Shown in pieces: positions 1 through 64,000 of a DNA stretch of 64,000 nucleotides; the first letter of the stretch is position 1, and each line of letters begins with the position of its first letter. The DNA is from an uncultured virus (IMG/VR IMGVR_UViG_3300014204_013755) (Duplodnaviria > Heunggongvirae > Uroviricota > Caudoviricetes), in the IMG/VR virus record IMGVR_UViG_3300014204_013755; one strand, 5' to 3'. The notes below the pieces were generated by a model. That model was not told where the DNA came from and did not search any database. It was given only the letters and a program-made list of their open reading frames with translations. The translations under genes were made by a program, and so were the position numbers.

Positions 1-951
1 TTATTTTTTATACCAATCAACTAATCTTAAATCTTCTAATCTATTACCACCACCATAAGAAATAGAACTTTGTAAACATTCTTCCAGATATTCTAAATAT
101 TCAATTAAAGTGGTATCCTTTAACGAATTTAATTTAACAGTACCCTCTATTCTATTTCTCTTATTACTCTGTTTAGCCGAGGCCGACCCGTAAAATTCTT
201 TATAACGAATTCCGTTTTGTTCAACCGTCCGACCGGGACTGTCGGAATGTGAAGATAACATACCACCGACCATACACATAGTTGCACCTAATACAACAGA
301 TTTTGCAATATCGGCTGGGACTTTTATACCACCATCAGCAATTATAGGTACTGTACTATTCATAGAACATAAATTCACAGTATAGGCTTGCGAACCACGA
401 GAACCAAAACCTGTTGTTGGTGATGTGGTACAGGCCGACCCGGGTGAAATTCCAACTTTAACAGCATCAGCACCCCATTTTTCTAAGTCCATGACACCTT
501 CAGCAGTCGATACATTTCCAGCAATCACAAAAGTGTTTTTGAAATTATTCTTTAAAAATTTCAACATTTCTTTCATTTTAATGGCATGTCCATGTGCTAT
601 ATCAACAGTTATGAAATCTGGTATTAGATTATTCTTTAATAACTTTTCTAATGTTGGATATGAATCACCATTAACTCCAATTGATATGGAAGTGTATAAC
701 CCCAAGCTTTTCATATACTTCACAAATTCTACATTATCCACTCCAAACCGATGCATAATATAGAAATATCCACTGGATGCCAATTTTATGCATAAATCTT
801 CGTTTATAACCGATTCCATATTTGCTGGAACAACTGGTATATTAAATGTAAAACCGCCCAATTTGACCTTTGTGTTACATTCTGAACGTGAATTAACAAT
901 ACACATCTTAGGTATCAGATTGATATCATCATAATCAAAGTATTCACTCAT
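1..951 (-). CDS. guaC: GMP reductase
   Basis: [11 protein letters not shown]-terminus, [25 protein letters not shown] catalytic-Cys loop, [17 protein letters not shown]; 316 aa, no CBS domains. Confidence 0.93.
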
Positions 952-984
952 TTAAATATTTTTATTTTTTAATAATATTCAATA

Positions 985-1164
985 TTATTCCACTGGAACA
1001 ACTGCCCATAATATTAAATATAACAAACCAAATCCAGCGTATGTGAATAACACACCACACACAAAAATCAAACGAACGATTGTCACATCCATATCAAAAT
1101 AATCAGCCAGTCCAGTACAAACGCCAGCTCCACCATTTATTGGTTTTCTTACTAATCTTTTCAT
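985..1164 (-). CDS. PspC-domain small membrane protein (59 aa; not in the ORF track)
   Basis: Manual translation MKRLVRKPINGGAGVCTGLADYFDMDVTIVRLIFVCGVLFTYAGFGLLYLILWAVVPVE matches the PspC pattern GVCxGLAxYF..D..VRL...Y...W...P. Confidence 0.85.
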   Translation of the reverse strand: MKRLVRKPINGGAGVCTGLADYFDMDVTIVRLIFVCGVLFTYAGFGLLYLILWAVVPVE

Positions 1165-1206
1165 GAATTTTTTTATTATTATAGTAAAAAAATAAACAAT
1201 TGTTTA

Positions 1207-1452
1207 TTATATGAAATTATCTTGACACCATATCGGTGTTTTTTCACCAACATATGCTCCAGAAACATTGAAATCAAAATATTCTAATGCTTCTTCATAT
1301 TTCATTCCCTGTTTCATTAATAATTTTAAACATTTTTTTACTGAATAGATAAGTCGCATCGAAGTTTCATCGACACCTATTATAGCATCATCCATTCCAT
1401 CTGCTTTTAGAAATTCGTCTTCAAAATAAGACTCGGTTATTAAATCTAACAT
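1207..1452 (-). CDS. conserved phage hypothetical protein
   Basis: ADGMDDAIIG...EALEYFDFNVSGAYVGEKTP, a motif pattern common in phage hypotheticals. Confidence 0.6.
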   Translation of the reverse strand: MLDLITESYFEDEFLKADGMDDAIIGVDETSMRLIYSVKKCLKLLMKQGMKYEEALEYFDFNVSGAYVGEKTPIWCQDNFI

Positions 1453-1500
1453 AAACCCAATTGGATTATTTTTTGTTTCCGTATATAACTAATGGAATAT

Positions 1501-1791
1501 TTAAATTACTTCAATTACTTTACCGTATATCTGTTTAGTCCATCCATTAATATGACCACGATTATTTCCGATTAAACATCCTTTTACATCGTCTTTAGCT
1601 TTCACTAAATGTGTATAAAATTTACCCCGAACTTTACAATAAACAATGTCCCCAATTTCGACATCATCTAATGTCGCTGGAGCAAGTTTATGGTCTTGGC
1701 CTGATTTAATTAAAGGCAACATAGAATTCCCCTTCTCACTGGTGATAACTGTTTCGCCTTTTTGTAAACGTTCTAATTTATAATTTATCAT
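1501..1791 (-). CDS. S24/S26 peptidase-like small protein
   Basis: GNSMLPLIKSG, GDIV and FYTHLV motifs. Confidence 0.6.
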   Translation of the reverse strand: MINYKLERLQKGETVITSEKGNSMLPLIKSGQDHKLAPATLDDVEIGDIVYCKVRGKFYTHLVKAKDDVKGCLIGNNRGHINGWTKQIYGKVIEVI

Positions 1792-2123
1792 TCTATATTT
1801 CTATTTGGATAATCTTTAGTGAAGGTATATGTTTTACATTTAATACCAAAAATAAAACGGAAATAATTTAATGGGTTGAACCATTTAAATATACCCAATA
1901 CCTTTTCGAGTTGTGCCATTTTAATATAAATTTTTACACAATCGTCATATTCCTTTTTAGTCAATAAATTATTACCACATTTTGGACATTTCTTTCCGAT
2001 GCTACTAAGATATTCTGTGAATTTTACACTATCATCTCGATAATCACAGTAATCACATTTTAAACCCCTAATTTCGAATTCCAGTTTATTTATACTTTTC
2101 CATTGTTCCACTCTTTTGCCCAT
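1788..2123 (-). CDS. Zn-ribbon hypothetical protein
   Basis: CDYC and CPKC pairs. Confidence 0.5.
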   Translation of the reverse strand: MGKRVEQWKSINKLEFEIRGLKCDYCDYRDDSVKFTEYLSSIGKKCPKCGNNLLTKKEYDDCVKIYIKMAQLEKVLGIFKWFNPLNYFRFIFGIKCKTYTFTKDYPNRNIE

Positions 2124-2128
2124 TTATT

Positions 2129-2488
2129 CTATATTTTTTTTTCATCAAAGTGTTGTAAATTACCAGATATTCTATAATCAACATCTTTATCTATGACAGA
2201 ATTTTGTAATAATGATTCCAAGTTTTCGTTTTTACAATTCCAGAATATAAATGATGTTGTCACCAATCCCATAAAACTTTCTTTAGATAACCACATACTT
2301 TGAGTGGGATTTCTCCCTGATGAATTAGGATTTTCGATAGTTAATAAATATCCTTCATCATTTTCAAGTGTTGAGACGGTGATAAGTCTATTATCTTTAA
2401 AAGATGCTTGGACAAAATCAACAATACCTATTTCTTTTTGTTGGCTTGTGCCAGCACCTACTGTCACTGTACCATATATTTCTTCCAT
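2129..2488 (-). CDS. hypothetical protein
   Basis: 119-aa ORF packed in the minus-strand gene run. Confidence 0.5.
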   Translation of the reverse strand: MEEIYGTVTVGAGTSQQKEIGIVDFVQASFKDNRLITVSTLENDEGYLLTIENPNSSGRNPTQSMWLSKESFMGLVTTSFIFWNCKNENLESLLQNSVIDKDVDYRISGNLQHFDEKKI

Positions 2489-3049
2489 ATTACTATTTGT
2501 TTTTTATGGTAATGTTTTAATAATCCAATGTACCATATCTTTATAATTGATAAAAGTCGATTCGATATTACCATTACCATCTTTTGTGATTAATGTATCA
2601 TAATCATACATTTCAGGTTTAATTTCAACAAATTCCTTGGCTATTTTACCTGTACTTTGTGCATATTTCCTGAATAATTTTCTACCATTCATGATTTATA
2701 ATTAAAAATTTTTCAATCTAAGTAAATTATCACGAGCTTTGGTCAATTCTTTTAGACTTTTCACATCTGTTGTTTTACTAATAGTGTCGGTTAATGATTT
2801 GATTTTCTCGTTAATATATCTTTCCAATGTCATAAAATAAAAAAAAATTAAATTATATCAAAATTATCTTCAATAAATTTTTTATTAAATTCAGCATATT
2901 CACAAGCATAAAGAATGTGATTTAATACAATTGAATCTGTTTGTTCATCGAAATATAAAATCTCATAAATATTTTCTTTTATAAATAGTGGGTAATCAAA
3001 AATATTATCTACGGATTTTACACATTTAAATTTATCACCAATTTTTAAA

Positions 3050-4153
3050 TTAGAATAATTTAAAATCATGGTTTTCCTTTATTTCTTGTAATAATATAAT
3101 ATAATACTTTATTGCCAATTCAACATCATCCATAGCAACAAGTTCATTTGGTGTGTGCATATATCTTAATGGAAAAGCAACTGTACCAGCAACTACACCA
3201 CCGTTCGATAAATAGTAACTATATGTGTTTGTGCCACCAGCTCTATGAATTTCAATTTGATGTTTTATTTCATTCTTTTTAGCAACACTTTTCATAAGTT
3301 CTAATAGACCATGATGAACATCTGACCCCTGATTAAATATTAAACCATCTCCGATTTTATATGTACCATATTTAGATTTATCAATAAGTGGTGTTGTAGT
3401 GTCAAAAGAGACATCAAAACAGATAGCTATATCTGGTTTAATTGTTTCTGTTATCATAGCTGCACCTCGAAGTCCTATTTCTTCCTGAACAGAATTAACA
3501 ACATATAAATCATATGGTAATTTTATATTTTGAGTGCGTATTTCTTTTAATATACTCAAAAGTATAAATCCACCAATTTTATCATCTATTGATTTGCCAA
3601 CTATATATTTGTCATGCAAAATTTCTGGCTCTCTATCAACTACCACAAAATTACCAACTTCAACACCCAATTCCTCAACGTCTTTTTTGCAAATAACACC
3701 TAAATCAATAAAAATATTATCTTCAGTTGGTCTGTCTGGATTTTCTTTTTTCTTCAAATGAATTGGAATCCAACCAAAGAATCCTTGTACTTTTTTTATA
3801 CCACCATCATCATATCTTTGGTTAGTTAATATTTTTATTTTTTGACCAATAGTTATATCATTGTCTGTACCGCCATTTCTAACAACACTAATATAACCAT
3901 CATCATTTATAGATTTTACAATCCAACCTATTTCATCACAATGAGCATCTATTACTACTTTCTTATGAATAGGGTTTCCAATATCGTCACCAGTGCATTT
4001 ACCACATATAAGAGCTGCTACATTACCATAATTATCTGTTATAATATTATCAGCGTATTTGGATGCTTCAGCCACCCATAATTTTTGTGCTTCTACTTCA
4101 TATGTAGATGGTGAATCAGTTTTAAGGTAATTTAATAATAAGTTTGTATCCAT
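3050..4153 (-). CDS. M42 family metallo-aminopeptidase
   Basis: DAHCDEIG, DDKIG, VQEEIGLRGA, FDV and RYMHTPNE metal-binding motifs. Confidence 0.9.
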   Translation of the reverse strand: MDTNLLLNYLKTDSPSTYEVEAQKLWVAEASKYADNIITDNYGNVAALICGKCTGDDIGNPIHKKVVIDAHCDEIGWIVKSINDDGYISVVRNGGTDNDITIGQKIKILTNQRYDDGGIKKVQGFFGWIPIHLKKKENPDRPTEDNIFIDLGVICKKDVEELGVEVGNFVVVDREPEILHDKYIVGKSIDDKIGGFILLSILKEIRTQNIKLPYDLYVVNSVQEEIGLRGAAMITETIKPDIAICFDVSFDTTTPLIDKSKYGTYKIGDGLIFNQGSDVHHGLLELMKSVAKKNEIKHQIEIHRAGGTNTYSYYLSNGGVVAGTVAFPLRYMHTPNELVAMDDVELAIKYYIILLQEIKENHDFKLF

Positions 4154-4162
4154 TTTATATTT

Positions 4163-4696
4163 TTATTTTTTTGTGATGTATTTTGGTGGAACATTATCTG
4201 TTAACCATACACCATTATCAGAAATGAAAAAATTATATCCATCTTTAACCATCGATAAACAATCTATTTTTAAAACTATTGGTTCACCGTGACGAATACC
4301 AACTTTATACGCAGTTTCAATATCTTTTGAAAGATGAACATATTGACGATTCATTTTATCCAATCCTTTTTTTTGAATAGATTTCCAGAATCTGGATGAA
4401 GTACCATGATATAATACAACTGGTGGTACTTTTTTTGTGAATTTAATAACAACATTAGTACTATGTCCTTGATTAGCTTTTATTTTAGTCTTATCATCAT
4501 TAAACGAATATCTTTTTTTATCATCCGTTTTAACTATTTCTTCTAATTCTGACATTGATAAATCTGTATTATTTATAAGGTCACTAACCAGTACCCAACC
4601 ATCTTTATCTAATTTCAAATTAGCTTTTTCTGGCTTATGTCTTAGGATATATGCGAGAAATTTACTTTTATTATTTATTGACTTATCAGACATCAT
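4163..4696 (-). CDS. kptA: RNA 2'-phosphotransferase (Tpt1/KptA)
   Basis: SKFLAYILRH, DKKRY, ANQGHS, LYHGT, RQYVHLS, NGVWL. Confidence 0.93.
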   Translation of the reverse strand: MMSDKSINNKSKFLAYILRHKPEKANLKLDKDGWVLVSDLINNTDLSMSELEEIVKTDDKKRYSFNDDKTKIKANQGHSTNVVIKFTKKVPPVVLYHGTSSRFWKSIQKKGLDKMNRQYVHLSKDIETAYKVGIRHGEPIVLKIDCLSMVKDGYNFFISDNGVWLTDNVPPKYITKK

Positions 4697-4745
4697 ATTA
4701 AAAATATAATATTATATATTACAAATGTACCGTTTTGTTTTAAAT

Positions 4746-4773
4746 AAAAAACCTCACTTTAAATAAAGTGAGG
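4746..4773 (-). terminator. Rho-independent terminator
   Basis: CCTCACTTT-AAAT-AAAGTGAGG 9-bp stem with an A-run on the left (U-tract on the minus strand), downstream of 4830..5636. Confidence 0.65.
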
Positions 4774-4829
4774 AAAAAAGATGGTCATTAAGTGCGTAAT
4801 TACCCATCATATTTGTGTGCATGTGAATT

Positions 4830-5636
4830 TTAATCTTCAGGAGTCGCTGGAACAATTTTAAGAGTTGACTTATTTTCAACTGGAATTGTCTCACCTTTAG
4901 TTTCTATTGGGGTTATAGATGTAGTCCACATTTGAAACTGTTCATTAAGTCTATCTCTTATTATAACAATTGAATTATAAACCTGATTAGCTTCTCCAAT
5001 TTTGTTTAAAACCGTTGAAAAAATTCGGAATTCATTATTAACCCCCACCACTTGATATTTATTTATCAAATGATACAACAGAATTATATTAGCAATTGTA
5101 AGTTCTGCTACGATGTCTTCACCCTTTTTAGTAGCTTTGTAAACAACATCATATTGACTAAGACCTTCTTCAAATAATCTCAAATATTGAAATACTTCAT
5201 CTGAAGTATATTTTATTTTACGATTCAACGTTTTGTAAATAAAATCATATTCATCATAAGTGAAAGTGATTTTATACTTCATCTCATTTAAATGAAGTGA
5301 GAAAGAATTATAAAGGAAATTTGCTATTTTATAAAGTTTATCTTTTCCACCGCCAACCTCATCAGTTAAAGCTTTCAATACTTCTTTATCAGCCGAATAT
5401 CGTCTGATTAAACTAATAAGATTTTCTTTTTTAGCAAAGAAATTATCGAGAATCACCTTATCAAGATATATTTCACCGTTGGCTTTAACAAATGTTTCAG
5501 CCTCTAAATTTTTCAACTGTGTTCTTTCAAACTCCAAGCCATTGATGAAATCAAAATTTTTATCGATATCAAATGATTCCTCGGATGCAAAATTAAATTG
5601 TTCTAATTGTTCTATTTTTTCTTTAAATTCACTCAT
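4830..5636 (-). CDS. hypothetical protein
   Basis: 268-aa ORF followed by a terminator. Confidence 0.6.
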   Translation of the reverse strand: MSEFKEKIEQLEQFNFASEESFDIDKNFDFINGLEFERTQLKNLEAETFVKANGEIYLDKVILDNFFAKKENLISLIRRYSADKEVLKALTDEVGGGKDKLYKIANFLYNSFSLHLNEMKYKITFTYDEYDFIYKTLNRKIKYTSDEVFQYLRLFEEGLSQYDVVYKATKKGEDIVAELTIANIILLYHLINKYQVVGVNNEFRIFSTVLNKIGEANQVYNSIVIIRDRLNEQFQMWTTSITPIETKGETIPVENKSTLKIVPATPED

Positions 5637-5719
5637 TTTTATATTTTTATTTTTAAGTGTAACAAATTTAATTGTTTACTATTTTAACTATTTAAATAAC
5701 CATTATTATGAACACACAA

Positions 5720-6133
5720 TTATTGTTCTTCCTTATTTGTTTGTAAAGCACGTTGAGACTCTAATGCTCTTTCCACATTTTCATAACCATGTTTGTTAAC
5801 AAGTCCAGTAGAAACCTGTATAGATGGTTTAGAGAATTTAATAGCTCCAGTATTATGATTAACTGTTATCTTATCAAGTTCTCTTTCAATTAGAATAATT
5901 TTAATATCGTCTGTTAAAGCATCAAAATATTCCATATTAACAATTACCAATATTTCAGCTTTTAATAAAAAAGAAAATTGGTCAGCGATTTTAATAATTT
6001 TAATTAGTTCTTTTTGTTTAGAACAACTGAGGTATTGATATTTAATTTCAATTGGTAAATTGAGATTAGATTCAACGCCTTCGATGAAATCTATAATCTC
6101 TTTGTCTAATTCTTTAAATTTTCCAGTATCCAT
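5720..6133 (-). CDS. hypothetical protein, possibly phage metallopeptidase-like fold without HExxH
   Basis: IVNMEYFDAL...ILIERELDKI resembles that family but the histidines are absent. Confidence 0.35.
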   Translation of the reverse strand: MDTGKFKELDKEIIDFIEGVESNLNLPIEIKYQYLSCSKQKELIKIIKIADQFSFLLKAEILVIVNMEYFDALTDDIKIILIERELDKITVNHNTGAIKFSKPSIQVSTGLVNKHGYENVERALESQRALQTNKEEQ

Positions 6134-6176
6134 ATAAAATGTTTTTTATGATTATATAAGCATTAAACTGAAAAGT

Positions 6177-6653
6177 TTATAAAATCATAAATAAAATTGA
6201 AAAAAAAGTTACTACGAATGTAAGGATAGAAAAAAATAATATTCTTCTCTTTATTCTTTTTAATAAATCAAAATGTTTGAAACTAATAACTACTTTCACA
6301 TTATAATCATCAATAACTACCGTTTCAATAAGTGCTGATAATTCTAATAACCCCATTGACATGAAAGTTTTATCAATACTGGATAAGTCTTTTTTAACTA
6401 ATTCGTTTAAGTATTTACTACCATAATGATAAATATTTCCTTGTTCATCAACTGGTACATTATAAACCTTCCACATTCTATGAATCCAATCAATCCTAAT
6501 ATTATGTTTATTCAATAAAACATCTCCATTAGATTTTAGAATTTTTTTGTATTGACGGTATAATTCTCGTTTTTTAGATGCTTTAATACCCTTCTTTACT
6601 TTGGCATATACTAAATTGTTCATATCAAAACATGTTTTTATATTTATATACAA
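6177..6653 (-). CDS. hypothetical protein with C-terminal transmembrane helix
   Basis: KRIKRR followed by a hydrophobic C-terminus. Confidence 0.55.
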   Translation of the reverse strand: MYINIKTCFDMNNLVYAKVKKGIKASKKRELYRQYKKILKSNGDVLLNKHNIRIDWIHRMWKVYNVPVDEQGNIYHYGSKYLNELVKKDLSSIDKTFMSMGLLELSALIETVVIDDYNVKVVISFKHFDLLKRIKRRILFFSILTFVVTFFSILFMIL

Positions 6654-6678
6654 AAAATGATAGATTGTTTAAAAATTT

Positions 6679-9159
6679 TTAATCAATACCTAAAGATGTT
6701 CCAACATTAGATGCTTTTTCTACCTTTTCCATTTTAGTTATAAGAGTATCTATTTTATCACTTATTTCTTGTAGTATTATAACACTTCTATCTTCTTCAG
6801 GTTCGGTGGATTTTTGAGCATTAACAGTGTTACTACCACCAATAGGTGATGTCGATACACCAGCATTTTTAGCATTTAATATATCTTGAATGAAAGACGA
6901 CCCCTTTTCATCAAATACAGTAGATAGTTCCCTTTTTTTATCATTTAACGTTTCGATTACATCGGCCAACTTGGAATCGTCTATAATAGATAATATCATA
7001 ACTCCTTTTGAAAGTTGTGTTAATTTATCAACATTTTTTTCATTTAATTCATCTAAAGCACTATTTAATCTTCTTATAGTCCCAGCCAATAACAATATAG
7101 GTATTATATTTGCAGCACCTAACATAGCCATTCTATTAAGACTATTAGTAATTGCATTTAATCCATCAGCTTTATCTTTATCTGGTAACAATTGGAAAAC
7201 ATCCAAAATATTTTTAATGTTATCAACCCAAGCAACATTTGGTTCATTAAACAAATTCGCATTTTTATTAAATAATTTTGCTATATTAACAATAGCTCTA
7301 CCCAACAATAAAACTTTTAACATATCAAAAATACCAACAGGCATATTAGTTATAAAAGACCCGAACGAATTTAATGCTCCAGTCACACCTTTAACCCAAT
7401 CAACTGATGGATAACTGTCAAATGAATTTGATGAGAACACATTTGATATATCTACCATCAAACTTACAATACCCATTATAGCTCCAGCACCTGCTAATAG
7501 CAATAAACCACCTATACCAAATGTCGCCATTATTAACGTACCAAGCGCAATCATAGGTACTATAAAAGCTAACATCGATAATCCAACACCTTTAGCCCAG
7601 TCAACCGATGGGAAGTTGTCCCATTTCCCCATTCCTAAAATATAACTTACAGCAAGCATAGCAGCAGCTACACCAATCACAGATAATAACCCAAGTCCTA
7701 TTGCAACTAATCCAACACCCGATGTTGCAATTAATCCAAGAATAACAACTGCTGGAACAAACGATAACATAGACAATCCAACACCAGCAGCCCAATCAAC
7801 CGAAGGATAATTATCATATTTTCCTAACGCTAAAATCTGACTTGATATCATAATAACACCAGATACAACAATTATTGTCAATGCACCCATTAACATGGAT
7901 TTCATATCCATTTTCATTTTAGATATTAAGAAAAATGCTGGAACTAAAGCCAGTACTGATACACCAATTGCTATACTTGTTAATATCATACCCACTGGGT
8001 CTTCAACGGGTTGTAAACCTTGAAGTATTACACTTGCTGCTACTAAAGCCCCAGCTATCACTGGTATAGCCAGTGATGTAAATAACATAGTTTTCCAATC
8101 AGCACCTTTTAATCCTTTAGCCACAAGTGCGAATGCAAATGCGATTGGTATTAAAGCAATTCCAACAAATACACCAGAAAGCATTTGATTAAATGTTACA
8201 TCTTGCATTTTTTGAAATAAATAACTTGCACCAACTATTGTAGAAGCCATTACAGGTACTGCTAATGATGTAAATAATACCGATTTCCAATCAGCACCTT
8301 TTAATCCTTTAGCCATCAGTGAGAATGCAAATGAAATTGGTATTAATGCAACACCAACAAAAATAGCAGTAAGAAGTTGGCTAAAACTTAATGCAGGTAA
8401 CTTAGTAAAGATTAATGCAGCAAGTAATATACCACCTGCAACGGCTGGTATTAATACTGGTATTATTGCAATCATCCACATATTTTTAGGGTCAAATGAA
8501 CCGATTCCTTTTAATAACCCCCATGACACAATACCCATAGTTATTCCTAATGCAATAGCTGTTATTAATTGCTTGGGTGATAAATCTGGCATTTGGTTAA
8601 GTATTACACTGGATGCTAACAAGGCTATCGACATAGTAACCAACATTAGATTTATAATCAAAACATTCTTCCAATTCATACCTTTCATATTAGACATTTC
8701 TGAATATGTTTTAGCCATTATTAACATTGCAACACTTAAACCTATAACAGAAAGAAAATCTACATTACCTATTATTTTAAATGCTAAACCAATAGCCAAC
8801 ACACCACCAGCTATTAATGCAACCACTTTTATACCATCAACGATTTTAGATTTGTTCTTTGGGTCTTCTATTTCACCAAACATACCAGATTCTTTAGCAC
8901 TTCTGGCATCTTTTACTTCTTTTAATATTTTATCAGTATTATTTTCAATTCGAATGCTTGTCGCCTTTACATCGTTTAAATCATCAACTATTTTATTAAA
9001 CTTTTCAGTGTCCATATTACCCAACATAGTATTAACCGTGTCTGTACCACCAGCTTGACCACCTGCTTTATGTTGTTCTTTTAGTATATCTACTAAAGAT
9101 TCTAAGGCATCACTCAAATTTTGTAAATTTAATATATACTTTTCGTCAAGTTTAGACAT
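6679..9159 (-). CDS. tape-measure-like hydrophobic helical-repeat protein
   Basis: 826 aa, Ala/Gly/Leu-rich ~64-aa repeats (AKGLKGADWK twice; [YF]PSVDW three times), coiled-coil ends. Confidence 0.6.
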   Translation of the reverse strand: MSKLDEKYILNLQNLSDALESLVDILKEQHKAGGQAGGTDTVNTMLGNMDTEKFNKIVDDLNDVKATSIRIENNTDKILKEVKDARSAKESGMFGEIEDPKNKSKIVDGIKVVALIAGGVLAIGLAFKIIGNVDFLSVIGLSVAMLIMAKTYSEMSNMKGMNWKNVLIINLMLVTMSIALLASSVILNQMPDLSPKQLITAIALGITMGIVSWGLLKGIGSFDPKNMWMIAIIPVLIPAVAGGILLAALIFTKLPALSFSQLLTAIFVGVALIPISFAFSLMAKGLKGADWKSVLFTSLAVPVMASTIVGASYLFQKMQDVTFNQMLSGVFVGIALIPIAFAFALVAKGLKGADWKTMLFTSLAIPVIAGALVAASVILQGLQPVEDPVGMILTSIAIGVSVLALVPAFFLISKMKMDMKSMLMGALTIIVVSGVIMISSQILALGKYDNYPSVDWAAGVGLSMLSFVPAVVILGLIATSGVGLVAIGLGLLSVIGVAAAMLAVSYILGMGKWDNFPSVDWAKGVGLSMLAFIVPMIALGTLIMATFGIGGLLLLAGAGAIMGIVSLMVDISNVFSSNSFDSYPSVDWVKGVTGALNSFGSFITNMPVGIFDMLKVLLLGRAIVNIAKLFNKNANLFNEPNVAWVDNIKNILDVFQLLPDKDKADGLNAITNSLNRMAMLGAANIIPILLLAGTIRRLNSALDELNEKNVDKLTQLSKGVMILSIIDDSKLADVIETLNDKKRELSTVFDEKGSSFIQDILNAKNAGVSTSPIGGSNTVNAQKSTEPEEDRSVIILQEISDKIDTLITKMEKVEKASNVGTSLGID
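8092..8360. repeat. intragenic 192-bp-period direct repeat
   Basis: TTTCCAATCAGCACCTTTTAATCCTTTAGCCA starts at 8092 and at 8284. Confidence 0.85.
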
Positions 9160-9167
9160 AATGTAAA

Positions 9168-9494
9168 TTATGCTTTTAATTTTTTCAATTCAATATCAAA
9201 TAAGTTGATAGTCTGTTCGAGACTCGTAATGTCTGTTTTAAATTTTTCTATTTTATCTTTCATAAGTTTTTGATTTTCTTCACTATAATCCTCGATTTCC
9301 AGTTTTTCCATTTTGTCTACCTCAGATTGCATCTCAGTTTTTTTAGTTTCAATCTGTTTCTTAGCATCTTCTATTTTTAACTGTATGTTTTCGACATCTT
9401 TTTTTTCTTTATCAATGTCAATGACTTGCGCTAAATCATCCTTAACCTTATCAGCTATATCTTCATTTATAAAATTTTTAAAATTTTTTATCAT
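9168..9494 (-). CDS. coiled-coil protein with MxxFxxFINE N-terminal motif (putative virion protein)
   Basis: MIKNFKNFINED followed by heptad-rich helix. Confidence 0.55.
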   Translation of the reverse strand: MIKNFKNFINEDIADKVKDDLAQVIDIDKEKKDVENIQLKIEDAKKQIETKKTEMQSEVDKMEKLEIEDYSEENQKLMKDKIEKFKTDITSLEQTINLFDIELKKLKA

Positions 9495-11581
9495 TATGCT
9501 AAATTTAATTTTTGAAAATATGCTTTTATTTCATTAGCATAATTATTAATAATATTAATGTCAATTTTATTTTTAGTTACATATTCACCACTTGATTCTT
9601 TTGGTATACCAAATACTGGATATATATCAACCGCTATTATATTTAATTTCTTTTTATACAAATTATCATTCATAACAGCCTTTTTTATAGCATCTGATGT
9701 TGTAGCTTCTTGATGTTTAGTCGTTAAAGTTGGTATAAAAACCTCATCTTTATCATTCACTTTTAAAATATTAAAAACATGAACCTCATTTGTTACAAAC
9801 AACGTAGTGATTGGAAATTTTAATTTATTTTTAAAAATAAAACATGGTGTATAATCACTTGCAGCTTTTATACTCTGTGTACCACCAGATTCCATATTAA
9901 ATGTTGTTCCTACTAAAAAAGAAATTAAATTTATATCTTTCGTATTTTTAATTTTATTTTTAGATATATCATATTTATCCATAAATTCTTTACTATATGT
10001 ATCAATTAAGAATAAGGCATCAAACCCACCAATATTCATATATTTGACCGCAACCATAGCTTCGTTTTCAGCTACTGTTTTACTTCTTGTTGACCATTTA
10101 AAATTTAACATATACAGGTCATTTATACCACGTCCTTTCAAATGTTCGGCTGGTACTTGTGTTTCTGATAAACCAATTCTTTTAACTCTTTCAGCAACAC
10201 TATTACCAGTACCAAGTGCGGTGTTTGTGGCATCAATTTTATCTTTTGATTCTGTGGAAATATTATCTTTCTGTTCTTTATTTAAAGCAAAAGATGGCGA
10301 GAATGGGTTCACCCTTTCTACATTAACTAAATCATTAAATCTTGATAAAGCTTTATACACATCTTGTTTCCAAATATTCTCTAATTTAGCATCACGAGTA
10401 CCATCTCCTTTTATATACTGCCTTTCAGATAATAAATGATAAGAATATAATTTACTCAAATTTATTTTCTTCGTAGCTGCTTCTTTATCAATTTTATTTT
10501 TTTGTTGTAATGTGAGTTCTTCAATTTTCTTGTTATATCTGGTAAAACCACCTAATAGTGCTTCATTAATCATATCATCTTCTAAATAAAAAAATGATTC
10601 AACTGTATTTCCACTATTTTTGGGAACTATATTTTTTTTCTTTATTATTTTACCATTTTTCACATCATTAAATTCAGCACCAACACTCTTTTTATCTTCA
10701 GACCCAACTACTTTTGTTGGTTCGGGTTTTATTATTGGTTGTAAAGTTTCAAAATCAACACGTTGACCATTGATAAATAATTCTCCAACGGGTGAAATAT
10801 AACCACCTAATTTTTTCACTGCTTCCCTTAATTTTACAAATTTAAATTTCAATATCATTAAATCAGCTTTATCATATGTAATTTGCAACTTCAACGATTT
10901 AAGTTTATTATTTTTCAATTCTAAATCATTCAGTGCTTTCTTCTCTTTTGGATTTGTAGCTTCTATTTTCTTAAATTCATCAGCATTTTTTTGATATGTT
11001 TTTATTGATTCATTTATTTTTCTTGATATTTCACTGATAGCCAAGTTGTTGATAGAATCTTTAAAAAACTCATTATTTACAATACTTTTAATATCTTTAG
11101 AATCTTTCAGTTGTGTCAGCACTTCTTGACCTCTTTTATCAACATCTATATAACTTTTTGTACCATCATCATTAGTAACTTCCATTTTTTTCAATTCGAG
11201 ATTTTCATCCCCAAACTTAAATTGTAAATTCGATTCAGTTGTATCACTTGTGATACCAGATGGTGTACCATCAGGGGTTTGTAATTCTCCACTGTTATTT
11301 TCATCGGGTGATGTCGCACCAATTGGGTTCACTGTTGTACCACTCATCGTTCCAGTTGTACTTCCAGATAAATATTCTTCAACACCATCTAATACAACAC
11401 CTTTAATATTTCTTATTGAGTGTAAAAATACTGCATTAGATAATCCATTACTAAATAATTTTAGTAAACTACCAACTGCTTTTCCTAATAAACTTTCACT
11501 CCAAGTTGTATCATTGGTAAACTCTTTAGCTTCTTTTATTTGTAAAAAATCTTTATAACTTGTTAAATTTTTTAATTTCAT
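9494..11581 (-). CDS. large hypothetical (putative virion) protein
   Basis: 695 aa; N-terminal SYKDFLQIKE; in the same gene run as the tape-measure-like gene. Confidence 0.55.
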   Translation of the reverse strand: MKLKNLTSYKDFLQIKEAKEFTNDTTWSESLLGKAVGSLLKLFSNGLSNAVFLHSIRNIKGVVLDGVEEYLSGSTTGTMSGTTVNPIGATSPDENNSGELQTPDGTPSGITSDTTESNLQFKFGDENLELKKMEVTNDDGTKSYIDVDKRGQEVLTQLKDSKDIKSIVNNEFFKDSINNLAISEISRKINESIKTYQKNADEFKKIEATNPKEKKALNDLELKNNKLKSLKLQITYDKADLMILKFKFVKLREAVKKLGGYISPVGELFINGQRVDFETLQPIIKPEPTKVVGSEDKKSVGAEFNDVKNGKIIKKKNIVPKNSGNTVESFFYLEDDMINEALLGGFTRYNKKIEELTLQQKNKIDKEAATKKINLSKLYSYHLLSERQYIKGDGTRDAKLENIWKQDVYKALSRFNDLVNVERVNPFSPSFALNKEQKDNISTESKDKIDATNTALGTGNSVAERVKRIGLSETQVPAEHLKGRGINDLYMLNFKWSTRSKTVAENEAMVAVKYMNIGGFDALFLIDTYSKEFMDKYDISKNKIKNTKDINLISFLVGTTFNMESGGTQSIKAASDYTPCFIFKNKLKFPITTLFVTNEVHVFNILKVNDKDEVFIPTLTTKHQEATTSDAIKKAVMNDNLYKKKLNIIAVDIYPVFGIPKESSGEYVTKNKIDINIINNYANEIKAYFQKLNLA

Positions 11582-11584
11582 TGT

Positions 11585-12421
11585 TTATTCTTTAATTTTT
11601 ATTCTCAATCCTCGATAAGAATATTTTATTGAATATAATTCAAAATAGTTATTATGAAATATTGGTAAATAACTCGATTTTTCACTATCATAAAGCAACT
11701 CACCATTGTAAATCATAACAAATTTTCTATCTAAATAACTTTCATATAATTTTTTCCCAGATAATCCTTCGGCCTGAAGTGGTACAGATGGTTTATCTTG
11801 AATTAATCTGACCTTATCAGGTGCATTATAATGAAAAACTTCTGTTTTTTTAAGTGGTTCAGAAGCTGTATCTTTAATTATTTTAGTGTCACTTGATACT
11901 TTTTTTTCTTTTTCTTCTGATTTTATATTTTTATTTTCATTATTAACTACTTTAACTTCTTCTTTAATTTTATTTACAACCTCAATGGGTTTTATTTCAA
12001 CCTCAGTGGGTTTTATTTCAACCTCAGTGGGTTTTATTTCAACCTCAGTGGGTTTTATTACCTCTACTACTTTAGGTTTATCGATTATTACTTCATTAAT
12101 AATATTTTTATTTTCTTTTACAACAGGTTCTGTAAAAATATCATCATCATCTTTCATTTCTTCAGCCTCAATTTCCATAAAAGAATCATTAATACTATTA
12201 TCAATATCAAAATCAATACTTGCAGTCTTTTCAGGTTTAGATAAATTAGAAACTATTTTTTGTTCAACTTCTTCATCAATAGTTTTTTCTTCAACTATAA
12301 CCTGAATAGGTTTTTTAATAATATTTTTATTTTCATCCAGAGAAACAACCATTTCTTCCTTTACTACGAGTTTCTTTGACGGGACTTTTATTTCTTCCTC
12401 TTTAACTATCTTTTTAGCCAT
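11585..12421 (-). CDS. low-complexity K/E-rich hypothetical protein
   Basis: 278 aa with IKPTEVE repeats; TAATATATA motif upstream. Confidence 0.6.
   Translation of the reverse strand: MAKKIVKEEEIKVPSKKLVVKEEMVVSLDENKNIIKKPIQVIVEEKTIDEEVEQKIVSNLSKPEKTASIDFDIDNSINDSFMEIEAEEMKDDDDIFTEPVVKENKNIINEVIIDKPKVVEVIKPTEVEIKPTEVEIKPTEVEIKPIEVVNKIKEEVKVVNNENKNIKSEEKEKKVSSDTKIIKDTASEPLKKTEVFHYNAPDKVRLIQDKPSVPLQAEGLSGKKLYESYLDRKFVMIYNGELLYDSEKSSYLPIFHNNYFELYSIKYSYRGLRIKIKE
11977..12064. repeat. 21-bp tandem repeat (~4 copies) encoding IKPTEVE
   Basis: CAACCTCAGTGGGTTTTATTT units at 11977, 11998, 12019 and 12040. Confidence 0.95.
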
Positions 12422-12446
12422 TTTAAAATGTTATTATTTATTTTCT

Positions 12447-12484
12447 TATATATTAAAAAATACGGGTGATATTTTTAATATATA
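12447..12484. promoter_or_regulatory. divergent pair of putative late promoters (TAATATATA)
   Basis: TAATATATA on minus (12447-12455) and plus (12476-12484) strands, each just upstream of a gene start. Confidence 0.55.
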
Positions 12485-12489
12485 ATATC

Positions 12490-13254
12490 ATGAAAGTAAT
12501 AAGTTACAACACATATTCATATCTAAAAGAAAATTATGATTTCCTTAATGAGGATTCAGAATTCAATCAATATCAATTTGGTATTGAACCTCACGGAATG
12601 GGGCCGGGTTATGGGTTTGCATCCGACCCACAGATTTCAATTTATTCAGATGATTCATCACCATACCGAGATAATTATTCACGAACCTCTCAAATGGCTA
12701 ACGATATATCCAGAATTTTAAATAGTATGGGTGGTATTATAGCTAAATCTATGAACATCGATATGTTTATTGAAGAAATAGATGAATATACTAACTTTAA
12801 AATACTTAGAATCTTTGTGAATGAAAAAAATATTATAGATGTCTATTTATCTTTCGAATTCCAAGGTGAAGAATATTTCGCTAAATATAAAGATTTTAAT
12901 GGTTTGAATAAACCACCAAAAATAACATCAGATTTATTCACTGATATAAGGTATAGGCATATCGATAGAGAATATTATCTAAAATTAAATAATTATATCT
13001 ATAAAATAATTTACAACTGGTTTATACCAGATAAGGGTTTCTATAAAAATTTAAAGAACGACCTTAATATTAGAAGTAATATGGGAGAAAATATATTATT
13101 AAAAGAGGGTGCAACAATTAGATTGTTGGGATATGATATTGATAACGATGGTAATCCATATTTAGTTTTAATGTACAAAGATGAAAAATATACAATTGAA
13201 AAAAATAATTTTTATTTTTTCAAATACTGGTTTGACCCAGTAGATGCAATTTAA
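12490..13254 (+). CDS. hypothetical (putative late/virion) protein
   Basis: ATG at 12490 lies right after TAATATATA; begins MKVISYNTYSYLKEN. Confidence 0.6.
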   Translation: MKVISYNTYSYLKENYDFLNEDSEFNQYQFGIEPHGMGPGYGFASDPQISIYSDDSSPYRDNYSRTSQMANDISRILNSMGGIIAKSMNIDMFIEEIDEYTNFKILRIFVNEKNIIDVYLSFEFQGEEYFAKYKDFNGLNKPPKITSDLFTDIRYRHIDREYYLKLNNYIYKIIYNWFIPDKGFYKNLKNDLNIRSNMGENILLKEGATIRLLGYDIDNDGNPYLVLMYKDEKYTIEKNNFYFFKYWFDPVDAI

Positions 13255-13267
13255 ATATATATAAAAT

Positions 13268-13597
13268 ATGAGCGATATTAAGAAATTTAATTCTTTTTTA
13301 AATGAAGAAACAACTGATAAAAAACAAAAAACCGTTTATAAAACGGTAATAGAAGTGGTTATTTTATCCGAAGAACCATTTGATGAAGATAATTTATCGT
13401 TGTCTCAAATAGAATATATGATAACCGAAGATGAATGCTTTGGGAAAATAACAACCAAATCACAAGATGTATTAATGGGAGAAGAAGCAGTCCTCGCAGT
13501 TAAAAATCAGGGTAGTGACCCAGCGTTTTTCCAAATGGATAATAAAGGTTTTGAAATAGCTGATGAAACTGATGATATAGATACCCAGAGTATCTAA
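13268..13597 (+). CDS. hypothetical protein with KFNSFLNE N-terminal motif
   Basis: MSDIKKFNSFLNEE; AAATATATA upstream. Confidence 0.55.
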   Translation: MSDIKKFNSFLNEETTDKKQKTVYKTVIEVVILSEEPFDEDNLSLSQIEYMITEDECFGKITTKSQDVLMGEEAVLAVKNQGSDPAFFQMDNKGFEIADETDDIDTQSI

Positions 13598-15177
13598 GAT
13601 ATTATATCAGCAAGCTTTTTCATTCTTATCGCCATTTTAAATTTCTTAAAAAATTCTTCGGGATAAATGCGACTATTCGCATCAAAAAATTTATAAATAG
13701 CTGTTATTGTTTCATCTCTTATTACTGTTTTCTTATGGTTTATAACCATTAGTGCTGTATCAGGACTTTTTTTATCTAACAATTTACTTATCAAATAGTG
13801 TGACCATTTTTTAATTTTAAATAATGATTTATTTAAACAATATTCTATTAATACACCACTACTATCAGTCAATATTTGCATATAATAAATATCATCTGGA
13901 AGTTTATATTTTGGATATTTTTTTAACAAAATATTGAAATAATTTTCGGAAAAAGCTATTATAGCCTCAGAAGCTACATAATTTTCATCATCAAAACCAG
14001 TATTTGTAATATAATCTCTAATTAACTCCATATCAATTGGGTCAGAACGAAATATGGTTTTTCTAATAACTTTTCTTACATCATCACTCTCAAATTTTAA
14101 AACAGTTTTTTGTAGAATCAATTTTAATGATTCTTTATTTATAGAACCTGCTAATCTTTCAAACAAATGATAATCATCCTGATAAATATCAACTTTACCC
14201 GAATTAACATAAACTTCTATAATATCATTTATGTTTTCTCTGTTTATAATAGGTTTTAAATGATTAAATATATTTTTACCAGATATACAATCAAATGATA
14301 TTAGTGTTGTCAATAAATCATAAGATTTCGCCTTCACGCACGAAGTAGAAATTTCTTCATATTTATTCGGTAAATCAATGTAGTTGTTTTCAACCAAATA
14401 TTTAAAACACTTAAAACTATCATTATTGATAACAGTGTAGAAAGCTAACTTATCAATATTAATAAATTTAAACAATTGTTTATTTTCAATTAAATAAGAT
14501 AAAGCAACATCATTGTCATAAAACACTGCTCTCATAGCGTATTTAGTGATGTTTTTTTTATTGATGGTTACGTTTTCTTTATTAAACAATTGTTTATCAT
14601 CAATAATATATTTTAATAATGGGAATTTATTTTCTTTAAAAAGTTCTTCAATATAAAGTGATTTGGCGTATTTAGATATCCTTTCATTTAAAAACATCAC
14701 ATTAATTACACCACTTGGGTTTTTAAGTTCTTTTAAATAGTCAAAAAGTTGCATATGATATGACCAATCATCGATATTAAAACGTTTATCATATATGATT
14801 AATTCAACTAAAAACGGTTTATCACATTTCACTGCGGTATCATACAAATCCCATAAGTTATCATTAATATCATTTTTAACATCATCTAAACGATAATTAG
14901 TTGAATTAGTAACTTCTCGCAAGATGTACCGTTCGGTATTTATATAACTAATATTTTTCTTTAAAATTTCTTCATCTTTATATGATTTCAAATAAATATG
15001 TTCAATTAAATCATCATTTACTCCTGTATTAATACAAATGTCCATAAATTCAAAAGAATATAAATTTGAATATCCTATTAAATCTAATATCATATTAATA
15101 CGTTCTTCAAGTGGTTTGAATGATAAACCAATAAGAAACTCTCTTAATATTGTAGCTGAAAATAATAAATTTAGCAT
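13594..15177 (-). CDS. helical (ankyrin-like?) repeat protein with C-terminal RxxK tag
   Basis: Repeated segments such as DNDVALSYLIEN and NDSFKCFKYLVEN; ends IRMKKLADIIS. Confidence 0.45.
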   Translation of the reverse strand: MLNLLFSATILREFLIGLSFKPLEERINMILDLIGYSNLYSFEFMDICINTGVNDDLIEHIYLKSYKDEEILKKNISYINTERYILREVTNSTNYRLDDVKNDINDNLWDLYDTAVKCDKPFLVELIIYDKRFNIDDWSYHMQLFDYLKELKNPSGVINVMFLNERISKYAKSLYIEELFKENKFPLLKYIIDDKQLFNKENVTINKKNITKYAMRAVFYDNDVALSYLIENKQLFKFINIDKLAFYTVINNDSFKCFKYLVENNYIDLPNKYEEISTSCVKAKSYDLLTTLISFDCISGKNIFNHLKPIINRENINDIIEVYVNSGKVDIYQDDYHLFERLAGSINKESLKLILQKTVLKFESDDVRKVIRKTIFRSDPIDMELIRDYITNTGFDDENYVASEAIIAFSENYFNILLKKYPKYKLPDDIYYMQILTDSSGVLIEYCLNKSLFKIKKWSHYLISKLLDKKSPDTALMVINHKKTVIRDETITAIYKFFDANSRIYPEEFFKKFKMAIRMKKLADIIS

Positions 15178-15255
15178 AATTATTTAAAAATATTTCAAAT
15201 ATAAGTGAAATAAATTAAACATAAAAATAATATATAAAAATAAAATTTTCTAATC

Positions 15256-15651
15256 TTGAAAATGTTTATACATATCACAATTAAAGATTTTTTAAAAGAA
15301 AATAAAGAATATGATATTTTATATCATGGTACAAGTATGCCATCGTGGAAACAAACGTATGATAATATTTCTTTACTTTATTTGTCTAACGAACAAATAG
15401 AAGCCAAAAATTATGCTTATGAAACTGCTGCTAATGATGAGGCTAAAGGTATTAAACCAGAACCCATTCTATGTATTATAGATTTAAAGACTCTTAAAAA
15501 AATAAAAGAAATAGAATTTCATCCCGATTGGGGCGGTTATGAGGTTGATGATAATACAACGTGGGAAGAAACATTAGAAAAATTTGGTTCTTTTTCAATC
15601 TCAGGAAAAATAGACGATATAAAATCACTATTTAAACTTATTAAATTGTAA
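15256..15651 (+). CDS. putative ADP-ribosyltransferase-fold protein (YHGT type)
   Basis: LYHGTS...LYLS...AKNYA; IKDFLKE near the N-terminus; TAATATATA at 15228. Confidence 0.4.
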   Translation: MKMFIHITIKDFLKENKEYDILYHGTSMPSWKQTYDNISLLYLSNEQIEAKNYAYETAANDEAKGIKPEPILCIIDLKTLKKIKEIEFHPDWGGYEVDDNTTWEETLEKFGSFSISGKIDDIKSLFKLIKL

Positions 15652-16548
15652 TTATTTTTTACTAATGAAATTATAAAGTTGAAACTCAACCTGACCTTTG
15701 ATATTCTTTTTATAAGTCAATTCGGAAGCAAAAGATGAGAATATAGTTTTATACGAACCCAATAATTTTTTATCTTCGAAAAGCTTTACTGTTCTACCGG
15801 GTGTACCTAAAGCACCAGCGACAGCGATATACTCATTTCCAAACACACTTTTCAAAAATGTAATCTTTAAACTCTTGGCCTGTTTCTTATCCAATAGTGT
15901 ATTTTCCCACATATTTTTCATATTCAGAATAGTGTCTGTATTCTTAACATCAATAGCCGTTGCCAAAGCATTTGATTTACCTGTTATTTCTTGTTCTTCA
16001 GCCTTCTGAATCTTATCGGCCTGTATTAATTTATATTGATTTTTCCTAATCTTATTAAAGTCAGCTCTGGCTATGGTTGTTTCTGTCATAACCCTATCGT
16101 TCATCTTGTAACCTTTGGGTGGAAGACGGAAGAAATCACCTATGAAAGTCATACTTTTTATATTAGATGCCTTAAATAAACGCCAAACTTTTTTAGTATT
16201 TTTTCTTTCTTTTATTGAATAACCATCCATATGAAAAGCCCTGATAAGTAAATTACCAGTGTTTTTATTTATACCCATTACAAGCGGTGCAATGATTCTT
16301 TCTCGCCCACCTTTCCATTTGTCTTGGTCACCCGAATAAAGGATTCTGATTAACATACCGTATTCGATTGCCTTAATCATTTTATCACGGTCAAATTTAA
16401 TTGGAGTATTTACAGGAAAATCTGGAATGAATTTATCAACATTTACACCTTGTATAACATCTTCATTAAGGACGTTCTTTAAGGTGTAAAATTCATCGTA
16501 TTTAATATCATTTACATAATATGGTCGAACTGAATCTTGTAATAACAT
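15652..16548 (-). CDS. WYL-like domain protein
   Basis: IRILYSG...RERIIAPLVMG...LLIRAF...WRLFKASNI follows the WYL pattern Y...R.I.P......L.A....R.F....I. Confidence 0.55.
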   Translation of the reverse strand: MLLQDSVRPYYVNDIKYDEFYTLKNVLNEDVIQGVNVDKFIPDFPVNTPIKFDRDKMIKAIEYGMLIRILYSGDQDKWKGGRERIIAPLVMGINKNTGNLLIRAFHMDGYSIKERKNTKKVWRLFKASNIKSMTFIGDFFRLPPKGYKMNDRVMTETTIARADFNKIRKNQYKLIQADKIQKAEEQEITGKSNALATAIDVKNTDTILNMKNMWENTLLDKKQAKSLKITFLKSVFGNEYIAVAGALGTPGRTVKLFEDKKLLGSYKTIFSSFASELTYKKNIKGQVEFQLYNFISKK

Positions 16549-16588
16549 TCAAAATATTATTTTTTACTATATATTAAAATAAAATATT

Positions 16589-16948
16589 CTATTCTAAAAT
16601 AGATTCAATTTTATGTATACGTTTTATTTGAGTTAATTCTATTACTTCGCTTTGATTTTGTTTATTAGCATAATAAAATACACCTTCATTAAAATATGCA
16701 TAATCTAAAAGTATTGAACTTCTTTTTTTTTCAGAGTAATTGTAAATTAGAATAATGTTTTTAGACCACACTTCAATACCATATTTATTATCTGGGTGAA
16801 TTTCTGTTAAAGTCATTATTGATGCCGATATTAAAAATTCCTGTTCCCAGTTAGGATATGTAATTTTATATGATAATATTGTAAGTGGCATACCATACAA
16901 TCCGTTTTCCTGTGGTTTAGCTTGTATTTTATGTGTAATTATACTCAT
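16589..16948 (-). CDS. hypothetical protein, C-terminal RxxK tag family
   Basis: ends KRIHKIESILE. Confidence 0.5.
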   Translation of the reverse strand: MSIITHKIQAKPQENGLYGMPLTILSYKITYPNWEQEFLISASIMTLTEIHPDNKYGIEVWSKNIILIYNYSEKKRSSILLDYAYFNEGVFYYANKQNQSEVIELTQIKRIHKIESILE

Positions 16949-17307
16949 ACTTCCAATATTTCTTTTATTTTTTCTTTTCGAATTAATTTATTTATTTTTA
17001 ATTTATCGGATGTATTCTCAACTAAATATAAGCAATTATTTATTATATGAAAATTTTCGAATGTTATATCAAATTTATTAACAAAATCAGCTTCTAAACA
17101 AGTCTCAAATATATTATCTGAAATTCTAATAAAAATTTTCCGATTTAATAAATGCTTACCATTTACTTTATAAAGCATATATAAAAACCCGTTAACTATT
17201 TTAATATATTTATTATCTATTTCATTTTTTATAAAAATAGCCATATTTTCTCTAATAATGACAGTTTTAGAGTCCAATATTACCTTATTTAGTTTTTGTA
17301 TTACCAT
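16945..17307 (-). CDS. hypothetical protein, C-terminal RxxK tag family
   Basis: ends IRKEKIKEILEV. Confidence 0.5.
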   Translation of the reverse strand: MVIQKLNKVILDSKTVIIRENMAIFIKNEIDNKYIKIVNGFLYMLYKVNGKHLLNRKIFIRISDNIFETCLEADFVNKFDITFENFHIINNCLYLVENTSDKLKINKLIRKEKIKEILEV

Positions 17308-17580
17308 TATTTTCCAAAAAGGTTTTTATTTTAGTTTGTCTCAGTTTTTTCGTAAAACACTTCTGTCATTTTCATCATTTGCAAAAATATACATAATTAT
17401 CTAATATTACACATCTTTAAAATAATAAATTCTTTGATGAGGTGACTAATGTTATAAAGGGGGTATTTCCTTCTATTCCGATATAGACATTGTATACGGA
17501 TATTGTTATTAAATCTTAGTATTTTTTATAATAATATTTTTTTATTCAGAAAATATGTTTTACTTTACAAAAAATTAATT

Positions 17581-18843
17581 ATGGTAACATCATCAATGAA
17601 AATAAAAATAATACCAGTGGATGTAATATCCAAGAACTGGATATTTGATATTTTTAATGTATCTTATAAGATTCTGAATCGGGCTTATGATATATCACGG
17701 ATGTTACATCAATATCCAGTAATAATGTCACCTGTTACACCACCCAAATCACAAGTATATAATTTAACTACTCAGGAATTTCCTAAAGTTATTACTACTT
17801 ATCTGAGAGATTGGGTATATCAAGCAGAAAACAATTATAAAAGTGATGTTAAAGCTGGTTTATTATCAGGTAAAAGAAGTCCAAGACTGTATAAGAAATA
17901 TGGTGCTACACGTTTTCAATTTTTGAAAAATTCTAATCCAAAATTAATAAAAGAAAATGGTGATTTTTTTATTCTTATTAACAGTAGAACAAATATCAAA
18001 TTTAAAATAATATTCGACAAAAAAACAGGACATCTTAAAACTATGTTAAATAGATTTTTGGATTTAGAAAATAAAAAATACAATCTTAACTCAACTTTTC
18101 TTATTAAATATACCAATAGAAAAGAACTGATGTTAATTCTATCCTATGAACAAGACATCCAAGGTTATGTTGGCATAGATAATAGAGTGATGGGTATTGA
18201 TATGGGTGTGAGAAGATTTATTTCTTTAAGAATAAATGACATACCAAGTTATCAGAAGTCTATTCATAGTGAGAAATTAGTTCAACAGAAGTATGGTATT
18301 GCTATGAAAAATAAAAGGGTACAGGAATCTTCTGTATTAGCTAAATCAGGTCATGGTAGAACAAGAAAAATGCAGGTTTATAATAAAGTAAAAGATTCTG
18401 AAACATCATTTACTGATAATGTACTGGATAAATTATCAAAAGAAGTAATTGAATCTGCTGCAAAATTAAAAGTTCAACAGATAAACATGGAACGTCTTGA
18501 TAAGAATTCTATGAAAGAACAAAATTCTTATCTTGGAAGATATTGGGGTGTTATGACTTTGATGAATTTAATCGAACAGAAAGCAATTAAACGTGGTATT
18601 ATTATCAAATATATTGACCCTTATCATACAAGTCAGATATGCTCTTGTTGTGGTTCTATTGGTGAAAGAAATGGTGCTGAATTTAAGTGTTTAAGTTCGA
18701 AATGTGATGATTTTAATAAAGTAATTGATAGCGATTATAATGCTGCAATGAATATAGCTACATCTGTTGATTATTTAGATGATGCAAGCAAAGGAAAATA
18801 TTACTTAAATAAAACCGAAAAGGTTTTAGAAGAAGTTCTTTGA
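17581..18843 (+). CDS. cas12f: compact type V CRISPR effector, Cas12f1 (Cas14/TnpB-derived)-like, ~420 aa
   Basis: RuvC-I MGIDMG, GHGRTRK, RuvC-II INMERL, DPYHTSQICSCCG zinc finger, RuvC-III DSDYNAAMNIA; CRISPR array 217 bp downstream. ATG 17581 preferred over TTG 17503. Confidence 0.85.
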   Translation: MVTSSMKIKIIPVDVISKNWIFDIFNVSYKILNRAYDISRMLHQYPVIMSPVTPPKSQVYNLTTQEFPKVITTYLRDWVYQAENNYKSDVKAGLLSGKRSPRLYKKYGATRFQFLKNSNPKLIKENGDFFILINSRTNIKFKIIFDKKTGHLKTMLNRFLDLENKKYNLNSTFLIKYTNRKELMLILSYEQDIQGYVGIDNRVMGIDMGVRRFISLRINDIPSYQKSIHSEKLVQQKYGIAMKNKRVQESSVLAKSGHGRTRKMQVYNKVKDSETSFTDNVLDKLSKEVIESAAKLKVQQINMERLDKNSMKEQNSYLGRYWGVMTLMNLIEQKAIKRGIIIKYIDPYHTSQICSCCGSIGERNGAEFKCLSSKCDDFNKVIDSDYNAAMNIATSVDYLDDASKGKYYLNKTEKVLEEVL

Positions 18844-19060
18844 AATAATATTGAGGTTTATTGGGTTGGACGTAAGTCCAGTAAATGAACTGCTATATAC
18901 ACTCACTAAAATGTATGGTGAGCGCAGGGATTAAAACCAGATAGTGAGGTCAGGAAAGCAAAAATTGGATTTTTGAAAGTAAAATTTTAAAAATTACATA
19001 CTTTTTTTCCACTAATACACTCACTAAATACCTTAAATTGAGTGATTTAAATTATGGTAT
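18844..19060 (+). ncRNA. candidate tracrRNA/scaffold plus leader
   Basis: Non-coding gap between effector and array with hairpins TGGAC-GTAA-GTCCA (18867-18880), CTCAC..GTGAG (18902-18922) and ATACC..GGTAT (19028-19060); 14-bp direct repeat ATACACTCACTAAA at 18897 and 19015. Confidence 0.45.
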
Positions 19061-19359
19061 AGTGTACCAAGTCATAATTTGAAAGGTATACCCAACAGGT
19101 AAACAAAAACAACGAATCCAGATTTAGTGTACCAAGTCATAATTTGAAAGGTATACCCAACAGGAAAGACCAAAAGCCAAAGAGTTGGTTTAGTGTACCA
19201 AGTCATAATTTGAAAGGTATACCCAACTAACTCAGGATAATTCAAGTGCGAATAAATAGTGTACCAAGTCATAATTTGAAAGGTATACCCAACGGAATAA
19301 TCAAGCTTCTCAACTATCTTCTCAGTGTACCAAGTCACAATTTGAAAGATATACCCAAC
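19061..19359 (+). CRISPR. CRISPR array 1: 5 repeats of 36 bp, 4 spacers (29, 30, 30, 30 bp)
   Basis: AGTGTACCAAGTCATAATTTGAAAGGTATACCCAAC at 19061, 19126, 19192, 19258 and 19324 (last has 2 mismatches); unique spacers; strand inferred from the degenerate distal repeat and the cas gene. Confidence 0.97.
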
Positions 19360-19370
19360 AATTCCGTCCA

Positions 19371-20369
19371 TTATTTACTATAAATGCGTTTGACATTATC
19401 AAATTCATTTTTCACTGTGTCTGAATTAATATTATCAGTTATAATAGCATCTAAATCAAATATATCGTAAGTTTTTTCTTCTTCAAATTGTTCTTCAATG
19501 ATGTCTTGTTTAGTATAATGAATCGACTTCACGTTCAACTGTGATAATTTCATTTGAAATTCTAAATTTTCCGAAAGTTCGAAATTTATATTTAAATCTA
19601 CAAAATTATTATTAAGATATTCTTCGGTTAGTATTTTCAAATCACCAATAGAAGTGATATTTTTTATCTCAAATTTAGAATTAATTCCATTTGGAATGAA
19701 TTTTTCTTGTCCAGACTCCACATCTAACACCCAAATACCATTATTTTTGGAATTAAAATTTAATGGGTATGGGGATTCGATACATTTATTATTGCCTTTA
19801 GTTTCATCTTTAACGCCAGAATAAATTATTTTAAAGTCTATATTTAAATTAAGGCCATATATTTCATTATTTACAAATAAAAATTCACTTTCAGAATAAT
19901 GTTCAAGGTTCTCAACAGGCTCTAAAATCTTATTAAAATGATTTAAAAAAATATTTTTATTTTTAATTTCTTCAATTATATCTTTATGATAACCATATAA
20001 TTGTATTTTATTATCATATAAAGTAGCTGATTTGTCTACGATATAAACATTCTTTATATTTTTAAGTACAGTGAGGACATTTAATGTGCCATATGTATCA
20101 TGTTTAGATAGTAATATGAAAACTGGTAATAATTCTGATAATCTCTCGAATACTGAAACGGCCTGATTAATAGTTTTTACATTAATATTTTCATTTCTAT
20201 TGAACACATTACCAAGATGAATCAGGCAATCATTTTCTTTTTTATATTTTTTTATAAATGGTATGAGATAATCAAAATAATATTTACCCGATTCGTCTAA
20301 TGATTTATTTAAGTCGAACAATTCTTTATACCCAAATGTGCTATTTCCAATTATAAAAACTTTAGCCAT
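19371..20369 (-). CDS. Mre11/SbcD/gp47-like metallophosphoesterase with degenerate active site
   Basis: Spacing matches the family but motifs read GNSTFG, HLGNVF, LSKHD and SGVKD instead of SDxHxG, GDxF, GNHD and GHxH. Confidence 0.65.
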   Translation of the reverse strand: MAKVFIIGNSTFGYKELFDLNKSLDESGKYYFDYLIPFIKKYKKENDCLIHLGNVFNRNENINVKTINQAVSVFERLSELLPVFILLSKHDTYGTLNVLTVLKNIKNVYIVDKSATLYDNKIQLYGYHKDIIEEIKNKNIFLNHFNKILEPVENLEHYSESEFLFVNNEIYGLNLNIDFKIIYSGVKDETKGNNKCIESPYPLNFNSKNNGIWVLDVESGQEKFIPNGINSKFEIKNITSIGDLKILTEEYLNNNFVDLNINFELSENLEFQMKLSQLNVKSIHYTKQDIIEEQFEEEKTYDIFDLDAIITDNINSDTVKNEFDNVKRIYSK

Positions 20370-20772
20370 TTTTCATCGATTTATATTTTTCAGCGACATA
20401 TTTTTTCATTAATGTTGTCGAGATATTATCAATAAATGTATGTTCTGAAAATTGAATCTCATCCCTTGTTATATTAAAATAATCACTAACAACAGTACGT
20501 ATTATATCTTTACTTTGTTCAATAGTTAATTTAAATTTAACCTCTAAATCAATAAATAATGTTTTTTGAATTTCAACCCAAAATAATTCTGGGTTATGTT
20601 CATCTTTTAACCGTCCCATTTTAAGCATGATTTCATCATCAAAGATATAATAATTAAACTTACTCTTACTTCTGGGAGACGGTATAACATCAGACTTTTT
20701 TATAATATTGTAAACGAAATACTTAGGACTTCTACTCTCAATTATTTTTTGTGCAAGTTCTAAATTATCCAT
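20362..20772 (-). CDS. hypothetical protein, paralog of 45256..45591
   Basis: QKIIESRSPKYFVYNIIK versus QKIQEARSPKYFLWNIIK. Confidence 0.65.
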   Translation of the reverse strand: MDNLELAQKIIESRSPKYFVYNIIKKSDVIPSPRSKSKFNYYIFDDEIMLKMGRLKDEHNPELFWVEIQKTLFIDLEVKFKLTIEQSKDIIRTVVSDYFNITRDEIQFSEHTFIDNISTTLMKKYVAEKYKSMKNG

Positions 20773-22108
20773 TATTAATATTTTTGAAATTTTAAAGCTC
20801 TATATATTTCTCTAACTACATCATATTTAGCATCAAATGGATTTTTAAAATACTTATCACCAGTGTGTTTATTACTAAATTCCTCTTTGGTGTTCCAGAT
20901 TTTATATCCACAGAATTTATTATAGTTATTTTCGTACCCTTTAAATTTAATATCGCAAAAGAAAACATCGATATAGATATCATGGGTCTCATATATCCAT
21001 TTAATAATAGATGCTATCTCTAAATCTCGTTCTAAACCTTTTGGGATATAACCAAGGTTTTTATATCTTGTTACAAGAGTTTCTAATTTCATGCATATTC
21101 AATTTCACCAGATTTAACAGTAAAATTTATAGCTCTGTTATCCCCGTATTCACTTTTAAATATTACATCACCACTTAAAAACCCGTTTTCATTATTTATT
21201 TCAGAAACGGTTGTTTTAAATGATAATTTTTTATCCAATAAACATTGAATATCTTCTTTTAAATTATCATTTATAGTATACATTTGGTTTCTCATAAATA
21301 TTTCCAAATATATTTCAATAATTGAACCTCTCTTTGAGGTTTTATTAGTTTTATTTGTTGTATTCATAATTTATAATTATTTTTTATAGCCCTCATCCAT
21401 TCTTTACATTCGAATTTAAGCAGTTCTTGTTCATCATATGATAGTAATCCAAAATCGTGACGGTAACTCATACAGACATTAAAGATGAATTTTTCTTCTG
21501 AAAAACAACTAAAAATATCTTTTCCAATATCTAATTTACTTGGTTTTTTATCCTGTTCATTACCATCCCAATCAAAATATGTAAATAGTTCTGCTCCAAG
21601 TTCATCATCTGTTGTTATTTTTAATATAGTCCAGTACCAAAAAATATCACGAGTATCAAAATCTTTATTATTACTTATCCATTCTTTAACTTTGTCCATA
21701 GAATCGGTTAAAAAACAATCTGCATTTACAGTCTCACCAGATTCATTTCGTCTCTCGGTAATGAAGTATCCCATAATATTATCATATATAAACAACACAA
21801 TATTTTTTTCTAATAGCATCTTTCAAAGCCCTTGATGCTTTACCATAATAAGGACTTTGTAAACTGTAAATATAACCAGCATCACTACATACCATATAAT
21901 CTTCAGCTTCTTCCTCAGTTATTTCTGATACTTTACCCATTAGAACCAGATTCATCGGTTTATTATAATCACTTAGCCAGTTATCAGCCTCTTTAATAGA
22001 GTCAAACCCTTTAATTTTATATGGTCTATTGAAGTAAATAATTTCTTCAATTTTAAAAACATCTTTACTCATTCTTTTTATAAATCTTTCAAACATATTA
22101 TGTTCAAT

Positions 22109-22588
22109 TTACATCATATTTATTAATCCACGTATTTTAAGATTTTTTTCAATTTCTTTCCAATCAACAAAATATCTATCAGATAAATTGACATCATATG
22201 TGAGAGGACACCCAAGTGCTGCATCATCAATATACAATTGTGCATATGCTTTTGGGCTTGTTGTCCAATATTTTTGTGTTGGATTTTCATTAATACCACA
22301 CAACTCAATATTATTTTCTTTAAACCAATTCACAGCATCTGTCAAAAAATTACCAACTAATTTTCTTTCATTAAACATATTCACAGTATCTGTCAAAAAA
22401 TTATCAACTAATTTTATTTCATTATCAGCAATTGGAACATTATCAACATCACTACGCATAGTAAACAATATTAATTTGTGTCCAGCTTCAACTAATTTTT
22501 TTAAAATTGGTACTGCTCCAATATCTTTTCCCACATTTGGGTATTCGTGGGTTACACATGTACCATCAAAATCAACACCTATATACAT
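22109..22588 (-). CDS. small HAD-superfamily phosphatase-like protein
   Basis: IGVDFDGT, LILFTMR, KAYAQLYIDDAALG. Confidence 0.8.
   Translation of the reverse strand: MYIGVDFDGTCVTHEYPNVGKDIGAVPILKKLVEAGHKLILFTMRSDVDNVPIADNEIKLVDNFLTDTVNMFNERKLVGNFLTDAVNWFKENNIELCGINENPTQKYWTTSPKAYAQLYIDDAALGCPLTYDVNLSDRYFVDWKEIEKNLKIRGLINMM
22321..22422. repeat. 51-bp tandem duplication in the HAD gene
   Basis: KLVDNFLTDTVNMFNER then KLVGNFLTDAVNWFKEN; DNA units at 22321 and 22372. Confidence 0.9.
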
Positions 22589-22836
22589 TTTTTATTTTTA
22601 TTTTTTGATTATAAATATAGTCTTCCATTATTCAAAATCAGCTTTTGTTACCTCATAATCACCATCTCCCATATTTACATATGAAGTTTTAACATCAACA
22701 CCCAAATCATCTAATATAGCTTTATAACACCGTTCTTGGTCATGTCCTTCACGTAATACAGTTATATTACCATCTACTAATTTAGAGGCTATGTGCCAAT
22801 CACCATCTTCTGAGGCGATAATTTTATAAATACAAT

Positions 22837-25245
22837 TTAGTTCCATTTTATTATATTTTTCGATTCATCTGATTTACTAATTAAAACATTCTTTATATCT
22901 AATATTTTGCTTACTTTTTGAATGAAACTATTTTCATTTGAGGATGTTATTATTTCATTCTTATAAGTAAATCTATAATCATTTACAATATGGTCAAGAC
23001 ATGTTATTACAAGAGTTTTGTTCAAACAAAAACGAATATACGGGTCTTTATTAACACTATATGTTAATAAATCTAAATTAAGTAATGCCCGTCTAAATTC
23101 ACCTTGGTGTGGGTGCATCACATTAGTTTCATTTGGGTTCACTAAAATATTATGTGGAATGTTTTCACCAATCATAGCCCCATTACCATGTCTGGTTTGA
23201 TAAGCTCTTGTAACTAAATATAATTCAGGTTTAAATCCAGCATCTATTATATTTTTAGTACTAACATAACTTCTTGTGACATGAGGGAAAAACCCAATAT
23301 TTGGGTCTAATAATAATCCCTGAGAACCTTCAAAAATATAATTTTCACTAAATGGAAAATCATACACAGGTTTTATATTTTTAGAAGATATGATTCTTTC
23401 TATACTTTGAAAAAATCTATCTAAATTAATTTCAAAATTTAAATTATAGAATTTTTTTATTTCATTTAATTTTATTCTCATCACTGGTTCATAAAATAAA
23501 TCACCAAATTGTAAAGAATAAAATTTTTCTTCTCTATTTATTGTAGCACCAACACCAACCCCAACGCTACCATGATTATTGGTTTTTTCGGATTCATGAT
23601 TATAAAATATATCAAATGGTGTTGTTATAGGACACCTTTCATCAATGTATAATAAAGGCTGAACACCTTTTTCAATTAAAATATCTAATTCATTTATTAG
23701 ACCAACTGGGTCAACGGTGCAGTATTTCGCCCAATAACTTGGGATTTCACGTAATGTACCAGAACCAAAATTTGAAAATACGTGTCTGATATCATTTAAA
23801 ATAACGGTGTTGTGGGATATAGTACCATTTGAAATATAACTATGTGTGTTTGGCATTGTTATATCGTAGACATTTTCAATTCTGTCATTTAATACTATTT
23901 CTTTAATATTTATTAAATTATATGTTTCTAAAAGTTCTATCAGATAATTATATTCTTCTTGTATTTTTGATTTATTATTTAGAATGAAATTTGTTCTAAT
24001 ATTGTTATTATTTCTTCCCTTTTTATTTAATATTTTAAGGAAGTTTTTTTTGAAATTTGAATTTACTTTTAATACAACACCATTAAGGTTTGGGTTTTTA
24101 TTTTGTTTTAATTCTATTAATTTATCTAATTTATTATTATTATATTTAGAAATAAATCCTATTCTTTCTGAAAATTTTATAATATCTTCAATAGAAGATA
24201 TTTCTATATTAAATACAGTTAATCGTTTCTTTTTTTTATTTTTATATATTGATACATGGGAATGTATTCCAATTAAATATAACATTTGTTGCATTTCTCG
24301 AATTAAAATTTCAGATGTGTTACTAAATTTTATTCTTCCATATATATTTTGTTTTTTTTTGTGAAAACTAACACACCCATCGGTATCAAAAAGACCTCTT
24401 AAATATGATTTAATTATTTTTTTTGTACCATTTAACACAAAAGTGGGTGTTCTTTTTTCTACACCTTTTTTAAAAAAGCAACCCAATTTTAAAAGAATAT
24501 TCAAAAAATCAGTAGACCATATATATAATATTAAACAAGATTTGCATTTATGTGGTTTAATTGTATAATTTATCCCCATGTTTTTTAAGGAATTAACAAC
24601 TGTTTCTAATACATCTTTTTGTTTTTTATTAAAAATAATTTGTAAACCCTTTTTAGTAAACATACCATCACCATTAACAAGACCCATTAACTCCGATATA
24701 TCATATATATCTATTTTTTTAATGTTAATTTTAACTTTATTATGAATAAAATCTGTTGTATTATCAATATTAGATAAATCAAATAAATCATTACCTATAT
24801 AATTATCATATTTTTTTGGGAAAATAAATTGATGTATATTTTTATTCAAATACACACTTTCAACCCACTCACATGACATATTAATAGAATTCCATACGAA
24901 ATATTTATGTGAAGAAGTACACCCAAATTCGACACCATTGGAAAGAAGTATTTTATTAACCTTTTTATTTTTTTCTTTATACAATAAGGATGTTTTTTCA
25001 GATTCTAAATTCATATTAATGACATCAAAAGACGAATTAACATTTGTTTTTTCACCTACTAAATCTTTAATATAAAATAAACCATTAATTGTGGTAATAA
25101 GTGTATCACCTACTTGACAATGACCAGCTTGCTGACCACCTGAAAATCTCACTACCATTGGATTAAAAGAAAGGGGACAGAGGTAATCGGTTGTTATACC
25201 CTTACCTTCATCCCCATACCCAATGCCCAAAACAGCTTTATTCAT
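22837..25245 (-). CDS. adenylosuccinate synthetase (PurA)-like protein with intein; ~365 aa after splicing
   Basis: GDEGKG, GGQQAGH|TV, GSVGVGVG, FEGSQGLLLD, TRHGNG, TCLD. Confidence 0.85.
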   Translation of the reverse strand: MNKAVLGIGYGDEGKGITTDYLCPLSFNPMVVRFSGGQQAGHCQVGDTLITTINGLFYIKDLVGEKTNVNSSFDVINMNLESEKTSLLYKEKNKKVNKILLSNGVEFGCTSSHKYFVWNSINMSCEWVESVYLNKNIHQFIFPKKYDNYIGNDLFDLSNIDNTTDFIHNKVKINIKKIDIYDISELMGLVNGDGMFTKKGLQIIFNKKQKDVLETVVNSLKNMGINYTIKPHKCKSCLILYIWSTDFLNILLKLGCFFKKGVEKRTPTFVLNGTKKIIKSYLRGLFDTDGCVSFHKKKQNIYGRIKFSNTSEILIREMQQMLYLIGIHSHVSIYKNKKKKRLTVFNIEISSIEDIIKFSERIGFISKYNNNKLDKLIELKQNKNPNLNGVVLKVNSNFKKNFLKILNKKGRNNNNIRTNFILNNKSKIQEEYNYLIELLETYNLINIKEIVLNDRIENVYDITMPNTHSYISNGTISHNTVILNDIRHVFSNFGSGTLREIPSYWAKYCTVDPVGLINELDILIEKGVQPLLYIDERCPITTPFDIFYNHESEKTNNHGSVGVGVGATINREEKFYSLQFGDLFYEPVMRIKLNEIKKFYNLNFEINLDRFFQSIERIISSKNIKPVYDFPFSENYIFEGSQGLLLDPNIGFFPHVTRSYVSTKNIIDAGFKPELYLVTRAYQTRHGNGAMIGENIPHNILVNPNETNVMHPHQGEFRRALLNLDLLTYSVNKDPYIRFCLNKTLVITCLDHIVNDYRFTYKNEIITSSNENSFIQKVSKILDIKNVLISKSDESKNIIKWN
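23809..25119 (-). mobile_element. intein (437 aa) with LAGLIDADG homing endonuclease
   Basis: Starts CQVGDTLI, block B CTSSH, LMGLVNGDG and LRGLFDTDG, ends VYDITMPNTHSYISNGTISHN with +1 Thr. Confidence 0.93.
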
Positions 25246-25257
25246 TAAATAATTGTT

Positions 25258-26157
25258 TTATAACATATCACTTGGACTAAACTCAGTTGTGTCAGAAACA
25301 ATGATTGAATCAGATGAACTTGGTGTATAATCCTGTTCTTTAACTTTAGGTTTTTCACTTTTTTGAACTTTCAAAATAGTTTCAGCAATAATATTTGCTA
25401 CATCATTCTTATTTTCAACAATAATGAGTTTATCACCCATAAGTTGTTTCCAACCATTAATAGTCTCTTGTCGGCCACCTGCATTTGTTTGTTTTATATG
25501 TAAGTGATAAACATGATATTTTTCACAAGCTTTTTCTAAAAGAGAATCAGATGTGTAATCACTATATTGTCCTTCACCCATCATGTCTTTAACAGCATTT
25601 TTGGGTAAATTCTTTAAAGTTGGTTCGTCACCGATAGTGAATATAAATCCTTTGTTGTTTCTCTTTTCAAAACAATCAATTGAAGTATGATATGCAGCAA
25701 AATACCATGCAAGTAAATAACTTTCACCTTCGTTACCACCACCACCACCTTCAAGATATACATCAGTTAACCATTTATCAAGTAATTCATCACTTGATTC
25801 AAATTGAGCCACCTGTAAGGGTGAATTATCTTCTTCGTGGTCTCCAATGGCAAGAAAAAGTACCTGTGGGTCAGCTATACCACCAGCGATAATTTTTTCC
25901 ATTATATTGGGTAATCCTTCTTTTACAAGAAAATGTGGGACAGACCCCATAGAACCTGTAACATCTAAACCCAGTATAATTGATACTGAATTTGGGTGTT
26001 CGTTAGAATCTCTCGATTCTCTAATAGCGACTCCAAATGGATTCATTGCATTATTAATGGAACGCTGTTTGAAAATCTCATGAGTTGATTTAGTCTTATA
26101 GCCTAAATCAGCAGCCCTTACTGAACGAGAATGTAAGGAATAATTACCACCACCCAT
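25258..26157 (-). CDS. VWA (MIDAS) domain protein
   Basis: GLDVTGSMG DxSxS-type motif, EGGGGGNEGESY, FTIGDE. Confidence 0.85.
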   Translation of the reverse strand: MGGGNYSLHSRSVRAADLGYKTKSTHEIFKQRSINNAMNPFGVAIRESRDSNEHPNSVSIILGLDVTGSMGSVPHFLVKEGLPNIMEKIIAGGIADPQVLFLAIGDHEEDNSPLQVAQFESSDELLDKWLTDVYLEGGGGGNEGESYLLAWYFAAYHTSIDCFEKRNNKGFIFTIGDEPTLKNLPKNAVKDMMGEGQYSDYTSDSLLEKACEKYHVYHLHIKQTNAGGRQETINGWKQLMGDKLIIVENKNDVANIIAETILKVQKSEKPKVKEQDYTPSSSDSIIVSDTTEFSPSDML

Positions 26158-26513
26158 TATTCATTCCCTCCAAATAAAAATTCATACCTTTTTTTTGAAA
26201 TTTCCAACATAATTTCGGTATTGCGAATCTTTAAACCCAATTCAAGGTCTTTATCAACAAATTCGATACTCTTAAAATCACTTGCTATAATAAGTGATTG
26301 TGCATTTGTTGGAGAAAGGTCAAGCATGTTTTCGAGTTCCCTTCTCATCCTTTTCAACTCCGTTTCCAAATCCTCAATTTTACGCTTGTAAATCATTTGA
26401 GTATCTTCCACAATAGCAAGCGCCCGGTCATCCCGTATTTGTTTGTTATTGCGTTTTAATGAAGCAAAAAACGCTCCAGTCAATTGTTCCGTTTGTTCTT
26501 TTAAATCTTCCAT
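26157..26513 (-). CDS. coiled-coil hypothetical protein
   Basis: 118 aa, translationally coupled to the VWA gene. Confidence 0.6.
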   Translation of the reverse strand: MEDLKEQTEQLTGAFFASLKRNNKQIRDDRALAIVEDTQMIYKRKIEDLETELKRMRRELENMLDLSPTNAQSLIIASDFKSIEFVDKDLELGLKIRNTEIMLEISKKRYEFLFGGNE

Positions 26514-26587
26514 TTGTTTCCGTTTTTAATTTTTAGAATAAAATTATTATAGTTAAAATCCGTTTAAATGTTTGAAAAAATTTATAC

Positions 26588-27496
26588 TTATAATTCTGTA
26601 TATAATTGTTTTTTTACAATATATCTAAATACATCGAGTGATATTTTTGTTAATAGTTTTTTCTCATCATCTGGATGAATATCTTTGTAATATTTAACCA
26701 ATAGCTCTCTTACTTCAGAAGAAGAAACTTCCATAACTGGGTTCTCACCGCTTAAATATATGTGAGGTTCTTTAAAATACCAAGCTTTCGGACTACTGCT
26801 AACATAACCACGTCTTGGTACAACAACAAAACGAATTAATCTTTCCAACAATTCATAATTGACCCAATTCTCGAAGGTATTAGAATTATCCAAACCAATC
26901 ACTATACTAAAATGAAATTGTTCTGTTAGTTCTTTTTCCTCTTTTAATTTTTTAACAAAATAATATGTTTCACCAGCCAGTTGATTTTTTATTTCATAAT
27001 CAAAAATTCTTATTCTATTATCAACCTTGGCTGCCAATCGGCACATTTCTAATCTATCTTCGGCATCTTCCATCCTTTTACCATACATATGTTTGTATGC
27101 TGGCATTATCCAAACCTCATCGAATTCACCAGAAGTATTTAAAAGAAATTGTGCCACCTGAATGTGACCTATTGTTATTGGGTCAAAAGCACCACCATAT
27201 ATAGCAACCTTAGTTTTACGACCAAGGGTTTTGTATTGTAACATTCGGGACTCAATCTTCAAAAGAGTACTTTCTATATTCTCTTGTAAATCCCATCCAT
27301 TCTCAGTATGTAATTCTATTAAGGAACATATCAAATCCCCAGCTTCTTCTTTTAAATTTTTAACATCAGTCCATTTCATTAACTCAAAAAATTCTCTCTG
27401 AATGTCTTTGAGTCTTTCATTAAGTGGAGTGTAACCGAAATTTTTTTTAAATATTTTATTTATTTCTTCTTGAAGTTCGATTGTCATTTTGCTCAT
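26588..27496 (-). CDS. MazG-like N-terminal domain fused to NadD-like nicotinate/nicotinamide-nucleotide adenylyltransferase
   Basis: EFFEL...EEAGDL (MazG-like); IYGGAFDPITIGH, IGLDN...W and VSSSEVR (NadD). Confidence 0.8.
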   Translation of the reverse strand: MSKMTIELQEEINKIFKKNFGYTPLNERLKDIQREFFELMKWTDVKNLKEEAGDLICSLIELHTENGWDLQENIESTLLKIESRMLQYKTLGRKTKVAIYGGAFDPITIGHIQVAQFLLNTSGEFDEVWIMPAYKHMYGKRMEDAEDRLEMCRLAAKVDNRIRIFDYEIKNQLAGETYYFVKKLKEEKELTEQFHFSIVIGLDNSNTFENWVNYELLERLIRFVVVPRRGYVSSSPKAWYFKEPHIYLSGENPVMEVSSSEVRELLVKYYKDIHPDDEKKLLTKISLDVFRYIVKKQLYTEL

Positions 27497-27794
27497 CTGA
27501 GAATATATTTAGTAGTTTTAATTTTCTTTCAGCTTGTTTGATTATAATTTCTTGTTCTGTTATCTGGGTTATTTTAAGACGACAAATTTGTTTCCAACAA
27601 TCAACTGCTATCTTAACTTTATTAACATAATATGAACCTTCACCATCTTCACCAGTATAACAAAGTGTCTTGGGAAATATTTTTAAAAATCTGTAATTAG
27701 ATAGTGGATACCCACAATCTCCCTCATAAGTTTCCCATATACACTTACCAGAATAACACATTAAATATTTTTTATGTTAATCTAAAGTATAATA

Positions 27795-27833
27795 AATTAT
27801 GTTTGGGTAACTTTTAGTGTCCCAAACATAATT
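27795..27833. other. 13-bp inverted repeat (hairpin or operator)
   Basis: AATTATGTTTGGG ... CCCAAACATAATT in an intergenic gap. Confidence 0.7.
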
Positions 27834-28472
27834 ATATACTAAAAATTTATTAATAACTAATAACCTTTGTTACTGTATCACAAGATTCTCTTTTCAATAA
27901 TTTATTGTGTAGTCTGATTGCTTTTTTTGCTTTCTTCTTAGAAAAACATTCTTTTTTTGTTAAAATTGGTTTAAAACCTTCTGGTAATTCATCTTTAAAA
28001 GGTGTAGCATCATCAAACTTCTCAGTCTGGAATTCACCATTGTATAATGGGATGTAAAATTTAAAAGGTTTTTTCTTTTTGTTTTCGGATAATTCCACGA
28101 TTTTGTAATTCGAATTTTTCATAACAATTGTTTTTATTTTGAGATTAAATTAATATTTCAGCGTTTATCACTTCAACCGTTTCAATTAAGTCGTCACCAT
28201 TTTTAAGATAAATAAAATAATCATCCCATCTTTGTAACAAATTGACATATACACCCAAATTGTATATAACTCCAGTTTTATAAGTATTACCATTAGAAGG
28301 TTTTTTAAAACTTACTAATTCATCAAGTAAAAATGAACAAAGTAGTGCGCTTGATTCAACACAAGATATTTTTTCTTTATTAACACTTACTATTTTTCCT
28401 ATTTCTTCTTTAAGATATTGTGTAGCTAATTCGGTTGATTGTTGTGATATAATTATTTTCATTTTGATTATG

Positions 28473-30395
28473 TTAATAATTTTCTAAAAATTCTTCTTTG
28501 TATAAAATTGGAATACCCATGTTTGTAGCCTTTTCCAATTTTCCTGACCCACTATTTTTATCTTTAACTAAAAGATGTGTGGTTTTTTTGGATACACCAT
28601 CAGTATACACACCACCATTTTCTTTAATCATTTTAGCGAGTTCTGCATCTCTGAACCCCGTCATACAGATATTGAAACCTTCATATTTATTACTTTTCAA
28701 TTCCATTTTAGGTGATTCAGCGTAAGATACTTTAATGGGTAAGTCCTGATGATAAAGATTATATTCTTTGAGACCAACATAAAAAGCTTTAGCTTTTATT
28801 TCGCCAATACCTTCTATTTCACATAATTGTTCAATAATATTTGGGTCATCAAAATCACCTTTAAAATTATCAAATATTCTCTGGGAATCTTTCTCACCAA
28901 GTTTACCTTCAAATAAATCGAGTGCATGAATTATTTTCGCTAAAGGTAAACCCTCACGGTGTAATTTATCAAATTGACTTAATAATTTTGTTATAGATTT
29001 ATCAGCCCAACCATCGAATTTATACAACTCATCATATGTGATTTCCAGTAATTTTTTCGGAGTATCATATCCAGCATTGAATAACTTTTCAATTTCTTTT
29101 TCTCCGAAATTATCAATCTTTATATTGGTGAAAAAAGAAATTTGTTTATTAAGCAAACGTTCTGGACATTTTAAATTATTACACATAAGTTCAGTGTGGG
29201 TGTCGTCCCAGTAAGTATCTGAACCACAACATGGACACTTTTTAAGTTGTTCTCTTAATTTATCAATCTCACTTTGGTTATGAGTGAACGTTTTCAGATG
29301 TTTAGGTATTACATCACCCGAACGGGTTATTTCGACAAATGAACCAGCAGCAATATTATTTTCAAACACATAGTTCATATTGTAACAAGTGAAATTTGAA
29401 ACCTCAACATTAGTTATTATTGTGGGTTCAATCTGGGCAACTGGTTTAATTTTACCTTGTTTAGAAACACCAAGTCTTAATGATAAACATGGCACTTTAA
29501 CTTTCGTAGACCATTCTGGTAGTTTCAATGCACGAGCATATGCAGGGTTATTATTTCTTTCTCTACCCAGTTCTTCCCGTAGATTATAATCATCGATTTC
29601 AATAACCAACCCATCTATTTCAAATGTCTCGCTTATTTTATTGTACAGATTATTGAAATTTTCAAGCGTGAAGTCATCCATATTCATCAATTCATAATGA
29701 ACTGGTATTTCATTCATCTGGTTTACTAAATCCAATTGGTCAGATTTGTTCATATGAGAACCTTCGATACTCTCTATTCCATAACGAACATAAGTTCCAT
29801 ATTTAAGAAGTTCTTGGTTTATTGATTTCTTTGTGTTTATTTGACCAGCAATTGTATTTCTGGCTGCTTTAAATGGCTTACCATCTCTCGGATTTAGTTT
29901 TCCTTCAAAATTCTCTTTCCAATCCTTTTTAGTAATTATACATTCACCGTATGTGACATCATTATCCGTTATGAATTCGGCAGCGGTTTTACCTGTTTTA
30001 ATTATTAAAAAATGTTCATCTTTAATTTCCCCGTAGATTCCTTTACCCCTTGTCCAGCATTTTATAATAAGTTCTCTTGTACAAAGAGATAAACCATCAT
30101 ACTTTCCAGTGGCAGTGAATATAGTATCTTCTGGTATACCTTTATTTCTACACCACGTTTTAATTTCATCTATACTATGTTCCTTTTCCAAAGAATACAT
30201 TTTAATCGGAAGTAATTCGGCATCTTCTAATGGTTGCTCTATAACACCATCAAGTGTTATATCCTCATCATCTGGATATTTTTTGACAAAATCGTAATAC
30301 ACTTCATCGTATTCTGGGTCGGACACTGTTGTATTACCACTACGATATTCTCTATCTCTGTCTATAATCCACTGTTTTTGTTCTTCTCTTGTCAT
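28473..30395 (-). CDS. ligA: NAD-dependent DNA ligase
   Basis: SDPEYD, MYSLEK, KYDGLS, TRGKG, RSGDVIP, CPCC...C...C zinc site, C-terminal BRCT (MTGFRD...GVSKKTTHL). Confidence 0.95.
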   Translation of the reverse strand: MTREEQKQWIIDRDREYRSGNTTVSDPEYDEVYYDFVKKYPDDEDITLDGVIEQPLEDAELLPIKMYSLEKEHSIDEIKTWCRNKGIPEDTIFTATGKYDGLSLCTRELIIKCWTRGKGIYGEIKDEHFLIIKTGKTAAEFITDNDVTYGECIITKKDWKENFEGKLNPRDGKPFKAARNTIAGQINTKKSINQELLKYGTYVRYGIESIEGSHMNKSDQLDLVNQMNEIPVHYELMNMDDFTLENFNNLYNKISETFEIDGLVIEIDDYNLREELGRERNNNPAYARALKLPEWSTKVKVPCLSLRLGVSKQGKIKPVAQIEPTIITNVEVSNFTCYNMNYVFENNIAAGSFVEITRSGDVIPKHLKTFTHNQSEIDKLREQLKKCPCCGSDTYWDDTHTELMCNNLKCPERLLNKQISFFTNIKIDNFGEKEIEKLFNAGYDTPKKLLEITYDELYKFDGWADKSITKLLSQFDKLHREGLPLAKIIHALDLFEGKLGEKDSQRIFDNFKGDFDDPNIIEQLCEIEGIGEIKAKAFYVGLKEYNLYHQDLPIKVSYAESPKMELKSNKYEGFNICMTGFRDAELAKMIKENGGVYTDGVSKKTTHLLVKDKNSGSGKLEKATNMGIPILYKEEFLENY

Positions 30396-31322
30396 ATGAT
30401 TATTTATTTTAATATTTTATGTAATGTTGTATTCCCATCCCATGTAAAACATGCAGTTCTTCTGTCGTTATCAAAAATAAAAATATAAGATTGTACACTA
30501 TCAGGTACATTATAACTACCCCGAATAGATAAGGTATAATTTTCAGTCATTATAAAAGTTGTTGTTATAGTATCATTCCAGTATCCACCAAAGATTGAAG
30601 TCAATTTTACACGACCAGCATCCAATGTATCACAAATTATTTTTGGTGTTGTGTCTGGTAAAATAACAACTTCTATTTCTCTATGATTTGAAATCCGTGT
30701 AGAACGGCAACTCAATATTAATGTTAATATAATAAACAATAATAAAGTGGGAAGTGAATTTTTTTTCATCATCTTCGTTTTTATTACCACAAAAATAATG
30801 AAATAATAATTAAAGTAATTAAATTTTAGATTGTTTTTTTTATTAATTTTAATATTTCTTCTATTGGAAGATTATTATAATTTGATATAATATCCTTTTC
30901 TTCTTTACCACATCTTGAACAACAATAGAGAAAATTGGTGTTTCCATCATCCCCTATAATTTTTCTTTCAATAATTTTATGGTCATTAAATAAAATACAT
31001 CTCAACGAATTCATATCGATAAAATTATTTATCCGTTTCAAAAATAAAACATTTTAATATATTTGCAATACATTAACCGATGATATTAATCACTGATAAA
31101 AATCATAATTATGTATGATAATATTGATAAAATTTATGGTGTTCCTATTAAAGAAATCGCTTGTCCAAGTTGTGGTAGGAAGTACGGTCACCATAAAACT
31201 AAAGTAGACATGATATCACAAGAATGTAGTTCTTGTGTAAAAGAATTTGGTTACAAAGAAGTTAATTTTGTTGATGCAAAAGTTTTTATAGAAGAAACAC
31301 TCGGATATAAACCATATATGTT

Positions 31323-32021
31323 TTAGACAACTAAAGTCATAATATGTATTGAATCTATTAAATCATCAAACGGTTTAGGTATTTTCTTCGAACCAAGTAA
31401 TATACTCTTATTTAAAGTTACATAATATAATATGGGACTTTGAATGTTTGCATCAAGCATAGCAATTAACATATCTGATTTTTCAAAATCCCCACCTTTA
31501 ACACCATTTGGACTCATTGATATCATAGGGTCTTTTAGTGTTTGACCCTTCTTACCTATTGGTGCTGGTATATAACCATAAGTATTAATACAAGTTTGTA
31601 ATTTGACGGTGTTGGGAGATATTATTTCGATATGTACCTTGGGTATTCTAATTAAAATTTTTTGTCTTATTAAAGTTGAAAAACCAACTATATCTATCAA
31701 AGAATTTGTATTTTTATTATTAAAAGAATACCCTTCAATATTTACAATGGTGTCTTGATGAGGGTCAATGTTATTCAATATATCATCTAAAATTAAATCC
31801 GAATATTCTTCGAAATCTTTTAATTTATTTATTTCTCTTTCGGAATATTTTTCAACGTCTTCTTTTTTATTTAAAAATCTAAAACAAACTTCTTTTTCAA
31901 TCGTTTTTACCCATATATTATTCGATTTGGTAGTAGTATAATTAAATAATTTAACAGTATTACCATTTTTTATACAAATTGCAGTTGATGATAACGATAT
32001 ATCTAATCCAATTTTGTTCAT
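31323..32021 (-). CDS. RuvC-like Holliday junction resolvase
   Basis: IGLDISLSSTAI, IEGYSF, PNTVK, K..M, DDLIDS. Confidence 0.7.
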   Translation of the reverse strand: MNKIGLDISLSSTAICIKNGNTVKLFNYTTTKSNNIWVKTIEKEVCFRFLNKKEDVEKYSEREINKLKDFEEYSDLILDDILNNIDPHQDTIVNIEGYSFNNKNTNSLIDIVGFSTLIRQKILIRIPKVHIEIISPNTVKLQTCINTYGYIPAPIGKKGQTLKDPMISMSPNGVKGGDFEKSDMLIAMLDANIQSPILYYVTLNKSILLGSKKIPKPFDDLIDSIHIMTLVV

Positions 32022-32485
32022 TCATAGTGAATTATTTTTTCATTATAACACAATACGGCATGTCGCATCGTTTTATTATATCATAATATTCATTCCTTAC
32101 TATATCAGGATTAATATATCTTTTCGTTGTTTTAATTTCTTCTTTAGATACAAGAATCTTTTTCAGCATTTTATAATTAATCTCCTGTGGAATTCCCTTA
32201 TAAACGACTTTATCAAGTTGACTGTCGAAAATTAAATTTAAAATATATTCTCGTAATTCCTTCTTTGTTTTAATGGGTTTATAAACAAGATTATTTTGAA
32301 GTTCAATATCCATAACAAAAATTTTCGTTTATATTCAAATACGAAAATTTTTGAATAAAATTACAAAAAAAATAGCATATTTCCAAAACCATGATACTTT
32401 TTTATTAAAAAATAATATATAATGTATAATCAGGATTTTTTTATCTAATAAAATATTGGTTATTTTGTAGTATAAATTATACAAT

Positions 32486-34009
32486 ATGAAAGATTATAAA
32501 TCATTTGTCACAGAAAATTTAGAACCAGCCGATAATAAGACGGATGTTAAACTTTCTTATGATATAAATAAGTTTGATATCGAACTTTCACAAAACAAAT
32601 TATCCACTTTTGAAAAATTAATAAAAAATATAAAAAGGTATTCCAAACAAATTGGTTTGCCGATGCCAATAGTAAAAGATTTACCACCAAAAAAATATTA
32701 TATTTTATCTAAGGTTTATTTAGACGACAATTTAGATAATAAAACTCAATTTTATAAAGAAACACTAACTGATGATGATAAAAAAGCATCAGATTTTAAA
32801 ACCGAATACACGGTGAAATCACCGAAAAGTAATTATCAAGTGGTTTCCACAGAAGTTTTTCCCAAAACCATTGAATTGGTATCAGAGATAAAACCACAAG
32901 ACAAATGGGTTATTTTGGGAGTTATAGACCATATTGATGGTATAATAAAAGCTGCACCTAATCAACAAATACCTTTTGAGTTGATACCGTCTAATCTACA
33001 TACTTCCTGTACATGTGACCATTGTAACACTGAAAGAACAAGGAACAAAACTGTTTATATTAAGAATTTAGAAGATGATAAGACTATTCGAGTTGGCGGT
33101 TCTTGTATCAAATATTATCTTGGATATAAATATGAACATATTTTAAATTATTTATCAGACTTAAAAATATTCATGGATGATTTCAACAGCATGTCAAGTG
33201 ATATGTTCGATGAATATGAAGGTGGTTATGATGGTGGTCGAGGTAGACATATTGAAACCGAAGTTGATATTATAGATTGTGTCAAATATTTCTCAGGATA
33301 TGTTAAAAAACATGGTTATATATCTAAGAGTGGAGCTGAGAAAATAAATGCAGATAGAGCAGAAAAATCGGAAGCTGGGTCAGAACAAAACATGGTTACA
33401 TCAACTGGTAGTATAGTATCAAGCACATTATCATATGTGAATTCACAGCCACCAAGAACTAAAAACGGATATGAATCATGGGCTGAAGAAGTAGCTATGG
33501 TAAATGATGTAGTTTCAAAAGAAAATAATGATTTTTATAATAAATTAGTTGATTTTGTTGAGACCGAATATAAAACCAACAATTTTCTTTTCAATATTCA
33601 AAATTTCATAAAAAATGGTGTCGTTAGTTTCAAATATATAAGTTATATTATAGGTGCGTGTTCTATGTTACAAGGTAAATTATCCTATGAAGAATTTAAA
33701 AATCGTACTAAAGAAGCAAAAAAAGAATCTAATTGGGTCGGTAATATTGGTGAAAAAATAAAACTTGATAATCTTAAAATTGTACACGTTTCTGGTTATG
33801 ATGGTCAATGGGGTTGGGTATCTATTTTCAAATTAGAAGATGAGAACGGCAACCAATTTACCAGATTTGGTGATATACCAGATAAATTCTTAGTTAATGG
33901 AGAAGAAGTCGTTGTTGGTAGTGTTGTTAGTTTCACTGCTGAGATAAAAAAACAAGATACTTATAATGACCAAAAACAAACCGTATTAGGTAGATTATCA
34001 AAATTATAA
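32486..34009 (+). CDS. putative virion-associated protein with Zn site and C-terminal OB-like region
   Basis: MKDYKSFVTEN; CDHC..R.R...VGGSC; TAATATATA at 32413. Confidence 0.55.
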   Translation: MKDYKSFVTENLEPADNKTDVKLSYDINKFDIELSQNKLSTFEKLIKNIKRYSKQIGLPMPIVKDLPPKKYYILSKVYLDDNLDNKTQFYKETLTDDDKKASDFKTEYTVKSPKSNYQVVSTEVFPKTIELVSEIKPQDKWVILGVIDHIDGIIKAAPNQQIPFELIPSNLHTSCTCDHCNTERTRNKTVYIKNLEDDKTIRVGGSCIKYYLGYKYEHILNYLSDLKIFMDDFNSMSSDMFDEYEGGYDGGRGRHIETEVDIIDCVKYFSGYVKKHGYISKSGAEKINADRAEKSEAGSEQNMVTSTGSIVSSTLSYVNSQPPRTKNGYESWAEEVAMVNDVVSKENNDFYNKLVDFVETEYKTNNFLFNIQNFIKNGVVSFKYISYIIGACSMLQGKLSYEEFKNRTKEAKKESNWVGNIGEKIKLDNLKIVHVSGYDGQWGWVSIFKLEDENGNQFTRFGDIPDKFLVNGEEVVVGSVVSFTAEIKKQDTYNDQKQTVLGRLSKL

Positions 34010-34011
34010 TA

Positions 34012-36478
34012 TCAAATTATTTCTAATTCTTCTATCTTTAACAATCGAATGGCCTGTTTATAAGGTACTATATGAACTTCAATAGAAAATTTTGATAAAG
34101 AATAGTAGTCTAATTCCCACAATCTTTCTATATTATTTGGAATATATTTTCTTATTAAAAAGACATTCACATATTTAAAAAGACATTCAATATTTCTATG
34201 ACCCTCATTATATGCTGTTTTTTCATCTACATAAACATCTATAAAATTTTCATTTTTTGTAACATGACATACAGATATCTTTTCACCATAATAGGTTGGA
34301 TAAACAACAGCTTTCACAGACATGAAACCTAATAATTTGTTAGTTTCTTTATTTCGATATGATACGACAAACTTATTATTCATCTAAAATTTCCATTATT
34401 TTCCATTTACGTAAATCATACTTTGTAATATCATACTCCACTCTAAGTTTTTTTATATTATAATTATTAAAAAATTCTTTAATATTTGTTAATGTGTTTT
34501 TATCTTTTATATATTGAACATCCTCAAATGTTTTACCTTTCATTATAATAGTGTTTGGGTGTTCGATTATTTCATCGAAATCCCTGAGAGTGTTTATAAT
34601 TTTTTTTATAAATTGTCTATAAAACCATCTACCCCACTCAGTATTTTTTACTCTGGCTTCATCAATATTATAAGTGAAATTTATATTACCATTTGATGTA
34701 CTATGTTTAGCAACAAAACATACAAATTTACCTTCATAGGTAATAATTATATAATATAGTTTCTTTTCAGTCATCTATTATACTCTGAAGTTTAAGCATT
34801 CGAATATCAATAATATCCAATAATTTTATTTCTAATTTTCTTAATTTTTTACTTTTGTAATATAATTTATCTTTAATTACTCGAAAATCTGGATTTAAAT
34901 TGCGGATACATTCTTCTTTTATTTTATAATTATTTTTTTTAAGAACAAAATTTAAAGCAAATAAATATGCTGAGTATTCTTTATTTTTTTCTTTAATAAT
35001 TTTATCATGGTCATCATTGACATTTTCCCATATATTAATTGAAAGAAAATATGCATCTAACGAATCATGAGTTAAATAAATTTTATTATTTACTAAATCA
35101 CAATTGCTTGCTATAAAACAAACAAATCTATCAGAACTATATAAAGCACATTTATATCCCATTAGTTCTCAAATATTTTTTTTATTTTTAGTTTTCGTAT
35201 TTCACCAATTGTCAATATTTTCGTTTTAAAACTCCCAGACTCAATTGTTTTGAAATCTTTTTTAGTAATAAAACTTTTACTATATTCTAATGTGCTATGT
35301 AAACATTGAACTCCTATTAAAGACACGATATAGTTAAAATTCTCTTTATGAATAGAATGTCCAGCTTCTTTAAAATCATAAGTAAATGTTATAAAATCCC
35401 CATCTATATCTTTTAGATAACAAATAAACTTATTACTATAATCAAAAAATGTTAAGTGATACATATTTATTCTTCTAAAATACTTAAAATTTTATTTTTT
35501 CTTTCGTCATGTAGATTTTCTATTTTAAAATTAAAATCTTCTGTGTTGAATTCTTCAAATATATCTTCACAAATTTCTTGCAATTCTTCTCCTATCGGTC
35601 TGTTATATTTAAATTCAGTACATATATAATCTTTAACGAATTCGGCTTCGGCAATATCATACTTTGGTGCATCAGACAGACATTGAGATATTTTTATATC
35701 ATCTAAATCTCTACTATTAACAAAACCGAAAAAATCGTCCTTATAATATATAGTTAAATAATACATCAACTAAAAATCTTTAAGTTTTAAAAGTCTAACA
35801 CCATGTTTAGATAAATACTTGAAATGTAGTTGGTCTTGGCAAATATTATGAAAATTTGGTCTTAAAAATGCTACCAACCTGCCATTGTTTCTATCATAAT
35901 CCTGACTTAATAATTCTGCATAACCATCCATTGATTTATTATAGAATTCTTTTAACTGTCTTATATTAAATTGATTATCATCATTAACATCTCTTTCATA
36001 ATACCAATAAATTTGAGCGTAATCTAAACGATTTGTCCATCTATATACCCTATTACCTTTAGCTTTTTCGAAATCTATATAGTACTTATGTTGAGATACA
36101 AAAGCTATAAAAATATCTTTATAAAAAACTCCTAAATAATATTCTTTTTGTCTTTCAGAATTCATCCTCAAATATTTTTTGCAGTTTCAACTTTCTAAGT
36201 TCTTTATAATTAAGTAATTTAACATCTAATGTTTCTACTCCATATCTTTTCACACAACTGTAAAATGTCTTATAACCTTTTATATCTTTAATTGATTTGT
36301 CATGAGAAGCTAATACAAAATTTATATCAGATTTAATAATATCATGTAAATAAAAAGTATTACTTTTAGTATAGGCCAGTTCAATATTGTCTGTTACAAA
36401 AAGTTCATTTTCTTTTACCCCAATATAACCTAAAAATATATCATTTGTATATAATAATATAAAATTGCTTTTTTTCAT
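34012..36478 (-). other. tandem cluster of 7 distantly paralogous 100-133-aa ORFs
   Basis: ORFs at 34012, 34376, 34767, 35162, 35467, 35770 and 36155 share an N-terminal Y...F/L-x-x-F/Y beta pattern and a C-terminal RxxK[IL] motif. Confidence 0.7.
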
Positions 36479-36561
36479 ACCCCAAATGTAATAATTTATT
36501 TTTAGAAGTATATTTTTTAATATATAATAGAAATTCTAAAAAAATAATACTTTCATACTTA

Positions 36562-39500
36562 GTGAAGAATCTCAGATTTTACAACAAAGAGGGTTATCCA
36601 TATAACTTTCAATATAACGAAGAAAATGATAAATGGGAAGGTAAAATATTATTCGACCCAAATAGTAGCGATTTATATAAAACCATTGGTATCTATTTGT
36701 TTGAACATGTAGAACCCATATCATTTGCTGAATATTTTAATTTTAATAAATTCGAATTGTATAATGATAGTGGAATTATATTAAAAGGTTCAACAAAACA
36801 GGGACTGGATATAGAAGGTATTAAAAAATCAAACAATTCTCCAGTCTTTAGAACTAAATGGATAAAGGGTAGAGGCTTTCATCAATTATTTCCAGAGGGA
36901 ACAATTGTTCGTTTTGTATTAAGCGGTGCAAACTACACAGATTTCGATGATGCATTATATTTTAATGTATTGGAAACGAGAAAAAATGAAATTTTAATTC
37001 AAACAACGACAACAAACGACACTTTTTTATCATTTACTTATATATCAGGAAAAATTTATAGTTGTGATGTAATAAAATACCCAGATTACAATCAAGGATA
37101 TAGTGCATATCTCGCTTCAAAAATATATGTAGGTAAACAATTATCGATTGTAAATTCAGAAAAAAATTCTGGTGTAGTAGAAGTTGCTGACCGTGAAATT
37201 TTAAAAAGAAATATTTATGATTATCAATTATCTGGTAATACAAATTGTACCTTAAATCTTGAAGTAACATTATTAACCGATAGAATATTATTACACAGTG
37301 GTTCTGTCACTGTAACTGGAAATAAATTTGTATTTAGTGAGCCATTCGGTAATTCTTTTAAAATAGGACAAAACATCATATTTGAAGATTATAACGGTGG
37401 ACAATTATTGAACGGTTATCAATATACAGTTAGTAGTATAAATGACCGTGTGTCGGTAAAAACTGCAATGGCCTTAGAATTTTATGAATATTATGATGAG
37501 AATTTATCAGATGAATCTGAATATTATGTTAGGTCAACATCAACACTTAATGTACCATTAGTTGCAAATGATATTATTTATTTTGCTGGGGCAGGTTCTT
37601 TAAACACAAGAAAAGACTTTAAAGTTTTAAATTCTTATATAGAAGATGGGTACACTTATATACAATTGGAACAATTTGTACACGAAGAAAACATCACGAA
37701 TATGGCTATTGTTAAACGTTTAAGATTTTATGAATATAATACATTTGATGCCACTGGTATAGCTCAGACCCAAACCATTGATGGAAATTGTTATTTAACA
37801 ACAAATATTTTAAATTATAAACAAAACATTTTACCAGCAGCATCGGGTTTTACAATATATCATGAAACTATAAACGCATTTGTCGAAAATTATAACAACG
37901 ATTTAAATAAATTGGGTATCAATTCATATTTATTGGATGATAAATTGTTTATAGAAGGATTATATGATTTTTCTTATTCACCGTATTTTACAACAAAATT
38001 ATATTTAGAAGAAAGTGGAACAACTGTAAGCACAATATCCAACCAGAATTCTTATTCAGTTTTAGATATTTCTGATATCCATTATATTTTTACAGAAGAA
38101 AAATTATACAATGAAAAAATATATTTATATGAAACTAATAAATTATCAAAAAAATATAATGAAGAAATTCTTTTTGACTTGTATGATGATGTACTGGATT
38201 ATGGTTTCTGTCTAACTTTAAATGATGTTGAATATTTTATCAATTTCCAAGATAATTCTGGTACTACTAACAAAACACAGGAAACTATTAAAGATTTTGT
38301 AAATAAATATTACACCGCATTATATAATAAAGGGGTTGATATTCATACTGGTACTACTATTGATAATAAGTTATATATTGAGACATTATACCCTGATGTT
38401 GCCATACTAAATTTAAAGGTGAAAGTAAATTTAAATTCATCTTATGATATATTATACCAAGCAGAAAATGAATTTCGAAGCGAAGGAATAATTTTAACTG
38501 GTAACCAATTGGATATGGCAGGTACTACTGATTTATATACAGTTGGTTTATCAACTGGTATGGTGATAAGTGTTTCAGGAAGTTCATATAATGAAAATGA
38601 TAAAGAATATAATATTATTGGGTTGTCACCGACAGTCATACAATTATCATATCAGGGTGTGTTTTTTGAAGAAAATAATATTATTCTGGATATAGATTCA
38701 AGAGAATATATACGTAAACCGAGGTTGTCTTATGATAAAGATATTTATTTTAAATTATCTTGGATACCAACTGATGAACATCCAATTGATGATTCTATAT
38801 TTTTCTACGATATTTCAGGAAATCAATTACAACCACCAAAAGATTCATCTGGAAATTATATTGAAAAATTACGATATGATGGTCAAATACCGCTTTGGGA
38901 TTATAGACAACAAAATGTTATTAGATTAAATAAAGAACCTAACACAAAATTGGAACATATAACAAATCCAAAATATCAACAAACTATATTTTCTGAACTA
39001 AATTTTCTATTACCACAGTTAGATTCAGATGACGATTTTAATTATTTACCAAGGCCGTTTGAAATATTTATTGGATATAATACTCCAAATGAAGGAGTCA
39101 ATTATAATATAATGAAGATTGAGTTAATTGAAACCATCATATTTAGTGGTACAACTGGTATATCAGATAATTATTTTGTTTTTAACACGGATGGTACTAT
39201 TGAATATAAATCTAATTTATTTGATGGGTTTATTAATAAGGGGTTTGAAGTAGGTCAACCTATTCAAGTTAAAATTTCTGATACAAATCCATATGACCAA
39301 TCAATTTTTGAAAATTATGAAACATACACACTTGTGAGTGTTCTGAAAAATAAGTTAATTGTTGATATCACAAATACTGAAAGTGATTTTGTTTATTTCA
39401 ATTCGTCTGGCAAAACTTTTAATTTTTCTATTTCGGTTCAACCAAAAGAGATAGCACGGTTTTCTATATATGGTGAGACTGAGGTAGAAGATGAAAGATT

Positions 39501-40566
39501 CGATATAAATTTAAAAAATTTGGGTATCCGAATTAATAAAGAAGAAGAAATGATATTCAAAGAATCGGATATAGAAGAAGATGGAATAGATTATACTTTA
39601 TTAAATCAAAAGAGAAAAGAAATGTTACTTATGTATCCTAAGATTTATAATTATATTGGTGCATACAAATCTCTTATGGGTGCTATTAATTTCTTTGGAT
39701 ATAATGATTTATCTGTATATGAATATTATAAAAATGTAAATTCAAGTTCACCATTTTATAAGAAATATATGAGAATACATATACCCGATATTTTTGATAC
39801 TACAATAGATGGATGGAATGAGGTAGATTTTATAAGTAATAAAGGAAATAGAAATAATTATGTTAAAACAAATCTTTTTAATTTAACATATAAAATTACT
39901 GATGAAGATGGTTACAATATAAATGTATATTCATTGAAAGAAGTTCAAATAAAACTTCAAAAATTAAAATTGTGGTTAAGGGAAAACATCATACCTCTTT
40001 CAACTAATATTGTAGATATTACTGGTTCTGCTAAAATACCAGCTACAAATTATTTAGTCCATGATACTTCTAATCAAGTGACAAAATTTAGGACTGAAAA
40101 AACTGGAATTGTTATTAATTTCAATTACATAACAACATTGAACTTTAGCACGAACTATTTATTTTCAATACATTTTTATACAACCACTGGATTTGTTCCA
40201 GACCATTTTGAATTAATAGTTAAAACATTTTCTAAAGATAGTAATGGTAAATTAGTACCAGTTCAGTATTTTAAAGTATTTAAAACCGACCTTGAACCTT
40301 TTAATTTTAATATTGATAAAAATATAGACCCGTATATTTATATTGAAACTGCATATTATGGCGATTATGGTGTTGGATATAGAAACACAGAGTTGTTCAA
40401 CTTTGATGAACCAAAAAATTATTATTTAATTAATAATAATTTCCGTTATAAATATTACCCAAGAATCGGAACTAACCAAGGATATTATATTATAGATGAT
40501 GATGGTAGTCTATGGATTGTTGAGGAATATAGTAGCGATATAAATAATAGTGGAACTACCTATTAA
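36562..40566 (+). CDS. large virion structural protein (baseplate/wedge-like)
   Basis: 1334 aa, beta-rich N/T/Y composition, YIGAYKSLMGAINFFGY segment, TAATATATA at 36518. Confidence 0.55.
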   Translation: MKNLRFYNKEGYPYNFQYNEENDKWEGKILFDPNSSDLYKTIGIYLFEHVEPISFAEYFNFNKFELYNDSGIILKGSTKQGLDIEGIKKSNNSPVFRTKWIKGRGFHQLFPEGTIVRFVLSGANYTDFDDALYFNVLETRKNEILIQTTTTNDTFLSFTYISGKIYSCDVIKYPDYNQGYSAYLASKIYVGKQLSIVNSEKNSGVVEVADREILKRNIYDYQLSGNTNCTLNLEVTLLTDRILLHSGSVTVTGNKFVFSEPFGNSFKIGQNIIFEDYNGGQLLNGYQYTVSSINDRVSVKTAMALEFYEYYDENLSDESEYYVRSTSTLNVPLVANDIIYFAGAGSLNTRKDFKVLNSYIEDGYTYIQLEQFVHEENITNMAIVKRLRFYEYNTFDATGIAQTQTIDGNCYLTTNILNYKQNILPAASGFTIYHETINAFVENYNNDLNKLGINSYLLDDKLFIEGLYDFSYSPYFTTKLYLEESGTTVSTISNQNSYSVLDISDIHYIFTEEKLYNEKIYLYETNKLSKKYNEEILFDLYDDVLDYGFCLTLNDVEYFINFQDNSGTTNKTQETIKDFVNKYYTALYNKGVDIHTGTTIDNKLYIETLYPDVAILNLKVKVNLNSSYDILYQAENEFRSEGIILTGNQLDMAGTTDLYTVGLSTGMVISVSGSSYNENDKEYNIIGLSPTVIQLSYQGVFFEENNIILDIDSREYIRKPRLSYDKDIYFKLSWIPTDEHPIDDSIFFYDISGNQLQPPKDSSGNYIEKLRYDGQIPLWDYRQQNVIRLNKEPNTKLEHITNPKYQQTIFSELNFLLPQLDSDDDFNYLPRPFEIFIGYNTPNEGVNYNIMKIELIETIIFSGTTGISDNYFVFNTDGTIEYKSNLFDGFINKGFEVGQPIQVKISDTNPYDQSIFENYETYTLVSVLKNKLIVDITNTESDFVYFNSSGKTFNFSISVQPKEIARFSIYGETEVEDERFDINLKNLGIRINKEEEMIFKESDIEEDGIDYTLLNQKRKEMLLMYPKIYNYIGAYKSLMGAINFFGYNDLSVYEYYKNVNSSSPFYKKYMRIHIPDIFDTTIDGWNEVDFISNKGNRNNYVKTNLFNLTYKITDEDGYNINVYSLKEVQIKLQKLKLWLRENIIPLSTNIVDITGSAKIPATNYLVHDTSNQVTKFRTEKTGIVINFNYITTLNFSTNYLFSIHFYTTTGFVPDHFELIVKTFSKDSNGKLVPVQYFKVFKTDLEPFNFNIDKNIDPYIYIETAYYGDYGVGYRNTELFNFDEPKNYYLINNNFRYKYYPRIGTNQGYYIIDDDGSLWIVEEYSSDINNSGTTY

Positions 40567-40985
40567 AATAAAAATATAAAGATGAAAGATGAATTATTTA
40601 GAAATGTAATGTATCTTGAAGATTTAAATAATATAAAATTATATGTGGAGAAGGGATTAACGGATAACCAATTTCATATTCTAAATAATATAATATATCG
40701 GGTTAGAAATGTGGAAATACTTTATTATTTCATTGAGAATAAAAAGATATTAACATATCTAATGGAATCAATATTTATGTCCTTGTTTATAAAAAACGAT
40801 TTAGTAGGTATCAAAAAAATTATAGATAAAGGAATAACTGATAAACTTATTTCTGTTATTAGAGATAACATCAACGAAGATAACACAAATATTATAAATT
40901 TTATCTTATCTATTCCAGAAATAAAAGAGAAAGTTTTAAGAAAAACACTTTAATATTTAATATATAATAAAAATAACGATGCCAC

Positions 40986-41207
40986 ATGAATCACTTAAAG
41001 AAATATGATAATTTTGAATTAAATGAAAATAATATTGGTATACCAATAGCATCTAATGAAGAAATAGAGGCACATGAAAAAATGAAAAATGCTATTATCA
41101 ATTATATAAAAATATCACAAGCCGAAAAAAAATATATATTAGGAATATGGTCGGTATTAGATGATATTTTTACTGAACAAGATTGGACAGTTTTCAAAAA
41201 AATATAA
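40986..41207 (+). CDS. small protein with MxHLKKY..F.LNE motif
   Basis: MNHLKKYDNFELNEN; TAATATATA at 40958. Confidence 0.55.
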   Translation: MNHLKKYDNFELNENNIGIPIASNEEIEAHEKMKNAIINYIKISQAEKKYILGIWSVLDDIFTEQDWTVFKKI

Positions 41208-41221
41208 TCCGAATTATATTT

Positions 41222-41701
41222 TTATTTTTTCTTTAATGTTTCTCTGACATCCATCAAAACTTTACCAAGTAGATTCTGACCTTTCCATTTTGATTCATCC
41301 AATATATCTGGGTCGTTTTCATCCATAGATATACCCCATATAGCATCTCGTGGATTAACTTCCACCAAAATCTTATTACCAGTAGCTAATAATTTTTCTT
41401 TTAAATCCTCGTTTTGTATATATTTAAGAAGATTGGACTGATACATGACATCATAACGAACTTTATTCCAATCTTCATCATTATAACCTTTTACTAATCT
41501 TCCTAATGCTTTAGCTTCATATGGAACAGGAGTTACTAATATCTTTTCGGCTATATCTTCATCTTCAAAAAATATAGCTTTATGATACATGAATAGTTGT
41601 TCAGTATTACTAAATTTATTTCCACCAGACATGATGGTACAATATTTAAAATTACTGAGCCATTCTTTTAAAAAGAATATGTGTGTTTCTGTTGTTTTCA
41701 T
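41222..41701 (-). CDS. NADAR (YbiA/DUF1768) family protein
   Basis: LSNF, EQLFMYHKA, AKALGR, LVEVNPRDAIWGI, GQNLLGKVLMDVR. Confidence 0.92.
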   Translation of the reverse strand: MKTTETHIFFLKEWLSNFKYCTIMSGGNKFSNTEQLFMYHKAIFFEDEDIAEKILVTPVPYEAKALGRLVKGYNDEDWNKVRYDVMYQSNLLKYIQNEDLKEKLLATGNKILVEVNPRDAIWGISMDENDPDILDESKWKGQNLLGKVLMDVRETLKKK

Positions 41702-42219
41702 ATATTTTTTTTTATTTTTTTTATAATTTATCTTTCACAAGAAAGTTCATTTATCTTATTAACAAATATTTCTCTAATGTATGAATATGGACAACTTTCA
41801 GCACCATTTTTTCCATCTCCAAATCCATTTGTAATTATCTTTTCTAATGCCCAATATTGTTCAGCCCATTTCATAAATTCCTCACCAACATTTTCAACTT
41901 TTTGTTTTGAAATTTCACCATCCGATAGTCTAACATCAGATATATCTGATTCGACTTTCTTGACTTCGGTTAAGTTATCTTCTTTTTTAACCATCTTATT
42001 CTACCGTTAAAATATTTTTATTTTTATAATAAATCCCAAAAATGTTTCTTCACAAAGTTCTTCTTATTATTTGAATTGTCAAAATGTTTTTCCATAAACA
42101 TCTCCATAGCTTTAGCTCCAGCTACAAAAGAAATATGTGAAACAGCTTCTAAATCCGTATGGGATTCATATATTTTTTCTTTATTTTCATCCCACCACAC
42201 ACTGAAAACATCATCCTTT

Positions 42220-42591
42220 TTAATCATCTTGTAATATACCTTTTATTTTTAATCTCCGTATTTCCTGTAATTCAGTGACTTCCTCTAAAACTGGTAAAAT
42301 TGTTATATGGGAATCGAATGTATTTATATTTATAGGATTCATATGCATATTCAACCGAACAGCTTCCATAGCATCTATTTCAGTGTCAAAATATGCTGAT
42401 TTAACATTATCTTCTGGGTTTTTTATTGATAAGTCATATTTTCTTATTAATACCATTTTACTAAAAGGTGTTGGAAAAGTATTTAATTTTATGTTAAATT
42501 CATTAGAATTATAACTATTCACATTAATATGAGAATTCGAATCAAATGAAGATTGTTCTATTTTATAAATAGCATATTTTTTAACAATCAT
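42220..42591 (-). CDS. hypothetical protein, C-terminal RxxK tag family
   Basis: ends IRRLKIKGILQDD. Confidence 0.5.
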   Translation of the reverse strand: MIVKKYAIYKIEQSSFDSNSHINVNSYNSNEFNIKLNTFPTPFSKMVLIRKYDLSIKNPEDNVKSAYFDTEIDAMEAVRLNMHMNPININTFDSHITILPVLEEVTELQEIRRLKIKGILQDD

Positions 42592-42601
42592 GAAAAGATA
42601 T

Positions 42602-43150
42602 TTAAATAATTTTATAATTTGTCTTTATTCTTTTATTCTCAATGTCAGTTAAAGTTTTATTTATTTTCTTTAAAGATTTGACATCAAAACGTTTTATAAA
42701 CAATGTTCCAAATATATGGTAATATTCATGTTGTATAATTCTGGCTATAATTCCCTCATAATCGACAATTTTATGTTCAAAGTTAGCATTTAAATAATCA
42801 ATACATATTTTATCAGGTCGAAACACATCATCCATCAAATTTGGGAAACTTAAACAACCTTCAGTTGCAGTGGTTTTACTATCACTTCTTTCTATTATAA
42901 TTGGATTTATAAATACTTCTTTGAACCCAAAAAACATATCTTCACCAAGTCCATCAGTAGTATCAACAATAAATAATTTTATAGGAACACCAACCTGATG
43001 AGCAGCCAGTCCTACACCCTTGGCTGCATTAAGGGTTTCAAACATATTTCTTATTAAGTCTTGTATATAATTTTTTTCATTTATTAAATCGATTGTTCTT
43101 GGTTGTTGTATAAGTATTGGTTCGCCATAGGTGTATATTGGTAGAATCAT
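42602..43150 (-). CDS. def: peptide deformylase
   Basis: GVGLAAHQVG, EGCLS, QHEYYH. Confidence 0.93.
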   Translation of the reverse strand: MILPIYTYGEPILIQQPRTIDLINEKNYIQDLIRNMFETLNAAKGVGLAAHQVGVPIKLFIVDTTDGLGEDMFFGFKEVFINPIIIERSDSKTTATEGCLSFPNLMDDVFRPDKICIDYLNANFEHKIVDYEGIIARIIQHEYYHIFGTLFIKRFDVKSLKKINKTLTDIENKRIKTNYKII

Positions 43151-44676
43151 TAAATAATTTTATTTTTGAAAGATGAATATTATTCATCTTTTTTTGGAAT
43201 TACAAGTTCCAGATATTTAGTGTTTAATAATTCTTCCAGTTGTCCACATATTGGAAGTTTACCAATTCTTGAATTATTTAGATTTGTACACCTAAATCCA
43301 ACATTTGGTATAAAATTCAACATAATAGAAGAATTCTGGTCTATTACTGCTCCCCTTTGCAACATATAAGCGAGCTGTTCGTCACCAAACTGATATACAA
43401 GTGTATGAATTTTGGAATGATATTCAGTAAGCTTTTTATGTTCTAATATCAAATTTAAACAGGTCTTTAACATTTTTGTTTAATTTTTTTGTTTATATAT
43501 TATATATTTCGGGTTTAGTTTATACTTTGTAATTTTTTTTATTAGATTTAATGATTATTTTTGTCAATTAAATTATATTTTTTTATGAAAGAAAAAATAT
43601 TTAATAATTGTAATGTCAGAATACATGATGGATTATTTCAAGTTGATATTCCAGAAGATTTATTTTGTGATAATTGTGGTAAAAAATTTCATCCTATTGA
43701 TTATAATATCATGTTTGATATTACTAATAGTATGAATTCTTTTGATAATAATAAAAAAACAAGAGAAGAATTAAAGCGAGAAGAACGCAAAGCTAAACTT
43801 GATGAAATTTTTTAAAACGAATTATGAAGAAATTACATATAGACTTAAATGAGTATGATTCTTTAGAAGAATTACAGCAAGCGTTTTGGGATATGCCAAC
43901 CGAAATGAAAGTAACTGGTATACAGCTTGCATCTTCTAAAAAAGATGCAGAAGCGAAATTGAATTATCAAAAGGAACATTTTCCAACCAACGGTGCAAGA
44001 ATATTTTGGTGGTCTAAGGAAACTCTTAATGATGTTATCACTTTTGTGATGCACGAATGTATTTTTGATTAATAAAAACCAAATATATGATAGTAGGACA
44101 AATTTATAACTTTAAAAGCTTTTCCTTTCATAATAAGTTCGGTGGGACTGGGATGAGCAACTGGGAACATGATGAAAAATACGAAAAACCAGTACAATTC
44201 CAAATTATAAAAGTTTGGGAAGATTATGAAATTGGTGAAAGAGCTTGGGGTATACCTGTTGATGAAGAAGTGACAGAATATCTTAATAGAGTATCTAATA
44301 AAGGTGTCGATGTTTCTATGGGAGAAGGTGAACCTGAAATATTATTTCAAAACACATATGTTGTTTTCATCGGGCAATTTGATTTAATCGAAGAATAATA
44401 TGAACTTGCCTATTATAATATTAATGATTTATTGGATTCCTATCTATATTTGTTTATTAATATGGTCAATAAAGATTCGGATATATGTCAAGAAAAATAA
44501 AATTGAATCGCTTGATACAACCCATCCTGTAACATATAAAATAGGTAAATTAACAGATTTTCAGAAACTCGGTGAAGTATTAGTATATGCAGTTACTGTT
44601 TTCTGTGGAATATTTACATTTTTTGTTTTTCCAATATTTAATATGATTAAACATAACACATTACCTGACGAATAAT

Positions 44677-45252
44677 ATGAAACCACTCGATTACATTAAA
44701 AAATATAACCTTGATAAAGGTGTAAACTTCAGTCATAATGAATTCATTTCAGACTTGACAATGGATTTTATTACACTTTTAGAAGTGGGTAATGCACGAG
44801 GTAATATTAAAGGTTATAATAACGCTGTCAATGCTATTCGAATGAAATGGGATGGCATAGATAAAAAAACGGCTGGTCAATTACCTGAAAAACTCTGGAA
44901 ATATTTTTTCGCTTCTGTGATAGCTAAATTACGGGAAGAATTGTTTCCTGAAGTAATGGAGCGACAACGACAGGAAAAAGAAGATTGGAAAAAAAGAAAA
45001 GAAGATTGGGAACGCATGGAAAAAGAAGAAGATTCTTGGATATTTGGATTCTTTTTACATTCATTGTTTTCAAAACAAAAACCATCATCCAGTTTTCAAG
45101 TTCTTGGGTTAGAAACTGATGCTACATTAGAAGATGTTAAAGGGGCATACCGCAAATTATCAATGGTTCACCACCCAGACAAAGGTGGTAACAGAGATAA
45201 ATTCATTGAGCTAACCGAGGCTAAAAACAAATGTATGGCATATCTCTCATAA
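44677..45252 (+). CDS. protein with C-terminal DnaJ (J) domain
   Basis: FQVLGL...AYRKLSMVHHPDKGG...F.EL.EA. Confidence 0.85.
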   Translation: MKPLDYIKKYNLDKGVNFSHNEFISDLTMDFITLLEVGNARGNIKGYNNAVNAIRMKWDGIDKKTAGQLPEKLWKYFFASVIAKLREELFPEVMERQRQEKEDWKKRKEDWERMEKEEDSWIFGFFLHSLFSKQKPSSSFQVLGLETDATLEDVKGAYRKLSMVHHPDKGGNRDKFIELTEAKNKCMAYLS

Positions 45253-45255
45253 AGA

Positions 45256-45591
45256 ATGGAAGAAGATACTTTAGATATAATACAAAAGATTCAGGAAGCC
45301 AGAAGTCCAAAATACTTCCTTTGGAATATCATTAAGGATACAGAATGGTATGTTTCTGAAAATGATTCTGATTATTTAATTGGTAAGAAAAATAATATTG
45401 TTTATTTTAATTATGATTTAAAAAAATACATTTTATATTATTCTTTCTCTAAAATACATCAAATTTTAGAAGAAAAATATCATCTTAATGATTTGAATAT
45501 TAATAAATTAGTTAGTAGTATGGTGAGTGAACACGCTAAATTGAAGGTAGACACATCGGTAGGGATGCTGATCGACTTATCCTTTTGGTGA
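45256..45591 (+). CDS. hypothetical protein whose 3' end overlaps repeat 1 and spacer 1 of array 2
   Basis: 111 aa; paralog of 20362..20772; stop TGA lies inside repeat 2. Confidence 0.7.
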   Translation: MEEDTLDIIQKIQEARSPKYFLWNIIKDTEWYVSENDSDYLIGKKNNIVYFNYDLKKYILYYSFSKIHQILEEKYHLNDLNINKLVSSMVSEHAKLKVDTSVGMLIDLSFW

Positions 45592-45795
45592 GTGAACACG
45601 CTAAATTGAAGGTAGACACATCGAGACCTTTATTCGTATAAAACTTTAGACTGGTGAGTGAACACGCTAAATTGAAGGTAGACACATCATGGGTATACAT
45701 TGCATTTTGATAGCAAAGGGTGAGTGAACACGCTAAATTGAAGGTAGGCATATCGAATATTCATGCTGCCGTTGACAGTCTTAGGTGAGTGAACA
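45522..45795 (+). CRISPR. CRISPR-like array 2 with no adjacent cas gene: 4 repeats of 36 bp plus a truncated fifth, 4 spacers (29, 30, 30, 29 bp)
   Basis: GGTGAGTGAACACGCTAAATTGAAGGTAGACACATC at 45522, 45587, 45653 and 45719 (2 mismatches); 12-bp remnant at 45784. Confidence 0.88.
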
Positions 45796-45837
45796 TATAA
45801 AAATGAGGATTATTGTAGATTAAAAACATCTAAAAAA

Positions 45838-46179
45838 ATGAAATATAATAACGAAAAAATGTTGAGTTTGTGTTTTGCACAAATAAAAACATATTTATCA
45901 GATGAAGATTTTGAATGGGTTAAAACTTTATCTGAAGATGATGTGATTGGATTACATCGCACCCTTGGTCAGAGATTGCGTAACGATTTAAAATTGTGGT
46001 ATAAAAGTGAAGTAGCCAAATGGTTTAATTCATTAGGTATAGCACATGCAGACGATATGTCTGGTATTATATTAAAATCTTTTCACCGTAAATTTAATGA
46101 TAAACCTATTAATTTAGAAGAACAAGTTCAATATTATAAAGATTGGTGGGCTAAACCAGAAGGTGAACGTTATGGATAA
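45838..46179 (+). CDS. conserved hypothetical protein (DUF6794-like)
   Basis: H..LG..LRN..KLW...GI.HADDMS.IIL pattern. Confidence 0.5.
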   Translation: MKYNNEKMLSLCFAQIKTYLSDEDFEWVKTLSEDDVIGLHRTLGQRLRNDLKLWYKSEVAKWFNSLGIAHADDMSGIILKSFHRKFNDKPINLEEQVQYYKDWWAKPEGERYG

Positions 46180-46791
46180 GAAACTCGAAAGATTCGTGAA
46201 GCTTCACGAAATAAACAAATCAGACGAACGTATAGAATTCGAAAGAACTCATACGCTCCATATGGGCATATTGGATGATGAAGGCGTAGAAGGTATAACA
46301 GAAATTGATAAAAATAACCCAGACCAAATAGAGAAAAGATATAAATCTATGGAACTTCGTTGTCGGATGAACGGTCAACGAAAAGGTAATGTATGTGGAT
46401 TCTGGGTTGATAATAATTTATTACCACACATAAAAGATAAAATAAATTCTGAAACTTCACAAAACTATTTGAAAAAAATAGCATATAAGATATAAATTAA
46501 AACATTTTATATCTATGGATAATATTTCAGGAAACGCAAATTACACAGAGATGACAGATGAGTTTCAGAAAAGAAAAAATAAAGAAACTCCAAAAGAAAA
46601 AACAAGTTCAATCCAAAATTATAACAAAAAAGAGTTCACAAAAGTTTTAAAAGAATTAACAACAAATTTTTATAAGGTATTAGAAAATAGTGAGAAACTT
46701 TATGAAATGAGAAGTTTAAAAGAATTAAACGATTTCAAAGTAACTGTCAAATCAGTCGAAAGAGATTTAAATAAAGTTCACGATATAAACG

Positions 46792-46821
46792 AAAAAAGTG
46801 GGGAATAACCCCACTTTTTTT
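46792..46821. terminator. bidirectional terminator
   Basis: AAAAAAGTGGGG-AATAA-CCCCACTTTTTT between convergent genes. Confidence 0.85.
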
Positions 46822-46843
46822 ATTATACAATATCACTTATTAA

Positions 46844-47215
46844 TTATCGAAGAAGTGCTTGTAATTCTTCCTCAGACATATCTCTAAGTTTACCTTCTCT
46901 TTTTTCTGCAATTAAAGTAAGAATCTTTTGATTATGTGCTTTATCTTCAGCAGCATTTCTAAGTTCTTCGGCCTCTTTCTTCTTCGTAAGATATACATCT
47001 TTCAGAATATCGAAACGAAGCTGATTTTCAACATCAACAACCTTGGTATCTTCAAGGAACGACAATTCATCATCATCGCTCTTTTTTAACACTTTTTTGA
47101 TTGCTTTAATCGCATTTGACAACTGTGTTTGAGTTAATCCCCAAAGTTGTTCAACAGATAATGAACCTACATTGGTAGGAATTCTTAACTGTAATTGACT
47201 TGCTTGTTTATACAT
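46844..47215 (-). CDS. conserved phage hypothetical protein, partner of the 718-aa gene
   Basis: LRIPTNVGSLSVEQLW, coiled-coil C-terminus. Confidence 0.6.
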   Translation of the reverse strand: MYKQASQLQLRIPTNVGSLSVEQLWGLTQTQLSNAIKAIKKVLKKSDDDELSFLEDTKVVDVENQLRFDILKDVYLTKKKEAEELRNAAEDKAHNQKILTLIAEKREGKLRDMSEEELQALLR

Positions 47216-47242
47216 AATTGAAATTTTTAATTTGTTATTATT

Positions 47243-49399
47243 TTAAAATTTTATTTTAATTACTCGTTTGAATGACCCTTGTAATTTAACAATAAGTTCA
47301 TCTCGAACAGTAGCATTGAACCCAAAACCAGATAATTGTTTATTAGCAGGTTCAATCATAGTAGTGTTACCCAGTACTTCGAGAACTTTGCGATGTTGTG
47401 CTAATTCTGGTATCAAGTTTTCATTATGAAAACTACGAATATTTACTGGACATTTACAATCATCAAGCATGAATAAATAATGTTTATTTCCTACATTATT
47501 ATCTCCCCAATGATTAGGACTTAGACACACTAAATTCACTTTATGAAATTCATTTGTTTGTAAACCATAAAGTTCTTTAGATGATGCAATTTCAGGTAGT
47601 AAATGCTTAATGGTAAATTCCCCATTATTAAAAGTAACTTCAGCTACTTGTACATTGCCTGATACGGGTTTATTATATTCATAAGAATAAATTTCGCCCC
47701 CGAATTCAATTTCAGCTTTGAATCCTTTAGAACCCCTACTGGCATATTGGTTAATCCACAATTTGTAAACACCATCTTTCATTCTTTTGATATCAGTCCA
47801 AGCGATATTCTCAACAATATTTTTATTACTAAAATTATTAGGTTGAGTTATATCAATATCCAACTGTCCAGACATAGAAGTTCTATGATTTCCTCTGTCT
47901 TTTCTGTAATCAGACGAATAATAAATATGAGTACCATTTGGTTCTTGTGCATGAGCATCTAAATCGGAATTATCTGTTGGGTCATTTTCTGCCCACATAA
48001 TAGAGAAACGCAATACACCATCAACCTTACCACCTTTAGCTTCAACAGCATCTTTAATCATCGATTTACCAGCCAAGTTACCATTGAATGTCCAACTGTA
48101 ATTGTTATTCCATTTGAATATAGGTTTGCTTTCTTTATTGTTAGCTGTTGTTAAAGAAACAAGATTACCTTCATATTTGTTAGACAAATACGCTTCAACT
48201 GAAGTACACGAAGGAAGAACCTCCGACATAAACTTTTCAATAGTTACTTCTTCCACATTATCAAATTCACTTCCTTTGTGACGAGTAGAAGTCGATTTAA
48301 CATTGTCGAATATAGAAACAGTTTTTAATTTACCGTCTCCAACATTGATGTGTTTAATTTCCGAAGCTTTAATATCATCAATTGTGGCAAATCTTCTATT
48401 AAAAGATTCTTCATAACCATTTTCTTCAACGAATTTTTTAGCTTCTTCAATTTGTTTCTTGGTAATCGGAGCAACAGTTTTCATATAATTAACTGGGTCA
48501 ACTCTTTTATTCCAAGACTGACATGCTTTGTTTAATTCTTCCCCCTCTGCCAACTCGGTGCATAAAGTACCAATTAATTCATTTTTGAACTTAGCAAATG
48601 GAAGTTTATAACTGTTAATCCAACACCAATTATCCTTTTTATCATCGGATAATTTATCATATTGTTCTTTTAATGGTATGATTTGGTGTAATTTATACAA
48701 ATGAGTTTGTCCATCCAGCAGTGAACCTTGGTTAATAAGGTCTTTCACCAGATTGAGTGTATCAAGCGGTATCACTTGCATAGCCTTTTGAAAAACATTT
48801 TTGGCATCTCGATAATTAGCCATTATTTTTTCAACTGAATCATCACCCATATCTACAAATACCCTTGGTAGATTAAGATGTAAATGATTAAATGTTCTAA
48901 TTTCTTCAGGTTTAACTATGAAAGAATTATCTGAATTTTTATACAATTCAGCTTCCTCTTTTGTGTATTGCTTTACGTTTTTGTCAATACCCAATCTGAA
49001 AATTTCATTTGTTTTAGAACATTTCTCATAAGGTAAAGAATTTAGCTCGCTGAAAGTTTCAAAGAAAACACCCGAAACCGTAGCCGATTTTAGTTTAGAA
49101 TCTACCACTTTAGCTACTGCACTGTATTCTTCATCTGCATCAACATCAAACATCGTAACAACATTGAGATTTTCATCAATGGTAACGATATTACCATATC
49201 TACGAATAAAGTTATTACAGTGATTACAGTTATGAGAAGAACTGTCTGGACTTCTGAATATGGGATTGTGTTCTTTTGGAAAACTTTTAATATACAAATC
49301 CCACACTTCTTGACCAGTCAACGAACTACGAAATAACTTACCCGTTTCACACATCTTGTTGAATTGGGCTTGAATTAGTTTGTTAAACTCAATCATCAC
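47243..49399 (-). CDS. conserved phage hypothetical protein (718 aa)
   Basis: CNHC, VDPVNY, LRFSIMW..SDLDAH, LDIDI, SPNHW..GNKHY motifs; TACATTTG upstream. Confidence 0.65.
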   Translation of the reverse strand: MMIEFNKLIQAQFNKMCETGKLFRSSLTGQEVWDLYIKSFPKEHNPIFRSPDSSSHNCNHCNNFIRRYGNIVTIDENLNVVTMFDVDADEEYSAVAKVVDSKLKSATVSGVFFETFSELNSLPYEKCSKTNEIFRLGIDKNVKQYTKEEAELYKNSDNSFIVKPEEIRTFNHLHLNLPRVFVDMGDDSVEKIMANYRDAKNVFQKAMQVIPLDTLNLVKDLINQGSLLDGQTHLYKLHQIIPLKEQYDKLSDDKKDNWCWINSYKLPFAKFKNELIGTLCTELAEGEELNKACQSWNKRVDPVNYMKTVAPITKKQIEEAKKFVEENGYEESFNRRFATIDDIKASEIKHINVGDGKLKTVSIFDNVKSTSTRHKGSEFDNVEEVTIEKFMSEVLPSCTSVEAYLSNKYEGNLVSLTTANNKESKPIFKWNNNYSWTFNGNLAGKSMIKDAVEAKGGKVDGVLRFSIMWAENDPTDNSDLDAHAQEPNGTHIYYSSDYRKDRGNHRTSMSGQLDIDITQPNNFSNKNIVENIAWTDIKRMKDGVYKLWINQYASRGSKGFKAEIEFGGEIYSYEYNKPVSGNVQVAEVTFNNGEFTIKHLLPEIASSKELYGLQTNEFHKVNLVCLSPNHWGDNNVGNKHYLFMLDDCKCPVNIRSFHNENLIPELAQHRKVLEVLGNTTMIEPANKQLSGFGFNATVRDELIVKLQGSFKRVIKIKF

Positions 49400-49547
49400 T
49401 TTTTATTTATTAAATTATTACTGTCCAGTACTACTACAATTTCATAACTGGAATTATTAATATACAAATGTATAATAAAAAATAATATACACATGATAAG
49501 TATCTTTATTATTTTTAATATATACCTAAAAAATATTAATAAAAATA

Positions 49548-50039
49548 ATGTTGAAATATATTGATTTTATAAATGAAGATGTTTCCCATGCTGATTATCT
49601 GAAGTGGAAAAGAAAAAATGTAACCATAAGAGGAATAAGAGAAGTTGGAAAAGAAGAAAATGGTGGTTCAGCTATTTTGGGTAGAGGTTTATACACAGCT
49701 TCACTGGCAAATAAAGCTCTTGCAAAACAATATGGTGCTGTACAATTTGTTGTTAATGCAACTCCTAAAAAACCTAAAATGTTCAATACCTTAAATGACT
49801 GGGAAATTTGGTTTTATAATACATTAGTTTTTAAATTTTCCAAAGAACAAGGAAAAGATTTCCCTGATAAAAGAGATTTTGAGGCTAAAACATCCATTGA
49901 GGCTGAAATGATGAAACTCGGATATGATGGCGTAATCATCAAAGGTCGTGAAATGGTGAATTATACACCAAAAGATATATTATATTTTCAATATGAAGAC
50001 CAGTTACAAAACTACTTTTATTTTTTAAATGAAAAATAA
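49548..50039 (+). CDS. putative ADP-ribosyltransferase-fold virion protein
   Basis: MLKYIDFINED; LGRGLYTA...AKQYG; GYDGVII...E; TAATATATA at 49516. Confidence 0.45.
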   Translation: MLKYIDFINEDVSHADYLKWKRKNVTIRGIREVGKEENGGSAILGRGLYTASLANKALAKQYGAVQFVVNATPKKPKMFNTLNDWEIWFYNTLVFKFSKEQGKDFPDKRDFEAKTSIEAEMMKLGYDGVIIKGREMVNYTPKDILYFQYEDQLQNYFYFLNEK

Positions 50040-50463
50040 AACATACATAAAAACCACTCTAAATGAATGGTTAAATGATACAAACGAATTAATATATCAA
50101 CCTGATTATTATATTGATGATTTTTATGCTATGGATGGTATGGATTTCTATGATGAAGAACAAGCATTGCAAAAAATTCAAAAAGTTATTGATTATGTAA
50201 AAAATATTAAATACCCGTTAAAAGTTTACAGGGGTATTGATACAATAAACCCAGATGATAATTATGAAGGTACATCATGGACAACTGATATTAGAGTAGC
50301 TGAAGGTTTCGGTAATAATATATGTGAGGGATTAATACCAAATGAAAATGTGATAGATATTGAACAAACTATTAGAACAAGAGTTATGAATCCATATGAA
50401 TATGAGATATATGTTCCTAACTTCGATGATGTAGAAATATTAAATACTTATGATAAAAAATAA
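50029..50463 (+). CDS. putative R-S-ExE ADP-ribosyltransferase-fold protein
   Basis: VYRGI ... SWTT...VAEGF ... EYEI. Confidence 0.55.
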   Translation: MKNKTYIKTTLNEWLNDTNELIYQPDYYIDDFYAMDGMDFYDEEQALQKIQKVIDYVKNIKYPLKVYRGIDTINPDDNYEGTSWTTDIRVAEGFGNNICEGLIPNENVIDIEQTIRTRVMNPYEYEIYVPNFDDVEILNTYDKK

Positions 50464-50505
50464 TAATTTTATTTTTAATATATACAAAAAAATATTATCG
50501 ACAAT

Positions 50506-51096
50506 ATGAAACATATAAAACCATTTATATTAATAACTGAAGCAACTACATTCGAATCTGAGTATGCTCAGAAATATAAACCAGAAGGTTATAATTTAAT
50601 AGCGACTAATGAATCTAATTGGCATTGGGAATATGATAATGTTTATAAATATGCATTTCTTTATATGAATAATACTGGTAATTTACTTTTAAAAGTTATT
50701 GATGTTCATGTTAAAACTGGAATAGGAGCAGGTACAAGAGATACACTTCTTTTCGAAGATAATGTTGGAACTATTAATAAACCAGATACCAAAAACATCC
50801 AAGAAACTCTAAAAAAATTCAGTAGTGGTAGAGGAAGGATGAGTCAACCATTTAGTAGAAATGACTGGAAACCGACTTTTTCAGATGAAAAAATAACACT
50901 TGGAACTTTATTAAAAGACCCAAGAACATCGAGAGGTTTTAAAGCTGCTTCAGTTTTAGAAGATGAACCATCGATAGAAACACAAACCCCCACAAATGAT
51001 AAAACTAAAAAACGTGAGAAATTAGCAATACTTCATAAAAATTTATATAAATTATCCGATGCTGAATTAGATGATTTATTAACTAAATTAAAATAA
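50506..51096 (+). CDS. putative virion internal protein
   Basis: MKHIKPFILITEA; TAATATATA at 50476. Confidence 0.5.
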   Translation: MKHIKPFILITEATTFESEYAQKYKPEGYNLIATNESNWHWEYDNVYKYAFLYMNNTGNLLLKVIDVHVKTGIGAGTRDTLLFEDNVGTINKPDTKNIQETLKKFSSGRGRMSQPFSRNDWKPTFSDEKITLGTLLKDPRTSRGFKAASVLEDEPSIETQTPTNDKTKKREKLAILHKNLYKLSDAELDDLLTKLK

Positions 51097-51104
51097 TTTA
51101 TATC

Positions 51105-51788
51105 ATGAAACATATACAAACATTTACAGACCACATATTACTTACAGAAAGTATAATGGATATTTATAAAAATAAAGATGAAATACCTGTTGTAAATGAT
51201 GTAGAAGAAGCCAAAAAATTAATAGATGAAGGGACTTACGATTTTAGGTTTATGGATTATCTTATTGCTATTAATATGGAAAAACTTACTATGGGTATTC
51301 TAAAATTGACACCAAAAGGTAAATACTCAGGTTATAAAATTAAACAAAATTATAGGTATTCTAAACCAGAAAGAATGTTACAAGTTCTAACTGATTTCAT
51401 AACAAATGAACACTCTTGGATTAAAAGAAAAGAAGATGAAAAATCTCTTAAACAACAGAAACGTAAAGATATGGTAAATCCATATAAAGTTGGTGATTTA
51501 CTTTACAGTAGTTGGGGTTACGACCAAACTAACGTTGATTTTTATCAAGTAACTAAAGTTGGTGACAAATCTGTTTGGGTTAAACCGATTGCAGGTGAAT
51601 CTGTTCCTAACACGAGTGGTCATGATAGTGTTAATGTAAGACCATTAAAAGATAAATTCGCAGGTGAAGAAATATATAAACCTTTGGTTGTTACAACTTA
51701 TTCTGAAAAACCACATATTGGTGGTCGATATCCACTTTATCCATATACAAGTGGTGATGCTGGTGTTTATTCATCTTGGGGTCATTAA
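51105..51788 (+). CDS. putative virion internal protein with conserved phage domain
   Basis: MKHIQTF..ILLTES; VGDLLYSSWGYDQTNVDFYQV. Confidence 0.55.
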   Translation: MKHIQTFTDHILLTESIMDIYKNKDEIPVVNDVEEAKKLIDEGTYDFRFMDYLIAINMEKLTMGILKLTPKGKYSGYKIKQNYRYSKPERMLQVLTDFITNEHSWIKRKEDEKSLKQQKRKDMVNPYKVGDLLYSSWGYDQTNVDFYQVTKVGDKSVWVKPIAGESVPNTSGHDSVNVRPLKDKFAGEEIYKPLVVTTYSEKPHIGGRYPLYPYTSGDAGVYSSWGH

Positions 51789-51805
51789 AAAATTATAATT
51801 GCATT

Positions 51806-51847
51806 AAAAATGCACGATTGCAAAAACAACGCAATCGTGCATTTTTT
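51806..51847 (+). terminator. Rho-independent terminator
   Basis: AAAAATGCACGATTGC...GCAATCGTGCATTTTTT. Confidence 0.8.
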
Positions 51848-52200
51848 ATTTTGTATAGCTGCGATTTTTTTATTCAGTATTTTTATGATATTTTTACACA
51901 ACTAAAAATGTGTAATTATGATAAATTTAACTGAATTAGAAACAGTAACAAACCTTTTTTCAGAAATTGAAATATTACAAAAACGTTCAAAGTTATTGGA
52001 ATATATTCTGGAAAGTTTTTATAAAGCTGAAACTGGTGAAATCATAGTTCCAGAAAAATGGAAAAACTCACCGCAAATAAACATTAATATGTTACCTGCG
52101 CCAACACCCCGTGAATTTCTCAAAAAGAAAATAGAACAATTGTTAACAAATGAAGAATGGAATCGTTTAAATAGTTATTGAAGATATAAAAATTTCAATT

Positions 52201-52695
52201 ATGCTGAACATAAAAATATACAAACAAAAAACTAATTACACCTGTGGTTGTGCCACACTTCAAATGGTATTGGATTATTTTAACATGCCTGTTCCAAGTG
52301 AAGAAGAAATGGTTTGTATATTAGATTCTAAACAAGAAGAAGGTACATCGTATGATTCTTTAATAGATGGTGCTAAGATTTTAGGTTTACAATGTCAGTT
52401 TGGTGAAAACGGTGATTTTGATAAACTTAATGAATACATAGCAGATGGGTGGCTTCCGATTATTGTTTATAGTTTGGATGTACCACATTTTTCAGTTTAT
52501 CTTGGGCATAACGGAAATCATATTCGTTTAGCTGACCCATTCACTGGTGAAAATCAACATTACTTATTAAAGAAATTTGTGAGAAATCAATGGAAAGTTG
52601 ATGAAAAAGATTTCAAAAAAATAATACAAGAATATGGATTATCATTTAGTTATAATATAAATTCCACCAGATGGTGGGCAATCTTTAAAAAATAA
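52201..52695 (+). CDS. C39-like cysteine peptidase
   Basis: QKTNYTCGCAT, PHFSV, LADP (Q-C-H-D). Confidence 0.8.
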   Translation: MLNIKIYKQKTNYTCGCATLQMVLDYFNMPVPSEEEMVCILDSKQEEGTSYDSLIDGAKILGLQCQFGENGDFDKLNEYIADGWLPIIVYSLDVPHFSVYLGHNGNHIRLADPFTGENQHYLLKKFVRNQWKVDEKDFKKIIQEYGLSFSYNINSTRWWAIFKK

Positions 52696-52699
52696 ATAT

Positions 52700-52927
52700 A
52701 TGATATAATCTACCTGTTGCCAAGCCGAAACAAAAGTTGGTGAATATAACATGACCCAACGACCAGACATTCATGGACGATTTGTTCAAGGTATTATCCA
52801 TTATGTTCCAATAGTTGGAAAATACTGTACCAAATGTGGTAAACTCTGTGATTATACAGATACCGAAGAAGGTATTAATTATTTTACCAATGGTTATATT
52901 AAATGGAATACACTGAGCATATATTAA
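52700..52927 (+). pseudogene. small Cys-rich gene with in-frame TAA at codon 3
   Basis: MI*STCCQAETKV...YCTKCGKLCDY... Confidence 0.5.
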
Positions 52928-53429
52928 ACACCACATACACCATTTCTGACCAAGGCGTTGTTAAAAACATTAAAGGATGAATCACACATCAAATATAAAA
53001 ATAAGTAAACATAGAAAACCAAACAATTATTGGACAAAAGAAAGATGTCATCAAGAATCATTAAAATATATATCCAGAAGGGAATTTGAAATTAATAGTA
53101 GAGCTGCTTATAGTAAATCGACAAAAAGGGGGTGGATATATGAAATTTGTTCTCATATGATTAAAAATAATTAAAAATGAAAAAAATTCATCATAAATCT
53201 GGAAGTGGGGAGTTTTGTCCTAAATGTGGTCGTGAGTTTATATGGCTCTGGTATGATGCCGAAGAAAAAAATGGTCGCATGGAAATGAAGTGGACATCAG
53301 ATGAAATTTGTTTAGATTGTGTCACAAAAAATAATAGTGGTCGTCCACCGTTGGGTTTGAATGACCTCGATAAAATTGAAAAGAGAGGTATATCAAGAGA
53401 ACAATATTATAAAGAAAAAGGATATTAAA

Positions 53430-53687
53430 ATGAGTACATCAGCTAATGTCATTGAATATCGTATCGAAAAAGATGGTGTGTCTGTTGGTCATTATAGGCA
53501 ACATTTAATGTGTAAATCTCATTATGAAGAATTACTAAAATACGAACCATTAAAAGAACACACAATAACACCTTGGGGGTATGATGATGAAGACGAATAA
53601 TGGGAAGAAAAACCAGTTAATCTGGAAAAATTTCTTCTGGAAATGATTTCGACAAATAAAATAATTCGGGAACATTTTAATTTATGA
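53430..53687 (+). pseudogene. small gene with internal TAA
   Basis: MSTSAN...WGYDDEDE*WEEKPVNLEKFLLEMISTNKIIREHFNL; stop at 53598-53600. Confidence 0.5.
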
Positions 53688-53763
53688 TTTATGATACTAT
53701 TTAAATTTTTGAATAGTCCTGTAAATTAAGTAATTTTTATATTAAATTATCGTATACTTTTAC

Positions 53764-54126
53764 ATGAAAATATGTAAAAAATGTATACAAGAAAAAGAAG
53801 ATACTGAATTTTATAGAGGTACACAACGAGGATTAAATGGTCAGGTTTGGTATTATTTAGATAGTTATTGTAAAAATTGTAGAATTGAATATTCAACAAA
53901 TCGTTCAAAAGAAATAAAAGCGAAAGCAGTTGAATATTTAGGTGGAAAGTGTGTTGATTGTGGTTTAATCGATGATATTTGCGTATATGATTTTCATCAT
54001 ACTGACCCAATAAAAAAAGAAATGGCATTTGGTCAACGTGGTGGAAAATCATTTGAAGTATTAAAACCAGAATTAGATAAATGTATATTATTATGTTCAA
54101 ATTGTCATAGAAAAAGACATAAATAA
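53764..54126 (+). CDS. HNH endonuclease
   Basis: CKKC/CKNC, CVDCG, DFHHTDP, CILLCSNCHRKRH. Confidence 0.85.
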   Translation: MKICKKCIQEKEDTEFYRGTQRGLNGQVWYYLDSYCKNCRIEYSTNRSKEIKAKAVEYLGGKCVDCGLIDDICVYDFHHTDPIKKEMAFGQRGGKSFEVLKPELDKCILLCSNCHRKRHK

Positions 54127-55221
54127 TTTTTATTTCATTAACTTTGAAAAAAATTGGAAATGAAATCAAAAAATCCTAAGACTCCAGAACAATTAATTGA
54201 AATGGAAAAAAAATTCCGTAAGAGCCTTTTATATTTTAATTTAGGGTTCTCAATTCTTCTCTGGATATTATTTTTCATTTTTTTTCAAATTGAATTCTTA
54301 ACCCTTTATATTATTATTCAATTATCAATAGTAATATTATGGTATAAAATGGTTTTATCATCTGTGGATAGGCAAAAGTGTGTAATTGAAAATAAACCAA
54401 TAGAAATACCTGAACCAACTTTTTTATCAAGACTTTTTGTTGGAAATTTATTTAATATCAATTTATTCAAAAAAGGGAAGGATAATGAGTTTAAAACTTT
54501 GATAAATAATTTTGTAAATAGATTGATATCATTTATAATTCTAATAGTCTCCATGTTTATAATAATTATTTTAATGACTGTTATTATATATTTTATCAAA
54601 AAAATATTTTAAAAATACATCATGATACAAAAAAATTTATTCGACTTAACTCCTGAACAGGAAGCAACATCTAAAATGTTGTATGAGGGAAAAATAATAA
54701 AGTGCTTAGTTGCCCCCTATCACAGTTATGATAAATTGGGTGAAATGCTCACATATTCTCCAACAACATATCTTTTTCCAGAAAGAGAAATATCATTAAG
54801 TCAGATAACTGGATTTATAATGGCAATCGTTAAAACGAGAAAAATTGATGAGGAAATCCGAATAATTACAGCTAATCAAAACATCATAATGGACATGGCT
54901 GATGATTGTGTTCGGGTTTTAACCGAAGGAGGTGACATTGTTCCATCTCCAACAAAAACATTCATGGCAAATATCCACACCATTCGTTATGAATTATTGG
55001 AGAATAAAGCACATCAGTTATCCGAAAAAGAAAAAAATGAAGGTGTGAATAAAGTTAATCTCCTAATAAAAAATATTAAAGATGCAATCGAAAAAGGCAC
55101 AACAAAGGAAGATTATGATTTAATGTTTATACGGATAAAACTAATAGGTGAACCTATTATCCGAACCAAACTATCCAGTATGATGTCTGAGGTTAAAATA
55201 TTATAAAAATAAATATAAGCA

Positions 55222-55722
55222 TTAATTATATTCATTTGGGTCAATTTCTTCAATGTTTAAGATTTCCAAGTCTTTATCATTTAATAGTGAATATTCATAT
55301 TCCAATGGGTATTCTGCTCTGTTTCCTAACATATCTCTATAATCTAAATTATCAGGTGTGGTTTTAATTGTTATAATAAACCATCTATGAATAGGGTCAC
55401 CACTCAATAATGAAGCAGAAAATAAAAATTCACTGTCTAATATCATATCTTTATCACCCACATAATGTTTACCCAAATTAATTTTATTTATATCTTTTTC
55501 TGATTTAACATTAATTATTCTATAAAGTATTAATTTTTTTGGTATTTTTTGTAATCCATATGGAAATTCGTTTCTTGCAAAATCTATCAATCTTTCTTCG
55601 ATTTCATCATAGTCCATCCCAGCATAATCCTCACCATTATAAACATCCATAGCGTATTCTTTTGCCATTCTAACATCATCTCTGATTCCCTCATTTAAAA
55701 AACACGAAAAATTCTTTATCAT
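55222..55722 (-). CDS. putative ADP-ribosyltransferase-fold virion protein
   Basis: MIKNFSCFLNEG; LYRII...GKHY...EYEY; resembles 50029..50463. Confidence 0.4.
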   Translation of the reverse strand: MIKNFSCFLNEGIRDDVRMAKEYAMDVYNGEDYAGMDYDEIEERLIDFARNEFPYGLQKIPKKLILYRIINVKSEKDINKINLGKHYVGDKDMILDSEFLFSASLLSGDPIHRWFIITIKTTPDNLDYRDMLGNRAEYPLEYEYSLLNDKDLEILNIEEIDPNEYN

Positions 55723-56191
55723 ATTATATTTTTATTTACTACATTCGTATATATTTAAAAAAATAATATGGAAAATTTATCACAACCTGATAAAACCAAT
55801 TTTAATGAAGAAGAAGCACTCCAAAAAGAAAAGGAAATGTTCCTTCTTTGTTGTGGTAGTTGTTTGAATTTTATACATTTTATGGCCGAAGCTGGGTTTT
55901 GTAAAATAGCTGAATGTAATTGTGTGTGTAAAAATCCAAAGGCCATGATTGATATGTTCGATGATAAGTGTGATAAATGGATTATCAACCCAATCTATTA
56001 ATAGATTTTAATTGTAATTTAATTATGATTTTAGAAACCACCATTACAATAAATACTATCATTTTCTTTTTAGACTGGAAAGACCGACAAACCACAACTA
56101 TACGAGGTAATATATTGATGTATGATATTAAAGGTCATTATAAATATCTATCAGAAAGTGAATTATTTGATTATTATATAGAACATTATAA

Positions 56192-57013
56192 TTAACCCAT
56201 CTCATCAAATATAGAATAATCTTCAACTGAGTCATCATTTGCCCAATGAGCGTTTACTATATCTCCCTGTGGATTTATCGTAGCACCAATCATATGGTGT
56301 ATATCTGAACGTTTTTTGGTGAAATCATAAATAAAAAACTGAACTTTAAATGCATTGGCGTAATTATCAAAATGTTCTTTAGATGTGCTAATACACCAAA
56401 GTTTAGAACCCAAAGCGCAAGAAGCTTCATAATCGTTTACTTTAATCATCAAAACATCTTCTCTGGCTTCTATAATATCGACATTATATCCTTTTATTTT
56501 TTCGAGATATGCAATAAGGTTAAATTCACCTTTTAAATTATCAATGAAATCTTCAGTATCAATTATTAGAGATTCAATATCTTTATAACGACCACCTTTT
56601 TTTGAATAAAAAGTAATTAAAGGTTTAGAATATTCTGTGTTTAATAATATTAAATTTCTTAATTCATCATTAACTAATTCTCTGGTTCTGGATGGTAAAG
56701 CTTTTAAAACCTGATTTATTTTTTTATTTGCATTAAATTTTTGAAGATAATCATACAGTTTTTCCAACTTATCAAAAGAATCCCATTTAATATCTAAATT
56801 AGGTGTGTTTTGTAATTCATTAAATACTTCTTTTAATTTATCAAATAATTCGTGGTCTCTTACTAACCATTCAGTAAATTTACCGATATAACCCATATTA
56901 TTTTTTAATAAATCTTTTAATTTTAAAAAATCTGGATTAGTCTCTGGAATATCATTCTGTTTAAGTATTATTTTGGCTTTATTTAAGAATTCAAATAATT
57001 TATAATTAAGCAT
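56192..57013 (-). CDS. putative virion protein (WCIS motif)
   Basis: MLNYKLFE; YEASCALGSKLWCIS...FFIYDF; TAATATATA at 57037-57045. Confidence 0.5.
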   Translation of the reverse strand: MLNYKLFEFLNKAKIILKQNDIPETNPDFLKLKDLLKNNMGYIGKFTEWLVRDHELFDKLKEVFNELQNTPNLDIKWDSFDKLEKLYDYLQKFNANKKINQVLKALPSRTRELVNDELRNLILLNTEYSKPLITFYSKKGGRYKDIESLIIDTEDFIDNLKGEFNLIAYLEKIKGYNVDIIEAREDVLMIKVNDYEASCALGSKLWCISTSKEHFDNYANAFKVQFFIYDFTKKRSDIHHMIGATINPQGDIVNAHWANDDSVEDYSIFDEMG

Positions 57014-59100
57014 GAAACACCTATTTTATTTTGTTTTATATATTATTTTTTGATAATAGATTAACACGATTTTTTTTATAATATTAAATATATTATTTTT
57101 GAGATATTTTTAAATTGATTACAAATGAATATACAAGTCAACAATACGAAAGTGGTAAATGAAACATTAACATTAGATGTTAGTTTCCCTTACTATGGAT
57201 GGTGGAATCATAAAAAAGATTCTATTGTTAAAATGTTTCCAGTATATCACACACACGACAAAAAATTAATTAGTTATATACTCGTGATTAAAGTAGTTAA
57301 AGGATTTAGTTTAAATACCTCAATCATAAGTGATATAATTCATGTATCAAATAATGTAATAGATGAGAATATTACTTATATTCTAAGAGATTATGTTACT
57401 GTTGCAACTGAACAGGAATTTAAGAATTTTAGATTAGAAGCATTAAACGAATTAAAATAATATGGACAACTCAGAAAATAAAAAATTAACACCAAAACAG
57501 AATTCTGTAATGTATCTACTCCAGAATGGTTGGGAATTAATTACAGACATGGAAATGTCTGGTGCATTGGTGTGTAGTTCGAAATATCAATTTCGTATCA
57601 ATAATGGGTTATTTTTCCGATTGGTTGAAATGGGGTTAATTTTTCAGGCTGGTGCAAGAGACCATTTCTCCTATATATTAACTCCAAAGGGTAAAACTAT
57701 AAAAACAAAACCAGTGTCAATAGATGGTATGGGTCTTGAAGAATTACCCATATATAAAGATGGTGTTGAAGTATCAAAATCAGTGAAAGAAGAAGTTGAA
57801 CCTAAATCTGAACCTGAAATAACGTCCGAACCAATACCTGAATCCGAAATTAACAAAGTCACTGAAACCCAAGCATTTTCATATAATGATTTGTATGATG
57901 CTATTTGTGATTTATCTAAATCATTATCTGATGAGGTAATAAAAATAAACAATGGGATATTAAAAGGTGATACTGGGCTATTGGATATGAAAACAGACCC
58001 GATGCAAACAAAGTCCTTTTCTCGTGGCAAAACTGTCGGTCTTGTAATTGCGAGAGATAGGGCAGATAAAATTATACAAAATAATAAAAAAACAGAATCT
58101 CCTTGGACTATTTTGGAATTAAAAGAAGGGAAATATACCAATGCCCCTGAACCAGAAAAACCAGTAGTGGCTATATTACAATGGTCAAGTGGAAAACAAG
58201 TTCCAGCCATCATAAAATATGGTAATTGGGATGACCATAGTTGGAGAACAGTTGATGATGATTCAGAATTGTCATATAGCTTAGATGTTATTAAATGGAT
58301 GTATTTACCTGAATAATATTTTAATTATGATAGTAAAAAATATTGGATATTTAAAAATGGAATCTATTTTAAAATTAGAATGGTTTTCTATTTATGAGAC
58401 ACAAAAAAACACTCATATACTTGTTAAGAATACAAGTCAGGAATCTATTAATTTATATTCACCAAAACTGGATAAATTACCATACAAATCAGTAGAAGGT
58501 AAAAAAATATGTAGGGGAGTAAAAATTTTCGATTCTAAAACAGGTTCAATAGATAAAATTGATACCAGTAAATGGAATAATGTAAATCAAATAATGACAT
58601 ACGAAGAATTTTGTCCTTATTAAAAAATTTATATTATGATACGAACTAAAAAAGAATACCCTTATGTCGTTACAACTATATTACCGAAAGGATGTCCTAT
58701 TGGTAGTAAGAAACGGACTACGATTAGAAAGAACTTTTTGAAAACTGAAGAAGAAGCTCGAAAAGAAGTTAAAGCATGGGAAAAAGCTGGATTAGTTTCA
58801 GGATATGAATTAAGATAATTATGGAAATGGAAAAGTTAACAGGTTATAAATATAATACCGATATTTTCACATCAGCTTTTATAGCTGAAGTTGACGGTAA
58901 AAAATGTGTATTATCTACCACCTTTGAAAAAGGTGATGCAGTTGTCAGGTTTGTTGACAGACCAGTGAATAGTTATTGGAAGCACGGCACTGTTGGTTCA
59001 ACTATGGATAATGGTGATACTTTAATATTCAGAGATTGTATTTCCTGTGGAAACACAAGAACTGAATTGTGGTATAAAATAATCACAATAATAGAGTAAT

Positions 59101-59586
59101 ATGAAGTTCGATAAAGACATAGCCGAGAAGCATCTTAAAAGGCTTTTAAAGCAATATAAAATAGAAGTGGTCAAATGGTCTCGCACATCTTGTGGAAGGG
59201 CGTATTGGAATGATAAACAAGTAAAAATACCCCATCCTACGGATTTGGATAGGTTCTGTGTTGGTATACATGAAATCAAACATGTTATCGATGGCTATTT
59301 TGGTAAATTGTATCAACGAGAATATGCATGTGAAAAATTTGCAATACAGCAAGCTGAGTTATTAGGATTTGACGATATAGAAACATACCAAGAACGGGCA
59401 AGAAGGTACATTATAATGACTATTGCTAAAGGTCATTGTCGGGGACTTAATCTGGATAATATTGAACCAGAAATAAAAAGATTCTGTAATATTGATTTCT
59501 CAGAGTGGAAAGGGAAAAAAGTGTTCGTCAGTGGTTGGGGTGATGCTACATATAAAGGTGTACCACTAAATATAGAAATTATTTAA
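59101..59586 (+). CDS. zincin-like metallopeptidase
   Basis: GRAYW...HEIKH...E. Confidence 0.6.
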   Translation: MKFDKDIAEKHLKRLLKQYKIEVVKWSRTSCGRAYWNDKQVKIPHPTDLDRFCVGIHEIKHVIDGYFGKLYQREYACEKFAIQQAELLGFDDIETYQERARRYIIMTIAKGHCRGLNLDNIEPEIKRFCNIDFSEWKGKKVFVSGWGDATYKGVPLNIEII

Positions 59587-59619
59587 CTTATTATTATTTT
59601 TTTATATTTTTATTTCTAT

Positions 59620-59627
59620 TATATTTG
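59620..59627 (+). promoter_or_regulatory. Bacteroidota-type -7 promoter element TAnnTTTG
   Basis: TATATTTG 23 bp before ATG 59651; same motif before other gene runs (4722-, 15196-, 31058+, 36483-, 49465-). Confidence 0.5.
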
Positions 59628-59650
59628 TTCCATTAAAAATGTAAAACATT

Positions 59651-59929
59651 ATGGCTGTAATACACGAAACAACCAAAGAAGATAGAATAAAATTTGAAGA
59701 ACCAGTACAGAAACTTGCAGACAACATAGAAACAGATGGTGATTTAAATTATTGTATTTCATTGTTGATGCACAAAATTCTTCAAAAAAGAGGGAAAAAA
59801 TACCAGAACATGAATAATATCATGGGTGCTATCGATTGTGCCAAAATGGAATTTTACCGAACTGTCGCAAGTCCTTATGAGGATATCAAAAAAGAAGAAA
59901 ACGGAAGTGTAAGTGATTTTGATAAATAA
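59651..59929 (+). CDS. conserved phage hypothetical protein
   Basis: GDLNY...GAIDCAKMEFYR...PYED.K..ENG pattern. Confidence 0.6.
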   Translation: MAVIHETTKEDRIKFEEPVQKLADNIETDGDLNYCISLLMHKILQKRGKKYQNMNNIMGAIDCAKMEFYRTVASPYEDIKKEENGSVSDFDK

Positions 59930-62900
59930 ACATGAATGAATTAAAATCATATATCGGGCAGAAATTAGAACTTAAAGAATTACCACAGTTGAGATTCTAT
60001 AAACCAAACGTTACTGTTGGTAATAAGTACACTATTGTAGATGTTGAAGGTTCAAATTTTTGGTTGAATGATGATGATGGGCATTTAACAAGTTTTGGAA
60101 GTTGTCGTTTCATTTTAAATTAATGGATAATTAATGGATATTAAACGGATAAATATAGGAAATGCAGTGTGGTCTGAAGAACTCGACCTCAATACTGGAA
60201 AATATAACAAAATTGTTGTTATAGTTGACCGACATATCCACTATTATATCTTGACTGGTAATTATTTAAATAAGTACACCGATATACCATTAACAGCATC
60301 CATATTAATGTTCAATCTTGGATTTGAACCATCACACAAAGTTGGTTTCAGGCGTTTTTATGATATTGGAAATTTAGTAGTGGAAGCATGTGAAGGTAAC
60401 GATTTTCCAGTTTATTATCCAAAAGGAGAACTTCTTTGTTTTGCTCATTCGGTAAGTCATTTACAAAATCTTTACATGTTTTTAAGTGATAGTGAATTAC
60501 CATTTAAAGATTTAACTCACCAGATTGAAATAAATATCATTCCAATAAATTATGCTGATTTCGATTTAGTTGAAATTAAAAATGGTACACCACATTGTAA
60601 GAAGCATGGTGCTATGAATAAAATGAACACGCTTGAAGATGGTGGTGGTTACTGGAGATGTTTATCAGCTATAACGACACATAATGACACTGCTTGTAGA
60701 GCAGGTTGTTGTGAGATAAAAAAAAATAAAAACTAAAATTTATAATATGAAACCAATTAATCACAAAAATTTCATCTTGGCATTAGTATCATTATTAATA
60801 CTAATAATAATATTTTCTTGTAAAGAAGAAAATAAATCTTCTGAATTAATTGATATACCAGTACATCAATCAGATTTTGATTCGTTCCCTGTGATACAAA
60901 ATCCAAATATTGACATAACAAAGAACGAACCAAGGATAAAATTAATCGAAAAAAGAACTGTTCGAGATGAACCATCAACTTTTCTTTATGAAGTAGATGG
61001 TAAATTATTTTTTGTAGTTGGGTATGGTGGTGTATCTAAATTATAACAAAAACAATTATCATGAAAAAAATATCAGTAGAAAACTTCTCAGAGAATTTAA
61101 GACAAAAACTGTCTACGAAAATGTCTACAAAAATGTTGTCAGATGTACTTAATGATATTACATTATATTCAGATGAAGAATTAACAACATTATTTCTTAT
61201 TTTATTGGATGAATACCCACTTATTCATAAGAATGAAACAGTAAAAAAATTGACATATAAAAAGAATTTAGACCAAATTTTAAAGTCGGATAGTAGATTC
61301 TTAAAAATAATTCGAGTTATTTTTTCCAAATATACTAAAGAACAAGATGAATTTGAAAAGGAAATTGAAACACGAATTAAAAAAATAAAAAACCCATCAA
61401 TACAAAGAGCAAAAGCTATGAAATGGTGGAACAATTTGAGTGATGAAAAACAAACTGAGCTGAGTAAAAAAATAAATAGACCGAAAGAACTACCTCATCA
61501 TATAATAGAACAGTTATGGGTTGCAGAATTTAATTTCGATTAAACATCATGAAAAAAATATTATTAACCATACCATATTTTATACTTTGGATTTTTTATT
61601 TCTTCCTGACATTAAATGAAAGAGATAGATATATCGTGGCTAAATCAAAAGGTATGGCCTGTACAAATTCATATGATTCGAGTAGATTGGTTTATGGTAC
61701 TACTACAACATATGAATTTGACTCCAGTAAAAAACCCGAAAGAAATTTCTTAACTTGGAAACAATTCTGGGTAGCCAGAGGATATTAATAATAAAAATAT
61801 AAAAATATAAAAATATTATGATAAAAACAGGAAAAATTAATCAGATAACAGGTGATGAGATTCTACAAATTGAAGAATCCGATATCGATTTCTGGGATAC
61901 AAACTGGGAAGAACTAACTCTTGAACAAAAAGCAGATATTTGTTCTTTGATTAAAGCACCATTTTTGGGAAAACAAAATGAAGATGCGATAAAAGGGTGG
62001 TATGAATATTATAAGCTAAAAAATACTATGGAACTTTAAACCATTATTATGACCATAAAACATAAATGTGGTGATAAAACTGTTTCAAATACAGCCACCA
62101 GAAAAACAGAAAAACGTTCATCATATAGTGAACACGCTGCAATGCATTATGGTGGAGATGGTTGGTCTCATTGGGATGAAACCTCATATACTGTCGATAA
62201 ATGTAAAAAATGTGGTAAATTACATTATTTAAAAGAAACCGAATTATTATAATATATCATGACTGTTATTGTAACTTCTTTGATTGTTGAACATTTTAAC
62301 AATAAAATATCACTTATTTAGAAAAGTATGAACCGAACCGAAGCACTTGAAGCAGCCATAAGTGGTAAAAAAATTACCCATAGATATTTTTTAGATTATG
62401 AATATCTTGAATTTAAAGATGGTAAATTGATTACTGAAGATGGTTATGAATATGAGGAACGATTCCATAAATTTGATTATTTTGAAAGTGATTGGTCAAT
62501 ATTTAAAGAGTTTAATCTCGAATATTGTCCAGAATGTATTCAAATGACCAATCATCTGGATGGTGTGTGTCAGAAACATAATAAAGAATGATATGTTAAT
62601 ACCACTAACTGATAAAGAAATAGTTAGAAAATTAGAATTGGAATCAACTCCAATAAATAACAGAATGTTATTTGGGAATATTTTCGATTCTTACATGGCT
62701 GTTATATCATGGTATCATACCCGTAATGATATTGATGCTAATTCTTCCATATATAAAAAATGGAATAAAATAACAGAACTTTTGGGATTTAAACCAATAT
62801 TTCATCCAACTTATACACATCGTAACGCTTTATGGTCTTTTATGTGGAAAGATGACCCAGTATTATTATACTATGATAAAAGAGGTATGAAAATTCAAGT

Positions 62901-62978
62901 TGGACAAAAATTCAGAAAATCTGAGGCTATACCAATGCTTGAATATCTTAAAGATAAGTTAAATAAAAAATAAAAAAT

Positions 62979-63006
62979 AAAAACCTTCTTATTCGGAAGG
63001 GTTTTT
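62979..63006. terminator. probable bidirectional terminator
   Basis: AAAAACCTTC...GAAGGGTTTTT between convergent gene runs. Confidence 0.6.
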
Positions 63007-63023
63007 ATCTAACTACTTGGTTA

Positions 63024-63998
63024 TTAGGAACAACGACTCGAACCACAACTCATGCAAGTCATACACCCCTCTTTAAATTCAACATGTTCACTACCACATT
63101 CTTGACAAACACCTTTTACTTTTTCACCGTCTTTAATATATTTCTTAATAACTCTTGTGACCCCAGCTTTCCAAGTATTTAAATGGGCATCATTTAGGTT
63201 TAAAGAATTTATTAATTCATAAACATATATCAAAGGCATTGCATGACGTAATAAACCACTCACCAATTTTGCATAATTCCAAAATTCGGGGTTAAAAGAA
63301 TGATTTAATTCAAAAAATGTTTTCTTTTCACCATCTACATCAGTATATTCCATATCATAACGAGAAATCTTCTTACCATCTTCACCATCTATTTTACTCT
63401 TAATAACCTCACATTCTTTAATAGTTGGTGATAGGGAAGACATTCCGTTTACAAGACGGCCAGTGAATAGTTCATATGGTCTACCATCTAATAAACCAAC
63501 AACAGCAATCCATTTTTCAGAATCATTTTGAAAACGAATAATATCGGCTTTTAACCGTTTTGGTCTTTTAGGTGCATTGTGGTCTTTAAAAGCATCAAGT
63601 TTTTCTTTTTCTTTTTGTTCCTTTTTAGAAATTAAAACACCAGAACGAGAACCATCACGATAAACTGTTATACCTTTACATCCACTTGACCAGCCTCTTT
63701 CATATACCTTGGCTACAATTTCTTCAGTTGCATTACTTGGAAGATTAACTGTAACCGATATGGAATGGTCAACATATTTTTGTATACGACCCTGCATTTC
63801 AACTTTTTCAACCCAGTCAACATCATTTGCAGTGGCTTTATAATATGGTGATTGTTTAACAATCTCATCTAATTGTTCTTTCTTCATATCTTTTACTGCT
63901 TCAATATCAAAACCATTTACGCCAAGCCACGTTTCAAATTTATGATGAAATACTGGATATTCTTGCCAAGCTACACCCTCATCGTCTGTGAAATCAAC
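63024..63998 (-). CDS. nrdJ: class II (B12-dependent) ribonucleotide reductase, C-terminal part; 5' end outside the window
   Basis: QKYVDHSISVTVNLP, GCKGITVYRDGSR, TSCPD-like tail, terminal CQECG...EGC..C..CG; frame stays open to the window edge. Confidence 0.9.
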   Translation of the reverse strand, partial: VDFTDDEGVAWQEYPVFHHKFETWLGVNGFDIEAVKDMKKEQLDEIVKQSPYYKATANDVDWVEKVEMQGRIQKYVDHSISVTVNLPSNATEEIVAKVYERGWSSGCKGITVYRDGSRSGVLISKKEQKEKEKLDAFKDHNAPKRPKRLKADIIRFQNDSEKWIAVVGLLDGRPYELFTGRLVNGMSSLSPTIKECEVIKSKIDGEDGKKISRYDMEYTDVDGEKKTFFELNHSFNPEFWNYAKLVSGLLRHAMPLIYVYELINSLNLNDAHLNTWKAGVTRVIKKYIKDGEKVKGVCQECGSEHVEFKEGCMTCMSCGSSRCS

Positions 63999-64000
63999 AC

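Follow-up and report, generated by a model that had tools for sequence, protein, structure and literature searches.

CRISPR leaders are, to our knowledge, held to be non-coding, and the usual view of arrays found in viruses is that they were borrowed from hosts. The guide RNAs of TnpB and IscB nucleases overlap the 3' end of the nuclease gene, with one guide for each. For huge phages and megaphages, the CRISPR-Cas loci and orphan arrays are said to have been covered by Al-Shayeb et al. in 2020 and 2022, and the work of Altae-Tran et al. from 2021 is reportedly the comparison study for CRISPR-associated IscB. Among virus-borne systems, the mini-CRISPR arrays are short and cas-less and carry spacers against close relatives, some near the array, and exclusion of co-infecting relatives has been proposed as their role (Medvedeva et al. 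2019, PMC6858448, in the parts of the paper cited here). Huge-phage genomes of 500-700 kb encode compact class 2 effectors and TnpB-like genes and contain orphan arrays without Cas1/Cas2, the guides being thought to serve effectors elsewhere in the phage or in the host (PMC12607003, as far as the cited parts of that paper go). Type II arrays and CRISPR-associated IscB are further comparison systems (PMC12660989, cited in part), and in Flavobacterium columnare the type VI-B arrays are filled in trans by a II-C Cas1 (PMC8092290, likewise cited in part).

The DNA analysed here is a stretch of 64,000 nucleotides (the window) from a 675,678-bp record of an uncultured virus, IMG/VR IMGVR_UViG_3300014204_013755 (G0), which we compared with two related phage contigs (G1 and G2). 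A first-pass annotation, made from the letters of the window, had pointed out a CRISPR-like array growing out of the coding 3' end of a small gene. We report that this combination of small gene and array is an inherited, multicopy module of a giant-phage clade. We hold with high confidence that the array is a real CRISPR-type one, that it is fused to a conserved gene, and that the two form an inherited and widespread module. The fuller statement, in which this inherited, multicopy CRISPR module with a gene as its leader provides guides for miniature nucleases carried by the phages, is given a probability of roughly 0.6.

The module is similar to the mini-arrays in being short, in having no adjacent cas genes, and in occupying the same position in related viruses with different spacers; it differs in several respects from what the cited parts of the mini-array paper describe (PMC6858448). 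The mini-arrays are intergenic and have a host-like, promoter-bearing leader, whereas here the leader is a conserved coding gene and its last 12 codons are repeat 1. The repeats of the mini-arrays match those of the host, whereas the repeat here was found in no array of 185,579 species genomes, a set that may not include the host. The copy number reaches 11 per genome, unlike that of the mini-arrays, and the mini-array carriers have their own orthologous sites mutated against self-targeting, whereas four perfect matches to the carrier are present here (PMC6858448, same parts). With the huge phages the module shares arrays located away from cas genes, compact effectors, and the lack of Cas1; supplements aside, the cited parts of PMC12607003 describe neither a gene-fused array nor an array-tied protein family, both of which are seen here.

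The array and the gene that leads into it

The array of the window (45522-45819) is composed of four 36-nt repeats and a decayed fifth, separated by 29-30-nt spacers that are all different, with a period of 65-66 nt (Table 1). The earlier description of a real array with unique spacers and a decaying distal end is thereby confirmed. When up to 3 mismatches are allowed, the repeat occurs four times in the whole 675,678-bp record, always at this array, and the reversed control gave 0. Contigs from two public runs belonging to different studies cover 44700-45550, 45528-45615, and 45659-46200 with zero differing letters, so the junction and spacer 1 are not the assembly quirk of a single sample. 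No spacer gain or loss was seen in contigs of four runs, which break at the repeats. Among public RNA runs, none was found to contain the stretch. Beyond its retained 5' part, the terminal repeat is nearer to a repeat variant of phage G1 than to its own repeat 1.

Table 1. Coordinates of features in the window (position 1 is the first letter of the window)
Feature	Position	Strand	Remark
Cas12f-like / TnpB-family protein, 446 aa	17503..18843	+	candidate effector in the same window
Non-coding stretch from the Cas12f-like gene to its array	18844..19060	+	possible tracrRNA or leader (inferred)
Second array, 5 repeats of 36 nt	19061..19355	+	unfused to any gene; resembles the module repeat mainly in the 3' half
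Paralog of the ORF, 136 aa	20362..20772	-	no fused array; retains homologous codons for the repeat's 5' half, then unrelated tail
ORF, 111 aa	45256..45591	+	residues 1-101 conserved core; 102-111 tail encoded by spacer 1; stop in repeat 2
Repeat 1	45522..45557	+	CRISPR repeat and also ORF codons 90-101; inferred template for new repeats
Spacer 1, 29 nt	45558..45586	+	encodes junk tail of the ORF; no match in searches
Repeat 2	45587..45622	+	identical to repeat 1; contains the ORF stop codon
Spacer 2, 30 nt	45623..45652	+	
Repeat 3	45653..45688	+	identical to repeat 1
Spacer 3, 30 nt	45689..45718	+	
Repeat 4	45719..45754	+	2 mismatches
Spacer 4, 29 nt	45755..45783	+	
Terminal decayed repeat	45784..45819	+	5' part retained, about the first 13 bases
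Protospacer	47990..48020	.	in 718-aa ORF 47243-49399; 31/31 to a spacer of the syntenic G1 module; genome 484519-484549

The reading of the ORF in the first-pass annotation (repeat 1 in frame, spacer 1 as the tail, and the stop inside repeat 2) is correct, and so are the alternative tails quoted from the later units in the same frame, when the sequence is re-read. Repeat 1 begins at the last base of the Met-89 codon and encodes the last 12 residues of the conserved core. It had also been claimed that the would-be leader is protein-coding, and the comparison of gene copies agrees with this claim: the median dN/dS is 0.29 (16 copies, 120 pairs), indicative of purifying selection. For the repeat-encoded codons the value is 0.27. 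The fraction of sequences that depart from the column consensus is 0.185 at the first codon position, 0.116 at the second, and 0.221 at the third (16 copies). At the level of codon comparison, the gene is shown to be under protein-level selection.

The AlphaFold model of the 111-aa protein (pLDDT 86.4, pTM 0.76) has the repeat-encoded residues within its confident part; a helix (residues 79-94) and the last ordered strand (residues 100-104) are located inside or beside them. The model thus shows the repeat-encoded residues to be part of the predicted fold, and it places residues 107-111 below pLDDT 50, i.e. the tail is predicted to be disordered. Pfam (E<=0.01) and PADLOC contained no family that matched the protein, feature searches gave no lead either, and 25 members of the wider family gave nothing in Pfam above the cut-off used for this domain. 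A Foldseek search against PDB returned 0 matches at E<=0.001, and in VIA-align the best Z was 4.0, with none of 48,161 chains at Z>=5. Several weak VIA rows (Z 3.1-4.0) were MCM N-terminal domains, which we did not trust. In the wide family, no residues other than Met-1 and one Ile come close to invariance.

Alignment of the ORF with the paralog at 20362-20772, proposed in the first-pass annotation, holds at the profile level: the paralog (P0022) matches profile positions 4-112, and plain BLASTP aligns 27 N-terminal residues and no more. It was rightly called array-less in that it has no fused array, but the second array is only about 1 kb away. A tRNA scan of the window found none, and Rfam at gathering thresholds gave 0 matches over the whole window. 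Between 43400 and 46300, a promoter and terminator scan that may not cover the promoter type of the host was uninformative, with 13 promoter-like sites versus 17.3 expected and one terminator-like site versus 0.7 expected.

Conserved junction and fast spacer turnover

Arrays of this repeat family number one in G0, six in G1, and eleven in G2, and each of them follows a copy of the gene, always beginning at the same codon; with one further array in G004, the same-codon junction is present in 19/19 arrays. Full-length homologous loci found in viral contigs also carry arrays from this codon (2/2), and together with the 18/18 arrays of G0, G1, and G2 they bear out the earlier expectation that homologs would carry arrays starting at the same place. 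In 14/16 database homologs the repeat-encoded peptide is conserved and is then followed by unrelated tails. No array of the repeat family was seen without the gene, except for one solitary repeat behind an insertion in the locus L014. The junction is shown by these alignments to be conserved.

Sequence similarity between modules starts at the ATG, the flanks are unrelated from module to module, and no conserved neighbour gene was seen within 2 kb. The turnover of spacers is fast, as comparison of related phages shows: syntenic modules with flanks 89-99% identical have no spacer in common. The gene-near repeats are equal to repeat 1 and the older variants are distal (G1 180864, G1 410310, G2 597109, G2 78569, G2 443843, and G004), and in all modules the distal repeat is decayed with its 5' part kept. 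We infer that new spacers enter at the gene-proximal repeat, which would be copied each time; because entry at this point copies that repeat, the protein core would be retained and only the short disordered tail would vary.

The modules of G0, G1, and G2 contain 60 spacers of 28-33 nt (38/60 are 30 nt long), including one duplicated pair; the G004 array adds 4 more. Eight of the 60 match genes of these phages at up to 3 mismatches (sense orientation in 5 cases, antisense in 2), with G1 spacers matching G0, G2, and L014 and G2 spacers matching G0. The base A is found at the second to fifth positions 3' of the protospacer in 6, 6, 7, and 6 of the 8 sites, respectively, which is a small sample, and the 5' flanks of the same protospacers (gene-side reading) have no common base pattern. 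Four of the eight matching spacers are perfect matches to the carrier's own genome, and their flanks are A-rich too; such self-matches are hard to square with an active DNA-cutting system. Two protospacers of arrays adjacent to Cas12-like genes share a 7-base flank on the leader side, whereas the module protospacers have their A-rich flank on the side that points away from the gene/leader, and given the opposite flank side the modules may follow other rules than the Cas12f-like arrays.

The search for spacer targets and a shared PAM, suggested in the first-pass annotation, gave matches for 8/60 spacers of the modules as a whole, with a putative A-rich 3' flank, and for none of the window's own spacers (0/4) in related phages, INPHARED, or PLSDB. 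The INPHARED hits of the window spacers (6 records, one 33-base match, 85% identity, E=3) and the single PLSDB hit (E=3) were taken as chance. When the repeat family was searched in one genome each of 185,579 prokaryotic species, three single matches and no array were found, about chance level by a rough estimate, and the host may lie outside this set.

A profile search for the protein returned 324 representatives at E<=1e-3. Among the best 150 of these, 133 reach the repeat-encoded end of the profile and continue with short unrelated tails, and the C-terminal peptide recurs exactly 22 residues (66 nt) further on in 25 and at 21 residues in one more. The +1-frame signature was detected in 8/133 tails versus 3 matches in 13,952 body residues. 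The gene-array link persists from 25% to 100% protein identity, the distant members being known from proteins alone, and judged from these proteins the module appears to occur across a much wider phage protein family. In three proteins of 346-760 aa a single frame runs across several modules with no stop, and given these proteins, translation of the array may matter in some lineages. Scans of viral contigs with the family members P0030, P0050, and P0090 gave no locus, the scan with P0019 gave one candidate and no locus, and P0151 is absent from INPHARED. In cellular genomes the family was found in 0/401 sampled genomes from the phylum of G003, an empty result that shows little.

Candidate effectors and proposed mechanism

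The first-pass annotation stated that there was no cas gene nearby and missed the RNA-guided nuclease genes of these phages altogether. Although no cas gene is present within 20 kb of the fused array, a Cas12f-like gene with its own 5-repeat array is located at 17503-19355 in the same window, 26 kb off, and is the nearest effector-like gene. The genes encoded by these phages include Cas12f-like, TnpB-like, and IscB-like ones. The 446-aa Cas12f-like protein matches Pfam Cas12f1-like_TNB (6.5e-15) and PADLOC Cas12u3 (6.3e-64) and Cas12f (2.1e-60); it matches PDB Cas12f/TnpB chains down to 3.1e-34, with the RuvC residues D, E, and D aligned and present. The non-coding stretch behind its gene is part of a 1583-bp cassette that is 94% identical in G1. 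TNB-domain matches number 2 in G0, 8 in G1, and 9 in G2, and in each of the three the arrays adjacent to Cas12-like genes have repeats that resemble the 3' half of the module repeat. The module repeats presumably also resemble Bacteroidota type II-C and VI-B repeats and a published Cas12f repeat.

Elsewhere in its genome, G0 encodes a 529-aa RRXRR+HNH (IscB-like) protein with its own 8-repeat array, and by sequence similarity the repeat of that array aligns with the module repeat in reverse orientation. Despite its 11 modules, G2 is without an ortholog of the 446-aa Cas12f-like gene; it has the array-linked IscB-like gene as a fragment only, plus a 465-aa IscB that belongs to another type. None of the effectors has an ortholog common to all three phages. 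The 465-aa IscB gene of G2 is preceded by a G+C-rich, structured-looking stretch, a putative guide-RNA region.

Cas1 was not matched in G0, G1, or G2, and Cas2 was not matched in G0. For an anti-repeat in cis or in trans, nothing above background was obtained from a duplex scan around three G0 arrays, a contiguous complement search, a 22-mer scan allowing G-U pairs, or a comparison of the repeat with its own ORF on both strands against shuffles; since tracrRNA-repeat duplexes are short and imperfect, such a search is weak. A structured-looking stretch behind the array of locus L010 gave 0 Rfam matches at E<=1 and folds no better than shuffles (z -1.21).

Compared to type V-F (Cas12f) arrays, the module has the same 36-nt repeats and approximately 30-nt spacers, a similar 3' half of the repeat, and a Cas12f-like gene in the window. 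In type V-F, however, the flank is 5' of the protospacer, whereas here it is on the wrong side when read from the gene/leader and fits only the opposite strand; also unlike type V-F, the modules have no anti-repeat that our weak search could find, and G2 combines 11 modules with the absence of a Cas12f-like ortholog. The likeness to type II and IscB systems would consist of the putative 3' flank, a terminal repeat that decays in its 3' half, and a predicted crRNA made of the spacer and the 5' part of the repeat, alongside the IscB-like gene of G0 with its own array; the differences are that no tracrRNA was found and that G2 has no more than a fragment of the array-linked IscB-like gene. As in TnpB and IscB guides, the presumed guide-forming sequence overlaps a coding 3' end, so that one stretch would serve as codons and as guide scaffold. 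The overlapped gene in those systems encodes the nuclease and there is one guide, whereas here it encodes a protein of about 100 aa without a matched fold and the array is expandable.

We propose that the array, which would lack a promoter region of its own because similarity between modules starts at the start codon, is probably co-transcribed with the gene from upstream phage promoters. The probable role of the crRNAs would be to direct a miniature RNA-guided nuclease (Cas12f-like, TnpB-like, or IscB-like), whose gene lies at another place in the phage, against related co-infecting giant phages. Flank and terminal decay are best fitted by a crRNA that contains the spacer and the 5' part of the following repeat, which would be type II/IscB-like logic with a 3' A-rich flank; the mirror reading would be a type V-like guide transcribed off the other strand, with a 5' T-rich flank. 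To name the effector class and the transcription strand jointly is tentative, and we put such a choice at somewhat short of an even chance. As no recognisable Cas1 is encoded by the phage, the integrase would be a host enzyme acting in trans or something unknown. For the protein of roughly 100 aa our guess is a helper, specific to the array, that aids either the integration of spacers or the use of crRNA.

The F. columnare arrays offer a parallel for filling in trans: they have no Cas1/Cas2 of their own and yet gain spacers (as we infer here), their repeats are 36 nt long, and their leader, as in the modules, abuts the repeat end opposite the reported common short motif (PMC8092290, in the parts cited). 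The flank-bearing spacer end faces the leader in F. columnare, whereas it faces away in the modules (same source and parts).

Alternative explanations and significance

Could the small protein and the array be self-contained, the protein integrating spacers in cis or binding and using the crRNAs without any Cas nucleases, in line with the non-Cas guide system suggested in the first-pass annotation? We think this rather unlikely. The strict gene-array linkage from 25% to 100% protein identity favours such a system, as does the lack of a conserved neighbour gene within 2 kb, of Cas1, and of one effector ortholog in all three phages; the flank rule unlike that of the Cas12f-adjacent arrays and the absence of a known family or fold for the 111-aa protein point the same way. 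On the other hand, a protein of about 100 aa without conserved catalytic-looking residues is a weak enzyme candidate, its binding to nucleic acids is purely conjectural, and the repeats are related to those beside Cas12-like and IscB-like genes in the same phages.

It is improbable, in our estimate, that the arrays are by-products without function for the phage, formed when a host Cas1-Cas2 repeatedly mistakes the 3' end of the gene for a leader-repeat junction. A related proposal of the first-pass annotation, de novo birth of the array at this locus, fails, as the fusion is old and inherited. The repeat family was found in no array among 185,579 species genomes (one each), and since the linkage outlasts large changes of the repeat sequence within the family, mimicry would have to extend to many different host enzymes. 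Moreover, 52/60 spacers have no match to the carrier phages, and the terminal repeats retain their 5' part, as if used. These observations are set against the lack of a phage Cas1, the sparing of the protein core by insertion after repeat 1, the four spacers that match the carrier's own genome, and the known filling of Cas1-less arrays in trans in Flavobacterium (PMC8092290, in the cited parts).

The idea that the repeat-spacer units are meant for translation, i.e. that the module diversifies the protein C-terminus, was also raised in the first-pass annotation; selection of this kind is not supported in these phages, and we consider it very improbable. Spacers of frame-keeping length (30 or 33) make up 39/60, an excess explained by the usual spacer peak at 30 nt, and the other 21/60 shift the frame. 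Stop-free spacers are in no excess in the coding frame (43/60) versus the other two frames (42/60 and 35/60), the tails are predicted to be disordered, and the genes matched by spacers lie on either strand, which is the behaviour of protospacers. In favour of translation, 25 of the best 150 representatives of the wider family read a second repeat in frame, and the three proteins of 346-760 aa read several modules without a stop. Finally, an ordinary orphan mini-array overlapping the gene by chance (the null case of the first-pass annotation), with which the lack of a cas gene within 20 kb and of matches for the array's four spacers would agree, is ruled out by the same junction codon in 19/19 arrays of G0, G1, G2, and G004, and the protein-level signature across a family of hundreds of representatives also counts against it.

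In the preferred reading, the leader is a conserved gene, which we read as translated, and the repeat doubles as 12 codons of a protein with a predicted fold. A genome has up to 11 copies of the unit, which is inherited across a family with hundreds of representatives, none of them found in the cellular genomes sampled. It provides a handle on spacer gain in arrays that have no Cas1/Cas2, on the origin and spread of arrays, and on how guides are used by phage against phage. A small protein family is now named that is directly testable for a role in adaptation or with crRNA, and the repeat, constrained at once as protein and as an RNA/DNA signal, offers a natural experiment on the parts that a repeat cannot do without. 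A further and doubtful step would be to see in the family of about 100 aa a new kind of CRISPR-associated protein whose own gene is the leader, making the unit a self-sufficient guide cassette; the protein may act at the DNA or RNA coding for its own C-terminus, in Cas1-independent spacer integration or in crRNA maturation and hand-over. If this were true, gene and array together would be a portable guide cassette that phages have multiplied and swapped, and that different miniature nucleases (Cas12f-like, TnpB, and IscB) have tapped.

The gene and the array behind it

The stretch corresponds to positions 468539-532538, read on the minus strand, of its 675,678-bp record (G0; 27% G+C). Three of the four 36-nt repeats in the array are identical and one has two mismatches, the spacers measure 29, 30, 30 and 29 nt, and the repeat, with up to three mismatches allowed, occurs four times in the entire G0 record, always in this array (reversed control, 0). 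Repeat 1 starts on the third base of codon 89 of the ORF and encodes residues 90-101, spacer 1 supplies residues 102-111, and the stop codon lies within repeat 2. This overlap, described in the first-pass annotation, was confirmed, the junction and spacer 1 being identical in contigs from two runs of different studies, and its core idea, that the array grows from the 3' end of a gene and that the repeat is the gene's native coding sequence, proved right.

Among 16 gene copies (120 pairs), codons 1-88 have a median dN/dS of 0.29 and the repeat-encoded codons one of 0.27, and the second codon position is the least variable; the ORF is a genuine gene whose protein includes the repeat-encoded residues. 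An AlphaFold2 model built on 18 sequences (pLDDT 86.4, pTM 0.76) has a predicted helix (79-94) and strand (100-104) in the repeat-encoded part, and the spacer-encoded residues 107-111 are modeled at pLDDT below 50. Array-less members keep the codons homologous to the repeat 5' half and then carry tails unrelated to one another. Searches of Pfam, PADLOC, PDB folds and the Atlas gave no lead on the 111-aa protein.

Coordinates of the gene-plus-array module, its neighbors and other loci in G0 and the related phage contigs
Feature	Genome or contig	Position	Remarks
Array	window	45522-45819	four repeats of 36 nt followed by a decayed fifth copy
ORF	window	45256-45591	111 aa; reads into the array
DnaJ-domain protein (Pfam 4.8e-10)	window	44677-45252 (+)	directly precedes the module; synteny kept in G1 and G2
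DUF6794 protein	window	45838-46179	after the array
ORF resembling peptide deformylase	window	42602-43150 (-)	by inspection of the translation
Cas12f-like gene, 446 aa, with own array	window (G0)	17503-19355	RuvC D, E and D retained in the alignment; together with a 217-nt non-coding stretch and a 5-repeat array, looks like a complete miniature type V locus
Second TnpB-like gene	G0		
RRXRR+HNH (IscB-like) gene, 529 aa, with 8-repeat array	G0, outside the window	128709-130873 (L005:8709-10873)	array directly after the gene, then 13 tRNA genes in a cluster
Fragment of the 529-aa IscB-like gene	G2	395.6-396.0 kb	with a 2-repeat array
Array of another type (L037)	G2	177760-178000	4 repeats, 25-26-nt spacers; repeat end like a Cas12a-type hairpin
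Array of another type (L043)	G2	288245-288930	11 repeats of 36 nt
Remnant module (L070)	G1	190600-190750	immediately upstream of the Cas12f-like cassette; first 43 codons joined to the repeat 3' half through an internal deletion
Stretch within a module array	L014, 19.6-kb viral contig	620-1690	~900 bp with its own ORFs, inside the third repeat; G+C-richer by eye
Segment right behind the module array at 59.4 kb	L010, locus in G1	3436-3582	G+C-richer by eye, with complementary ends resembling an acceptor stem; called neither as tRNA nor as tmRNA, 0 Rfam matches, folding energy not above shuffles

A junction conserved in related phages and in a wide protein family

The overlap of gene and array is not due to chance. 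Both full-length homologs of the ORF in viral contigs (L010, L011) enter an array at the same codon, with related repeats and different spacers; the third match, L012, is a paralog over the N-terminal part only. In 14 of 16 database homologs the repeat-encoded peptide is kept and followed by complete divergence, and four of these 14 read through a second repeat. Ten metagenome loci gave an array in six (three of which coincide with parts of G1), a contig end before the junction in three, and no repeat in one divergent locus (51% identity). The large contigs of two related phages were analyzed whole: G1, of 421,673 bp and 59% complete, and G2, which has terminal repeats and measures 639,979 bp. 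Every array of this repeat family stands behind a gene copy at the same codon. G0 has one such array, G1 has six and G2 has 11, of which one G2 array has a truncated ORF and another G2 array has decayed to a single repeat and a remnant; a further one lies in the 97.9-kb contig G004. Homologs carrying arrays from the same codon had been named as a check on the initial proposal, and its suggestion of de novo array birth at this locus was judged wrong. Gene-family members without an array number two of three in G0, two of eight in G1 and two of 13 in G2.

A profile of the protein alignment, searched against 1.84 billion representative proteins, matched 324 of them at E<=1e-3, of which 23 reach E<=1e-10 and five reach E<=1e-30. 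The profile was trimmed at the last repeat-encoded residue, and 133 of the best 150 matches reach its extreme end and continue into tails that are short and unrelated (14 have 0-4 residues, 35 have 5-9, 23 have 10-14, 21 have 15-19, 16 have 20-24, and 24 are longer). The C-terminal peptide of 12-13 residues recurs in 27 of the best 150 representatives, at a spacing of exactly 22 residues in 25, equal to 36 + 30 nt, and of 21 in one, while the remaining case is an unrelated low-complexity match; a +1-frame repeat signature was found in eight of the 133 tails versus three hits in 13,952 protein-body residues. Since the first spacer must be in frame and free of stops, only some arrays are detectable in protein; in G0-G2, 12 of 17 first spacers lack a stop in the coding frame, and of all 60 spacers 39 preserve the frame. 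These counts are therefore consistent with array fusion in the majority of the family, the distant members being known as protein sequences. A sample of 401 genomes from one bacterial phylum yielded no member.

P0019 (760 aa), P0023 (346 aa) and P0039 (588 aa), proteins from the profile search, contain multiple gene-plus-array modules head to tail in one frame, the downstream copies lacking the N-terminal Met; translation of the arrays may occur in these lineages, or the three proteins may be rare chance read-throughs favored by the search. In P0035 (652 aa) a SET domain (Pfam 3.8e-08) precedes the array-linked domain.

Spacers, flanks and the direction of growth

Module spacers are 28-33 nt long, with a peak at 30 nt (38 of 60). 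In the three frames 43, 42 and 35 of the 60 contain no stop codon; they are not kept open for translation, which leaves the proposal of selected C-terminal diversification unsupported. Eight of the 60 match genes of these phages with up to three mismatches, one G1 spacer matching window 47990-48020 within a 718-aa ORF; relative to the ORF matched, five are sense and two antisense, which favors DNA over mRNA as source or target. On the side distal to the gene the protospacer flank has A at 6, 6, 7 and 6 of the eight sites (bases 2 to 5), and the gene-side flank has no pattern; by a rough estimate, AAAA at a fixed offset in four of eight sites is unlikely in DNA of 27% G+C.

Gene-adjacent repeats are of the repeat 1 form and older variants lie distally (G1 180864, G1 410310, G2 597109, G2 78569, G2 443843 and G004), indicating that array growth is polar. 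The decayed terminal repeat of the window array resembles a repeat variant of G1 more closely than its own repeat 1.

Four spacers (three in G1, one in G2) match their own phage perfectly, a poor fit to the other features; the resident genome may be protected, the system may act without cutting, or the strains may have been assembled as a mosaic. Published virus-borne mini-arrays, which are used in conflicts between related viruses, avoid matches of this kind to the carrier's own genome (PMC6858448). The closest described systems are these mini-arrays, the orphan arrays of huge phages together with their compact effectors (PMC12607003), and arrays whose spacers are filled in trans by the Cas1 of another system (PMC8092290). 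The passages returned by full-text search described no array with a conserved translated gene as leader and its last codons as repeat 1, nor a protein family tied to arrays like the modules' gene, an absence that does not mean such systems are unpublished.

Candidate effectors, guide readings and apparent exchange of the module

Orphan arrays and compact effectors have reportedly been seen in huge phages in earlier papers. Cas1 had no match in G0, G1 or G2 and Cas2 none in G0; the repeat family occurs in no array among 185,579 prokaryotic species (one genome each), and in IMG/VR, G0 apart, only in G1, G2, G004 and L014. The IscB-like locus of G0 is a phage-borne CRISPR-associated IscB. TNB-domain matches number eight in G1 and nine in G2, both of which also have IscB genes; about a dozen ordinary TnpB genes are scattered through them, with similar structured 3' ends that are presumably guide RNAs, and G0 has only two TNB-domain genes. 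A 1583-bp cassette of the Cas12f-like gene plus non-coding stretch is 94% identical in G1, in another context and followed by a different repeat.

The features of the modules all fit a reading in which the array would be co-transcribed with the gene, and each crRNA would consist of a spacer joined to the 5' portion of the repeat behind it, with a 3' flank at the target. It is suggested by the flank side, the 5' part kept in terminal repeats, and the absence of conserved sequence before the start codon. A mirror arrangement may apply instead, with transcription of the opposite strand, a handle ahead of the guide and a T-rich 5' flank. No anti-repeat was found by a duplex scan around the three G0 arrays, by complement and 22-mer searches, or by comparison of the repeat with its own ORF, and a search of public RNA runs gave none that covers the stretch. 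That the small protein and array act jointly as a guide system, as the first-pass annotation proposed, we regard as a less likely alternative. The three G0 repeat types are related, chiefly in the 3' half as read on the ORF strand, and the repeat most similar to that of the modules belongs to a G2 array beside a 502-aa Cas12-like gene; however, a simple satellite of Cas12f is opposed by the lack of an ortholog of the window Cas12f-like gene in G2, and by two protospacers of Cas12-adjacent arrays that share seven leader-side bases, the module flank being on the opposite side. One of these two, the only ones found, is matched by the most distal spacer of that G2 array (184950-186121, L038) at 186092-186121 (30/30), which by an estimate of the gene span lies inside the same Cas12-like effector gene.

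In L014 part of the repeat is duplicated on either side of the ~900-bp stretch, which looks like a mobile element inserted into the repeat; a solitary repeat and one spacer remain behind it, and spacer 2 of the array includes ~15 bases of the IscB-linked array-type repeat.

Similarity between modules begins at the start codon, and their flanks are unrelated except at positions syntenic between phages. At the syntenic site of the window array (G0, G1 180.6 kb, G2 44 kb) tblastx segments of the flanking genes show 89-99% identity, and yet the three modules have no spacer in common, differ in their repeat variants, and encode proteins only ~61-66% identical; spacer turnover is therefore rapid, and the cassette itself appears to undergo exchange.
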